A stretch of DNA of 64,000 nucleotides. Source: Callorhinchus milii. Lineage: Eukaryota. Below the pieces are notes generated by a model, which saw nothing but the letters and a program-made list of their open reading frames with translations, made no database searches and had not been told where the DNA came from. Shown piece by piece: positions 1-64,000 of this stretch. Within the stretch, counting starts at the first letter, position 1. Each line of letters starts with the position of its first letter. Location: contig NW_024704742.1 of the NCBI RefSeq assembly GCF_018977255.1, positions 43,216,001 to 43,280,000 on the forward strand. The letters are read 5' to 3'. A program made the translations under genes and the position numbers.

Positions 1-26
1 AGAGAGAGAGAGAGAGAGAGAGAGAA
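1..26. repeat. (AG)n microsatellite, truncated by window edge
   Basis: Perfect AG dinucleotide run from base 1. Confidence 0.97.
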
Positions 27-174
27 AAGGCAGCAACAACACACAGTGTGTTGACAGTAACAACGACATAAGGTGGAGAACTATGCTGTGGCTCTGTCAA
101 GAAAAAAAAATTTGCTGTGAAATTCAAATACGCACACGAACCCTCCCTGATAGTGATCAGTGTGTGGAAGCAGT

Positions 175-490
175 CAGTGAGTGATCTGTGCTGTGCTGTG
201 CAGCCCTGTGCCTGTGCTGTGCTGTGCCAGCAGTGCAGCTGACTGCCCTGCGTCACACCGCACCCGTGCTCACCAGCCCCCACTCTCAGCTGTGTCGTCA
301 ATGGTGAGAGCAAGAGAGCAAAGCAGCCCCTGGCCAGGCTCCTCTCCTCCTCTCCTCTCCTCTCCTCTCCAGAGGGACAGGCCGGGGAGGCTGCTCACAC
401 CTGCTGGTGCCTGTGCTGAGCCACATCACTGGAGGCCTGGGGCAAGTTGCAACGTCCTGGGACATGGAGCGTTGTGGTATAAGGAGATCC
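175..490. promoter_or_regulatory. Candidate promoter / 5' UTR first-exon region of an unidentified gene
   Basis: GC-rich segment with several CpGs, unlike the AT-rich remainder. Contains (CTGTG)n at ~186-226 and (TCTCC)n at ~339-370, ATG|GTGAGA at 301-309 (+), a Kozak-like gacATGG at ~461-467 (+), and an alternative CTG|GTGAGC donor on - at ~267-275. No TE similarity recognised. Confidence 0.35.
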
Positions 491-629
491 ACAAGAGAGG
501 TTTAAATAAGATATATACACACACACAGTATGTAATAAAGTCATCTCTCTCTCTCTATATATATATATATTGAACTGCTGATCAGTGTTTTACGGATTGC
601 ATTGCACTGTTAACAATATAGTTTTCTTT

Positions 630-1000
630 TACTCCCCTCCACCTTTCTCCTCTGTAGTTTGTCATTGCTGATTGGTGCATTGGGGGCATCAATCTAACAG
701 GATGTTCCACAAGTGGTCATTTTTCATAGCTGAGCCTGAACAGTGAACATCTGACTATCTGGACATCATACCGAGCCTGATCCTGTCGCCAGCCCCCAAC
801 TATGGTATTTCCAGTTAGGAAGATGGCTCAATGGATCAATCAGCAATGGGAATTTTCTCCTCCCTCGCCCTGGGGATACCAAGGTCAATTTTGTTTCTCG
901 CTCCCAGGTCATCTAACTAAGCACAGAACATGGATCCAGGACTTTCCTTCTTTATATGGTTCAGTAACAAATTAAAGCTCTGCATTTTATCCAGAGCAGT
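630..1000 (-). mobile_element. Old SINE-like repeat, family C (diverged copy)
   Basis: Reverse complement aligns by eye with 34150-34530 (caagtggtcatttttcat vs atgaagaatgaccacttg; cgagcctgatcctgtc vs gacatgatcaggcttg). Confidence 0.6.
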
Positions 1001-1539
1001 GGGTGTTTTTTGTTCAAGATAGCACAATTGCAATGAGCTCTTTTCTTCACACAAGCAGGCACAAGTGTTAGAGACATTTCAACTTTAAAGACAGGAATGA
1101 TTTAATTTCATGATACAAGCTATTTTGATTGCACCCTAAGAAGCCCGCTGAGCGTGAATGTGTAAAAGTAACAGAACTCGCTTCCCTTTTGCCAATTTGC
1201 AGATTGTGTGATAAGAGTGTTAGCTGATTAAACCTTATGTGTAAATGTGTACACTTAGGACAAAGGTCAGCATCTACAAAACAGAATAATAATGAACCTT
1301 GAAGGAATGCTAGTCAGGCAACGGTTGTTAAATCAGTCAATTATTACTGAAGATATCCAAGAGTTCAGTGTTTAATGTTACAATACATCAAGGGGACTGA
1401 ATTCGCCCCCAAATGTTTGTTCAATGGATCTTCTCTGATACACAGCTACCTCTTGCCTCATTCACTTCCCTCTCATGCAAGATACCATTTTCTGCAGGGG
1501 AATTTTTCTAGTTATGCAGCGTGATTCTGTGAGCAAGCC

Positions 1540-1790
1540 TGCATCAACAACATGCACTTTCTATAATGTCTCTCACGTAGGACAAACGTCTCAAAGAGCT
1601 TCACACCTACGATGGGAAAATCATCAAACAGGGTGGAAAGGAAGAGGGGTTTAAGGGTATCAACCAAAACAGAGGGTATCAATCACATGGTTAAAGAGAT
1701 TTGTTTAATTAAGTGAGGTTTGAAGGCAGGGAGAGGCAGTACAAAGCAAGAGGATTTGGGATTTCAGAGAGCAGGAGCATGACAGAAGAC
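1540..1790 (-). mobile_element. Degenerate L2 LINE 3' end
   Basis: caacaaca tail followed by tgcactttctataatgtctctcacgtaggac, matching the reverse complement of L2 tails elsewhere in the window. Confidence 0.6.
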
Positions 1791-2144
1791 TCCGGTATAC
1801 ATGATATAATGAATGAGCAGTAGACCACAGTTGGAAGAGCAGAGGACATAAGCTAATAACTGAGTGAACCAGTGCAGAGGTATAAACTTCTCTAGTCCAC
1901 AGGAGTCTTCTATACACCTTTTGCTCCTGGCTCTGTATCAGCATACCACACACAGTATTAAAGCCAAAGAAGCCTTGAAATACATTGCACCACGTGCTTC
2001 AGTCTGTACCACAAACCAAAGGATGTGGTGCATATACCATTTTTCCAGTATATAGGAAACATTGATATTGCATCTGGCAACCTCTTATTCACTGTACAGA
2101 TGCAAAACACAGTAATATAAATAACATTAAAACTTCTGCCCTGT

Positions 2145-2375
2145 GGAGTAGAAATCTTTCCTGGAACTAGCTTTCCTTTATTTTCTTAGCATATCAGAGT
2201 GTTCAGGGTTTAGTTATACTTAAATAATCTTAATTTTGAAGCCAGTTTTCTGTAAATGATTTTAAGAACTACAGCAAACCAGCATCCAAGTTAAGACTGA
2301 ATTCAACAATTTGCCAAATTATAGATGAATTGAAAAGTTACAAAAATGGATCTAGACCTTGGTGAATTTCTCCCC
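2145..2375. mobile_element. Palindromic MITE (GGGGTAGAAATT-type termini), copy 1
   Basis: Ends ggagtagaaat ... aatttctcccc; shares ctgaattcaacaatttgcca with the copy at 25781-26009; similar length (~230 bp). Confidence 0.7.
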
Positions 2376-2401
2376 TCTCCCTATGCTTTCATGGTCCTGG
2401 T

Positions 2402-2692
2402 GGAGTCCTGTAGCTCAGTGGTTAGAGCACTCGCAAGCAAGAGACCCGGGTTTGATTCCCTGTAGGGCAAGTTTCCTTACTCCACACTCCTGATAATATT
2501 CCCTCAAGAAAAAAAACAATAATAAATTGATCACTTCAATCCACTACTGTTTGTGGGACACTGCTGTGCGCAAGTAGCTGCCGCATTTCACCCACAAATA
2601 TACAGTTAATTCACTTTACAGTACATTCTATGAAGCGCTTTGAGACGCCTAGAAGACGTGAAAAGCGCTATACCAAATGCAAGGATTATTAT
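2402..2692 (+). mobile_element. tRNA-derived SINE family A, short form
   Basis: A box TAGCTCAGTGG, B-box-like GGTTTGATTCC, Deu-like core ctgtttgtgggacactgctgtgcgcaa, L2-like tail gtgaaaagcgctata..aaatgcaagg(att)n. Confidence 0.92.
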
Positions 2693-3334
2693 GGTGAAAA
2701 TGAGCAGGGTTTTCTCCCTACTCTCAATAAATCATTTGCAAGAAGACAGATCCACTTAAACCTCTTACCATTTCAGGAAAACCTGTAGTGGAAAATCAAA
2801 GGGTGCTGGTTCCCGTGACTGGATGACATGATTCAGAGTATAGTAAAGTTATACCAGTCAGTCAGTCGTCATAACAAAGCTGCCTACAGACGTCAAGGGA
2901 CCTCATCGCAGGTCTTTCCTTCTGCCAGTTCCTGCAGCTGTCTGTTCCTTGTCACAATTCCAGGTTTTACACCATATGACTTGGATTGCAGACATCTCCA
3001 GCTGCATATTTCACTTGGCAGTACATTCTCTGCCAATTTTGCAATTGTTTTACCGGCTGATAACAGTGTCTGCCAGATAAAACTCAATCCTGAATGGCGC
3101 CTATAGTACTGGCAGCAGCTTTACGCCACCAGTGTGGTTCAAGTAGGGTAATTGGGGTTAGGGAGGATTTTGTTTGAGAAGTTACTGTCCAGAACAGGAT
3201 ATGTATTTGTTTTAAAAGTACTTCTCTCATATCTGGCTATAGCACTGTGTTCAGCAGAGTTGAACTCATGTTGTAGTGATGTTGGATGGGGAGAGGAAAG
3301 GAAATCACAAAAATGTTTTGCCATTAATCATCCA

Positions 3335-4068
3335 CCCTGAAACTTCCATTAGGGTTAATTTCCACATGTACACAGATGACACCCAAATCTGCTTTCCACT
3401 CCACTCTTAATTCCAGATCCACTGATGTTCTATCCATTTGGCTGTCAAACATCAAGACCTGAATGAGCCTCAGAGTTTTACAACTCAGTATGAATACATG
3501 GAAGCCATACTTGTTAGCTCCAACTATTATCTCCTCGTTTCTGATTGACCTCCTCAAGGTCTCTTTCTCAAGCTCACCGAACAGGGTGGAACTTTGGTAT
3601 CCAGTTTGATCCTTAGCTTTTCTTTCTCCCTCACGTCTGGTCCCTAATCAAGACTGCTTTTCTTCACATTAAGTTTTCGCCTCGTCCACATTGCGTTTTC
3701 ACCTCTTTTTCACACCAAATGCTACTGAACGCTTACCTTCACCTTCATTAACATCCGCCTACATTTGTCTAATTTTAGTCGATTAGACTAGTCTCGGTTG
3801 TCTCCCTAGCTCCACCATCCATTGACCCAAATTTCACAGTAACCACACTTTACAGTATATCCTACGAAATGCTATGAGATATCATCCTGTTTATCAAAGG
3901 TAAGGATTGTTATTATTATTATTCTGATCCATAAGCTTTAATTCATCCAAAACGCCACTGCCCACATGCTCACCCACAGCAAACTCTGTGCTCCACTGTC
4001 CCCCTGTCTGCCCACCAGATCAATTTCAACCTCCTCACCCTCACCTATAAATCCCTTCACACCTTAAT
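3335..4068 (+). mobile_element. Old L2 LINE ORF2 remnant (RT region), interrupted by a SINE 3' fragment at ~3830-3923
   Basis: aatttccacatgtacacagatgacacccaa encodes NFHMYTDDTQ (degenerate YADD); downstream sequence parallels L2 at 46140-46750. Confidence 0.8.
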
Positions 4069-4074
4069 ACTGGT

Positions 4075-4393
4075 GGAGTCCTGTAGCTCAGTGGTTAGAG
4101 CACTCGCTTTGCAAGTGAGAGACCTGAGTTCAATTCCAGGCAGAGGGGGAAACCTTGGGCAAGTTTCCCTACTCCACACGCCTAATAATAATCCCTCCAA
4201 AACCAAAAACAATAATAAATTGGTCATTTTCAATCTACGACTGTTTGTGGGACATTGCTGTGCGCAATTGGCTGCCGCGTTCGCCCACAAATATACAGTC
4301 AATTCACTTTACAGTGTGTTCTGTGAAGCGCTTTGGGATGTCCTCCTGACATGAAAAGCACTATATTAAATGCAAGGATTATTATTATTATTA
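4075..4393 (+). mobile_element. tRNA(Ala-like)-derived SINE family A, short form, young copy
   Basis: Intact head with anticodon arm ctcgc-tttgcaa-gtgag (TGC), A/B boxes, Deu-like core, (ATT)n tail; nearly identical to the inverted copy at 10911-11233. Confidence 0.95.
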
Positions 4394-4687
4394 CTTCTCC
4401 GTCTTACTTGTTGTAGGTTAATTGAATCTTCATGCTGATAACCTTTCACTGTGCTTTGTCATAGGATGATATGGGAAGTGCCAATAAAGAAAGTCCTTCA
4501 GCACATTGATCTCATTCGTCCACAATGCCCACCCTACCATTATGGCATCAAATTGTTATCTAAATTAATTCAGTTCCTGGCCTCAACCATCGGGTTCCAC
4601 TATTATTCACCAAATGTAAAGAAATACTTCCTGGCATTTAGAATTGCCCAACACAACCTTCTTGCCCTGCTGTCTTGGTGTGTCTTT

Positions 4688-4870
4688 ATTTTACTCATTC
4701 TTGAGATGTGTGTGTGACTGGCAGAGTCAGCATATATTGCCCATCCCTAGTTACCCTGAGAAAGGAGTGTTGTTAGCAGCTTTCTTTTTGATCCACTGCA
4801 GCTTGTGAAGATGGTGCTCCAATGAAGTTTGGGAGGGAATTTCAAGATTTTGGCACAGCTGAATACTGAA
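4688..4870 (-). mobile_element. Probable LINE 3' end fragment (different family)
   Basis: cagcatatattgcccatccctagttaccctgagaa...gggagggaatttcaagatttt resembles a common chondrichthyan LINE tail (from recall; no second copy in window). Confidence 0.45.
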
Positions 4871-5208
4871 ATATTGTTCTGGGTTACTTTCTCTACCCCA
4901 TTTAGCACCCTATAATACGAAAAGATCCTCTCTGAAACAACTTCTTGGAAGTTAAGGAGCCCTAGATAATTAATAATAAATTGGGACCTGTCCTCATGTG
5001 GCGCAAATTTCCATTGAACACCACACTGAAACTGTACGAAAAGCACAGAATAAATCAGGTGTGAAATCTGAGGTCGCAAAAACTGAGGTTGTGTAGTGCC
5101 CACAAGATATACAGTCAATTCACTTTACAGTATATTCTGTGAAGCGCTTTAAGGCATCTCAAATACGTGATCAGGTGCTATATCAAATTATTATTATTAT
5201 TATTACAT

Positions 5209-5575
5209 GAAGTCCTATAGCTCAGTGGTTAGAGCACTCGCCTTGCTAGCGAGAGATCTGGGTTTGATTCTCGGCAGGGCGAAATGTTGGCCAAGTTTCC
5301 TTACTTCACACGCCTCTGTTTACCTAGCACTAAGTAGGAACCTGGTTGTTACTCGATTGGCAGGTCACTTTTCCAGGGGTAATAATTCCTTCAAAAAACA
5401 ATAACAATAAATGGGTCACTTCAATCCACAACTGTTTGTGGGACATTGCTGTGCGTAATTTGCTGTTGCATTTCACCCACAAAATACACAATCAATTCAC
5501 TTTACAGTATATTCTGCACTTTGAGATGTCCCAAAGACACGATAAAGCACTAGATCAAATGCAAGGATTATTACA
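5209..5575 (+). mobile_element. SINE family A, long form (extra ~65 bp central segment); directly follows the (ATT)n tail of a SINE fragment at ~5098-5205
   Basis: Same head and tail as the short form, plus ctctgtttacctagcactaagtaggaacctggttgttactcgattggcagg..., also seen at ~31302-31365. Confidence 0.92.
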
Positions 5576-5733
5576 TATAAGTATACAAATATATAAATAT
5601 ACAAATAATTTATATCAAATACAAGGTTTATTATTATTATAAAATAATTTACACCAGGACCTGACCTCTCAGACCACTTTGAAGAGATAGTTTCAATAAT
5701 ACATGGACTTGATACATTTTAGAATAAATGCAG

Positions 5734-7316
5734 ATCATAGAATCATAGAATTGTACAGCACAAAAAAAGGCCATTCGGCCCATCGAGTTTGTACCGGCTC
5801 TTTGAATAGAGCAATTAAAGTCAATCTCACTCCCCAGCCCTTTCCCTATAACCCTGCAAACCTGTCCTCCTCAAATACCCGTCCACCGCGTTTTTAAAAG
5901 TAGTTATCGAATCGGCCTCAACCACCCTTTCAGGCAATGCGTTCCAGATTCGAACAACTCGCTGCGTGAAAAAATTTCTTCTCACCTCCCCTCTGCTTCT
6001 TTTAGATACTGTTTTGAATCTGTGACCTCAAGTCACCGACACACCCACCAGTGGAAACAGTTTTTCCCTTTCTAACCTATCAAATCCCCTCATGATTTTG
6101 AAAACCTCTATTAGGTCTCCTCGTAACCTTCTCTGCTCCAATAAGAATAATCCCATCCTCTCTAGCCTTTCCTCATAATCAAGGTCCCTCATTCCTGGTA
6201 CCATCCTCGTAAATCTCCTCTGCACTCTTTCCAATGTCTTAACATCCTTCCTATAGTGTGGTGTCCAGAACTGGGTGCAATATTCTAACTGAGGCCTAAC
6301 CATTGTTTTATATAGGTTAATCATAACCTCCTGACTCTTGTACACTATGCCCCTATTTATAAAGCCTAGTATCCCACATGCCCTTTTTACAGCTTTACTT
6401 ACCTGTCCTGCCACCTTCAAGGATTCATTTATCTGCACCCCTAGGTCTCTCTGTTCTTTTACCCCCCTTAAGATTGTATTATCTCGCCTATTTTGCCTCC
6501 CGTCTTTCTTTCTTCCAAAATGCATTACCTCGCATTTCTGCACATTGAAACTCATCTGCAATGTGTCTGCCCAATTTACCATTCTGTCTATGTCTTTCTG
6601 CAGTTGGCTCCTATCCTTCTCACTGTTTACTACCCTACCTAACTTTGTGTGGTCCGCAAACTTCGTATATCCAAGTCCAGATCATTTATGTATATTACGA
6701 AGAGCAGTGGTCCCAATAGCGATCCCTGGGGGACGCCACTGTACACTTCCCTCCAGTCAGAAAAGCAGCCATTCACCATAACTCTCTGCTTTCTGTCTCC
6801 CAGCCAATTCTGGATCCATACTGCCATGGCTGTCCCTAATTAACCCATATACTTCTTAGCGAAGATGTATTCTGTCCCGGATTATAGTCTCCAGGAGTTT
6901 CCCCACTACTGATGTTAGGCTGACGGGCCTGTAGTTCCCAGGTTTATCCTTCTGCCCCTTTTTGTACAGGGGAGTAACATTAGCCACTCTCCAGCCCTCT
7001 GGCACCACTCCTGTGTCCAACGAAGATTGAACAATTGTAGCCAAAGCCTCCGCTATTTGTACCTGTGCCTCCCATAGTAACCTTGGCTGCATCCCATCCG
7101 GACCAAGTGACTTATCTACCTTCAGCGCAGTCAACCTTTTCAGTATTTCCTCTCTGTTTATACCTATCCTATCCATTTCCTCTACCCTCTTCTCCGATAC
7201 TGCAGCATTTGGTGCATCCACTCCTTTTGTGAAGATAGATGCAAAGTACTCATTCTGTACGTCAGCCATGCCCTCTGCCTCCACAATAAGATTTCCGCCT
7301 TGGTCCTTAATTGGGC
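5734..7316 (-). mobile_element. 5'-truncated CR1 LINE (ORF2 reverse transcriptase remnant)
   Basis: (TTCTATGA)n tail at ~5734-5750; ORFs 6856-7284 (NYRPVSLTSVVGKLLE), 6639-6827 ([14 protein letters not shown]), 6028-6582 (LYKTMVRPQLEYC, RRLRGDLIEVFK); frameshifts and deletions. Confidence 0.97.
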
Positions 7317-8429
7317 CATGGGGGAAATCTTATTGTGGTGGCAGAGGGCATGGCTGATGTGCTGCAAATCAGATTGTCATCCACTCAAACATGGCCCCAT
7401 AAAAGTGAATCAAAGAATAGCTCATGAATTTTTAAGGGGAGTTTTTCATATTAATAAAGAGGCGTCATCGCACAATGGGAATTACAGATCTTTCAAATCT
7501 CTCCTCGTCTATTCCATCAGGATAAAGTAGCCATGGGGTGCCAGCGGGATAATATAGAACATAAAATACAAACTTACAGTGAAATAGTTAATTGTTTGGC
7601 TTTGGTGACTAGTTTTATTTGACTTGCCTTAAATTGTGAGGGCCTCCACCAATATGTTCCCATGCATTTTTTTAAAAAAGACTCCTTAGAATACAAAAGC
7701 ATGGTAGTTATGGTACAATCAAGGGTATTCATAGACGATTATTTTTTAACTAATTTGTAGCCTGGTGACCCAAAGTCTGAATTAGACTGTTCATTTGGAC
7801 CAGCCATGGTGACTGAGGGGGAAGAAATGGGAGAATCTCTCTCTGTTATAATTTTTTTTAGAAAAGGCCAGTCCTTCACAAAGTGTGTGTTGGTTGGGGT
7901 GGATGGGTGGGGAAGGGCTGTCATCCATGTTATTTTAATTGGCTTAATTTCAGCCACGTTTGAGTTTTATCCCAAAGGATGAATGGCAGGGTTATCTGGA
8001 GAATCACTGGCCAGGGCAGCAGGAGAAACTCCCTTCTCTTTTTGAATAGTGCCAGGGGATTTAACATCCAAGATTGCCTTCTCCAAAGGACAGCACATAT
8101 GATGCTCCCCCAGTACTGTTCAAAGTCCCAACATTAGGCTTGAATCCCCAACCTTCTGAGGCAGAGATGACAGTGTTACTGATTGACCCAAGCTGAATAT
8201 GTATTACACATTCCCGTTTCAATTTGCTATGTGCTTGCCACAGTATTCTACTCATCTTAATGGGATTTGAGGCAATCTTTGAAAAACCTGCAGCAATGAA
8301 ATAATATTGTGTAACAAAATATTGAAGTTTGTGCTACAATATTGCTTCAGGGATTCCAGTTAGATGTACAATTTAGCAAAACCAGCTCCTAACCACAGAA
8401 ACTTTTGTAAAGTTCATTTCCAACCATCC

Positions 8430-8845
8430 ATTAATCTGTTTCAAAATGACACTGGTTCCCAGGATTAGAAAAACAAGCTACAGGGAATGACTAGATAAAC
8501 TAGGGCTCTTCAGCCTTCAAAAGAGACATCTCAGAGGGAACTTTGTTGAGGTTTTCAAGATTCTAATGAATACAGACAGTAAACCTAGAGCAATATTTTC
8601 AGATATGTCAGCAGCACAAGAGGTCACAGGTTCAGGGATATGAAGGACAATTTTAAGGTAGACACCAGGAAGTATTTCTTTACATTGAGGGTAACTAACA
8701 GCTTGATCAGGTTACCAGGAAAGTGCCCAAGGCCAAGACACTGAGATTTTTAAAGAACGTTTCATGTCATAATGAGAAGACTTTATGGTCTAAATTCTGG
8801 TAGGATGAGATCAAATGAGTCAAACTCCCCTTGTGATCCTGCAAA
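8430..8845 (+). mobile_element. Old CR1 3' fragment
   Basis: ctagggctcttcagccttcaaaagagacatctcagaggg encodes LGLFSLQKRHLRG, the CR1 ORF2 C-terminal motif. Confidence 0.8.
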
Positions 8846-9739
8846 CTAACTGAATGGGATATTCCTGTTTACAATTTAAAGGAATACAATTGTTGTTAAT
8901 TCTGTATCTATGTTGTTTACAAAATATAGGCATGTGCTGCTCAAATGGACTGTTGCTGACAGTGCCTCATGTTGGGTGCTACTGTTACTGAAGTGAGTTT
9001 TTGTATTAATTGCACACTATTTCCTCCTACTACTGCACTACTCAACTAAAGGAATACTGCTAAAAGCAATAGTGCATCCCAGCCATCACTTCTGAATAAA
9101 GAGGCAATGACAGACAGTCTCTCTCGTACGTCTCTCATGTTAAAATAAATCATCTGTTACACACTACATGCAAACCTCTATGGAACTGAGTCAGCTTTTT
9201 GTTGAGCCCACGGTTACACTACAACTCATATTTCAGCACAAATCAGAAAGAAATATTTCTAAAATTCTATAATTGACAGTGTTCAGAGCCTGCTATTCTG
9301 GGAGTATTTGAAACAGCAACATTTTGACAGACACTAAAAATACATTTCACACAAATCAAATCGCAATGTGGGAAAAAGTAAAATATTTTGCTTATTTGAA
9401 ATAAAAGGGAAAAACATCAAAACAATCAACAAATCATCATTTATAGGGAAAGCATATACATGATATTTAGAGCTTGCAGAATTCATAACTATGGGGTAAA
9501 ATTTAAGGAGTTTCTTAACCTAAAAGATAAGTAGCATGAGTAGCAGATTTGTGAAATGTTTTGGGATTATGGAAACTGAACAAGAGAGCCTCTGAATTTT
9601 TTATTGCTTTAATTTAAAAAATTTGATTTACGTGAAATGTACTTTTAGGGTCTGTCAAATTGTTGCTGTTTCCTATTACTTAACTAGACCAGCGTTAGTG
9701 CCGCAATTGGGACTTACATTGCTCCCGATTTCTTAAAAA

Positions 9740-10162
9740 AAACCTTACATTTGATACAGCTGCTTTCAAATTAGGAGAATATTTCAAAGCATTTCACAGG
9801 ATATACTGTAACGTGGAGTGATTATGTATGTTATGAGCGAACACAGTATCCAAATTGCTCTCAGCAATGTCCCACAAATAGCCGTGAAACAAATGACCAA
9901 TTTTATTTGGGTGAGTGTTGGCCAAGCAACTTGTTTCTATTTTCGAATTGTGCCACAGGATCTTCAATGTCCACCTGAACAAGCAGGTGGAACCTCAGTT
10001 TAACATCTCACCCAAAGGACAGCACCTCCAACAATGCAGCATACCCCTAGTATGCAATTGGAGCGTTAGCTCGGGCTATATGAGTTCCCGATCCTGCAGT
10101 GGGGCTTGAACCTACAACTGCCTGTCTCAGAGGCAAGAGTGCTTCCAACTGAGCCAGGCTGA
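9740..10162 (-). mobile_element. tRNA-derived DeuSINE family B
   Basis: Reverse-strand head tcagcctggctcagttggaagcactcttgcctctgag, B-box-like ggttcaagccc, Deu domain (caggtggacattgaagatcc, tgtgggacattgctg), L2-like tail. Confidence 0.88.
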
Positions 10163-10910
10163 AACTGCTGTTGGGGATGATTTCTTATTCACTCTGTCAA
10201 TCACTTGCAGGAAGTGAGAGAAGCAATTCAAGCAACATTGAGATAATAATCACATACACAGAGTCCAAATGCTACAATAATCTGATAGCCACAGTGAAAA
10301 AACATTATGTATTCTATGGCCAAAATTGTTTAATAGATTTTTTTAAAAAGATTGGGTACCATTTACATGTTCATCAAAATGAGAACCATCAGTGTTTGGG
10401 AAATGACTATTTCTTCCACTACTGTCACTAAGTGTCAGTATGAAGCAGTTTCACATCAGTGTGAAGCAAGTGAGCAATTTACGCAGATAACACGTCATTG
10501 TTTAAGTAAAAAAAAGTCTGCAAACAACAAAACACAATCCTTGAAAATCTAGTTAAAAATCAAGGCAAGGACCCTACTTCAAAGAGAACCCTGTTGTGCT
10601 TCATTATCTCTTTTCATTATAAAGAGAGAGAGAGTTCACTCTAAGATTAGACAATTGTACCAGCTAGCAGTTCAAAGAGGTCTTACAATACAAATTGCTC
10701 TATTTGAGAGATCTTGTTCCTGTAGGAGGGGAGTTGATGTGTCACAGAGAAGGCAAACTGCCTGTTCCTAAGAGAAGGATGTTTACCGTTTTTTAAAAAG
10801 AGCATGTGTTCTTAGAGCACCTTATCAGCTAACAAGATAATTACTATCAAATGTCTACATTAGACACTTAGACATAAATTGTTGTGCAGCAACAATTTAA
10901 ACCAATAAGG

Positions 10911-11233
10911 TAATAATAATAATAATTCTTGCATTTGATATAGCGCTTTTCACGTCAGGAGGACGTCCCAAAGCGCTTCACAGAACACACTGTAAAGTGA
11001 ATTGACTGTATATTTGTGGGCGAACGCGGCAGCCAATTGCGCCCAGCAATGTCCCACAAACAGCCGTAGATTGAAAATGACAAATTTATTATTTTTTTTT
11101 GGTTTTGGAAGGATTATTATTAGGCTCTGTGTGGAGTAAGGAAACTTGCCCAAGGTTTCGCCCTCTGCCTGGAATTGAACTCAGATCTCTCGCTTGCAAA
11201 GCAAGTGCTCTAACCACTAAGCTACAGGACTCC
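10911..11233 (-). mobile_element. SINE family A, short form, young copy
   Basis: Reverse complement nearly identical to 4075-4393; (AAT)n at left end. Confidence 0.95.
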
Positions 11234-11642
11234 ACAAGGTACCACAGCCTGATGATGAATGACCAATTAATCCAGAAAATTATTGGCCAAGACACTGGGA
11301 GAACGTCCCTTTTATTTTTGATAACTGGCAATGGATCTTTAATGTCAATGTGAACAAGTATACAGATCCTCAGTTTAACTTATCAACTGAAAAAATAGCA
11401 CCTCCAATTCTAAAACAGTGTCTTCGTGAAGAATATGGTTTTGAGTCCTGATGTAGGGCTTGAATCCAGAGTGATAGTGCTACCAACAGAGCCAAGCTTG
11501 TACAAGACAGGCTGATAGAATTTAAAGTCTGCAGCTTTTTAAAAAGATCAAAAAGGAATCAGCTGTTTAAAAGGGTACATGATAAACCTATTAAGAACTT
11601 TCTCTTTGTTGTGCCAATAGCTTTCTTAGGTTTTATATTTTA

Positions 11643-11897
11643 CTGAGAGGCCCTGGGTTCGATTCCCGGCAGGATGAAACCTTGGGCAAGTTTCCTTATT
11701 CTACATGCCCGATAATAAACCCTCAAGAAAAAAATAATAATAAATTGGTCACTTCAATCCACGCCTGTTTGTGGGACACTGCTGTGCACAATTGGTTTCG
11801 CCCACAAATATACAGTCAATTCACTTTACTGTGAAGCTCTTTGAGACGTTGAGAAGACGTGAAAAGCACTGTATCAAATGCAAGGCTTATTATTATT
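11643..11897 (+). mobile_element. SINE family A, 5'-truncated
   Basis: B box gggttcgattcc, gggcaagtttcc, Deu-like core and (ATT)n tail. Confidence 0.88.
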
Positions 11898-11944
11898 GTC
11901 TCATCAGTGACATTTACATGTCAATCTCACAATCAAGAACAGCG

Positions 11945-13190
11945 AAGTCCCAATGCAGGTCAAGCTTGTGGCATATAAGACCTGTGTGTAAACAGTCCTC
12001 CATTATGGATTTGAGCTCCTGGAGATGTTTTCTCTGACCCATTTGCAAAGTCCAGGATCAAGCAATGAGGTGGATTTGTGGCAAATACAGGAAGCAGCTG
12101 AAGGGAGGGGAGGCCTACACTGACCTGTTGCAATGCACCCTGGAGGCGGAGGCAGCTTCACAGCTATTTCCCAAGGCCCCTCGCATGAGGACGTGGATTA
12201 AGCAACTGGTGCTGAGTAAACCTGGTACGTGACATTGGATGTGGACCTTGAGAACATCAAGGTGGCTGGCACGTCAAAGCTGTCCTGTAAAGGTCCTCCC
12301 ACCACCCTGAAGGCGGCTGCCCGCCAGACAGCTGATGAGGAAACTCTGAGGCTTGGGGTGACAGCTGCTGGAAGGTGTTACCTGAAGTCTGAGTTCATGA
12401 GCACACATTTTCATGTCTGGTGCCTTGTTTCCACCTTGATGGGCCTGCAGAGTGGCAAGCAGCTGCTGCTTAAACTCCACACCTCCATTTGGTGGAACCA
12501 TCATTCAATGGGAAGGGGTGTGTGCCTGAGTTGCAGCAGAAAGACGGTGGCAATGCTCTCACACATTTCATGCTGAGCTGTGTTGTCCACCGGGAAGCTG
12601 GCAGGGAGTTCCTGGTACCTACAGTCTAGCTAGTGAGGGCCCAAACCCGCATTTGTCAGATATCGAATGACAAGCTAGTGGCTATCCTCCTTGGTGCTGA
12701 ATTGGCTCCAAGGTGACATGCCTGGCAATGGAATGATAGAATTGAGCCATCCCTCTGTGGTGGTCTCAGGAATCTGGTTTCTGAGCCACGCGGGTCCTCA
12801 GTGTTCCAGGGCACTGCTGATGACAGCACAGCCAGCCTGGCTCATCGGCAGGACCTGGAAGAGCAGGCCAGTCACCAGTAATAATGCTTCCAAAAAAAAT
12901 TGCTTCACTCAACCCACAACTCTCTGTGTGGAATTGGCTGCCCACAAAATACACAATCAATTCACATTACAATATGTTCTGCGAAGCACAATGAGATGCA
13001 TCAATGACGTGTTAAGGTGCAATATAAAATGCAAAAAACATTATTCTTTTTATTTTGTTATTATTATTCCAACAGTCTTTCTCTGGAATATCTATGTGTC
13101 AGTGGACTGCATAGAAATCTCAGTTTGGTTTGGATACTCTTAAGCACGATGATGGGTTTCCGCATGTGTCAGACACCTGACTGATCAAAA
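11945..13190 (+). mobile_element. Old non-LTR retrotransposon 3' half, RTE-X-like, interrupted by a SINE fragment at ~12885-13068
   Basis: Manual translation: VKLVAYKTCV*TVLHYGFELL (11959 onward) and KVQDQAMRWICG (RT thumb); GKQLLLKLHT..MGRGVCLSC..(frameshift)HFMLSC (CCHC finger); terminus gatgggtttccgcatgtgtcagacacc plus A-run; four more fragments in window. Confidence 0.72.
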
Positions 13191-16100
13191 AACAGTCATG
13201 ATGTCAATTGCACCAAACTCCGAATGTCCATCACTCCATTCCTCGGCGAGCTCAACTGGCTCCCTGGCTCCTAACTGATGACTTCAAGTTTCTCACCCTC
13301 GTCTATAAAGCTCTAGCACCTCTCTATTTCTATCTCTGACTTTTTGTACGCCTTTCCTCTGCTCAGCCTCTCCACTCAGCTAAGTCAGGCCCGGTGATAC
13401 ACTACAATACAAAATTACACTTCGGGAGGATGTCCCAAGGCACTGAACTGTCAGGGATTAGGACTTGAGCAGTGGGGGGATCAGGAGGGGTGGAGAGCAG
13501 AGAGGGTAGGAGGGAGGCCAAAGGCACCCACATTTCTGAGAGGACCACTGATTCACAGGTGCAAACACATTGAACTAGTGGCTAAAATATCTGAGGCATG
13601 TTTGCCAGTTCGGCACAGTTTCTACTTGTAGAGGGTGATCAGAAACCATCTGTTATTTCCTAAGACAATTACAGAAGAGAATTCCGGTGTATACAGCCAT
13701 TCAGTAGCAGAACTGTTTTTTGGATATAAAAATTGTTACTAAACTCCCTTCTTTGTGCCAGATACAATGTTGATGATATCTGGGAGCTCATCGAGCCTTA
13801 CCAGATAATGATCTGCAGAGCATCCAATAAAAGATTAATCTTCTCAGGTAGGAATTACTGAACAAACCAAACTATTGAGAGGATAAATAAATGCGTAAAT
13901 GCTCATATTTTCTCTATGTACACCTAACGGCAATTTTCATACAAATATGACACAGATTACTGCTTTAGATTGTATTTGTGTCTATCCAGGCTCACAAATA
14001 AGATGTTATAATGATAGCTATGCTCCATTTTATTTTTATCACTGTAATAGACCCATCTTTTGTGAGTGGTCAAGGCAGGCATAAACAATTCAGGCATTCT
14101 GACCAGTAAACTAAAACTAGAAATGCATCAGTACTTATATAATGTTCTGTTAACCATTTGATACAATTCATGTTTAAGAAGATAGACCACAGTTAGATCT
14201 TTGGAGTTCTTATGAAAATCATTGCGCTAAGAATGGCAGTTGATATTTTCATATGTGTGCGTTATGACTTTGAATGATGTGAAATATTATTTACAAGGAG
14301 CTAAGGAAATAATACTTAATACCCACAGAATTAAATGGAATATAGTTCTACATCAGGTCGCAGTCTGTAGCCTGCACGATGACTTCAGTTCTAAAAAGCA
14401 GCGATCCACAGTGCTGAAATGTCACCATGTACAGAAACAAAACTGCTTCTGCATTTGGCATCAGGGGTGCATTACCAGCTGTGTAACATTTGGATTGAGC
14501 CGCACACAAATGACCTTGAAAACCATAGTCATCTGAACCCCATTATAATATCACTGACTAAGCCGAGAGTTCCTTTCTCATTCCAACCTTCTCATGTTTC
14601 TACCAATCTGGGGATTGAAATCCTTCTCTTCACCAATCTTAGTGAAAGTGGAGACACCTTTAACAGGGTTGAACTTTGGATGCTCACGTTAAATGTCTTT
14701 AGCACTTCTTCTAAAATTTCTACCCCTGCAGTCCCAGGGAAAGGAATGTGCAAATAAAAGGGGAAAGACAATTTAGCTTGCCAGTAAGGAAGAGCTCATG
14801 CAAAAATCTACAGCTGAGAAAGCACATCTAGAAATGAGCATTAACTCTAGGTCAGAGCTGGCGTTAATGAGCTTAACAGAGGGCAAGATGTCAAGTATCA
14901 TCTGAGCAGTGACAGAAGTGAAGAGTAGAAAGGGATTTTCTGCCCATTAGCAGTGGTGGTTACTTAAAAATTGGGAAATATTCATGCACAATTTATTTTC
15001 CTTGCTCAAGAATTTAAAATTTAAAGCAAAGTGTGAAAAAAGGTTGAAGAGCAAAACACTCAGTCTCAGTTAGGTTGTACATACACCATCATGCAGTAGC
15101 AATGAAACGCCATCTCTACAATCTGAAACAGCAGTACCAATGACTGCTAACTGGAACAAAGATGGTAGCAACCAGAGGCTGCAGGCTGCTTCACGCCAAA
15201 CCACTGTGAAAAGTTGAAAGGCTGTTCACATCCAAAATTGTAATATTTCTTGGCTGATTTAACGTGGTAATTGGTATGTCAAATCTTTTAAGAAACGTTG
15301 CATTTTTAACCCCGTCATTTTGAGAATAAATTCAGGAGATGTACATGATAAATGCTTCAATATTAATGCTGGTTTTGAGCTGATGGTAATAGATTTTTTT
15401 GGTACAAATGTTTGCAAGATTTCATTGCAGAAAGATTATGATTATACTCAGCTTCCCGGTCTACATCAATATGTCTTATTTGCCCTACTGGGGATTTCTT
15501 ATTTTATTTTGTCAAAATCTCCTTTTTCCTGTTCTCTCGTTGTCTCAAAAAACATTTTGTTCCACAGAGACATTAGCCAACATGTCAATTGTTTAGGTAT
15601 TTAATAAGTGTGAAAGGTACATCATTGAGTGTGTCATCTCACTGCCTACTACCTTTTCTTTAACAATAAAGAAATCACATTTCAAATAGCTTTGAAGAAT
15701 GTTAGGTGCTCCTGTTTTTTCATTAGTATTCCTTTGGAAATTCTGTTTTGCATAGACTTTATATCCCATAGTTACATTCAAAAGGAAATCTGGAAGCTTG
15801 GCAGCCTACTGAATCTGGTAGGGATTTAACTCCGGAATTCTGGTGATATAAATCCTACTAAATTCTCACTAGAGAAATCATAACCAGAAGTACACCTCTC
15901 CAGAGGTGTATTACAAGCTAATATGATCCTGGCTATGCCACAGAGTAAAATCTGAGCTGCCTGGGGCAGAAATTCAGAAATCAGTATCTATCCTGTGTCC
16001 TTGCACACTTAGCATGGTTTTCTCGCTGGGATCTAGTGTGCTCAGCTGTTGCAGAACATTCGATATTTACAGATGTGGGAACAATTAACAAAATAATAGT

Positions 16101-17409
16101 GGCAAGCTCTTTATGCCAAAATATGTGGTGGATTTGATTTGATTTGCTACCCATGTCGAGAAGATTGAAATCTTGCACCTCAGAGGGTGAAAGAGTACCT
16201 AGGTGTTGCATTGATATGTTCGCTCTTTTTATTTGAAAAAATTATGGTGTGAACATTCATGGTATTTGGCAGTTCTTTTCCTTTTCACCACAAACGAGAT
16301 TAACACAGGACAGCTATAAGTTTTATATAAAGCATCTTAGACAGTAAGGATGGTAATCTATGTGATTATTTGCTAAAAAAACCCAAATAGGACAGAGAAC
16401 TCAAGATAATTTCAAAATCGTGTGAGATTTATTCATTATGTATGTCGGTTTCTTAATATGTAGTCTGTAAGATGCCTACAGCTTCCGCATACCAAGCGCT
16501 TTAACTGAAGACATTTTCTACCAGACATGTACACCATCCACCACCACATTGTTTTATTTGAATCGCAAATAGCAACTCCTGCAAGAAACCAGACAGTGTC
16601 ACAATGAACTGTGAGAACTCCACTTCAACTCGGCCACGGAAAGAGACCTGGTTGAAGGCTCAGCCTCCATTAGAATGGATCTTGTGCAGGAACCCAGCAG
16701 AAAATCCTTGAGTATGGTGTGGAATAAAACACTAGAGAAGGTCGCACTGATTAGAAGAATGAGCTGGTGGAGGAATTTGTAAAGGGAGTTCAAGGATAAT
16801 CAAAAGAGGGAGACTTCCTTTCAGCACAAAAGTGAAAGACAATTCCTATACATTATAAATGCAATGAAAATAATTGACATATGTGTTCCAGTCCTCAATG
16901 TCATACGAAATCTCCCTAACTGGCATAAATAGATGTATAAGTCCCACATTGTAAACAAAGTGAGCTATTTGCCTTCACATTGGCTTCCTGAATCCACTTC
17001 AGTTCCAGGTCTGAGGCAATTAAAAAAAATTAAATAAAATGAAAAGTAAACTTCAGTAATGTATGTGTTCTGGCAAGCTGTGCAACTGATGGGTGGAATG
17101 GGGTTCATGCCTAGAATTCTCATCATAGCAAGGTTATGATGTCAGGCGTAAAGTTCAGGAGAGATGCAGAATGCTTCCTCACAACGAGTGTGAAAGAAAA
17201 AAGTGAGTCATTAGGGTGCAATTAACCATTCCTACATACAAGCAGCGGAAGAGTACAATTGACAGATGTATAAGAAAGACATTTTAAAATAGCACCTTAT
17301 CCCTTTGACACATTTCATAGATTATCACTCTCAAATGTAGGGACTGTTTTGCAGTTGACTTCTGCAGCCATTTGACTTCATAGATGAGGAAGCATCTTAA
17401 AGAAGAATT

Positions 17410-17520
17410 TTTTATTGGTTTGCCAGGTCTAACACATGCAAAAACCCATCACAATGCTTAAGAGTCTCTAAGATAACTACTGAGAATTTCACACATATAT
17501 GGTTTCAGTTTCTCTCCCAG
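17410..17520 (-). mobile_element. RTE-X-like family 3' terminal fragment
   Basis: Reverse complement actcttaagcattgtgatgggtttttgcatgtgttagacctg matches 13137-13180 and 50938-50980. Confidence 0.7.
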
Positions 17521-17670
17521 ACAAATGCACACATTTTAGCTAATCCTGGAGATGTTAGACACCCATTGACAAGAACCAAGGCTTGCGAATCCCAGAGTGT
17601 GCATACTGATAAGGTTTAACTAGCTAGAACCTAAAGACGATATGAGAAGAGAAAATAATGACATTGTAGA

Positions 17671-17707
17671 AAAGAGGTAATAAAGAGGTAATAAAGAGGT
17701 AACAAAG
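17671..17707. repeat. 11-bp tandem repeat (AAAGAGGTAAT) x3
   Basis: Directly visible. Confidence 0.9.
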
Positions 17708-17949
17708 CTAAAATCAAACAAAATTGACAGATGTTCAATTCAGACAAAGCCACCCAAATCAGACAATTCAGTTAGGTTTGGATTTTGGTTCCATGTCATC
17801 CTGCTAAGCAGGACTGCCCAAATTGAATGTGAAAATGCCGATATCCGATATAAAATTTACAGGTTTAACAATGCAGACAAGGGGAAAGAATTCTCCAAGA
17901 AAATAAAATGATGCAATAAAAATGAATAATTTTACATATGGAAAATATA

Positions 17950-18620
17950 GTCCACAGATGTTCTCAGTGATTCCAAACATTATCATGATGTCAAAGCTGT
18001 AAACCACCAGGATGAATCCAGAAATCATGAATTTACGTCATGAGGAAAATTTTAAAAAAACTGACAAAATGCAAAATACTGCAGATACTAAAAACAGAAG
18101 TTGCTGGAAACACTCAGCAGGTCAGGCAGCATCTATTGAGAAAGGAAAGTGAGTCAACGTTTTGGGTCCACGACCCTTCGTCAGAACAGAAATTTTGACG
18201 AAGGGTCGTGAACCCGAAACGTTGACTCACTTTCCTTCCTCCACAGATGTTGCCTGCTGAGTGTTCCCAGCGACTTCTGGTAAAAAAGCTGAGTCTGTTC
18301 TCTTTGCAAAAAAAGAAATTTTAAGATGATCCAATTGAAGTTTTCCACAATTAGACAGAAAACTGACAAAGCTGATGTAGGCAAATTGTTCACTGTGGTG
18401 AAAGGTTCAGATACCAGGGGACACACGTTAATAATGTGCTAGCATGCTTAGACTTGTGGAATAAATAATCATTTCAGCTGACAGTATAAATGGGTTCAAC
18501 AGCCAACAAGCCACATTTCAAGAGTGAGAAAGGAGAGAGGATTATGGTGAGAAGCTGGCTTGGTGGGGTTAAGAATCAAAAAGCAATCAGTTTCTTCAGG
18601 TTTAATGTCCTTTTCCTATT
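17950..18620 (+). mobile_element. Old CR1 3' remnant hosting a palindromic element
   Basis: Sequence across the insertion reads ..HEEN.KKLSLFSLQK.. and ..DPIEVF.., the degenerate CR1 ORF2 C-terminus. Confidence 0.65.
18065..18280. mobile_element. Palindromic Penelope-like non-autonomous element with hammerhead-like motifs
   Basis: ~90-bp inverted arms around 18188-18193; (C/T)TGACGA-A-GGGT..ACCC-(G/A)AAACGTT on both strands; flanking direct repeats taaaaaa(a/g)ctga at 18053-18064 and 18281-18292. Confidence 0.8.
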
Positions 18621-20984
18621 CCACAATATTCTTGGTGTCAAATTTATATTGTAAAGGGAGCTATCGGTTCATTTACAGCTGTCTATTTTGTCTTAAAATT
18701 TAAGATTGCTTACAATCTTAATACAATCTTAATTTGGAAGCCATTATTCTGCTATCGTAAAAAGAATCAACAACCAAATAGGAACTGAATTTTAGGAATC
18801 ATTAAGGGTTTATCCCCTATCTTAGGGACATCATGACATTACATCATGGGGGAATCCCCGAGACAACGTAAAATTACCCTCTGTGGTATCCCTGGGGTCT
18901 GCCCTGTGATATCATGAATGGTGACAACGGACAGTGAGCATGTTCCATTCATGATGATAGAGGGTGCGCAAGGTTGTAAATGCTCGTTTCTAGGGTGACA
19001 AGCAATGACATATGCGTCACTCAATACACAGGCTACTTCCCTGTACATCATTATTGGCAATTCAGTACTTTCCCTTCATTTTACCTGTAGATTTTGTCAA
19101 GTTTAAGTGATTTCTGGTTTTACAATAAACGTGCCAAGCAGTGTTTTACCAGTGCTTTGGAGTAACTTTATAGTAGCATGTGTTATTAAATCAATATGCT
19201 ACTGGCTCTTCTGCTTGTCCACCTGTTGGCTGACTTACTGGATAACAGTGGAACCCTGTGAGATTGCCCGTGGGTTAAACCATAAAGCTATGCAAAGTAT
19301 GTAGCATCAAGCATAGAAACATGTGCTTGAATTGATAGATACCCTGAAGTGCTGTTTCAAATATCTGCCCTCCTACAAGGACTAGACTTCCTGTAAGTAC
19401 TGCCTGCAGCATTCTCTGAAGTTATCTCACCTTCAATGAAATAAAACCATTCTGTAAACACTATTCTGAAACATTTAGATGTATATCTTTGATCTACGAT
19501 TTCAATGAAATCCAAATATTTTGAGTGTTCTAACTCTCAAATGCTGCTGTTTGCAACAAAAACTTATTTTTGATGGATGTGTACATTGATTTAATTATAA
19601 AATGTTGCTGTACTGCTGCAACTTCAAGAAGATAACAGATTATTCTGCTATAAGTGCTCAGTGGGTCCTTTAGCTGATCTATCAGTAAGTTTCACAAATG
19701 GTGCCACTGTACAATTTTAAAAGTATAAAATTATTGTTTCATGTTCAATAAAGATATTAATTACAATCCAGAAAAAGAAGGAAAGTAGCATTTAACCTAC
19801 ATCCACAAATATACTTGGAGCCCTGCATTTTATAAGCTGAAAAAATGGTACATCCTTTTTTATTAAAGATATAAACTGACTAATACAAATAGCAACTACA
19901 TAAAATATCAATGAAACCAAACCTAAGGTTACATTTCAATGAGATTTCAGGCACTTGAAAACAGTGTTTTGAATTACATCTCCAGAGAACAGTTTCACAG
20001 CAGCAGAGAGACAGGTAGTTTCTTTGCCGAAAACAAAAGATTAATGCCCTCCATAAAACATTAGCTAATTTTCCTCAGAACTAATTTACTCAAAACCCTT
20101 GAAAGCAAAAATTAAGCTTGTTTGAAGGGGTGACTTAGGGCAAGTTTAGCTGAGCATCTTTCTTCTGTTTTGCATTCAATGCATTGTTACTAACCAACAA
20201 ATAAAATTCTGAAGTGAGCAAATGAAAACATACATAACACAAAATTCAACAAATGTACCCTCAGTTGAACACATTTTAATATCCATGTAAAGCTGTAGTG
20301 CTTCACTATTGATTTTTCATAGAATATAGTTCTTCACCTCAGAAATGCACTTGAATATAAAAAAAATCTCATTGCACACATGATCCAATTTGAAGTTATT
20401 TTATTTTTTCTCGTGGGAATCGATATCAGAAAACATGTGGCTTGTGTATTTATGGTGTGGACTTCCAGTGCTGCTCAGTTCTGGGTACTGTGCTTTGTGA
20501 TTGGCAGAAGCTAGGGGTGAAGGGAAGAGGTTAGTGCCATCAGTATACAAACCATACAGTTCCTTGTATTGATCCTCACCAGGAAAAAATGGAATTAGCT
20601 CTAAAACTAACTGCACCTAGAATGTGATTTTTTACACAGGTATGAGTCTTCAGCAAAGACCTTTGCTCTGAGAAAATGGAGGTACTAAGATGTTAACTGC
20701 ATTGCTCTGGGACATGTCCATACAGCACACAGGGAAAGGAAAACAATTCACTCATATTAAGGAACTAAAATTTTACCCAATCATGACCAATTTGTTTTTT
20801 AAACGTAAGATAATATAATAATAATCCTCTATAGAATTGTGGAAAATCCTTCAATTTAGTCTACGTGTAGTCTAAATTTAGAAGTTTTTTTTAAGGACTG
20901 CAGAAAACTACTAGCTACCATATTATGACTGGAACAAAACATTTTCAACACTTTTGCAAATCAAACTTAAATTTTAGGACAAAA

Positions 20985-21310
20985 TGATCTTCAAGATTTT
21001 GATCTCCACATATAAATCCCTCTCTGCCCTAGCACCTCCCCATCTTCCTGATCTGCTCTCACCCACTCCTTCCCTTACCCCCCTCCACTCAGCTGTACAT
21101 CTTTTCCCCTCTGCCCCCCCCCCATCATGCCACAATTAGTGCCACCGTGCCTCTATCATCCCGCCCCCTCTCTATCTGTCTTTAAATCCCATTTACCTCT
21201 GTGCCTATGGCCATCTTCATGTCCCTGTTCTCCCTTGCTCACAATCCTGCCAAGGCGTGCCAGGATATTAGCCGACTGAAGTACCCTATATAAATGCAGG
21301 TTGTTGTTGA
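20985..21310 (+). mobile_element. Degenerate L2 3' end
   Basis: cttcaagattttgatctcc..ataaatccctc (FKIL..YKSL motif); tail ccctatataaatgcaggttgttgttg. Confidence 0.75.
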
Positions 21311-21551
21311 TCTTACCAGCTAAGACTAGGTGGAATTTTGAGCCCCTTTTTTTTTAAATTGCTATTTCTTTAGCAATTATGGTGAGTGAGACGCCCACAG
21401 ATTCAATGCGCATGTAAAGATTGGTACACAAACTTTAGATCATTTAAGTTATGCATCTGTTACAGAAGAAGTAGATATTTTCGAGTAAGATATTGTTGCC
21501 AGGGACACAAGAAACAGTACTAGTTTTTCTACTAGCTCAGGTAGGTTAAAC

Positions 21552-21735
21552 CAGGTTGGTCCAACTTCTTGGTTGTCGAGTGCCGAATGCCCTATTTGAG
21601 AAACATCTGCGGGCCGCATAAGCAATATTTTTGTGTTTCCTTTCCAGGAATATAACATAAGATTTATGGGTGTGCCAGATGAAATGGAGGGAGGGGCGCT
21701 GGATGTGGCCCACAGCCACCAGTTGGACCATCAGG
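21552..21735. mobile_element. hAT/Charlie-type MITE
   Basis: Imperfect TIRs caggttggtccaact / agttggaccatcagg; subterminal gcgggccgca and ggatgtggccc motifs typical of Charlie non-autonomous elements. Confidence 0.7.
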
Positions 21736-22889
21736 ATTAGATGCAGAAGAAAGAGCAGAAGAAAGCTCAGTGAAAGAAACAGCTATTTGGCCCATTAAAC
21801 GTGTTTGTTTCACAGACTACACTAAACCTGAACACCAGTCTATCCAGTCTGCTGAGGGGCATTCTGCACAGGAACTCCTGATCACCAATGGTAATTCAAT
21901 AACACTAAGGAATATTCATCCAATTTTACACCTGCAGTATTCAACCCTGCTTCTCTTTACAAATTGTACAGCTCATTTGACCAAATGAGAGCACAAGTAG
22001 CTAGTAGGTCTTTCTCCTCTCCTGTTCCTCTCTTGAACTGGTTGGGTACTTTTTTCCTTCCGCTGAAGTACAGTTTCATATGCTTCACCTCAGTAGCCAT
22101 TTATTGCAACTTAATTATTGCATTTGTAATTATTTTATAAAGAAAATGGAAAAAGAATAAGCTGAGCAACAAGATAGAGCTTCTATCCACAGATTTACCT
22201 GATGTTGTAAATGCAGAATTTTCAAATACCACTATTTACAAGAGAAACTGTGGAAACCTATATATTTTGCGTATCAGCAATTTCTTTGTGCATAAATGTC
22301 TATGTTGAGAAAAGCTACATATTTCAAGTAAATAGACTGATTTGTGTGGGATCTTGAAACACAAAAAAAATTATTAGAAATGGAAATCTAATACTTTTGT
22401 GAACTAGATATATAATTCATCAAGATGAAACATTCTTCTCTCATGAAAAGCCTGATCCAAAATCTGAACCTGTTTTTCTCTTTCAAATGCTAATTGACCT
22501 CAAGTGCATCTCCTACATTTCCTGTTTCATTTCAAATATTCTACCTCAGCAGGTTTTCTTTATCATTTTACATGATAAAGCGTAATTTAGAATAATAATC
22601 CTTACATTTGATGTAGAACCTTAGCTAGTTTAAACCTTAGAGATGATATAAAGGAATGCAAATTGAGGCCTCTAATTTGTTCGTGAAAATTAGCACATTA
22701 TTGAAAAATGCTGCCCACACAGGAAAAAGATAACTAAAGGCTAGTTCATTAGCCCACAGGTGTGGTTCTCTTGATGACATTACAATGTTTGTACAGAAAC
22801 CACCCCATGGCACCTACTGCATTTGCCAGCCCATGGATAATGGCATTGTAGTGGAACACCAGCTACCAAACTGTTTTCTTTTGATGATT

Positions 22890-23230
22890 TAATCGTTGCA
22901 TTTGGTATAGCCCTTTCAGGTCGGGAGGACGACTCAAAGAGCTTCATAGCGTTTACAGTAAAATGTAATTACTGTATTTGTAGGCAGTATCCCCTTTGCA
23001 AACAGCAATGTCCTACAAAAACCCATGGAGGGAATGACCAATTTTATTTGGTGGATTGATGACCAGGATACCAGGAGAAACTCCCTCCTCTTTTCAAATA
23101 ATGCCACAGGATCTTTAACTTCCACCTGAACAGGGAGACAAGACCTCAGCTTAACAATTAATCAGAAAGCCAGCATTCCGACATTGCTGGTACCCTGAGC
23201 ACTGCACTGGAATGTCAACCTATATAATGG
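22890..23230 (-). mobile_element. DeuSINE family B (head missing)
   Basis: Deu domain atgccacaggatctttaacttccacctgaacagg and L2-like tail on the reverse strand. Confidence 0.82.
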
Positions 23231-24519
23231 ATCATGGCATGGGAGCTCACTCGCTGGCACTGCAGTGCTGCAATGCCTGGCAGGTCAAATGGGCACTGGG
23301 CGCCTGCTTCAAGATCAACCAAGGGGTAGACTTGTGGACCAGTTGCTGTCTTTCGTTATTGACTAATGGCATTTTTCAATTAAATAATTAATACAGGAAG
23401 CAATTTTTTCCCCCAAAATGCTAATATATAAAATAACACATTTTTTAAAATCTTAGTTCCACCACTTGCCCTTTCAAAGAATGAACAGCAGACCTGTTAA
23501 ATGCCTCTTTCATGACTATCATCTTAGAAACAAAACACAGTTCACTGGTAATTCATTCCAAGCGCTATACGCACGCACGGGCATGTGCTCCCGTAATTCT
23601 CATTTACAGCTTTACTGTTTGGCCAATGGCAGCAAGCAAGGTCACAACATTCAAAGTACAACTCCTCGTAGCAAGTGGCTCAAAATCAATTTGCAAACAT
23701 GCATCTCGCTTACGAAAACATCTCCTTTCCCTGAGTATGATGAAAAATAATCTCACAAAAAGTGAAAGCGACATGTTTGGACACTTAAGTTTATGATCAT
23801 TATTTGCACTGCATTTTGCTCAATTTTATGGTTTTTGATACTTTTCTAAAAATACTGTAATTATACGCCACTGAAAACCCCTGAGCATTTTTGAAAAATG
23901 TTAACTTATTTGTCCAACAAATTTACAGCACTGAAATGCAGCACTTTTATTTCCATTACATCTTTCAGCTGGGGTCAACAAAGAAATATCTTTGGAAAGG
24001 AAGATCTCAGCAATGGGCCACAACACAAAGAGCTTCCTTCTCAGCTATGTGACATGTCATATGGCTGCTCTCTGCATTCCTCCAGTTCACACCATCATAA
24101 AAGGGAGCGTGAATGACTGTTGCCATTTTTATTCTACTGATTGCAAAAGCTATTTTAATTTCAGCCTCACTGCCTAGAGCATTCCTGCCCATAACCCAAA
24201 TGTAGCAGGCTGAAGCTCCCAAGAAGAAACAGACAGAAAACATAAATATTGACCTGGATAGTAGGTTTATTTTCTGTAGATTTTTTCTACTAGCAAGTTA
24301 ATTTTTAAACAGTTTGCAGCCTCCTAGCAGTGGTAGTAATTTATAACAACCATTAACCACATCTGTTTTTTACCAGTCTGATTTTTAAACATTTTTTTGA
24401 GAGGCCTTCTTGAAAAAGCATTTGGAAACATTGTTAGTGGAGCGAAACTAGTTAAATGAGCAAAGTATCATTTTATCAGGGTGTTATCAAGCTGGTCTGA
24501 CTTGAAGAATATGACAATA

Positions 24520-25090
24520 TGACAGCGAGTTTCAGACGAAGAAAGCTCATTGACCTGTTTGATCTCATCCTTCCAGAATACTTAACCTACTGTCTTCCCA
24601 TTGCAGCATCAAACTGCTTCTTAAAAAAAGGCAAAATACTGCAGATGCTGGAAATCTGAAATAAAAACAGAAATCGCTGGGAACACTCAGCAGGTCAGGC
24701 TGCATCTATGGAGATGGCAGCATCTGACAAAAGCTCAAATGTTAACTCACTTTCCTCTTTCCATAGATGCTGCCTGACCTGCTAAGTGTTCCCAGCAACT
24801 TCTGTTTTTATATTTTATGCTTCTTAAACAAGTCCATTATTGGAGCCTAAGCGGCACTTCCTACTTCTAGTTGTTGACTGTCCTCAATATAAAGAAACAC
24901 CTGTTTGCGTCTAAAATTCTAAAATTGCCATTTACAGCCCAGAACCTGTGCCTTTTGTTCTGCTTCCTTGGCCCATCTGATAGTATTGTTTATTTGCTCA
25001 ATCCAATTTAGCATTTTATATACCCTATTAAATCCATCTGAGATGTCTCATTTCAAGGTCAGAAAAGCCTAACTTCTCCACTTGAACCTC
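24520..25090 (-). mobile_element. Old CR1 3' remnant hosting the second palindromic element
   Basis: ctgagatgtctcatttcaaggtcagaaaagcctaacttctcc is the reverse complement of an EKLGFSDLEMRHL-type CR1 motif. Confidence 0.6.
24626..24817. mobile_element. Palindromic Penelope-like element, copy 2 (centre deleted)
   Basis: Same arms as 18065-18280 (aaaatactgcagatgctgg...ctcagcaggtcagg / cctgacctgctaagtgttcccagc); perfect 11-bp flanking repeat tgcttcttaaa at 24615-24625 and 24818-24828. Confidence 0.82.
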
Positions 25091-25780
25091 ATGGTGGAAA
25101 TGATATCCAGTTGCTGAATCATTGAGGTATAGGGCAGACAGCATAAAAGTGGAGTTGAATATATGGTAGTAGCAAACTGGGAGCTACTAAGCTTACAGCA
25201 ATTTCTGGTTTGCAACTGAAAATGTGGGATTTACTACCAAGTTCACAAAAAGTGTGCGTGTGTGTGTGTAGGGGGCAGGGGAATTTGGGGAAAAAAAGAT
25301 ATGATCGTAATGACTGATGAAGGGCAGCTTTTGCTTTCCAATCTTTTGTCGAACATTGGTTGATCATGAAAACAGACTGCTGGGTGAGATCACAAACCAA
25401 ACCAAAAGTCAGTCTGCAAAAAAACCCTCAGTGTCAGGGCCAAGTTTGCAACAGTTCACAACATTATCCTGGTCAATCACATTTATTGCTCGAATCCACA
25501 ATGCATCATAAAAATAAAGCTGTTTTAGCTCTACTTTGTGATACTTTTGTCTTGCTATTCACTGTTAATTTATCTATACCTGTAGGAGTATACTTTTACT
25601 TTGCATCCTTACCCACAGTTCGGTTTACGCTGTAAAACAAAGATGCAGTTATATGAAAATGATGCAGTAACCTGTTTATATGCAAATTATGGCATCACAC
25701 TGTGTGCATAAAAACAAATGATAAAAGGTCTGACAGCCACAACTGTCTATTTAATTGTAGCTTTGAGCTCAAAACACTTG

Positions 25781-26009
25781 GGGGTAGAAATTCCACCTGG
25801 TCTCGGTTTACACTATTTATGTAGCATTTCAGAGCATTCAGAATTTGGCGAATTCTTAATTAAAGCCTTGATTTGAAGTCGGTATTCTGTAAGTTCATTG
25901 AAGACGATTGCAAACTAACTTCGGCATTAAGGCTGAATTCAACAATTTGCCAGATTCTAAAATGCTATGTGAATAGAGTAATTCTAGACCCAGGTGGAAT
26001 TTTACTCCA
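25781..26009. mobile_element. Palindromic MITE (GGGGTAGAAATT-type termini), copy 2
   Basis: ggggtagaaattccacctggtct ... agacccaggtggaattttactcc; imperfect self-complementarity over most of the length; TTG on both flanks. Confidence 0.8.
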
Positions 26010-26107
26010 TTGATTAACAATTTTTGAGAAAGAGTTTGGGGTTTTTTTTAAGTTAGAATTTTGAATCCAGGTTCAAATCTTCCTGTCTATCTGAGAATAC
26101 ACAACAA

Positions 26108-26530
26108 TGTCAGCTTGGCTCCGTTGTGGATCAGAAGATTGTGGATTCGAGTACCAAATCAGGATTTGAACTCACACAGTCTAAGATGATACTCCAATGG
26201 AGTACTGGGGAGGTATTGCATTGTCGGAGGTGCCGTTCTTTGGATGAGACTTTAAACGAAGGTCTTGTCTACCTGTTCAGGTGGATGTTAAAGATCCCCT
26301 GGCACCATTTGAAAAGAGAAGGGAGTTTCTCCTGGTTTCCTGGCCAACAATCACCAAATAAAGTGTTCATTCACTTCATGGCTGTTTGTGGGACATTGCT
26401 GTGCACAATTGTGCTGCGCATTTGGGTACAAATAGACAGTCACTCCATTTCATAGTAAATCCTATGAAGCGCTTTGAGATATCTTTCCGATGTAATAAGG
26501 CACTATACCAAGGCAAGGATAATTATTATT
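26108..26530 (+). mobile_element. DeuSINE family B
   Basis: Head tgtcagcttggctc, Deu domain tgcattgtcggaggtgccg..caggtggatgttaaagatcc, tail gcaaggataattattatt. Confidence 0.9.
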
Positions 26531-26945
26531 AAAAAAACTTGCTTTCGACATTGTCAAAATGACACAAAGTACTTCACAAGATTTACTGCAAAGTACATTG
26601 ACTGTGTATTTATAGGCAAGCATGGCAACCAATTTGCACATATTCCCACAAATAGCTATGAAGTTAATGACCAATTTTTATCTGTAGGATTGTTTAGTCA
26701 GGTTAGGGAGAAGCTCTCTTGTCTTTTCAAATACAGTAGTGCTATGGGATCATTAATGTCCATCTCAACAGATAAACTGAACCTTGGTTTAATGTCTCAT
26801 TCAAAGAATGCCACCTCCAAAAATGCAGCACTCCCCCACCATTGTATTGAAGTGTTAACTTAGACTAAAAGTTTCCAATCTGGGACATAATCCACAACCT
26901 TCTAACTCAGAGATGGCAGAGCTAGCAACAGAGCCAAGATGATAC
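26531..26945 (-). mobile_element. DeuSINE family B, tail-to-tail with preceding copy
   Basis: Reverse-strand head tcatcttggctctgttgctagctctgccatctctgagttagaaggttgtgg, Deu domain, tail abutting 26530. Confidence 0.85.
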
Positions 26946-28780
26946 CTAACAAACAATTTATATCTCAAAACAAAAAGTTAAGTTAACATTACACAACTGA
27001 ACATTGTCAATATAGACTGGCATATGGCGTTGGCTAAAACTAGAGATTTAAATCCCATTATAATCAAGCCACAAATCCCTAATGTCAGTGATCGGCACAT
27101 GACAGACACCAGAGCAGTACCATCAACTACACATATAGTGGCAAGCATGATATTAAACAACATTTTTTTTCAAAATGTCTTTGGTTATATTTATCAAATG
27201 AAATCTAATCTTGAAGACTACAGTATCAAACCATAATCAGTACAATTGTTTACTCAACAGTCATTTGGTTTATCACCTCTTACGCTGATAAATCCAGTAA
27301 ACTTTGCAAGCCAATCCCCACCCCCCACACACACTTTCTATTGAAGTGTTCTTTTCTTTTATCTTTAAACTGTAAAATAACTGGAAATGAGGCATTTGCA
27401 TTTTAGTCGTTAAACTTCAACTCTCAATATCTGCTCAGAAACATGCTAAAATGTAATGTACTGCAAAGCACTTGTGGCTTTTTGACCGTGTTTTATGGTG
27501 ACTGCACTGGCAAGATTAAACTATGATAAAGCAAAGGCCAAGCTGTTCACCTGAGCATCACACGGCTCTCAAGCAAAGGTCTATCCTTCAGCTGAACTTT
27601 GCCTTACTCAGAGAAGGGAACAGACACGTGCAAAGGCTACAGACCTTCAGCTGTTACACTGTGCCAGAATGTTTGCCTCATGACAGATGCAAGCTACAAG
27701 ACAGAACAGAAGCAGAACAACACACAGTGTAAAGCCTAATGGGATCCATATCATAAGGTTCCACAGTTGTAAAATATCTCTTACAAGAGAGCCTCATAGT
27801 TCAGCTGTCAACCTGCTTATGTAGTACAGACATTTTGGCCCATATCAGGTAGTGAAGTGACAAGGACATGAGATTACCTGCTTTACAGTATCTTCTTCAT
27901 TCTTTGAATGGAGTCATCCTTCACACCTAAGGACTGAGCTTTGCACAAGTATCCAACAGATGGTCACCGCTTAAGAGAGTTTTACAGCCACAGCTCTTGA
28001 CATCAGAAATCCCCACCATGGCACCATGTGTATAAGGCGTGGATTTGTAATGGTTCTTCAGTTCCTCTGCATGATTCTAGCCTATTTTTGATGGGAACGG
28101 TTGGGAAATAGTTTGTTGTGTGAGGAAAATCTTCAATATCACAGATTCATGGAATTATACAGCACAGATGGAGGCCATTCGGTCCATTGTGTCTGTGCCA
28201 GCTCTTTGAAAACAGCTATCCAATTCAATCCCACTCTCCTGCTCTCTCCCCATAGCCCTGCAAACTTGTCCTCCCCAAATAATTATCTACTTCTCTCTTC
28301 AAATGTGTTATCGAATCGGTTTCCAACAGCCTTTCAAGCAATGCATTCCAGATCCGAACAACTCACTGTGTGAAAAAAATTCTCCTAACCTCCCCTCTGT
28401 TTCTTTTAACAACTATTTTAAATCAGTGACCTCGGGTTACCGACCTATGCGTCAGTGGAAATAATTTCTCCTTGTTCACCCTATGGAATCCCCTCATAAT
28501 TTTGAAAACTTCTATTAAGTCTTCTTTTAACCTTCTCTGCTCCGAGGAGAATAATCCCAGCTTCTCTAGCCTCTCCTGATAACTAAAGTCCCTCATTCCT
28601 GGTACCATCCTGGTAAATCTCCTTTTGCACTCTCTCCAATGCCTTGACATCCTTCCTAAAGTTTGGGGCGCAGAATTGAATACAGTACTTTAGCTGAAGC
28701 CTAACCAGTGTTTTATAAAGGTTTATCATAACTTCCTGACTCATGTATTCTATGCCCCTATTTATAAAGCTTAGTATCCT

Positions 28781-28834
28781 CCTGAGGTCCTCCCGACCTG
28801 AAAGGCGCTATACAAATGTAATCTTGTTGTTGTT
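28781..28834 (+). mobile_element. 54-bp L2 3' tail inserted in CR1
   Basis: tgaaaggcgctatacaaatgtaatc(ttg)n flanked by gtatcct at 28774-28780 and 28835-28841. Confidence 0.9.
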
Positions 28835-29127
28835 GTATCCTGTATGCTTTTTTAACAGCTTTATCTACCTGTCCTGCCACCTTCAAATATTTACTTATAT
28901 GAACCCCCAGATCTCCTTGTTCCTTCACCCCCTTTAAGATTGTACCATCAGCTTATATTACCCCTCCTCATTTTTCCTCCCAAGATGCATCGCTTCACAT
29001 TTCTCCACATTAAACTTCATCTGCCACGTGTCCGCCCATTTTACCAATCTGTCTATGTCCATTTTCTGTCTGCTGCTATCCTCCTCACTGTTTACTACTT
29101 TTCCAAGCTTAGTATCATCTCCCTATA

Positions 29128-29619
29128 ACAACAACAACTTGGATTTATATAGCACCCTCCACGCCGGATGGCATTTCAGAGCGCTTCACAGTAATGGATC
29201 CCAGGGCTGAGCCAGGTGGAGGGGAAGAAGGTGACCAAAGGCGCGGTCGAAGATAAAGGTCTTCAGCCAAGACCTGAAAATAGGAAGAGAGGGGACGAGG
29301 CGAAGGGAGTGAGGAAGAGAGTTCCAGAGCCTTGGGGCGTAATGGCTGAAGGCACGGCCGCCAATGGTGGAGCGGAGGATTCATGGGACAAGGCGGAGGC
29401 CAGACCCGGTGGAGCGAAGGCAACGGGCACTGTTGTGAGGAGAGAGGAGGTCAGAGTGATAGGGGGGTGCAGAGGAATGGAGGGATTTGAAAACAAGAGT
29501 GAGGATCTTGAAGTCGGTCCTCTCTGGGACAGGCAGCCAGTGCAGTCCGGCAAGGACTGGGGTAATCGCGGAGCAGAGTTTGGTGCAGGTAAGACTGCGG
29601 GCGGCAGAGTTCTGGATGA
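29128..29619 (-). mobile_element. 5'-truncated L2 inserted in the CR1 RT domain
   Basis: (AAC)n tail; ORF piece IQNSAARSLT..LHWLPVPERTDFKILTLVFKSLH; flanking ctata at 29123-29127 and 29620-29624. Confidence 0.93.
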
Positions 29620-31192
29620 CTATACCCAAGTCCAGGTCATTTATATACATCAAAAACAGCAGTGGTTCCAATACTGAACCCTGGGGATATCATTGAACAA
29701 TTCCCTCCAGTCAGAAAAACAATCAGTCTCCACCAGCCTCTGCTTTCTGTCTCCCAGCTATTTCTGTATCCATGCTGCCACTGTCCCTTTAATATGGTGG
29801 GCTTCTATTTTGCTTACAAGTCTCTTATGTGGCCCTTTATCAAGCTCCTTTTGAAAATCCATATAAACTCCATCAACTGCACTACCTTCAACCACCCTGT
29901 AGAGTACACTATATCAAAAATTTCTATCAGGTTTGTTAGACTTTTGCCTTAATTTGCCTTTAACAAATCCATGTTGGCTGTCCTTTATTAACACATTTTT
30001 CTAAGTGAAAATTTATTTTGTCCTGGATTATAATCTCTAGAAATTTCCCCACTACTGATGTTAGGCTGACTGGCCTGAGACTCCCGGGTTTATCCTTCTG
30101 CCCCCTTTTGTACAGGGGAGTAACGTTTACAACCCTCCAGTCTGCTGGCACCACCCCGGTGTCCAAGGAGGATTGAAAGATTGTGGCCAGAGTCTCCGTT
30201 ATTTCCCCTTCACTTCCCTCAGTAACCTAGGATGCATCCCGTCTGGACTGGGTGAGTTATCTATCTTGAGCACCGACAACCTTTTTAGTACCTCCTCTCG
30301 GTTTATTCTTATTTTATCGAATTTCTCTACCCTCTCCTCCGATATTGTGGCATTGGCTATATGCTCTTCTTTTGTGAAGACAGATGCAAAGTACTCATCC
30401 AGTACGTCAGCCATGCCCTCTGCCTCCACAAGAAGATTTCCTCTTTGGTCCCTAATTGGACCCACCCTACCTTTGACTAACCTTTTATTCTTTATACGCT
30501 TATAAAATACTTTAGGGTTCTCTTTTATGTTACCCACTAATCTTTTCTCATACAATCTCTTTGCCTCTCTTATTTGCTTTTTCAGTTCTCCTCTGTACTT
30601 TCTATATTCTATTTGATTATCTTCTGTATTTTGGACCTGACACTTATCATAAGCCGCCTTTTTCTGTTCTATTTTAATTCCAATTTTCCTTATTCATCAA
30701 GAGAGGTTTGGATGCCCTACCTTTCCCCTTTGTGGGAATGTATTTGTTCTGTCCCCGAACTATCTCCTCCTTGAAGGCTTCCCATTGCTCGTTAGCTGTT
30801 TTACCTGCCAATTTTTCTTTCCAGTCCACTTCGGCTAGATCCCTTTTTAACTCATTGAAATTAGCCGTCTTCCAGTTGAGGAATGACTGTGAGCCTTCAA
30901 GGTAGGCAATCTTTTTACTCAACGTCCTCCATAACATATCTAGTTTCACCAGATGAAGGAGGAGGAAGGAGGCCTTGAGTGGGTGGTAGAAATTATCTTT
31001 TAAAGTGGCTGCTCTGAGTCTAGATACTACCATATTATAAGAAATAAATTGTTTCTTAACATCATGCACGTCACTACTACTGTGTGGAATTGGTTGCCGC
31101 ATTTCACCCAGAAAAAAAGTCAATCCACTTTATAGTATATTCTGTGAAGTGCTTTGAGATATCTCAATTACGTAGTTTAGTATCTTAGCAAT

Positions 31193-31572
31193 GACACGCC
31201 TGTAGCACAGTGGTTAGAGCACTCGCCTCACAAGCGAGAGGCCCTGGGTTTGAATCTCAGGCAGAGCGAAATGTTGTGCAAGTTTCCTTATTCCACACAC
31301 CTCTGTTTATCTAGAAGGAAATAGGAACCCAGTTGTTAGTCGATTGGCGGATTGCTTTTCCGGGGGTAATAATCCCTTCAAAAATTGAAATAAATAAATA
31401 ATAATTTGGCCACTTCAATCCACGACTGTTTGTCAGACACTGCTGTGCGCAATTGGCTGCAGCATTTTGGCCCCAAAATACAGTCAATTCACATTACAGT
31501 AAATTCTGTGAAGCGCTTTCTCAAAGTCGTGATAAGGCACTATATCAAATGCAAGGATTATTATTATTATTA
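31193..31572 (+). mobile_element. SINE family A, long form
   Basis: Head cctgtagcacagtggttagagcactcgc, central ctctgtttatctagaaggaaataggaacc segment, Deu-like core, (ATT)n tail. Confidence 0.92.
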
Positions 31573-32104
31573 CATGTGTAATTGATGTACTAATCTGGAA
31601 TCTGTCCCAAGTTGATCATTAACATTAGTGATGTTTTTGTTGTGTGTTCATACCAGAATGGGATTTAGTTTGCTAGTTTTAGCTATGGCCATATGAGAAT
31701 CTTTTTGCCCTGATATGTCCAGTATATCTTGCAAGCCACTCCCTCCAACTTTACATCTAAGTATTCCCTTTATGTTTGTGGATTTCTCCAAGTACAAACC
31801 TGATGTATTTTATGAATTGAAATGGCATTAATGTTGCTCAAGGCACAGCCATAGCATCAAGTCACCGCCTACTAAAGCAGGTTGTTGTGCTTTATTTGTT
31901 CTTTATTACAGTACATTCTGCCAACCATTTCACCAATCATTGTTTAGACATGTTGCTATCCTTTGACCTCAGGGCATGAGATACAAACAATCTTGTTTTA
32001 TGAATAGCTTTTGCTGTATTAACATAAAATATTAGTAACCTATAGGCATCAATGAATGAAATGTTTAGTGAACTCAGTATTATGGATAGAAGGATAATGT
32101 GGAA

Positions 32105-32532
32105 ATAACAATAATAATTATAATCCTTGCATTTGACGTAGCACATTTCATATTGGGCGAACTTCTCAAAGTACTTAACAAGATTCACTATAAAGTGTAG
32201 CAACTGTATACCTTTGAGGGCAAATGTGGCAATTAATTTTGTGCATAGCAATGTCCCACAAACAACCAAGATCAATCTTATCTTATCTGGATGCAGGATG
32301 CAGGAAGAAACTCTCTTTTCTTTTCAAATAGTGCCATGTGATTTTTAATGTCCACTTGAACAGGCAGACAAAACCTTTAATTTAAAGGAAGGCACCTCCA
32401 ACAATGCAATTCTCGCTCAGCACTGTATTAGAGTGTCAAGCCTAGGCTGTAAATTCAAAGTCCTAACTTGGGGTTTAAACCCATAATCGGCTGACATAAG
32501 AGACGCATGTTACCAATCAAGCCACACTGACG
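32105..32532 (-). mobile_element. DeuSINE family B
   Basis: aataattataatccttgcatttg tail, Deu domain, reverse-strand head cgtcagtgtggcttgattggtaac. Confidence 0.87.
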
Positions 32533-34149
32533 CCTAAAATAGCAACCTTCTGACTTCAATGAAAGTATTAAATCTGTAACTCAGATTGACTAACATTCTT
32601 CATGGCCAGGTACTTGGCCTGGTAGATCCTGGTACTTAAGCATAGAAGAATGCTGTTAGTCCTTTTATGCTAATGCTATGTCAGAATCTCCACTTTAAAT
32701 GATCCACTCTAATTCCATTCCCCTATGTGTTGTTCTGGGCCTGAATGCTGTTGTTGAGATTCTTGCTTCAGGGCTCTGGGCCCTAAGCAGAACCACAAAG
32801 GTCCAGCTATTGACTCTGTTATGGTCTGAGAACATTACACATTTACCCATGCTGAGAATTAGTACCTTGTCCTTCTGCACACTTGGAAAGAGGAAATAAA
32901 AGCATCTTTGGAGTACCAAGCCTGGAAGGGTATGCTGATGTCTAACTTTTGATTCAAAATGATGTATTTCAGTGCAACAATTTACAGATGCTGGTTTAAG
33001 AAAAGTTCAGAAGGCAGGTATCAAAAGCATAAAAGAGAAGTATCAGGTTCACTGCTAAGTCACAGACAATAAAATATAATACAGAGTAATCTTATACTAC
33101 TATATGAACTATTGAATTAAAAATAATATATTGCAAAACTTCAAAAGATTGGCTTGCTGACAAACTGCTAAACAAAGACTTTTATCTTGTCCAAAACTAT
33201 TATTTTTACTGGCCCATATCCAGGGATCCATTGTTGTTTTACAAGGCAGTTTACTCTGAAGTCAATCTGATATCTTAACACTCACGGTGTTAACACTCAT
33301 GGTGTCAACTGAATTTGTCAGTGCGAGTAGAAATACGACACGTCATTTACTGCTTCACTCTTACAGTTCATTCTTTGCTGAAATTATGTTGGTACTGAAT
33401 TCATAAATTTAAAAGTGGTTTAAGTGAACTTACCACAATTAATGCATTATAAAGGGCAATCTTTTTAAAACGCGATGCTCCAGGTCTAATAGCTGAAATG
33501 CCCTAAAAATGGCCGACTTCTTGGTTGTCAGGTTGCAGCTGACATCATTTCCTATGCACAGCATTTAAACAACAAATGGTGCTAATGCTACTTGCTTCAT
33601 GAAGTGATGTCAGCAGCACTTTGCTTTGGGAACATATTCCATGCCCAGGAAGTCACTTTAGAGGTGTTTTCTATGAATATCATACGTGTGCAGTGTCCAC
33701 AAAGTTACACTTACAGTAACCTGATGATGCAGAAGTTGTCTACCTTTTAACAGGAGTCTGGTTAGTCAGTGCTATAAACCAAGTGTATTTCACTTCTAAT
33801 AAGCATGGGTCCACAGTGCTGTAAGTGAGACAAAACTCGACCAAGCAGTGCTACAAGGTTCCTCAATACAATATATAAACCTTTTTTTTTGGGTGGGGGG
33901 ACACTTCATACAAGATACATTTGATATTTAATATAGAATTTGCTAAATTATTAAAAAGATTTTTAAATTACAGGTTTACTTTGTCTTCTCACATATTTTC
34001 TTTCCTTCCTCAATAGTATCTAAACATGGTTCATACAATGGTCAGTGTTAATGCACCACATGGGGCTCTATTACATGCTGATGGCAAAATTGAAACTGCA
34101 TTTTAAAAACAGAAAATTGCTATTTTTAGCAATTAGACATACAATAGAC

Positions 34150-34530
34150 ACCTGAGGTCACTGAGACACCACAGACTAGACGATCCTAGGTCTATGCCAA
34201 GATGGCCTGATCGTAACTTGCATCAGAGGTCATTACATTTGGTCACCTAGGCTAAAGAGTGAAAAAATAAAAATCAGACAAGTTTCCCATTTCTGATCAC
34301 TATTAGTGACCCTTGCTGGAAAGTAAATGTGTGTGGGCATTGCGTAAGGACATGATCAGGCTTGGCTGTGATGCCCGTTATGGTCAAATAGCCTGCTGAC
34401 ACTCACCGTCTAGATTCATACATGAAGAATGACCACTTGGGTGAGGTATTGTAGGGCTGCCATCACCTATGGAACTGTGCTCCAGCATGAGTCACCAACT
34501 TAAGGAGAAAGGGGAGAAAATTGGGTAAAA
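34150..34530 (+). mobile_element. SINE-like repeat family C
   Basis: Second inverted copy at ~630-1000; ends ggagaaaggggagaaaattggg plus an A-rich stretch; head degenerate. Confidence 0.65.
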
Positions 34531-35114
34531 GAAACGTATGAACAACATGGTATCCAGTCTAGTTATACACAGAGAAACAGAAAATCTAGCTTAACACCAA
34601 AATTACAGTCGGATATATCCATTATTGTTAATTAACTGATTAACTGATATATTGAACAGACCATGGCAACAAAAAATATATAAGAAAGTATGGAATGAGA
34701 AAAGGCCACCAAGCCAACTCTCTCCATGGTCCACCCAAAACTTACCCTTCCTCATTTACTCTACCCAATCCACTCTCATCTTCTGGGGAAAGCCTCACAT
34801 GTAAGAGCCCAAAATTAGCCTGTAAGACCATTAGTCTTAAAATTAAATATTACACAGAATTGTGTAAAATTATTTTATTCAGTCTTGATCTCCACTTTTT
34901 AAATAGAACCAGTTTCCTTAGTAAGACTAAATCTAATATTTTTCTCCAATTCCTGGCAATAATACATTGTAACGCTTAGAGACTAAGACTGAGTGGAATT
35001 TCAGGTATTGGACTCCCTAAATCCTAAGGTCAATCAAACAAACACTCCATAATATTTTTTCCATTCTCAAACCTCCTCTATTCAAAGGTTTCCTCTTCCC
35101 TGATAGGCGATGGA

Positions 35115-36715
35115 CACTGTACAGATTTCAGATCCGACCTGGGGTCAGGGAGGGAGAAGCGAGGGGAGGGGATGACCGATGGCATGGTCGAAGAGGAGGG
35201 TTTTGAGGCGGGACTTGAAGAGGCTAAGGAGGGGGCAAGGCGGAGTAATTGGGGGATGGCATTCCAGAGGTTGCGGGCAGAGTGACTGAAGGCTCTCCCG
35301 CCAATGGTGGGGCGGGTGGGTCGGGGGACGTGGAGCAGGCCAGAGCCGGCTGAGCGGAGGGAACGGGCGGGTTGGCAGGGGGTTAGGAGGTCGCAGAGGT
35401 AAGATTGGGCGAGGCCATGTTGGGCTTCGTAAGTGAGGACCAGGATCTTGAACTGAATCTTCTGAAGGATAGGGAGCCAATGGAGTCAGGCGAGAATGGG
35501 GGAAATGGGGTCATAGAGTTTGGTGCAGGAGAGGACACGGGCTGCAGAGTTCTGGATTATCTGCAGCCTGTGGATGGAGGAGTTGGGAAGGCTGACAAGC
35601 AGGGAGTTTACATAGTCGAGCCTGGATGTGATGAAGGCACGAACGAGAGTTTCAGCGGCCTGAGGATTGAGGTAGTGGCGGAGTCGGGCGATGGTGAGGG
35701 AAGGTAGAGCGGGTCATGGCTTGGATGTGGGGAAGAAAAGACAGTTGAGGGTCGAACAAGACACCTAGGTTCCTGACCGGCTTGGTGAGTTGTAGTGTGC
35801 AACCATCGAGGTTGATGCTGGTAGAGTCACTAATGACTCGGACGCTGGTGCGAGCCAATCAGGAGGGCCTCAGTCTTGTTCACATTCAACTGTAGGAAAT
35901 TTGCCCTCATCCAGGACTTGATGTCCGACACGCAGCCTGTCAGGACAGCAGTGATCCAGGAGTTGAGGGTGGAGGCAGAAAGATAGAGTTGGGTGTCATC
36001 CGCATACATGTGGAAGTTGACCCCATGTCTGCAGATGATGTCACCAAGGGGGAGCATGTAGATATTAAAGAGGAGAGGGCCAAGGGCAGAGCCCTGGGGG
36101 ACACCAGACATGACAGTGTGGGGGCTGGAAGAGAAACCGTTAGAGGCAACAAAGTGGAAACGGTGAGAGAGATAGGAATCGAACCAGGCAAGGGCAGGTC
36201 CGCGAAGATTAAGTAAAGAGGAGAGGCAGTAGTCGACAGTGTCGAAGGCGGCAGAGAGGTTGAGGATGCCAAGGAGGTGGAGGGAGCCCTGATCACAGAT
36301 GTTCAGAATGTCATTAGTGACTTTGGCCAGGGCAGTTTCTATGCTGTGGACAGCGTGGAAGCCAGATTGGAGGGGTTCAAAGAGGGAATGGCGAGAAAGG
36401 AAGGAGCAGAGCTGGGACTCAACGATTCATTCCAGGACCTTGGAGAGGAATGGGAGGTTAGAGATGGGGCAGTAGCTGGAGAGGAGGGAAGGGTCCAGGG
36501 AAGGATTTTTCAGGATGGGGATGATGACGGCTGTTTTTAGGGGAGTGGGAACTGAACTGGTGGACAAGGAGAGGTTGATGACATCGGACAAGAGAGGGGC
36601 CAGAAGGTGGAGCTGAGGAATGATGAGAGAGGTGGGGATGGAATCGAGGGAGCAGATGGTGGATTTGAGTTTGCGAACGAGGGCGCTGAGGGAAGAGGGA
36701 GATGTAGGGTCGAAG
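35115..36715 (-). mobile_element. 5'-truncated L2 LINE (ORF2 RT remnant)
   Basis: ORF 35830-36111 SGVPQGSALGPLLFNIYMLPLG..FHMYADDTQLY..NFLQLNVNKTE; VRNLGVLFDPQLSF; FKSRLKTLLF. Confidence 0.96.
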
Positions 36716-36724
36716 GACCCTGCT

Positions 36725-37135
36725 CAGAATACTGCTCAGAAACACATTGTGTTTGCTTTTGAATAAATTAGTATATTCAACATCAACTGCTTTTATTGGG
36801 CATTTGTTCCATATATCCACTTATTTGATTGGAAAGGTATCTTGGATTGAAGCTTTTTTTAAGTTAAGCTAATAGTCTCCTGTTCTGATCTGCTGGTCAA
36901 AGTCAAATAGCTTGGTAACAACAGATATATAATCTATGCTTTTCATTACTTTAAAGATCTGCATCATGTCCTCTGAAAATTTTCCAATGAAAACCAGTTC
37001 AACTTGGTGAGTCTCAACACATAACTTAAGAAATTTAAGTCACAGAATCATGCTATTTGTTATTCTCTGAACACTCTTCAATGTTTCAATGTCCTTTACA
37101 AGGTAGAACACCCAACACTGCAGAATATGGTCTCA
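36725..37135 (-). mobile_element. Old CR1 3' remnant
   Basis: attattctctgaacactcttcaatgtttcaatgtcctttacaaggtagaacacccaacactg parallels CR1 at 6210-6285. Confidence 0.6.
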
Positions 37136-37984
37136 TCAACATGCAAATGTCTTGATTCACTTCCACCAAATATATTTTATAGCATTAAGGGCATCAACAC
37201 AAAGTAGATACAAATAAATCCTGAATTCCATTGTAGTAAAAGCTGTTTTAGAATTGATTTTATAGAGGTTGCAATAAAGTAAATCTAAAAGGTAGTGGCT
37301 TTCAGTTACATTGAACCCATAAGGTTTATCTCTAATTACAAAAGCACATTAGTGTCTGTTAAAAGTGGAATGTAAGAAAATACAGAACTTCATATACCTC
37401 TTGCCTTGTAATTTTGTTTTATCGTCAGTTTGATTAGAAAATATATGCAATGGGCAGGATCACATTTATTGTTAGTGGTGCTTCCCAGACACAAGTTTTA
37501 AGAGAAGCTCAGGCTTTATCTTTGCAGCTCCTGCCTACTTCAACACCTATTTGAAGCAGGTCTAACACAAATGAGCACAAAATGAAAATAAGAAAGTTAC
37601 AATACTGTTACAATGGTAATGACGTACATATGATGCTCTGGAGGAGATGGACATTATGTCCCAAGGTCCTGTTCCAACAAGGGACGTCATTTACACAGAT
37701 ATTTTTTCTGACAAATGCTTTTTAAACTATCTTTGTTCTAATGTTGAATAGGTTTCCTTCACTCTTCAACCATGGTCATTTATCGACCTCTACTATGTCT
37801 CTCAATCTACGACATCAGTAACATTAATTTAGAACCTTTCATGCCAGGAGGATGTCGCAAAGCATTTCACACAGCTGGAGGAGGGAGCTGAGAAGTTGGG
37901 TAGAAATTGACCATAAGCAGTCGAAAAGTTAGAGATAGAATGAATAGGTGGGCAATCTAAACAAACAGTCTTGCTGATTCTAAT

Positions 37985-38771
37985 AAAATAAACATCGTTA
38001 CATTTGATATATTGCCTATAATTTTAAAATGTCTCAAAGCTCTTCATAGGAATTTCTGCCAAGTGTAGTGTATTTGTAGGCAATGTGTATTTGTAGTGTA
38101 TTTGTAGGCAATCGCAGCTATTGTTTTGCACACAGCAATATCCCACAAACAATCATGAAGTAAATCATCAATTGATCGGGAGGATCGATGATCAGGATAT
38201 TTGGAGAAACTCTCTTCTCTTTTCAAATGGTGTCATGGGATCTTTGATGTCCTTTGAACGGCAGTTTACAATATCATCTGAAGTATAGCATCTCTGATTT
38301 GTACAAATCGTATAATCTCCTTAAGTTTTACATCTGCCCGAGTCCAGTTGAATTTCCTATAACTTATGCAAGTTTAACATAACTCATACTTTGCATAAGT
38401 CATATTAAATGTAAGGTCCTAATTCATATGACTTATGTGAGGTTTATTGCAGTACAGTATTCTCCCAGATTTGCGCTAGAAATCTGGGAGAACACTGGGC
38501 AGATGTACGACTTAAGGCGATTATACGATTTGTACAGATCAGAGATACTATACTTCAGATGATATTGTAAACTGATGTTCAAAGGACATCAAAGATCCCA
38601 TGCCACCATTTGAAAAGAGAAAGGAGCTTCTCCAAATATTCTGGTATAGTATTCTCCCAGATTTGCACCAGAGTGTCAACTTGGACTGTGAGCTTGAAGT
38701 CTTAATGTGTAGTTTGAACCTGTATCCTTTGACTCAGTGCGAGAGTGCTATTAACTGAGCCAGGCTGACAC
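37985..38771 (-). mobile_element. DeuSINE family B containing a complex inverted duplication
   Basis: Reverse-strand head tgtcagcctggctcagttaatagcactctcgc at ~38740-38771; Deu domain and tail at left; internal fold-back 38193-38643. Confidence 0.88.
38193..38643. repeat. Inverted repeat with 147-bp arms (38193-38339 / 38497-38643) and nested hairpins
   Basis: Manual alignment gives 12 mismatches in 147 bp, no gaps. Confidence 0.95.
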
Positions 38772-39413
38772 ATTTTGTATAATGTCATCCAGTTCTGCTA
38801 ACAGAGTTTAATAGACTCCCATCGGAGGCGGCTAAGCCTATGTTGATCGACTTCTTTAAAAAAACGACTTAATGAATATCAGATTAAGAACATGATTGAA
38901 AGTTATAAGGATAAGTATAGACATAGATGACAAAACACTCAGTAAAATTCAATGGTTTGTATGCTCTGCGACCATGGCAATTCCATCTGTGGAACACAAT
39001 TGCTCAAGGTTGAATAAATTAAAGATTGTAAATTTGGGAGTGATATCATTTAATTCTGACCTTCAGAGGTCAGAGGAAATTTTCAGAGCTTTGTCTTCTT
39101 GAAGGTTTTACTTGGCCTATTCACATCCCTCGGGAGTTTAAATAAGTTGGGTAAAATCCATGATAATACAAATTTTATATAAGATGTGGAATGAATGGGC
39201 TAAGTGGCACAAATGGCCCCTTAGTGTTCCATTCATTTGTTTCTTATATTCTAAATTTCAACCAGTATTTCAAGCTAATAAAATAAAAACAAATCATTCT
39301 CCTCTCATTCGAACTTTGCCAAGTCACAGCTCAATCCCTTTTTCAAACCGTAACAGAACACTTTCTGAGGGACCAACGCCCTGTTTATCCTGCAGAGTTA
39401 GCATTGATTCAAA

Positions 39414-39713
39414 CATAGAATCATAGAATTATACAGCACAGGAGGCCATTCGGCCCATCGTGTCTCTGCCAACTCTTTGAAAACTCCCCCACTCTCTTCT
39501 GATAGCCCTGCAAACTTGTCCTTCCCAAATAATTATCTACTTCTCCCTTAAAAGTTGTTATTGAATCGGCTTCCACCACTCTTTCAGGCATTCCAGATCC
39601 AAACAACTCGCTGTGTAAAGAAATCTCTCCTCACCTTCCCTCTGTTTCTTTCAACAACTATTTTAAATCGGTGTCCTCGGGTTACCAACCCACCCGCCAG
39701 TGGAAATAGTTTC
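39414..39713 (-). mobile_element. CR1 3' end fragment
   Basis: catagaatcatagaattatacagcacaggaggccattcggcccatcg matches 5736-6060. Confidence 0.93.
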
Positions 39714-40429
39714 AATGCAGTTTACTGCTTTAGGGGAAGCAACTCAACGTAGATACAAATAACAGTTGAATCCCATTGTAGCAAAGCTGCTTTAGAAGCA
39801 AAAAACAATAAAATCAGGATTATTGTTTATTTCTAAATATTGCTCTGTAAAACACCTCCAGGGTTGAATAGAAAAGGTGTTTCAGGTGTTTTTGATTCCA
39901 AACAAATTTAAACTTCAATGTTTGGGAAATGCATTGTATTTGACAAACTTGTCAATGATATTTAAGAGTCACTTACACTTCCAGCTCTTTAATAAAAATT
40001 TAAATAAAATTTAATAAAAATTTTAAAAATTGACTTGGGGTTCAACAGTGATTAGTTGAGCTTTTCAATTGCACTTAGTTGCATGTATGCAGTGCTCTCC
40101 AGTTACCAGCAAAGGTGATTTGGAACAGCCAAGTATAAATTAGATTCCTGCTCCAAATTGCTACACTATTTTTAATTGATGTCAACAACAAATTGCATTT
40201 ATATAGCGCCTTTCACATAGGAGCACGTTCAAAGTCACTGGACAATTGAGCGTTTGCACCTGGGTTGGGGGTTGGATTAGGGAGAGATGGTGTCCAAGGG
40301 AGGTGGTGGTGGTAGGGGACAGATGACTGAAGGCTTGTGAAGGGCTCAAAGTCAACTAGCTCAAGCAGCATAAAAGGACCGTTATAATGCTGGAACTCAG
40401 TACAGCACTATGGAAGGGATTTCCTCCAG

Positions 40430-41430
40430 TGGAAAATTAGGCGTGCAGTTAGAATTGGCTGAAGGACAGGAAGTCTTTATTAAGGGAGGTAGATCAAGAT
40501 GTAGGGAGGTATTATGCAGAGTACCTTAAGAGATGGTAATGGGATCCCTCTTGTTTCTTGGATATACTAATAACCAGAATTCACAGACACAATAGGCAGT
40601 TAAATCACTATTAAATTATTCAAGAGTAGGAAACACAACTACTCCATGGATGGGACAGAAATTGCCAAGGGGGAAGCTGAAAGAGATCTAGGGGTGTCAG
40701 TTATTACTCACTATTTCAAAACAGCAAGAGGCAGCAATAAACAAGGCGAACAGGATGTGAGCTATATTACTAAATCTAAGTTTGGGTCCCCAGAAACATA
40801 TTGAAAGCATACAGTGCACTGGTCAGGCTGCACCTAGAGTATTCCATACACTTCTGATCATCTTGACCTCAGGTATCTGGGCAAGCCTTAGAGGTAGTGC
40901 TGAAGAAAGCAACTAGAATGATCAACAGTGTTAGAAGAATGAGCTACACACAATGATTAAATAAGATGAGACTCTTCAGTCTTGAGAAAAGGCATCTCTA
41001 GGGAAATAACAGAGTACATAGGTAGTTTGAGCAATTTGTGCATGCGACCGCCAGGAAGGTGGAAGGCGAACTAGATAGACCTTGGTCTTTTTTCGTCAAG
41101 CATTTCTTATGTTCTTATGTTCTTATTTCAGAGGGGACCTCACAGAGATGTATAACATTTTAAATGGGCTTGAAAGAGTAAACCCAGAACAATACTTTAA
41201 AATGCACCAAGACAGTTTAATGGGAGGACCTAGATTTCAAGTCATATATCATGAAATTTTGCTTTACCCAGAGAGTAATTGAAACAGATTGTCAGGAAAG
41301 GTGGTTCAGGCCAGGACACTGGACTCATTAAAAAATTTGCTGTTGTGAAAGGAGGAGGGTATGGTGGGTTTTCTGGAGGAATGAGATCTGATGGACCGAA
41401 AGATCTTCATCATCCAAACTAATCTTGTGG
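40430..41430 (+). mobile_element. Old CR1 ORF2 remnant with a younger CR1-type tail ((TTCTTATG)n) nested at ~41015-41125
   Basis: RDLGV, AYSALVRLHLEY, LFSLEKRHL and RGDLTEMYNIL motifs. Confidence 0.78.
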
Positions 41431-41892
41431 TCTGTTCTCCTATTTCATCTGCTCTTAGGTGTTTCTTTGTTGTCCTACATTCTTCCTGGATATGAATTAT
41501 ATATAGCTACCCATTTTCTTGACAGTATAAATAATTCTGAGCTGATATTACACTCCATATGCCCCTTCTTTGTCCCAATAAGGACCTTGACCTTCAGTCT
41601 GATATAAATAAATGTAACATGGATCTAAACAGACTTCCTGCTGTTAAATCAGAAGATGCCGAAGATGTACAAATGGGGTTACTTTGATCACATTAACCCA
41701 TAATTGACAAAGTTCTAAGTGGGAGGTGTTGAATCTTTATCATATTCAGTGATTCTCGGATGCTATTATATTTATATCATGACATTTCTAAATGAACTAC
41801 AAAAGTTGTCAGACACTTTTCTGCAATTTAAAAGTGAAAATTAATGTTGCTGCTCACTTGTACAGAAGCAGAGCAGTTGTCAACTGAAGCAC

Positions 41893-42100
41893 TAGAATCA
41901 TAGAATCATAGAATTGTACAGCACAAAAAGAGGCCATTCGGCCCATCGAGTTTGTGCTGGCTCTTTGAATAGAGCAATTAATGTCAATCCCACTTCCCAG
42001 CCCTTTCCCCATAACTCTGCAAACCTGTTCTCCTCAAATACCCATGCACCACATTTTTAAAAGCAGTTATCGAATAGGCCTCGACCATCCTTTCAGGCAT
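41893..42100 (-). mobile_element. CR1 3' end fragment
   Basis: tagaatcatagaatcatagaattgtacagcacaaaaagaggccattcggcccatcgag, near-identical to 5734-5940. Confidence 0.94.
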
Positions 42101-42260
42101 GGAAATAGAGTTGAACAACTACTTTGACCACTGGCTCCTGTCTTCTTGTTGCTTCACCACGCTTCTCCGATACTGATCTAGCAAGAATACAGCAGGCAAC
42201 TTTCGCAAATGTAAGTCTTTCCTTTAGAACTACAATATAATATTTAGTTGAGCTCTTCCN

Positions 42261-42885
42261 TTTTTTGATTATGCAGGTGTCTGACATATCCAAGCCAAAC
42301 TGACAGTTCCGTATATGCACATTTTACCTATGCATGGAAATTTCACCGTTTGCGGAATGGAATACACACTCTCTGCCCAGAGCCTGCAGCCCACTTACAA
42401 CAACAACAACTTGCACTTACATAGCGTCCTTACGCAGGGTGGCATCTCAGAGCTGCCTAATTCCAGAAAGTATTAGGCACAGATTGTCAACAGCCAAGGC
42501 TTGGAGACCTCAAAATGTGCGTTGAGGTATGAATGGAGTTTAACTAGTTAAATCCATACAACTTGCCATTGCAAGCATTATCTGGTAAGCATCACACTGA
42601 TTGTCCAGCATGGTCCAGTCTATCCATTAAGGTTTGGCTTGTATGGTTAGCAGGAGCTGAGTGAGAAGAATTCCTGCCCCTAGTGACTGGACTAACCCTC
42701 CAACTCCTGCCGACAAGCCAGCCTAGTTGTTCTGTAATGAGTAGTGCCTTAGAGTACTGAGGACCTACCTGTATCCAGAACTGGATTACAGAGACCGCCA
42801 CAGAGAATCAACTGAATTCTGTCATTGTGTTGCCAAGCGTGTTAACTTGGAGTCAGCTCAGCTCCAAAGAGACCTTGTTACCTCC
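42261..42885 (-). mobile_element. RTE-X-like family copy, with an L2 tail nested at ~42397-42452
   Basis: Peptide AVSVIQFWIQVGPQYSKALLITEQLGWLVGRSWRVSPVT aligns with VVSGIWFLSHAGPQCSRALLMTAQPAWLIGRTWKSRPVT (ORF 12691); 3' UTR matches 50615-50980 and 55700-56140. Confidence 0.75.
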
Positions 42886-44889
42886 TCCTTAAATGTAATC
42901 CTTTCCTACAGAATTCTAGGAAAGGAAATATACTTATTCAGTCAATACTCAATACTAGATTTTGAAACATACATTACAGTGCCATCGAGCATTAGCAAAG
43001 CTTAAATTCCTCAAATGCAAATTAAGTTATCTGTTATTTAGTATGCATCAAATCAATTTCCACTTCAACATATTTCATCCCATATAAGATGAAGAGGTCC
43101 TGGTTATTATATTTAATGGGAGCATCTTGAGGGTTGAAATGGGGTGCATAAGAAAGAGATGTGGTTGTAAAAGTATTAAATATAGTGTACAAGAATCCTC
43201 TCCAGTTTTTTGTAATTACAGAAATGTAATATTAATGGTATTTGTGCTGAGTAAGAGTGACAATTGCTCAAGGTGTTACAAAATATAGGAAAGGTTGATG
43301 TTATCAGATTAGAGAAGATCTATCTGGATCATTTTAGTGAGTTTTAGCAGATTGTATCATTTGGACATTTTTTAAAAGCTTTTATATTGCTGCCAATGTG
43401 GATATCCAGTCATAGTTAGAGGCATAAGCAGTTTAACAGCTGGGATTGTGACTTTTTGATATTATGAATATCTGAACTTCATTAAATATGTCAGATGATG
43501 GATATCAGGAATCCTGAAAATAAAGGTAGCAGGATGCAATGTTGTTTGCTTTGAGAGAACATTTTATTGGGAATTCACTGTGCTTTCCATTAGTCATTTC
43601 TTGAGTGATCTTCATGTTCACACCTGTTGAGGAGATGTGGGACTTCAGAGTCTTCCTTTCAACAACAACAACATTACATTTATAGAGCTCCTTTCACGTC
43701 AGAAGGACGTCCCAAAGTGTTTCATTCTGAACAATAATGGGAGTGTTTAGTAGCTGTACAGAAAGTAGAAGTATCACTTTCCATTTCAACCTGCCCAACG
43801 TAACATTAAGTGTTGTAACACTGGTATACATCAGACACGCATTCATAAAATCCTGTAGAAGTTACATTTATACATTGTATGATTTGACCAGCTTATAATG
43901 TGTAGTGATGGTTAAATGTGTTTAACATAATTCACGATTACTGCAATACTGCCTTTCATCTTGGAATACTGATGCTTATCTATTATAAGATTGAATTTGT
44001 AATATTTTGCTATTTCAATATCTTATGCCAAACTATATAAATTATTCACTTCATTACAATTCAAAGTGATGCAAGCATTACATGGAAGGATTATTGTTAT
44101 AAAGTGCTGGCACCTCATTTGCCTATAAAATGTGCGGACACCTCATAGTCTCCACAATTTTTATTTGTGTTGCACATTAAGGCAATGCATATATAGCATG
44201 GTACTCACATTTACTATTAATGGACATTATGCTTTGGGATGCTTATATATCTTAAAAGGTAATATCAATTTTCTGAGCAAATATCTTTAGTAAGCATTGA
44301 TGCCACTTTTCATGTGCTTGCCCTAATGGTGTTTTGTTAGGCAACGTGAAGCTTTAAATTAAGTACTGGTCTCCCATTTATTCAAACAAAGAATGAGCTA
44401 TACGCAATGATTAAACAAGGTAAGACTCTTCAGTCTTGAGAAAAGGCATCTTAGAGGGAAAAAATAGACTGCTGCTATACAACAGGTCTTCCTCAACTGA
44501 CTCACAGACCATCTATATCAGATACATCCTCCCTACGTGTTTGAAGGAAAACCACAAAGTAATTCCATTTGCACTTTTAAGTTCTGCTTTATCCCCGCCT
44601 CATGGAGTGCTGGATCGAGAAGGAAACTGACACATGCAAAAATAAAATTCCCAGGAACTGCATTCATAATAATCCTTGCATTTGATATCGCACCTTATCA
44701 TGTCTTCACATGAAAAAAGAACTTCACCCAGGTTGTCTCAGCTGTAGCCCCCTCTGCTTAGACTCAGCCAGCTCTCCCCACCCACCTGCCCCAGATCTAA
44801 ATTTTTCAGGGGTATTTTCAAAAGTCCCAGGTATGTCTTCATGCATTACTACATTCTTCCCAATAAAACCTTTTTGAATTATGCTAATT

Positions 44890-45260
44890 AGAATAATCCT
44901 TGTATTTGATATAGTGCCTGCCTAATGTCTAAACGACTCACGTATAGTGCTTCATAATTGATGTTAATTGTAGTGCCGATAGGCAGATACAATAGTTAAT
45001 TGATGCACAGCAATGTTTTACAAACAAATCGTTGCCCAGGACACTGGGAGCAACTCCCTTCTCTTTTCAAAAAGTTCTATGGGATCTTTAATATCCACCT
45101 AAACAGACAGATGAGTATCAATTTAACGTTTCATCTGCAGGATGGCACCTCTGACAATGCAGGGCTCCTCCAGGACTGTACTGGAGTTTCAGCTTGGACT
45201 GTGTGGGGCTTGAACCTACAATCTTCACAATGAGCTGAAGGTGATAGTACTACCAATTAA
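44890..45260 (-). mobile_element. DeuSINE family B
   Basis: aataatccttgtatttgatatagtgcc tail; gggatctttaatatccacctaaacag Deu domain. Confidence 0.82.
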
Positions 45261-45359
45261 CTGCTTAACATAAATTAACATTGGTATCCTGCAGTGGATC
45301 TTTTCCTCCCATTGTCAGAATCACACATTATACAATATAATATCTAAAATACATTACAA

Positions 45360-45671
45360 ATAATAATAATAATCCTTGCATTTGATATAGCGCTTTTCAC
45401 ATCTTCTAGACGTCTCAGAGCGCTTCAGGAATATACTGTAAAGTGAATTGACCATATATTTGTGGGCGAAATGTGGCAACCAATTGCGCACAGCAGTGTC
45501 CCACAAACAGTTGTGGATTGAAAACGACCAATTTATTGTTGTTTTGTTTTGGAGGGATTATTATTAGGCGTGTGGAGTAAGGAAACTTGCCCAAGGTTTC
45601 ACCCTGTCTTGAATTGAACCCAGGTGTCTCGCTTGCAAGGCGAGTGCTCTAACCACTGAGCTACAGGAATC
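45360..45671 (-). mobile_element. SINE family A, short form
   Basis: Reverse complement of head (gagtgctctaaccactgagctacagg) and (AAT)n tail. Confidence 0.94.
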
Positions 45672-45844
45672 TACATTTATGGAATGCCTTTCATGTTGGC
45701 AGGATGCCCCAAATTGTTGGACAGTCTACAGTTTGCACCTGAGCTGGGGTGGGGGCCGAGAGGAAGATGATGGGTGGGGGGAAAGATGGTCAAAAACACA
45801 GTGAAAGAGGAAGTTTTGAGGCCAACTCAAGTAAGTCATGGAAG

Positions 45845-47108
45845 GGACAAGTCGAAGGGACTCCAGGATGGTGTTCCTGGACCTCTCCGCCGTGTTCGAC
45901 ACAGACAATCACGCCATCCTCCTCCACCGCCTTTCCTCCGTCATCCACCTCAGTGGGACCACACTCACCTGGTTTGAGCCCTACCTCACAAACTGCTAAC
46001 AGTACATCTGCATAAACGGCTTCTCCTCCCACTCTCACCCGGTCACCTGCGGGGTACCCGAAGGATCCATCCTTGGCCCCTTTCTCTTTCTGATCTACAT
46101 GCTCCCTCTCGGGGATGTCATCCGCAGACATAGGGTACACTTCCACATGTATGCAGATGACACCCAATTCTACTTTTCCACCTCTCTTTGCAACCCCCCC
46201 CCAGTCCCCTGATCTTCTGTCAGCCTGCCTGTCAGATCTCAGGGGCTGGATGAGCACAAACTTCCTTCAGCTGAACGTTAACAAGACGGAAGCCATACTC
46301 TTTGGCTCTGATCAACGTCTAAATTCTCATGGTTCTCACCTCCTCCACCTACCCGACCTCCCCCTACAACTCTCCGAACTCGTACGCAACCTAGGCTTCA
46401 GGTTCGACCCCCAATTATCCTTCCTCCCCCACATCCGGTCCCTCATCAGCACTGCCTTCTTCCACCTCCGACATATTGCCTGTCTCTGCAAATATCTCAC
46501 CTCAAAAGCCGCTGAAACTCTGGTCCATGCCTTTGTCACCTCTCGGCTGGACTATTCAAACGCCCTCCTCGCTGGTCTCCCATCCACTACCATCCATAAA
46601 ATCCAATTCATTCAGAACTCTGCCACCCACATTCTCACCCGTACTAAACTCCGCTCCCCGATCACCCCAGGCCTTGCCAGATTGCACTGGCTCCCTATCC
46701 CAGAGAGAATTAATTTCAAGATCCTCACCCTCGTATTCAAGTCCCTGCACTTCTCTGCACCTCCCTACCTCTCTGACCTCCTCTCTCCTTAGCACAGTAC
46801 CCATTGCCTTCATTCCTCCAGGTATGGCCTCCTCCTTGTCCCCCAAGTCCTCTGCTCCACCCTCAGCAGCCGTGCCTTAAGCCACTACACCCCGAGGCTC
46901 TGGAACTGTCTTCCTCACTCCTTTCATCTTGTTCCCTCCCTTCCCATTTTCAGGTCTCTGCTGAAGACCTTTCTTTTCGACCACGCCTTTGGTCACCTTC
47001 CCACCCCTCCCCCTGGCTCGGTCCCGGGATCCTAAACTGTAAAGCACTCTGAGACGCCGTCCGGCATGGAGGGCGCTATATAAATCCAAATTGTTATTGT
47101 TGTTGTTG
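45845..47108 (+). mobile_element. 5'-truncated L2 LINE (ORF2 RT and C-terminus)
   Basis: GVPEGSILGP and FHMYADDTQ; ORF 46115-46792 NFLQLNVNKTE..VRNLG..LVHAFVTSRLDYSNALLAGLP..LHWLPI; tail gggcgctatataaatccaaa(ttg)n. Confidence 0.97.
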
Positions 47109-47519
47109 GAATAGGGTCTCAGGTGCCTAAGGGAAAAGGTACTATGGAGGTGGGCTTTGTTAAGGAGGTGGGGGAAAGCTGAGCAAGTCAGGGCATGAAT
47201 GTGGGTTTTAAAACATAGTTGAGAGTCGAACAAAACACCAAGGTTCCAAACAAGCTTCGCAATGTGTGCATTCAAGTAGTTTGATTGACTTTGATACCAA
47301 CATTTGTCCATGCTATTGACCTGTCTGTTGTAGTTGTGATAATTGAACTAACAAACTTTATTTTTCTTATTAAGTAAAGAATTTTCAAAGCATGAGTCAC
47401 TGAGTGTCTTTGGTTCCTCTGTTCTCGGGTCCTTAATTAAAGGAAAGCTATCAAGAATAAGCTGGTTTTATTCTGTCCATTGCCCTGAACCCAATATTTG
47501 GTGCTGTCAGCCCCTGTGG

Positions 47520-47770
47520 TGAGAAGGTGCTAACAGGAGCCAAGCAGGAGAGCCTCTGACTTGTCGACATTCAACTGAAGAAAGTTAGCTCTCACCTAGG
47601 ACTTGATGTTTGACAGGAAATCAGAACAACTGTGGTCCTGGAATCAAGGATGGAGACTGAGAGATATAGTTGGGTGTCATCTGCATACATGTGCAGGTCA
47701 CATGTGTGATGAAATCACTGAGCGGAAGCATGTAGATATGAAAAAGAAGAGGACCAAGAATAGACTGCTG
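47520..47770 (-). mobile_element. L2 RT fragment
   Basis: ttgggtgtcatctgcatacatgtg is the reverse complement of HMYADDTQ. Confidence 0.8.
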
Positions 47771-50614
47771 AGGATAGAGCCCTTCTACCAATATAATAAT
47801 TCCACTTTTCCTCTATTGAGTTCCAATTTCATTAAGAATCCAAAATAGATCCCTTAATCATAGATGCTGTCATCTCACATTTTACTTATAGCTGTATTAA
47901 TACTTCTAAATCTGCTTTCATCTGTTCTTCATTTCCTTTACAACAAAATTATTTGCCATATTGTCACCAATCATTCCTCACTTAATTGCTTTGTAAATGT
48001 TAGTTTATACTGGATCATGGAAATTCACTGCAAATTACCAAATTAATTACCAAACATAAAACAGATAAAAACATTATCTGTTGGATCTGAGGTAAGGTTG
48101 CTGAGACCATCTCTAGAAGATGGTATCATAAAATTGCACCTTTGCAATGTAAAAGTAGGTGGTGCAAATTGACTCAGGCTCTACTGATATTATTTTACAC
48201 TGCACATTTTCAGAGGATTTACAGTAAATTTATCTCAGCATCTCAGAGCACTTAACAGTGATACTGAGCCAAGGAGAGAAGGGGGGGGGGGGGAACTGTA
48301 GGTAGGGCCCTTTATCAAATGCAAGAATTATTATTATCATAAATATGATGAACATAATTGTTCAATGATAAAATCACTATTAAACAATTATATTGAGCCT
48401 AATACACCAAGTTGGGAAATAAGATAACAGAAGCTCATGCCTGTTGAATCTTAGGGTGAATGCACAGAACAAAATAGCAACCATTTGTTTTGCTTCTTCC
48501 TCTCTCTCTTTCGCTCATCCCTCTCTTCTGTATTTCTCTTCCATGTACTCTCAACCCAGAATGAACCGTTATATTTGTGTTTATAGCTCTTCTGAATTTA
48601 ACTAGGAATCCTTTGACGGTGCTTGGATTATTATAACCTGTAATATTCATGCACGGTGGTGCAAAGCACATGTTTCAGAAGCTTAGTGACCTTTTTTAGT
48701 TTTCAGCAGTGGGACCCTATCATTTTTTCTACATTACAGTTTTATTATTTTGTAGACCCCTGTGGGTTATTTATAAACCCTGTAAGAAGTACAGCTTTCA
48801 AAGTGTCACACCGTAAAATTGATTTTATTTGTGTGTGTGAAGAAAGAAGAAAGTGAAACTGTTCTGAATTCTGGGCAGCATCAGTCAGTGGAAGAGGTGC
48901 ACAAGCATGATTTTACCTGCAGCATGAACTGATTCCAGGCACAGGGAAATGTAAATGCTGGCATCATCCTCATCTGAACTCAATGCAATCTGACTGTGTA
49001 ACTGATTGCCAGAAGGATGATCCTAGCATTTGTATTTCTCTGAGCCTCCAATAAGTTCAAGCGCTGGGCAAGATTCAATTACCAACCAGATGCACGCACA
49101 TTAAATTCTATTGCATGCAAAAGAATGGCAAGAGATTAACATGAATCTCCTGCTTCAACCCCTCTGTATTGTACGGATGAGAGGAGAGAGGGATTTTACT
49201 GTAAAGTACAATTGGAGTAAGTCCACTCAACAGTTCATATTTGAACAAGTTGCAGATTTGAATTTCAAACTTACTTCTGAAATGCCAAATTTGAGAGACA
49301 ACTCACAGATTTTCCCAAAGTGGAGTGAATGTGCCCAGACTCATTTCTTGACCCCAAACACTCTAACTATAGAATGTGGTCCATTAATCTGCACTTTGGA
49401 CAGTGTAATATTTACAGTGAGGGGTTTAACCCTCAATAGGTGAAAAGTGCTGTTTGCTCTGGATTTGAATGTGTAGGTGAAAGAGCAACTCTCTAACCCA
49501 GTGTGCTTCACATTCTGCCACTCTAAAAACATTTCTAACTAAGGTTGAGTGTTCCTTAAACTCTGAATCATTAAAAATGCCATTATCATCAGATCCTGCA
49601 GCTACAAAGGGCCTGTGTCCCCTCTGCTGAAAAAGGACGTTACTGTGAGTATTGCTTGTAAATATTTATAGCTTTTCCCTACAATGCTATTCTATTTTTA
49701 ATATTGGATTAGTATTAAATTATAAAAAAAATGATAAAGTGCTGTTCCTAATGACGAGATAAAATGCCAGAGGCTGGTACCGGATTTTTAGCTTTATGTT
49801 AGCTTTAATCATTTTGGATATTTTATAAATAATTGCACCTGCGGCACAAGGAAATGTCACCATTATAGTGAGGATGTGCCAATTTAAAATTGGGTTTAAT
49901 GTACCGAGAATGATTTTGTATAAGTTTTAATTTTTTTAGCTATCATTTTTGTTGGTCATGGGTCCTGAGATTATCTTTTGAGTTAAGAAATCATGGTTGC
50001 TACAATCACAGAAATATTAATTTCATTGAACAATATGATTCACTACTGCAGTGCATCGCACCGTTAAGAATTTTTGTTAAAAGGTAATCAGGATACTGCA
50101 GGGATTGTTCCCGGACTTGCTGGTATTGTGGCCGGTCAATTTACCTCCATCTTAGGTGGAAGAAACTAGGCTGGGTTCAGCACTGCAATACACAATGGAT
50201 AACATCATGGGGTTCAAACTTGCTGTTCAGCTGATATTTATTATATTGAACGGAGCAGAGCCAAACCTCACCCAAAGCCATTCTCAGTGGTGAAATGAAC
50301 AAATAAGGTCCTGTGTGTTAAACTTCCAATGAATAAACAAAAGAACTCAAAAAAGAGCCAAAAGAATTGTTGAAGGAATCTACAATTCAAAAATCCGAAG
50401 CTGGGGACCAGGCTTCCTCTACCTCTACTTCATCATTGACAACAGTATTGGAGAGAAGACGGCCTGCCTCGGCAACAACAACAGAAACAACAACAACTTG
50501 CATTTATACTGCACTCCTCGCGCAGGGTAACGTCCCAGAATGACCATTCAATGCAATAAATATCACATGAAATTCAAACTTAATCTTTCTCCCCCATTTC
50601 TTATAATGAATTTT

Positions 50615-50995
50615 CTTTCCTGTTCAGGCCAATCAAGCTGAACACCATGGTCTGGCGGCAGGGAACCTTCCCGCTCAGTTCCTGTTACCCTGAAATGCCA
50701 AAGTCCTAAATGCTTTCATTACAAGATATGCGGTTTTAGCTGGTTAGACTTCAGTAATACCCCAGTGCGCACTCGTGGATCACCAGGCTTTGTCTGCAGC
50801 CAACCTGTGCCTAATACTCTTCAGAATTTTGTAAGCAGGATACTCTTCCTTCCATGGAGAGAATACAGATTCCATTCCAGATATGGAAATTTCCATGTGT
50901 CAATGGCATACCATGGAACACTCAGTCTGGCTTGAATACTCTTAAGCGTGGTGATGGGTTTCCGCATGTGTCAAAGACCCAATTTAAAAAAATAA
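50615..50995 (+). mobile_element. RTE-X-like family 3' UTR copy
   Basis: ctgtgcctaatact, attccattcc..aaatttccatg and gatgggtttccgcatgtgtca shared with other copies; A-rich end. Confidence 0.72.
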
Positions 50996-52538
50996 ACCAA
51001 AATAGGACACTCGCTGAATGAGAAATGTCATGTATCCTACAAGTACACTCTGTTAGTAGCATAACTTAATTTGAAAAATTCATAGTACCACACAAAGGCA
51101 CACTAACTGTACAAAAAGACCATTTTTTTCAATTCCTGTACTAATTCTACTGTCATGTAAAAAATTTTTTTGCAAATGTTCAATTCAGTGTACATTAGTT
51201 GTACCTGCATTTATCTTAGGCAAAACAACAATTCTGTTTTATTTGGTAATCTGCTTTTGCAAATGGTCTTTTACAGACTGGCTTGTGCCTAAAACCATTG
51301 TCATAGTAAAGTCAACAAGAGAAGTGATTCAAGTTTGTTTTGCTGACCGCTCACTGGTACAGAAAACAATTTTAAGTGGTTTAGGGCAACGCTCGGTTTG
51401 GTATGAACCAAGTGAACCTATGGAACAAGTTTAAATTACTATGCAAACAAATAAGTATTCTGCAGAGTAAACCAACCTGTATGCACAGACCCTTCACTTA
51501 TGTGCAAATTCTCATGCTACAAAATTACTGGTGCCTACTGTACTGTTTAATTACTTTCAGGAATTGTTTCTGTTGTCTAATACGCCTATAAATTTAATCA
51601 TTCAAAATAGAAAAACAATCTAGCATTCAAACACACTGATGTCCTCTGTCAATCTGCACTTTGGACAGTGTGGTGTTTGCAGTGATAGTATCAACCTTTA
51701 AGCACATCAAAGGGAAATATTCAACATGTCTATTTTTAAAATTGCGATTGGATAATCTGAAGTTTTAGTTTTAAACGCGTGATAAACATGATGTCAAAAT
51801 ATTACAATTACCGTTCTGTAGGGCATAAATCTCTATAAATAAAACTGGTTGTTTAAGAACATTAATGAAACACGGTAAAGCAACAATCCCTTGCACATAC
51901 AAGGACATTTTCTATCCCATCCATTTATCATTCTTTGAAAAAAATAAGAAAATTAATAACAGTATCAACACCTACATTTTCCTGCAATATCCCAAAGGTT
52001 TATTTTTCTTACCATCTTTAAGAGATCACAGACCAGTTTCAGACTGTTTGGTGTAAAGATTAGGTTTGTGAAGATGCCTATGCATGGTTATCACAAGGAG
52101 ATTGTACTATATTTTTGGCACTGCTGAGTTTTAACATCACTAACAGATGGTATAACATCTCATTATTGAATGATAATCAGTTTGACACCTAAATAAGATA
52201 GACATAAGGCAACTGAACCCTGTAAGCCCGAGTGTCATTGCAGAGGTGATTGGACAACAAAAGCAACAATTTGCATTTTATTAGCACCTTCCACGTAAAG
52301 GAAGTCTCAAAGCACTCAATAAATATAGGTGGGTGGGGCGGGGAAACCTTGAGCAGTAAAATGACAGATTTAGTGATGTTGGCAAAGGTACAGTTGAATA
52401 AATACGTTTTCAGGAGGTTTCTGAAGCAGAGACAGATGTAGCAAGGCAAAGTGCTTTTGGAAGAGAGTGAGAGAGGACAGAACATGGAGACTGAAACCTC
52501 AGCAAGGATCTAAGATGATATCTGTGTAATACTATTTC

Positions 52539-52697
52539 CAGTCACCTGTTCAAGCAACCACCTCTGTTAATAACCACCCTGGAACAGGCCGGAACACCCT
52601 GGAACACACACCAATGAACCCTTACTTAGAGGCTCCTCTTACATAAAAGCCATATTGGCCCAGTCCCCTGAAGCGTCACTGAAAGCAGGTTTGACTG
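52539..52697. mobile_element. Tc1/mariner (pogo/Tigger-type) MITE
   Basis: Termini cagtcacctg..aagcaaccacctctg and caggtttgactg fit CAGTCAAACCTG-type TIRs; TA TSDs not preserved. Confidence 0.6.
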
Positions 52698-52789
52698 TTT
52701 ATCACACCTCAAGAGTCCAGGGGATTTCATCAGCATGAAAGTAGGTACATTGTACTTTCTGTGGTCCAGCTGTAGGCCAATGTCACCAT

Positions 52790-53030
52790 TTCCCAACTAA
52801 AATACTAACCTTTCAAGGGAAAGCTTCAAATTGAGATGCATCGGCAAGATACCCTGAAATCCTATCAAGAAATCTAATATCAGAGAGACTGAGGAACTAG
52901 AATTGCTTAATTGCATTAATATGTCATCTACATACAGGTAGAGTTTAAATTCCTTCCCACCCTTCTGAAGATTAGAAACCCAGCCAAGTAAAGCCTTTCC
53001 CATCTTTACGCTTTAACATTGGATTTCATC
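52790..53030 (-). mobile_element. L1-clade LINE RT fragment
   Basis: ORF 52797-53003 GGKEFKLYLYVDDILMQLSNSSSSVSLILDFLIGF resembles the fish L1/Tx1 motif E.KISLYADDILL.LS.P..S...L. Confidence 0.72.
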
Positions 53031-54189
53031 TGGAAACAACAAATTGCTAAATTTGGATATTATTAAACCCTAAGCTATTAGGTACAAAATTAAACAATTT
53101 CTGTGTTCTTTCAATTCGTTTTCTTAATCCTGAATTCATGGATGAGCAGTTGGGATAGATATAGAGGTAGATATATTGAATGAACCTTGTCGGAAATTAG
53201 AAGGATACACTTGAAGGGCCAAAGGACTATCCTGACAGGTTTACTAAGTATTCACTTTTCCCAGATACAAGGAACATTCCAGTTGTTGTGTGTATTCTAA
53301 AACTGTCAGGAGAAACCATGGCACCCATTCCAAATAATATTCGCTCAAAGAGTAAATAAAATTTAAGCAATAGGGCAAATATAATAACAAAATAATCCTT
53401 GAGTTGATATAACACTGTTCACGTCATCAATATATCTCAAAGCGCTTCGAGGGACAAAGTGGATTGACTGTGTATTATGTGAGCAAAATATCAGACTTGG
53501 ATGATTGACAACCTTGAAATATGGCAACATTAGATGAGGAAAGTGAGCTGCTTTTACTATCGTGGCTGTGAAATAAACGTTCAATTGATCTAATCGCATG
53601 CACTCCATGGAATGAATATTACCTTCTCTAATTACAAAGCTCTAGTCAGGTGTTAACTGTGTCCCACTGGTGGGAGAACTGCTATAGATATTTCATATCA
53701 CCAGTTGTACATAGCAATATCTCATAACATGTCCTTGGCGATCAAATCATGTCAATATAGATATAATATTTTTAATGTTATTTTAGTTGCACCAGCGTAT
53801 TTGACTACATCATATTTGAATTTTAACGTCATTTTGTCCATAAGAACGGCTTCTACTATTATAGAGTGTTTCTGAAACATTGATGCACAGAGAGTGAGTG
53901 TAGTGGTGTGAAAGCCAACCACTTAAGACATAACGCATTAGGACACTTTAAAAGCTATGACTTTTATTGTAACCTATCACTGAAATACTCATTGACTAAT
54001 TATTTTCAAAGATTGGCTATGGTTTAAACACTGGAAAGTAAGGCCATCTACAGTAAAGCAATGTTATGGTATCCCTACACACAGAGCTCAATATTTAAGA
54101 GAACGAATGTAGCATTTGATAATTAAAACACCAGCAATAAACTATTCCCTTTATTTGATACTTGTTGGTCTACACTAATAGGTGACATC

Positions 54190-54615
54190 AGGACTCAGCC
54201 TGGTGCAGTAGATAGCACTCTTGCATCCTTGAATCAGAAAGTTGCAGGTTTAAGCTCCTTGTTGGGATTTTGACACAAGTCTAGTTTGACACTCCAATGC
54301 CGTACTGGGGTGTGTCGCATTGTCGCAGGTGCTGTCTTTCACATGAGATGCTAAACTGAGATCCAATCTGCCTGAACATGGCACTATTTGAGGGACTGTT
54401 GGCCAGTTTCTCCCAGTGTCCTGGCCAACAGTCCCCCATATAAAATTGGTCACTTACTTCATGATTGTTTGTGGGGTATTGTTGTGCGCAAATCGGCTGC
54501 CATATTTGCACCCAAAAGACACATTCACTACACTTACCAGTAAATTCTGTGAAACACTTTGAAACCTACTCCCAATAATGAAAGGTCCCATACAAAATGC
54601 AAGGATTATTATTAT
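54190..54615 (+). mobile_element. DeuSINE family B
   Basis: tcagcctggtgcagtagatagcactcttgc head, gcattgtcgcaggtgctgtc Deu domain, gcaaggattattatt tail. Confidence 0.87.
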
Positions 54616-54829
54616 AACCTATTTGTATAATAAGTAATTTGTTGTCAAAAGGCTTTAATTTGAACTCTTGAAATGAGTAGGAAACTATAGTAGCTCTGAA
54701 CAAATGAACTTTAACTTGCGACTATGCTCCTTTCATCTACTTTTTAATCATTGGATAAACTGAACTAATCTGAAAGGAAAGTAATGCAATTTACTGACCA
54801 TGAGTGCAACAGAGTATTTAGGAGAAAAG

Positions 54830-55025
54830 CCCCCTCCTTAGCCTCCTTCAAGTCCCGCCTCAAGACCCTCCTCTTCGACCATGCCATCGGCCACCCCACT
54901 TTCCTTCCCCTCCCTTATCCCCCCAACCCCAGCTCGGGTCTGAAATGCTGTACTCTGTCCAGCGCCTTGGGACGTCCTCCCGATGTGAAAGGCGCTATAC
55001 AAATGTAATCTTGTTGTTGTTGTTG
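54830..55025 (+). mobile_element. L2 3' end
   Basis: FKSRLKTLLFD; tail gtgaaaggcgctatacaaatgtaatc(ttg)n. Confidence 0.92.
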
Positions 55026-55699
55026 AAAGTTGATGCATATTTGAGGGAAAAGCAAAAAGAGGATATAGAGAAGGGGATTAGGAAGAGTGGGGGTTTATGT
55101 GGAGTATTAATACCATCATGGTCCAGTTAGGCTGAGTGGCCTGTTTCCGTGCTATATAACATTGTATGTAATTCTGTAACATTGAATGTAATTTTCATAT
55201 TTGTAATGGAATTCCTCACACATTTGGAATACTATTGGGAGGAAAATGTAGTGGGATACATTTTTGCACAATGTGATAATTATCACCAGTCATAATTATC
55301 CTTAGGAGAGAAAATAACATGGTTTTGAATTCTTAATTAAGAATTAATTTGGGATTAATTTACCCTCCCCCCTATATCCCCACAGAATGGCTTTTCCCTC
55401 CATCCCTTCCTGAATTGATTGGGCACCATTCTGACCTTAACATATCCAATGGAATTCTTTATTTGATTCTTAGTTGTGGTATAATTGTTTCTTAACTTCA
55501 TTTTACACTTAAAAATATTTTTAGGCCATTATCTGGCAAATAAGTGAAAATTCTGGGCTTAATGAAAAATGTTCCCGATGAAACTGTGTGAATGGAATCA
55601 TTAACTTCAACTTGATTCACCAGAACAGATTTGGGTTTGACATCTACAAAGGATATCACTTTCATCAGTACAGCACTCTTGCAATACTGCAATGGACTA

Positions 55700-56150
55700 T
55701 CAGAGGAAACCCATCACAATGTTTAAGAGTATCCAACACAGATTGAGAGTTCCTCTGATGTATGCCCCCTTACATTGAAATGTTCCTATATTTGCAATGG
55801 AATGCACATTCTCACCAGGAGGGGAACACTCTGTTTACCTAATTCCAGAGAGTATTATGTTGGTGGGAGCCAAGGGTTGGGAACTCCACAATGTGCTGAA
55901 TCTAACCAGATAAAACTGCATAATTTGCCATTGAGAACTCTGGTAGATAAGCTTTCAAAGACTACTTGTCCCCTTAGGGACCATCCTACTCATTATGACT
56001 TTGGCTTGTGTGGTTATCAGGAACAGTGGGGGTAATCCCTATGCCCAATGCCTGATCTTCCTCTCCAAATTCTGCTGAACAGCCAGGCTAGCTTGTCTGT
56101 CAACACCAATGCTTTGGAGTACTACAGTCCCACCAGTCTCAGGAAAGGGA
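55700..56150 (-). mobile_element. RTE-X-like family copy nested in a DeuSINE (SINE halves at ~55600-55700 and ~56170-56245)
   Basis: ggaaacccatcacaatgtttaagagtatcc, cctaattccaga.agtatta and tttggcttgt.tggtta.cagga are colinear with 42330-42780 and the terminus at 13130-13165. Confidence 0.72.
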
Positions 56151-57559
56151 GTGCCAAATGAGATTAGGAATTAAAGTCCTTTTGTGTGGGGCTTGAACCC
56201 ATAACCTTCTGACGAATAGGTGAGAGTGCTACTAAGTGGACCAATTTACCAATCTGATCTGTGAGGATTTAGATAATGCATCTGGAGCTCAAGCACATTT
56301 AATCAAGTGTTACATAAGTACCCATCTTGCAGCTTGGAGGAGTTAGACCGTAGAGAGAATCCCAAGGTTACAAATATCACTCAAGGAGATCCTGTCAGGA
56401 TTCAAAGTATAACCACAGGTTCTATTCCAAACTCACAGCTGGCATCAGTGAATACCTTGGGCTGTGATTTAGGATTACTAATCATTTTCAACAAGCACTA
56501 ACAATCCAAGTCAGACCGCATCTCTAAATCATGTTTTGATTTAAAGCGGATTCTCATTTTAATGTCTGGGACAAGGAATATCTTCTGAACAACACCCAGC
56601 ATCAAAAGTATTCTTGCATGGTAAGTCATGCTCTTTTGCATATGGAAATACCTTGGCTGTAAACTAACTATAGATTAACTAAAATTTACAGAAACCATTC
56701 TAAAATCAGTCTGATTAAGGTATTTCTACGCTCAGGCCTCAATTCTAAAAGCTTTCCTTGCTCATCTTAGGCTTGTAGTGCAGATCATCATGGATTAAGA
56801 GTGCACTGTCTGTTCACAATTTGCACAGACAACTGCAGTGAAAGAGAATTCCACTACGGTCACTTCTAATAACCAATGACAGCAAGGTTTTTATTTTAGG
56901 AGGACAGCAGATGCAACCAAGCCAGAAATTCTGTCCGTGATATTTTACGTTGATTTTTAAATATGTGTCCTTCACTACTCAGCAATGATTTTTATTTCAT
57001 ACCCAACCACAAAAAATATTATCAATATTCCTGGGTTACATTGCAATGAAGAACCACACACTGTATTTTAGCTCAACATGTAAACACATGTATGCAGAAG
57101 TGGACCTATTTTATTATGGAATAGCACTGCTTGTCTGCACTAAGAGGCAAAAAAAAGCCCTTCTCCCAGGGTCATCAATAAAACATACCAATTCTAAAAT
57201 ATTGAAATTAAATTATATATACAGGGGATTGTAATATTATCATCAACCAGGTCCATTTTACTGTTTTTAAGTTGAATGCAAACTTACCAATGTCTAAAAG
57301 AGGATGCTACTGAGAACTTTGTATCATAGTTACCTCATTCACTTCCCACTCTGTTGTTATCTGGAAGCTCTCAGATGAGATTTAAGGAATCATCAACATA
57401 ATCAGAGCTTCTCAGTGTTAGGAAGGCACAGAGTACTTTTTCAGACTAGATATTCACCAGGGAATCAAACAAATCTTGAGCTGATAAAAAAAAGTCGATT
57501 TGCCATGGCAGTGATTCAATTAGAGGGGAAGAAGGGATATGGGCTTTGCATCTTCCAGG

Positions 57560-57966
57560 AAATTCAAGATCCTCATCCTCACCTACAGGGCCATTCACGG
57601 CCTTGCTCCCTCCTACCTCCCTGACCTACTATCCCCTACCTACCGGCCCGTACCCTCCGTTCAACCGCCCTACCATCGGTGGCCGGGCCTTCAGCCTCTC
57701 AGCCCCCAGGCTCTGGAACTCTATCCCCCAGTACCTTCGCCGCTTCCTCCCTTTCCTCCTTCAAGGCCGGTCTCAAGACCTTTCTCTTTGACTGTGCCTT
57801 CAGCTCCCCTCTCGACTCTCTTCCCCCTCCTCGCTCCCTCCCTTCCCTCCCCTCACCCTGACCATTTCCCCCCTGCTCGGGTCCTGACCCAACTGTACAG
57901 CGCCTTGGGACATCCTCTCGACGTGAAAGGCGCTCTATAAATGGAATCTTGTTGTTGTTGTTGTTG
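57560..57966 (+). mobile_element. L2 3' end
   Basis: KFKILILTYRAIHGLAPSYL; GGRAFSLSAPRLWNSIP; (TTG)n tail. Confidence 0.94.
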
Positions 57967-58281
57967 AAATATCTCTGCTACTTGGAGTGGACGTAGAGAT
58001 GCACTGCTTACTGGCAGATGTAGCACAACATACACTGAATCCCACAGGACACTGACAGTTGGCTGAGGATCCCAAACCTTTGGACTACAGCTGCCTAGTA
58101 GAATGAAGATGATTATTCAAAGTACTGAGTTTGCATTAAGTGCCAGATTGGAAGGAGGGAAGCACTAATAAGGCACTAGTCAGGCATCATACAGTTGCAG
58201 GCTGAATGCAACTGTTTAAAGAAGCCGTCTTTGATTGATTCTTTTCTACTCTTTTAAAAAAAACTCCTTTGAATCAAATTT

Positions 58282-58621
58282 AGCAATTATTCAAGCGTTC
58301 AGTGAATGTTGAAATATTCATACTAACTGCTTGGCTCGCTTCCACTTAGAGTGACAAATCCACTGACTATTTAATTCACACACATATGATGCAAAGGCAG
58401 GTAAAAAAAATCTTTGTTTGCTAGAACATGGTTTTGTGATGCAATGCAACAGCATCTAATTCATGGACAACAGACATACTTCACTAGAGAAGGATCCCTT
58501 AAAAAGAATTAATTGGCTCAAAGGCATGGATATGGATCAGTTTTATCATTGGTAAAACAGAAGGGGGTTCTTCTTTCCTCTGCTCATCAGTTAATATACT
58601 GACCATCAGTGGTGTGAACAT
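58282..58621. repeat. Unclassified ~340-bp element, copy 1
   Basis: Colinear with 59211-59596 from agcaattatt to ggtgtgaacat. Confidence 0.85.
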
Positions 58622-59137
58622 TTAGACCGGTTTACGCAAATATCGCAAATTCACATTTTACTGTCATGCGGATTTAAAACAGTCAATTCTAGTGAGATTT
58701 CTTTATAAGAACTTCAATTGACAAATCGGGACGCCTTCCAGTAACTGGAAGCATATCTCGCTATTTGTAGGAAATCCACTCAGAGTCATTCTACATCTGG
58801 AAAGAAGTTCTTCTGGTGTGACTAGGAGCCTGCATTTGTGATTCTGAATCCTTTTAAAGAAATCCATTAGACGTCATTGCATTTTAAACCCTATTAACTT
58901 GTGTATGATTGAAACAAAGCACAGGGTGCAGGGAGTGTTCAAAGTAACTTCTATTAGAATGGCTCTCTCTTCAATGAATGATGAAGCTTATTTGACTGTA
59001 CTAGAAAACTAGTGTTAAGGCTTTCACTTAATATAGATTACAGGGATCTAAAATATGTTAGTAAACTGGATTTGTGTTAATTGCAACTTTTGAATACTGA
59101 ATTGTGAGAATCTTGGTGAAATTCAGCCTGCATCAAT

Positions 59138-59960
59138 GTCAGTCTGGCTCAGTAGCACTCTTGCCTCTGATTCAAAAGGTTGTTTGTTCAAGACCCACGT
59201 CGGGACTTTGAGCAATTATTGGAGCATTCAGTGAATGATAAAATCTTCACACTGTTTGGTTTGCTTCCACTTAAAGTGACGAGTCCATTAACTGTTTAAT
59301 TCACACACATACAATGCAAAGGCCATGAAAAATATCATTTTAATTTGCTCTAATGTGTTTTCTCATGAAATACAACACCATCTAATCTTTGTATAAATAT
59401 ATGCTTCACTAGAGGACAATTCCTTCAAAGAGTGCAATGGCTCAGACACATAGATCATATTTTACAAGATTAGCAAATGAAATGAACATCAAATGGGCTT
59501 TTTCTCCATTCTGCGGGTATATTTGCTGCTCTTTGGTGGCATGTCTATTATCTTCTGCTTTTAATTAAATGCACTAACCATTGGTGGTGTGAACATACAA
59601 CTTTTAGTTGAAGTAGACACTCTAATACAGTGCTGGAGCAATACTGCATTGTTGGAGGTGCCATTCTTTAGATGAGGCATTAAACCAAGATCCCAACTGC
59701 CTATTCAAGTTAAAGATCCCATGGACTACTTGAAAAGAGAAGGGAGTTTATCCCAGTGTACTGGCCAACAATCCTCAAATAAAATTGGTCACTCATTTCA
59801 CTCACTCACTTCATTGCTATTTATTGGAGATTGTGGTGTGAATTGGCTGCTGTATTTGCCTACAAAGTATATAGTCACTACACTGTACAGTAATTTCTGT
59901 GAAGTCCTTGAACAAATCCTCCCAATGTGAAAGATGCTTTGTCAAATAATGATAGTAATA
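59138..59960 (+). mobile_element. DeuSINE family B split by the unclassified element (59211-59596)
   Basis: Head tgtcagtctggctcagtagcactcttgcctctga..gggactttgag; SINE resumes at ~59600 with gacactct..tactgcattgttggaggtgcc. Confidence 0.85.
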
Positions 59961-60362
59961 AATAATAATAATCCTTGTATTCGATATCTCGTCTTCGAGA
60001 TGTCTCAAAGCGCTTCACAGAATATATTGTAAAGTGGATTGACTGGCGAAGCAGCAGTCAGTTTATGCACAGCAATGTCCCACAAAGAGCCATGGAGTGA
60101 ATGACCAATTTAATTTGGGGGATTGTTCGCCAGGACACTGGGAGAAACTCCCTTCTCTTTTCGAATAGTGCCATGGAATCTTAACGTACACCTGAACAGG
60201 CAGAACAGGCCTTTGCTTAACGTGTCGGCATCTCCGACAATGCAACACATGTCAAACAAGGCATTGGAGTGCAGACTAGACAATGTGATTCCAAATCCCA
60301 ATATGGGCTTGAACCCACAACCTTTTAATTCAGAGGCAACAATGCTACCATTGAGCCTGACT
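59961..60362 (-). mobile_element. DeuSINE family B, tail-to-tail with preceding copy
   Basis: (AAT)n ccttgtattcg tail; cagcaatgtcccacaaa; head region gggcttgaacccacaacc..cagaggcaac. Confidence 0.88.
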
Positions 60363-62721
60363 AACATTACTAAAATTATTAATTATAATTATTAAAATTG
60401 TAACAACATACTAAATTGGAATACAATTGGAAAAGTAAATGAAATCCCTAAATGTTTCGTCCACAAAATATAGTCAATTCACTTTACAGTATATTCTGTA
60501 AAGTTGCTTTGAGACATTTCAATGACATGATAAGGCTTTATATCAAAATGCAAGAATTATTATTATTAACTATTATATATATTATAAATGTCAATTGTGA
60601 GAAATAGGATTTTGTTAATGGTCATAGAAATGTAGCAGCCAATGAGGAAGCATCTTCTACTGCACCGATTTTACACAGCTGAAATACCCCTGTCAGTATT
60701 CTAATGTAGGCTTCAAATCAAAAGTCATTAATTCCAACTGTGTTGTGTGGAGTTGCAGGTAAAATATTTACAACAGCAACATAATGAAAAATGGTTTCAG
60801 GTAAAGTCTCATGGGTATGTCATGGAGTGACACAAGCACATATTTGGTGTAAAGGACAACTTCCCAGCATACAAACAAGGCAATAGGTATAACAGTAAGA
60901 GACTGCGTCAGTGCCATCTAAAATAACTGAGATGAAGTGTCAGCCTAGCTCAATTTGATAGCCGTCTGAGTCACAAGGCTATGGCTATAAGCCCCATGCC
61001 TGGATTGTGAATTCCTGCAATCTAATGCCATGCTTGGGGTGTGCTTTTTGGAAATGGAATCCTTCGGCTGAGACATTAAACTGAGGACTCATCTGCCATT
61101 GCATTAGTTGAAAAGAGTAATATTTATTATTACTTGCAGCACCAATTTCATTTGGGGGACAGCTTTTTGGTTTGGCTTCATTGGTAACATTCCCGCCTCC
61201 TGGTCAGAAAATCGTGTGTTCAAGCTCACATCAAGACTTGAGATCATGCAATGAATTCATCTTGAAGAACTTTCATGAAACATTGTTATCAACGTAGATT
61301 GTTATTTCTCCTTTGTTGTGACTTTGTTTTCAGTGAGAGTGAGAATTCACACTATAGCCCCCAAACAGACGGTTCTGTGACAATTGTCCTCCGGTCCTGT
61401 TTAATTACAGCTAAATTAGCAAACATAGACAAGCCGTCCCTCAAGTAAAATCACACCCAAATTTACACATCTGATATTCATTTAATGGCTACATTTTATT
61501 AAAGTGAACAATTCCTGATTTCCAAAGCATCCCTAGCTTAGAGAACATTATCAATATGCTTTGAAATATGTACATCAGATTTTACAATGGTCATTTCTCA
61601 GAAGGCCAAGGGCACTGGTATAAAATGGTGTCAGATAAAATAATTGGAGTAAAAGGAGATATTGCAATCTCCTGAATGGCAGCCAGAGCTAATGTAAGTT
61701 GAATCCTTTTTTGTTAAAACTGCTGAAGTTGTTTTCCTTCATATGGCTTATAAGCTACCTGGCTTATAAATGTGCAGTCTTTCCAATGACACATTAAATT
61801 AAGGTCCTGTCTGCCTGTTCGGGTGGATGTTAAAGATCCCATGGCACTATTCAAAAAGAGAGGAAATTTCTCTCAGTGTTGTAGCCAATGACCATCCAGC
61901 TCAATGTTACAGGCACTGCCAAATGTAAGGGTTATTATAGTTGACTTTTGAGGACTAAGAAAAGAGCACAAATTATATTACTATTGGCTGGCTACAAGAG
62001 TAATAACCTGAGGCATGATGAGAGCGGAACATCTCTTTCGTGGAAAGAAAAGCAAATGTGCTATGTAAGAGTGGAAGCATTGAGATTTCTATATAACTTT
62101 TTAAGATATATATGTATGTCAGGAATAACCAAGGTAGATTATAGTATTGCAACTCCAAATTTGAAATGGAATTGGAAGAGAGACTCAGCATGGATCCATG
62201 CTTGAAAGAAGAACCTTTTTTTTCCTATTAAAACTACAATGAATTGAAAAAGGTGGTTGAAAGGACAATATGACCAAAGAGTTAGGTTCAAATGTTGCAT
62301 TAGATAGGTAAGGCACAAACTACAGTACAACTTGTACTTGTGTTCTGTTGATGATAAGAATGGTAGACATGCCTGTCTGGTCTGTTTTAAAGTGATAAGA
62401 GCAAAGCCAAACTGATGTGAGGTGACACATGCATCATGAAGTCCTATGTGGCTGTCTGTGTTAGATATTTTGTAAATTGGAACTACTTCAGTAATAAAAG
62501 TTTCTAAAACGTAGCCTGCTGGAAATGCTGAGACTGTGTTTGAGTTCTGGAAAATGATGGCAGAAAGGGGGATAATTCATTGGAGGATATGATGCAGGGA
62601 TGGAAAGAGAGGAGGGGAGGGATGGGAGCCTGTACTAAGACTTTAACCATACAAGCTTCCCTATACAAAATCTCCAGGTGTTTTGGTGTGATTCTCATTT
62701 TACTAATGGTTTAATTAGCTG

Positions 62722-63285
62722 CAACAACAACTTGTATGTATATAGCTCCCCTCATGCAGAGTAGCATTCCAGATCGCTTGACAGTGGTGGAGCATGACAA
62801 CGAGCGAGGGGGAGGTGGGAGGTGATGGTCGATGAGGAAGGTCTTCAGGCACGATCTGAAGATGGGGAAGGAAGGGGCAAGGTGGAGGGATAGAAAAAGA
62901 ATGTTCCAGAGTTTTGGGGTGTAGTGGCTGAAAGTGCGACCACCAATGGTGGAAGAGAGGGCACGAGGGACACGTAGGAGGCCGGAGCCAGTTGAGTTGT
63001 GGCAGCGGGTTGTGGGGTAAGCAGGTCAGAGAGGTAGGGAGGTGCCAAGGCATGAAGGGATTTGGAAACGAGTGTGAGGATCTTGAGGTCGATCCTACCG
63101 GCGATAGGGAGCCAGTGGAGCCTGGCTAGAACTGGTATGATGGGGGTACGGAGTTTAGTACGGGTGAGTATGTGGACGGTGGAGTATTGGATCAGCTGAA
63201 TTTTGTGGATGGTGGAACTGGGGAAACCAACAAGGAACACATTTGAATAATCAAAGCAGGAGGTGATGAGCGGGTGCATTTGCAG
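62722..63285 (-). mobile_element. 5'-truncated L2 LINE
   Basis: ORF 62845-63279 ITSCFDYSN..LARLHWLPIAGRIDLKILTLVSKSLHALAPPYLSDLL; (AAC)n tail. Confidence 0.94.
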
Positions 63286-63524
63286 CTTTCAGCAAGGTTG
63301 AAGCTAACAGTTTGACATTTGCGCAGATACAATACTTGTTGTATCTGACTGTTCCCTGTGGTAATTCTTAATATGAAAATTCACAAGTTTAGTAAGTCAC
63401 TTCTGGGTAAGTGTGTTAGAGATAACCAAGATGGCTGATAACATTGCACATCCAAGTTTGTATGAACTCAGGAAAGAAAATCAGATCCATGTTTAAAAAA
63501 ATAGGCTCCTTTGCCTATTAGAAA

Positions 63525-63665
63525 CTGTGTGTAATTGGCTGCTGCTTTTCATCCACAAAACATACAGTCAATTAACTTTACAGTATATTCTGTTTAGAGC
63601 TTTGGGATGTCTTGAAGATGTGAAAAGGCGCTATATCAAATGCAAGGATTATTATTATTATTATA
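63525..63665 (+). mobile_element. SINE 3' fragment (family A/B shared tail)
   Basis: aattggctgctgc..tacagtcaatt..ggcgctatatcaaatgcaagg(att)n. Confidence 0.88.
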
Positions 63666-64000
63666 ATGAACTGAAAAAGATGGGTGAATAGTACCTATCT
63701 GTTAGGAAAATGAGTCTTTCTGTGGAAGCAAGATCTGAGAAAACCTCCAGAATGGTGGATGAGAATTGCCCCTATGTGCAAACATTCGGAATCAGGAATT
63801 CACATTCAAAGTAAAAACAATCTATTCAGTTCAGTCTCAAGGCTAATTTGCCTTCTACTGTATTAAGTATAGAATGAGAAAGACAATTCATCTCATCAAC
63901 GTGACTTCTTCCAATACACCTTGTGCATTGAAGTACATTAATTGACTGTTCCCAATTTATTTAATCTCCTAAGGGAGATGAGTAACTAAAGGTAAAACTC

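Follow-up and report, generated by a model that had tools for sequence, protein, structure and literature searches.

A palindromic insertion in Callorhinchus milii, a probable fossil of head-to-head Penelope-like element ends with minimal hammerhead motifs

Complex insertions of Penelope-like elements (PLEs), in tandem or inverted arrangement and with pseudo-LTRs and a one-sided tail, are said to have been described by Evgen'ev and Arkhipova in 2005. Human L1 reportedly undergoes twin priming (credited to Ostertag and Kazazian, 2001), where the second strand also primes and an inverted segment within one target-site duplication (TSD) is the outcome. The minimal hammerhead ribozymes (min-HHRs) published for metazoan PLEs cleave poorly in vitro, and only as dimers (PMC4209133), and the hammerhead of an Anolis PLE cut only with the element's own protein (PMC11167929). 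In that same study both DNA strands are cut and then extended by the PLE protein in purified form, and reverse transcription starts at two adjacent internal sites which bound the tail (PMC11167929). For PLEs, a tail of 30-40 bp at only one end of the insertion and an inverted, 5'-truncated copy are also described (PMC8557442).

Here we describe an insertion found in a window of Callorhinchus milii DNA, the window being the whole stretch that was analysed (64,000 nucleotides). The insertion is a near-palindrome, and each of its arms carries the remnant of a minimal hammerhead motif. We found that this feature is very probably the fossil of one insertion event of an endonuclease-bearing PLE, in which two terminal segments were left head to head. 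The kind is already described, as minimal hammerheads in PLEs, inverted truncated copies and one-sided tails are all on record. In the literature searched, no paper reports such hammerheads with PLEs for Callorhinchus or for other cartilaginous fish, bar one preprint on retrozymes, which lists one chondrichthyan genome that has them (Li, Clavereau & Pollet 2026). The text of PMC4209133 and 2 of its 3 supplement files name no cartilaginous fish. The family described here would add another vertebrate lineage in which a minimal hammerhead travels with PLEs.

The insertion in the window and its hammerhead remnants

The original prediction had described a Penelope-like, palindromic insertion between 12-bp direct repeats. 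Both the palindrome and the repeats were recovered, the latter at the positions given in Table 1. In the inverted-repeat analysis of the window, 18123-18186 and 18193-18256 are 89% complementary over 64 nt, while 18095-18121 and 18253-18279 are 93% complementary over 27 nt; compared directly, the right arm is 85% identical to the left over 92 nt. The family boundaries seen in other copies fall exactly at 18065 and 18280, so the 12-bp repeats that adjoin them constitute a TSD. The 34-nt family form of the tail has suffered an internal deletion in the window copy, seen as a gap of 14 alignment columns. The predicted fold of the whole insertion is one long hairpin (-144 / -146 kcal/mol). A search of the 64-kb window with the 30-nt core of the + arm returned its own site and the - arm and nothing else, and 100 shuffles gave 0 matches, so that the likeness is well beyond chance.

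Table 1. Features of the insertion, in window coordinates
Feature	Position	Strand	Remarks
Whole insertion, near-palindrome	18065-18280		between the 12-bp TSD copies
TSD, left copy	18053-18064		TAAAAAAACTGA; 12 bp; ends exactly at the family's left boundary
TSD, right copy	18281-18292		TAAAAAAGCTGA; 12 bp, 1 mismatch to the left copy
Left arm, probable PLE 3' end, 5'-truncated just upstream of the hammerhead	18065-18187	-	reaches the distal (long) 3' end
PLE 'tail', on the left arm only	18065-18089	-	based on the 29-copy alignment
Junction filler AGAAAT between the arms	18188-18193		not conserved among copies
Right arm, same probable PLE 3' end, tail-less	18194-18280	+	ends near the proximal (short) 3' end
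Minimal hammerhead remnant, left arm	18153-18187	-	fails the min-HHR descriptor
Minimal hammerhead remnant, right arm	18191-18227	+	fails the min-HHR descriptor

The two motifs were re-read letter by letter, and on both strands they stand at the coordinates first reported for them. On the + strand, TTGACGA (18195-18201) is followed by A (18202), GGGT (18203-18206), a 5-nt loop, ACCC (18212-18215), GAAA (18216-18219), CGTT (18220-18223) and then GAC. The - strand reads gtt (18187-18185), CTGACGA (18184-18178), A (18177), GGGTC (18176-18172), GTG (18171-18169), GACCC (18168-18164), AAAA (18163-18160), CGTT (18159-18156) and again GAC. Hence the + arm carries C3>U at 18195 and, through G>A at 18211, has lost the fifth pair of helix II, with GAAA intact; the - arm carries G12>A at 18163, with CUGACGA and the helix II strands GGGUC/GACCC intact. 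Helix I keeps 3/4 pairs on each arm. Cleavage would be expected after 18223 in the + arm, and between 18156 and 18155 in the - arm.

One core change on each arm, C3>U on the + arm and G12>A on the - arm, is predicted to be disabling, and neither arm passes the min-HHR descriptor. Both changes would fit the decay of CpG, as C>T at 18195 and as C>T on the + strand at 18163, which gives G12>A. Moreover, as the motifs lie on opposite strands, a single transcript contains only one sense hammerhead and cannot form a dimer. We found no ORF or other coding sequence within the window copy, and this, together with the mutation of both cores, makes the insertion inert. The earlier assumption that the copy is probably inactive agrees with its sequence, where one hammerhead box is broken per arm. 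Judged by its letters, then, the window copy appears to be dead and an ordinary example of a kind of insertion already described. The further statement that the insertion sits in an old CR1 was not confirmed: its flanks gave no tblastn match to a LINE ORF, nor to the PLE ORFs, and their matches in the genome are only ~20-30, short and weak (71-93% identity), none of them identified as CR1.

The window has other features of note. At 24626-24817 there is a second pair of the same element, from the A-U variant lineage treated below, flanked at 24615-24625 and 24818-24828 by an 11-bp TSD (TGCTTCTTAAA); its left arm has a tail and its right arm has none, and both arms are truncated, with no CUGANGA box left. 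Fragments of a LINE reverse transcriptase that has a conserved C-terminal region occur at 35240-36210, 45946-46918, 29300-29620, 62903-63279 and 57560-57788. Six matches to the Rfam tRNA model score above the gathering score (2404-2470, 4081-4143, 5211-5282, 11165-11227, 31203-31260 and 45599-45670), several of them partial, and they look like tRNA-derived SINE heads and not like tRNA genes. Over 18148-18231 the hairpin can be aligned to two Rfam microRNA-precursor models, the plant family MIR1033 and mir-7883, which have words in common with it around helix II.

The family hammerhead and its Penelope-like relatives

The family was searched for in the species' own genome (0.99 Gb, 1762 contigs), where a first look gave at least 3307 candidates, 40 of which were scored. 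The self-match of the arm query is 100%, against 80-88% identity in other copies. In the genome search, + matches extend as far as query position 23-30, and - matches only to about 50. The alignment comprises 29 distinct copies, picked by similarity to the query, after 9/38 loci were removed as duplicates. Flank repeats resembling TSDs, scored under a strict rule at the family boundary, measure 8-15 nt and occur in 17/29 copies, the window copy having 12 bp. The distal 21-mer of the arm has 4496 exact matches in the genome (control 0). For architecture we sampled 50 arms, all from one contig and taken in positional order, 30 through an intact 36-mer of the motif and 20 through the distal 21-mer. 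An unrelated repeat of ~330 bp, with best copies 91-97% identical, was met in both orientations near sampled arms (L047, 38-362 and 621-950, and many loci).

The consensus of the 29 copies reads CUGACGA-A-GGGUC-GUG-GACCC-GAAAC-GUU, followed by GACUCAC. It had been predicted, from two arms with one deviation each, that the family would have CUGACGA, GAAA and a palindromic AACGUU, and the alignment restored all of them. The intact 36-mer, allowing at most one mismatch, occurs 855 times in the genome (426 forward and 429 reverse), and its reversed control 0 times. The consensus has all the features of a min-HHR, namely the CUGANGA and GAAA boxes, the unpaired A, G10.1-C11.1, a palindromic 15.2-16.2 and a 4-bp helix I, which in long copies is formed by AGUU/GACU. 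In this sense, the family motif belongs to the minimal type-I class, with a helix II of 5 bp, no helix III and the palindromic AACGUU.

A second variant of helix II, A-AGGUC-AUC-GACCU, is present in 732 copies (control 0), and its first pair has changed from G-C to A-U; this lends support to helix II, for which an absence of covariation had been named as evidence against a hammerhead. Among the first 100 of 1402 core matches, tallied by hand, the 10.1-11.1 pair is G-C in 56, A-U in 24 and G.U in 18, so that it can form in 98/100; the other 2 have A/C, which does not pair. The G.U class retains the loops of the first variant, and would fit decay of the CpG at C11.1-G12. The change in helix II is probably compensatory between subfamilies, in about two evolutionary events, without broad covariation.

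The search with hammerhead models that had been proposed for the family gave a divided answer. With an E limit of 10, none of the Rfam hammerhead models (types I, II, III, HH9 and HH10) matched either the window copy or an intact-core copy; the missing hairpin of helix III is a likely cause of this silence. A min-HHR descriptor, written from the features in Cervera & de la Pena 2014 (PMC4209133) with helix I included, matched the family loci (195,851 bases) 22 times, and none of 20 dinucleotide-preserving shuffles gave a match. In the minimum-energy structure of a cofold, two strands pair mainly through helix II and the double hammerhead is not formed. Altogether, the arms appear to bear a minimal hammerhead of the PLE type, a putative ribozyme.

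Endonuclease-bearing PLEs are defined by a single frame in which a reverse transcriptase (RT) precedes a C-terminal GIY-YIG endonuclease. The arms had been expected to link to such an element and not to a DNA transposase, and their long relatives (L077, L071 and L072) make this link. Upstream of the arm, 6/30 members of the 36-mer set have over 100 nt in common, in some as much as ~500 nt. L077 is a longer copy whose RT-like and endonuclease-like frames share the strand of the motif and end ~360 nt upstream of its hammerhead remnant. A search with its RT fragment gave 69 proteins with E values up to 1e-5, the nearest source-named ones being from sharks and rays, and the protein relatives align to L077 colinearly (aa 446-887 on 2483-3787, 41.6% identity, E 4e-85). 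In L072 the motif at 8457 follows the end of the endonuclease (8038-8196) on the same strand, at a distance of 260 nt. The upstream sequence of L071 holds two halves of a GIY-YIG domain with an unrelated LINE fragment between them, and scores 17.4 bits for GIY-YIG vs a cut-off of 22.6. Pfam called no family on four PLE ORF fragments of L077, and because of this silence and of the sub-threshold score of L071, the RT and endonuclease calls rest on homology to intact proteins of other organisms. A PDB sequence search with the RT and linker/endonuclease fragments returned nothing meaningful. The PLE ORFs in the long relatives are broken by stops and by the LINE insertion, and neither an intact full-length copy nor a pLTR-ORF-pLTR unit is present among the sampled family loci.

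As RT and GIY-YIG lie upstream on the same strand, the arms are taken as the 3' terminus of an endonuclease-bearing PLE, of which they would represent the last 90-125 nt, and which is abundant. Thus, the insertion was rightly seen as Penelope-like with inverted terminal segments, these being PLE 3' ends placed head to head. Two candidates in this part were rejected. L039 and L040, retrieved by a whole-genome Pfam search for GIY-YIG as the autonomous partner, belong to a different PLE family and have no arm within 1.5 kb. An open frame in the arm, considered as the N-terminus of the element as in the Anolis element PAc, gave nothing better than E 0.1 by blastx against the 69 relatives. As observations in their own right, L039 (G000:C1:120031410-120034652) and L040 (G000:C12:9525870-9529085) represent a second PLE family, with RT-like frames and GIY-YIG at 32.1 bits (cut-off 22.6); the LINE family with fragments in the window also interrupts the PLE copies L071 and L077; and in L077 (4249-4445) helix II of the hammerhead is gone by internal deletion, and the terminal segment has an internal inverted duplication before the tail.

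Pairs of arms, the one-tail rule and the origin of the hairpin

Of 50 sampled arms, 22 have an inverted partner at most 80 nt upstream and 28 are single. The first 100 of the 4496 matches to the distal 21-mer include 10 (-,+) pairs at spacings of 58-176 nt. Among these 100, no (+,-) pair was found at up to 300 nt, nor any two arms on one strand at up to 1 kb. The same listing contains same-strand arms 3.7-6 kb apart, such as two on contig C1 near 11.85 Mb, which are candidates for a pseudo-LTR organisation. The junction between arms spans 0 to 18 aligned columns and is different in 29/29 aligned copies, and the inverted arms have inner ends anywhere between reference positions 7 and 111. Sense arms taken by the distal 21-mer reach the 5' edge of the hammerhead in 12/20 cases and stop inside or 3' of the motif in 8/20; the notion that arms always start at this edge was therefore discarded as a bias of ranking. 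Singles, pairs and long copies (100 to ~500 nt of common upstream sequence) coexist. Such variable junctions and arm lengths, along with the coexisting singles, indicate that each hairpin is a separate insertion and not a propagating unit. Pairs are always head to head and made afresh at each insertion, and they are not tandem retrozyme-like arrays; an autonomous PLE family left every hairpin as a double insertion that was 5'-truncated and dead on arrival.

The outer ends of the arms are of two discrete kinds about 35 nt apart, one near reference position 104-113 and the other at 143, the longer one including the tail. In this small sample we found the tail on exactly one arm in 19/22 pairs, on both in 0/22 and on neither in 3/22; if arms were independent, the probability of at least 19/22 one-tail pairs would be ~3e-4. 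The tail-less arm ends at 101-113 in 15/19 one-tail pairs, and tail-less single arms end mostly at 104-116. The window pair follows the rule, its left arm having the long end (with the internal deletion) and its right arm the short one.

A possible course of events begins with both DNA strands being cut with a stagger of 12 bp, which would leave two 3'-OH primers. Each primer would then start reverse transcription of the element RNA at one of two adjacent internal sites: a start at the distal site would produce the arm that bears the 34-nt tail, and a start at the proximal site the tail-less arm. Both cDNAs would end early, and a few extra bases would link them. The proposed role of the hammerhead in active elements is cleavage of the element RNA, as a dimer or helped by the element protein. 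From the two kinds of ends we infer that in each pair both strands served as primers, with a different start site for each. One may go further and see in the pairs the in vivo footprints of a symmetric two-strand reaction, carried out by a dimeric PLE particle where each protomer uses a different start site, although we put this forward only tentatively and hold it to be somewhat doubtful. If it were true, it would account for the presence of the tail on exactly one arm (19/22, never on both), and the thousands of pairs here would be a ready data set for a step seen so far only in vitro. The in vitro work on PAc showed no strand preference between the two start sites, and does not by itself predict the one-tail rule (PMC11167929). 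The regularity of one tail per pair constitutes a modest lead, and would allow the model of PLE insertion from two strands and two start sites to be tested cheaply on genomic data.

Another course, in which a single priming event suffices, is that one cDNA of the same PLE, primed at the distal site, folds back on itself and is copied into the inverted arm. It would account for the observed palindrome, in which one arm is full and the short centre varies, but gives no reason why the second arm should end at 101-113, the discrete short end of the singles, in 15/19 one-tail pairs; furthermore, the arms often differ widely in inner length, and copying of the cDNA on itself would need a later deletion to explain it. 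We consider this course unlikely. The original prediction had taken the insertion for a short non-autonomous ribozyme-bearing retroelement, that is, a discrete hairpin of ~216 bp with two hammerheads which is transcribed and copied whole by the PLE enzyme. In its favour, either transcript would end in a sense arm with the RT start region, and many copies match the query at full length with 80-88% identity. However, this full-length look is an effect of BLAST ranking, by which the first matches all appear as full hairpins; the junction differs in 29/29 copies, the inner ends lie anywhere from 7 to 111, single arms make up 28/50 and long copies coexist. As a propagating unit, this element was not supported, and we regard its existence as very improbable.

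Two further readings set the PLE aside as the source of the hairpin. The very stable predicted hairpin and the Rfam scores for MIR1033 (47.2 bits) and mir-7883 (42.8 bits) could suggest a hairpin RNA gene used by the host, such as a microRNA or siRNA precursor; both scores are nevertheless under the gathering scores (70 for MIR1033 and 50 for mir-7883), and the family consists of thousands of decaying copies whose centre is not conserved, which makes such a gene scarcely credible. A near-perfect palindrome with flanking direct repeats also recalls a MITE, whose terminal inverted repeats would resemble a hammerhead by chance. To this reading we assign a next to negligible probability, since the flank repeats of 8-15 nt have no fixed length, the two ends differ in length by 34 nt, the centre is variable, and the long copies continue upstream into RT/GIY-YIG coding sequence. 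The insertion of a PLE with two head-to-head termini thus stays as our preferred reading. For the genome this copy, dead and one of thousands, carries little weight: it should be annotated as a Penelope-like fragment, and labels such as ribozyme gene or microRNA hairpin should be avoided. It may also be that some annotated microRNA hairpins are head-to-head ends of retroelements.

Comparison with known systems

The min-HHRs of metazoan PLEs (PMC4209133) share with this family both boxes, the unpaired nucleotide after position 9, G10.1-C11.1, the absence of helix III, a palindromic 15.2-16.2 and the 4-bp helix I. They also share its mode of occurrence, as thousands of mostly solitary truncated copies, and pairs on opposite strands were noted there for Schistosoma. 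Helix II differs, with 5 bp here vs 7-8 bp in the Schistosoma families (PMC4209133), and the window copy differs in addition by its core mutations.

Non-LTR retrozymes are likewise short hammerhead sequences related to the pseudo-LTRs of PLEs, as Cervera & de la Pena 2020 (PMC7229834) has it. In that account they are head-to-tail tandems that give circular RNAs, whereas the arms described here are placed head to head, and among the first 100 of them none has a same-strand neighbour within 1 kb. The complex PLE insertions of Craig et al. 2021 (PMC8557442) are alike in that an inverted 5'-truncated copy abuts a direct copy and the tail is one-sided; the difference is that here both copies are cut to ~100 nt and only the hammerhead-bearing terminus remains.

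In PAc, the Poseidon-clade PLE of Anolis carolinensis (Frangieh et al. 2024, PMC11167929), the hammerhead also lies a few tens of nt upstream of two RT start sites, although PAc and the family here are unrelated in sequence at the nucleotide level. The start sites of PAc bound a tail of 30-40 nt, and the tail here has 34 nt (PMC11167929). From the cut site to the end of the insertion we counted ~65-73 nt (short) and 104 nt (long), and for PAc the distance is ~85-92 nt (PMC11167929). PAc differs in showing no strand preference in vitro, while in the genomic pairs the tail is found on one arm in 19/22.

The twin priming of human L1 joins two non-overlapping parts of the RNA, whereas here both arms copy the same terminal segment.

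Follow-up and report, generated by a model that had tools for sequence, protein, structure and literature searches.

Local template switches that leave inverted copies behind have been described in several systems. Templated lengths in the hominid gold set of short-range template switches have a median of 12 nt and a maximum of 128 nt, and many of these events have point 4 before point 1 in the four-point model (PMC7954356). Yeast double-strand breaks can receive inverted insertions by fold-back; these are up to about 150 nt long and are joined through 0-5 nt of microhomology (PMC11724301), and human germline templated insertions were found to be complex in 33 of 103 and 26 of 99 cases (PMC8421209). 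Polymerase theta extends stem-loops after priming from two terminal pairs (PMC11292364), and template switches can seed miRNAs (PMC10710096).

We analysed a locus at which a SINE contains a piece of another repeat together with a long inverted copy of parts of both. We lean towards a history in three layers, namely the SINE, then the repeat piece inside it, and later one fold-back template switch. The long inverted arm is directly visible in the sequence, and its geometry suggests a fold-back template switch as the mechanism that made it. The features are given below in coordinates of the 64-kb window, that is, the whole stretch of DNA that was analysed; X2, X3 and X4 are samples introduced further below.

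37980 to 38297, minus strand: 3' part of the host SINE (body and tail), by alignment to other copies in the window
38193 to 38339, plus strand: arm 1, the template, with 105 nt of SINE and the first 42 nt of the insert, by self-alignment
38296 to 38309, no strand: palindrome of 14 nt at the left junction, near chance level
38298 to 38449, no strand: insert, 152 nt belonging to an interspersed repeat of high copy number, by depth and contigs from other loci
38340 to 38454, no strand: stretch of 115 nt missing from the inverted copy (skipped or deleted later), with a 1-nt junction overlap
38452 to 38480, plus strand: SINE restart (from 38450) and copy 1 of the direct duplication, its 3' end being the turning point, by alignment
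38455 to 38497, no strand: fold-back tip with an 18-bp stem, a 7-nt loop and one mismatch, by self-alignment
38497 to 38643, minus strand: arm 2, the inverted copy of arm 1, differing from it at 12 of 147 positions, by self-alignment and contigs from X2, X3 and X4
38644 to 38672, plus strand: copy 2 of the direct duplication, return to the original template, by alignment
38644 to 38772, minus strand: 5' part of the host SINE, a decayed tRNA-like head, by alignment to other copies in the window

The window has a GC content of 37-47% per 2-kb bin and is animal DNA rich in repeats, and a tRNA-headed SINE is present in many copies across it. A Pfam search with 27 of the 35 long open reading frames gave a single match, to a reverse transcriptase, and 101 of the 207 short non-repeat open reading frames, those in 22-54 kb, gave none. 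The single match marks a LINE remnant (RVT_1, E 2.8e-20) at 35833-36426 on the minus strand, about 1.8 kb from the hairpin. The assembly has a single N in the window, at 42260.

The structure is hosted by an old SINE, probably derived from a tRNA, that lies on the minus strand. Its sequence is 25.7% diverged from the majority sequence of 13 further copies in the window, compared with which it carries a 14-nt deletion peculiar to itself. When its head was aligned with six tRNA-like matches in the window, between 0 and 31 of 500 shuffles aligned as well, and ARAGORN called no tRNA gene at the head. The host is a putative member of the SacSINE1 or DeuSINE type, and it may resemble the DeuSINEs, with their Deu conserved domain and L2-type tail. 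Like SacSINE1-type DeuSINEs of cartilaginous fishes, as described in PMC5499810, it has a tRNA-like head and a length of about 430 nt, and the SINE copies of the window lie 15-28% from their local majority, next to a mean of 22.4% given there for SacSINE1-CM. Within the host SINE, at 38064-38112, we observed a 28-nt tandem duplication with 21 nt identical, another local copying slip.

An earlier sequence-only reading had the SINE stop at about 38297, and the alignment to the 13 other copies bears this out: the SINE breaks off at 38297 and restarts at 38450 in the same register with zero bases lost. The reading was also right that the SINE resumes, with the correction that it does so at 38450 rather than at 38455. 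Self-alignment reproduced the 147-nt arms with 12 mismatches that had been reported; they are 91.8% identical, and the mismatches comprise 8 transitions and 4 transversions. The tip, too, is as it had been described, with an 18-nt stem (38455-38472 with 38480-38497, 94% match) around a 7-nt loop. The strand was said to rejoin the SINE through a repeat at 38648, where an exact 19-nt repeat does lie, but the full direct repeat is 29 nt long (38452-38480 and 38644-38672, with 3 mismatches). Because the direct repeat has this length, the 7-nt loop is plain SINE sequence; the loop and the SINE are identical at 6 of 8 positions (p about 0.006). The 9 nt at 38644-38652 also match arm 2 in reverse, at 38545-38553, through either a C-to-T change in the direct repeat or an additional tiny templated hop. 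The folding of the 611-nt region has a z-score of -23.8 against 20 shuffles.

Common to both arms are the 14-nt deletion of the host, 19 substitutions outside the 13-copy majority, and 42 nt of the insert. Since arm 2 thus carries the deletion, the derived substitutions and a piece of the insert, it was copied from this particular SINE. In the SINE part, 2 private substitutions fall on arm 1 and 4 on arm 2, with 2 unassigned between the arms, and two further changes on arm 1, at 38327 and 38328, were polarised by the commonest other letters in reads of the repeat family. The presence of private changes on both arms indicates that neither arm overwrote the other. As the sequence stands, the three junctions overlap by 1, 1 and 0 nt, although 8% decay could have erased short junction matches, and microhomology of at least 2 nt is absent at all three switch points.

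Other inverted repeats occur in the window. An inverted SINE pair at 4070-4394 (plus strand) and 10910-11238 (minus strand), 6.5 kb apart, is 93.6% identical over 329 nt; a third such copy at 45359-45674 matches at 87%, and the remaining matches at 70-83%. The pair could reflect a young subfamily, conversion or an inverted duplication. Related palindromic elements at 18095-18279 and 24661-24811, with self-complementarity of 82% and 75%, are 90% alike over 74 nt and probably represent a fold-back repeat family. A hairpin of about 100 nt at 7259-7360 is 86.5% self-complementary, and the region around it has a related copy near 30.2-30.5 kb. At 26178-26866 and 59697-60203 we found close inverted pairs of independent old SINE copies, which are 69% and 66% alike as against 92% for the arms.

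For comparison with other samples, 24 sequencing runs were listed, and 87-99% of sampled words were found in four samples of one study. The 24 runs all bear a single species label, and RNA runs are absent among them, which has no bearing on expression. Contigs were compared from four of the 24 runs, namely X2, X3 and X4 from one study, which may include the assembly's own source, and X5 from a second study; the comparison covers 32 of 31,531 pieces, 40 of 72 variant rows and 15 of 121 joints. One contig each from X2, X3 and X4 contains the hairpin tip and the two junctions on its right with 0-1 differences. These own-locus contigs (38390-38871 in X2, with 0 differences; 38390-39400 in X3 and X4, with 1 difference each) have single-copy depth; each continues past the skip junction, across arm 2 and past the return junction until it reaches unique flank. 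The left junction is bridged by an X2 contig at 38216-38390 with 0 differences. Among the contigs listed, none bridges 38390 and none spans the whole structure, and among the rows listed X5 has no own-locus piece on the structure. An empty-site joint is absent from the 15 listed of the 121 joints, a set too partial for the structure to be called fixed; a joint between 38372 and 38496 was seen, the sides of which are ambiguous. The X3 contig over the hairpin (38390-39400) has a depth of 8.0 versus 13.6 in the left flank, and this drop could come from library bias against hairpins or from a heterozygous state. The inverted duplication is real, and an artefact is unlikely because the arms are 8% apart, mostly through transitions. 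The proposal of an old, real and local event has therefore held, with divergent arms, host-specific marks in both of them and contigs from other samples.

The insert is a high-copy repeat. The depth of the bin 38377-38457 was 13,514, 20,729 and 13,771 in three runs, against 8.2, 13.6 and 7.8 for unique flank, and the resulting ratios of 1652, 1524 and 1775 give an order of magnitude and not a true copy number. Matches from other loci account for 18 of the 32 listed pieces (of 31,531), with both studies represented; jointly they cover 38293-38453, and none alone spans all 152 nt. Their pooled difference from the insert is 15.8% (about 84% match) over 14 of the 18 listed pieces, the other 4 having been set aside because they seemed to show one locus again in a further run. 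The commonest alternative letter at 38376 and at 38414 occurs in 122-125 contigs of X2 and X3, where counting went to 128. BLAST and nhmmer found no second copy of the insert in the 64-kb window, a 23-nt core of it had no match in metagenome contigs, and its right-end motif gave loose window matches only. A 9-nt motif search gave 4 matches window-wide, against 6.6 expected, 3 of them inside the hairpin structure.

The inverted pairs that had been noticed at 38362-38400 and 38394-38437 are indeed there, one of 10 nt (38362-38371 with 38391-38400) and one of 12 nt (38394-38405 with 38426-38437). No shuffle out of 5000 reached both of these lengths together; among 3144 other windows 11 did so, and these lie at 3 places. 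They are made of three of the five degenerate copies of a motif of about 11 nt, which lie in both orientations in the insert, and the family variants listed (40 of 72 rows) leave the motif cores in place. The inverted motifs are family features, brought along with the repeat. The perfect palindrome of 14 nt at 38296-38309, to which significance had also been attached, exists but is weak evidence, as its length was matched in 90 of 5000 shuffles, the window has 10 palindromes of at least 14 nt, and its copy in arm 2 is imperfect.

The right edge of the insert carries an uncertainty of about 5 nt. Among the pieces listed, those from other loci mostly stop at 38443-38453, and one contig runs on past that end, showing the terminus followed by TA. 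The first 7 letters of this terminus, read inward, are those with which the pogo_NA terminal repeat begins in Table 1 of PMC3845634. The insert resembles the pogo/Tigger-type MITEs treated in PMC3845634 and PMC9219625 in being short, non-coding and high-copy, and the latter source gives TA duplications and terminal repeats of 18-23 nt for Tigger elements of cartilaginous fishes. Unlike these elements, the insert is not flanked by a TA duplication, its right terminus is two letters off, and a left terminal repeat was not found. The best match between the insert ends was equalled by 394 of 2000 shuffles, so that no paired terminal inverted repeat was found, and in place of a TA target-site duplication there are only 3-nt repeats near both edges, the one common to both arm versions requiring one extra SINE base. 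The insert is probably a remnant of a pogo/Tigger-like miniature DNA transposon, an assignment that the terminus suggests and that serves as a lead only. A Penelope-like end was rejected, as Rfam gave no hammerhead at E up to 10 and 38290-38545 has neither a strict nor a relaxed hammerhead core. Helitrons are characterised by an insertion site between A and T and a CTRR end. A Helitron was likewise rejected, the site lying between A and C and the end being a misfit.

In the three-layer history, the SINE came first, inserted on the minus strand, and 152 nt from another repeat, one of high copy number, would then have landed in it with their inverted motifs included. Later 192 nt were added, by what would have been one fold-back template switch. 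The 3' end at 38480 would have turned back on its own strand across the 7-nt loop and been extended along it by 18 nt, after which the copying strand would have jumped to 38339, skipping 115 nt, and copied 147 nt to 38193. Rejoining the original template at 38452 would have created the 29-nt direct duplication, and the product would thereafter have decayed neutrally. The simplest geometry would be a stalled fork or a staggered break that left about 29 nt single-stranded, so that self-copying would end at the border between single and double strand near 38452-38455. The skip may thus start 3 nt from the return point because self-copying stops at the border of the duplex. Several observations weigh against this history: the junction overlaps are only 1, 1 and 0 nt; the 165 nt copied in two pieces exceed the 128-nt maximum of the hominid gold set (PMC7954356); the ages of insert and duplication are inseparable (6/90 versus 8/194, Fisher p = 0.38, from a partial variant table); and no ancestral allele or orthologue was seen. 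Two candidate causes of the skip were rejected. Bypass of a hairpin has little in its favour: of 99 windows with similar GC, 8 reach as good a fold as the skipped stretch, where the predicted stems begin some 26 nt in from the left skip point. A spliced intron fails because GT..AG ends are lacking in either register and on either strand.

The right terminus of the insert (38449), the return point (38452) and the start of the skip (38455) all lie within 6 nt. The return point is just beyond where a TA duplication would sit, and a predicted stem closes at 38451. It is conceivable, if improbable, that the end of the repeat, as a miniature transposon, triggered the fold-back; the initial break would have come from a transposase nick at one end of the element, or from the stalling of a fork at its hairpin. 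Among the papers listed by a literature search there was no direct precedent linking MITE ends to inverted duplications. If this trigger were true, abundant MITE ends would be a source of new long hairpins in the slowly evolving genomes of cartilaginous fishes.

The same arrangement might have arisen in two steps: the fold-back would first have yielded a complete inverted arm of 280 nt closed by a 7-nt loop, and a later 115-nt deletion from arm 2 would have widened the spacer and stabilised the palindrome. Long near-perfect palindromes are unstable, which speaks for such a deletion, and a skip and a deletion cannot be told apart by sequence alone. However, the edge at 38454/38455 is only 3 nt from the return point at 38452, which one event explains and two would produce by chance, and the 18-bp tip was retained; we regard a later deletion as rather unlikely. 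A single repair event could instead have patched a break in the SINE by copying 152 nt of the repeat at a distant locus, the same strand then running on, folding back and rejoining. Such an event would suit the absence of a target duplication and of a matching left terminal repeat, the proximity of insert end, return point and skip start, and the inseparable ages, and multi-template germline insertions are described in PMC8421209. Against it, the insert apparently stops at the family's own end, judging by the listed pieces and by the one contig with a transposon-like end, and such a stop is accounted for by transposition and not by random capture. The copies at other loci, moreover, differ by about twice the arm divergence, and a single repair event seems to us somewhat improbable.

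An origin through LINE endonuclease and reverse transcriptase would make the 29-nt repeat a target-site duplication round a 163-nt insert copied locally from a strand or a transcript, the enzyme having jumped the structured 115 nt. The direct repeat does flank the inverted insert exactly, and the RVT_1 remnant shows that LINE remains lie nearby, but the inverted insert holds no LINE or SINE tail, its copy begins 8 nt from the end of the repeat, which is the geometry of self-priming, and the skipped stretch has no GT..AG ends, just as 38290-38545 has no hammerhead core. This makes a LINE event quite improbable. The sequence-only reading had attributed 38298-38454 to synthesis de novo by repeated snap-backs at one break, the insert being built of serial self-copies, and inner inverted pairs beyond chance and the lack of a second insert copy within the 64-kb window are what such synthesis would give. 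Yet the insert is multi-copy, the very outcome against which that reading had staked its proposal: its depth is about 1,500-1,800 times that of the flank, some three orders of magnitude, contigs from other loci appear in two studies, and the motif cores are intact in the family variants listed. Serial self-copying is refuted as the origin of the insert, and we give it hardly any credence. Its suggested agents, polymerase theta or MMBIR, cannot be named from junctions that share 1, 1 and 0 nt; these overlaps are shorter than the two terminal pairs used by polymerase theta, and hence no enzyme is nameable. An assembly artefact would be compatible with three confirming samples from one study, possibly including the assembly source, and with the lack of an own-locus piece from X5 among the rows listed; it sits badly with 12 arm differences showing an excess of transitions and with junction contigs that are single-copy in depth and continue into unique flank. 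A repeated SINE subfamily, which had been suggested as a possible refutation, is contradicted by the 13 of 13 other window copies that have neither insert nor arm. An artefact or a subfamily is accordingly very unlikely.

Taking the duplicated DNA in total, 16 of 194 sites differ, or 8.2% (CI 4.8-13.0). As this is far less than the 25.7% of the host SINE, the duplication came late, when about four fifths to five sixths of the SINE's life had passed. At 4% per arm, it would be about 40 or about 250 million years old at the two rates quoted by PMC5499810, if those rates apply. There was no sign of function in Rfam, where no family came near its gathering score, or in the arm mismatches, which have no G-U bias on either strand (G-U versus A-C 5:3, p = 0.73). 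Nor does anything at the locus suggest that the switch seeded a miRNA. The locus adds one more germline template-switch scar, longer than most and easy to read with an old SINE as a ruler. It also illustrates that an insert may owe its inverted motifs to the repeat family from which it comes, and copy number should be determined first, before such motifs are called self-copies. Its importance would be greater if the ends of this repeat family turned out to be over-represented at fold-back duplications, or if there were transcription and processing of the 147-bp duplex.

The fold-back belongs to a class of template switch already described, and is longer than usual for it. In the four-point model, the points are 38480, 38472, 38193 and 38452, which gives the order 3-4-2-1; point 2 thus comes ahead of point 1, an arrangement that allows a switch within one strand (PMC7954356). 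It corresponds to the '4 before 1' events of Walker et al. 2021 (PMC7954356), in which the return lies upstream of the turn and the outcome looks like one large insertion. Unlike those events, it contains one extra internal jump, from 38455 to 38339, and its direction is read here from SINE copies, not from an outgroup. As in the yeast insertions (PMC11724301), a 3' end folds, copies its own strand and joins with little microhomology, 0 nt in our case; the yeast events differ in being primed by 10 nt of inverted microhomology, of which 1 nt remains here, and the 29-nt direct duplication and the internal skip set our locus apart from what that text describes. The human germline events of PMC8421209 have microhomology at most junctions, whereas 1, 1 and 0 nt are left here after 8% decay. 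Like the MMBIR-type events among them, the present structure combines more than one nearby template with a change of strand and persists as a germline variant.
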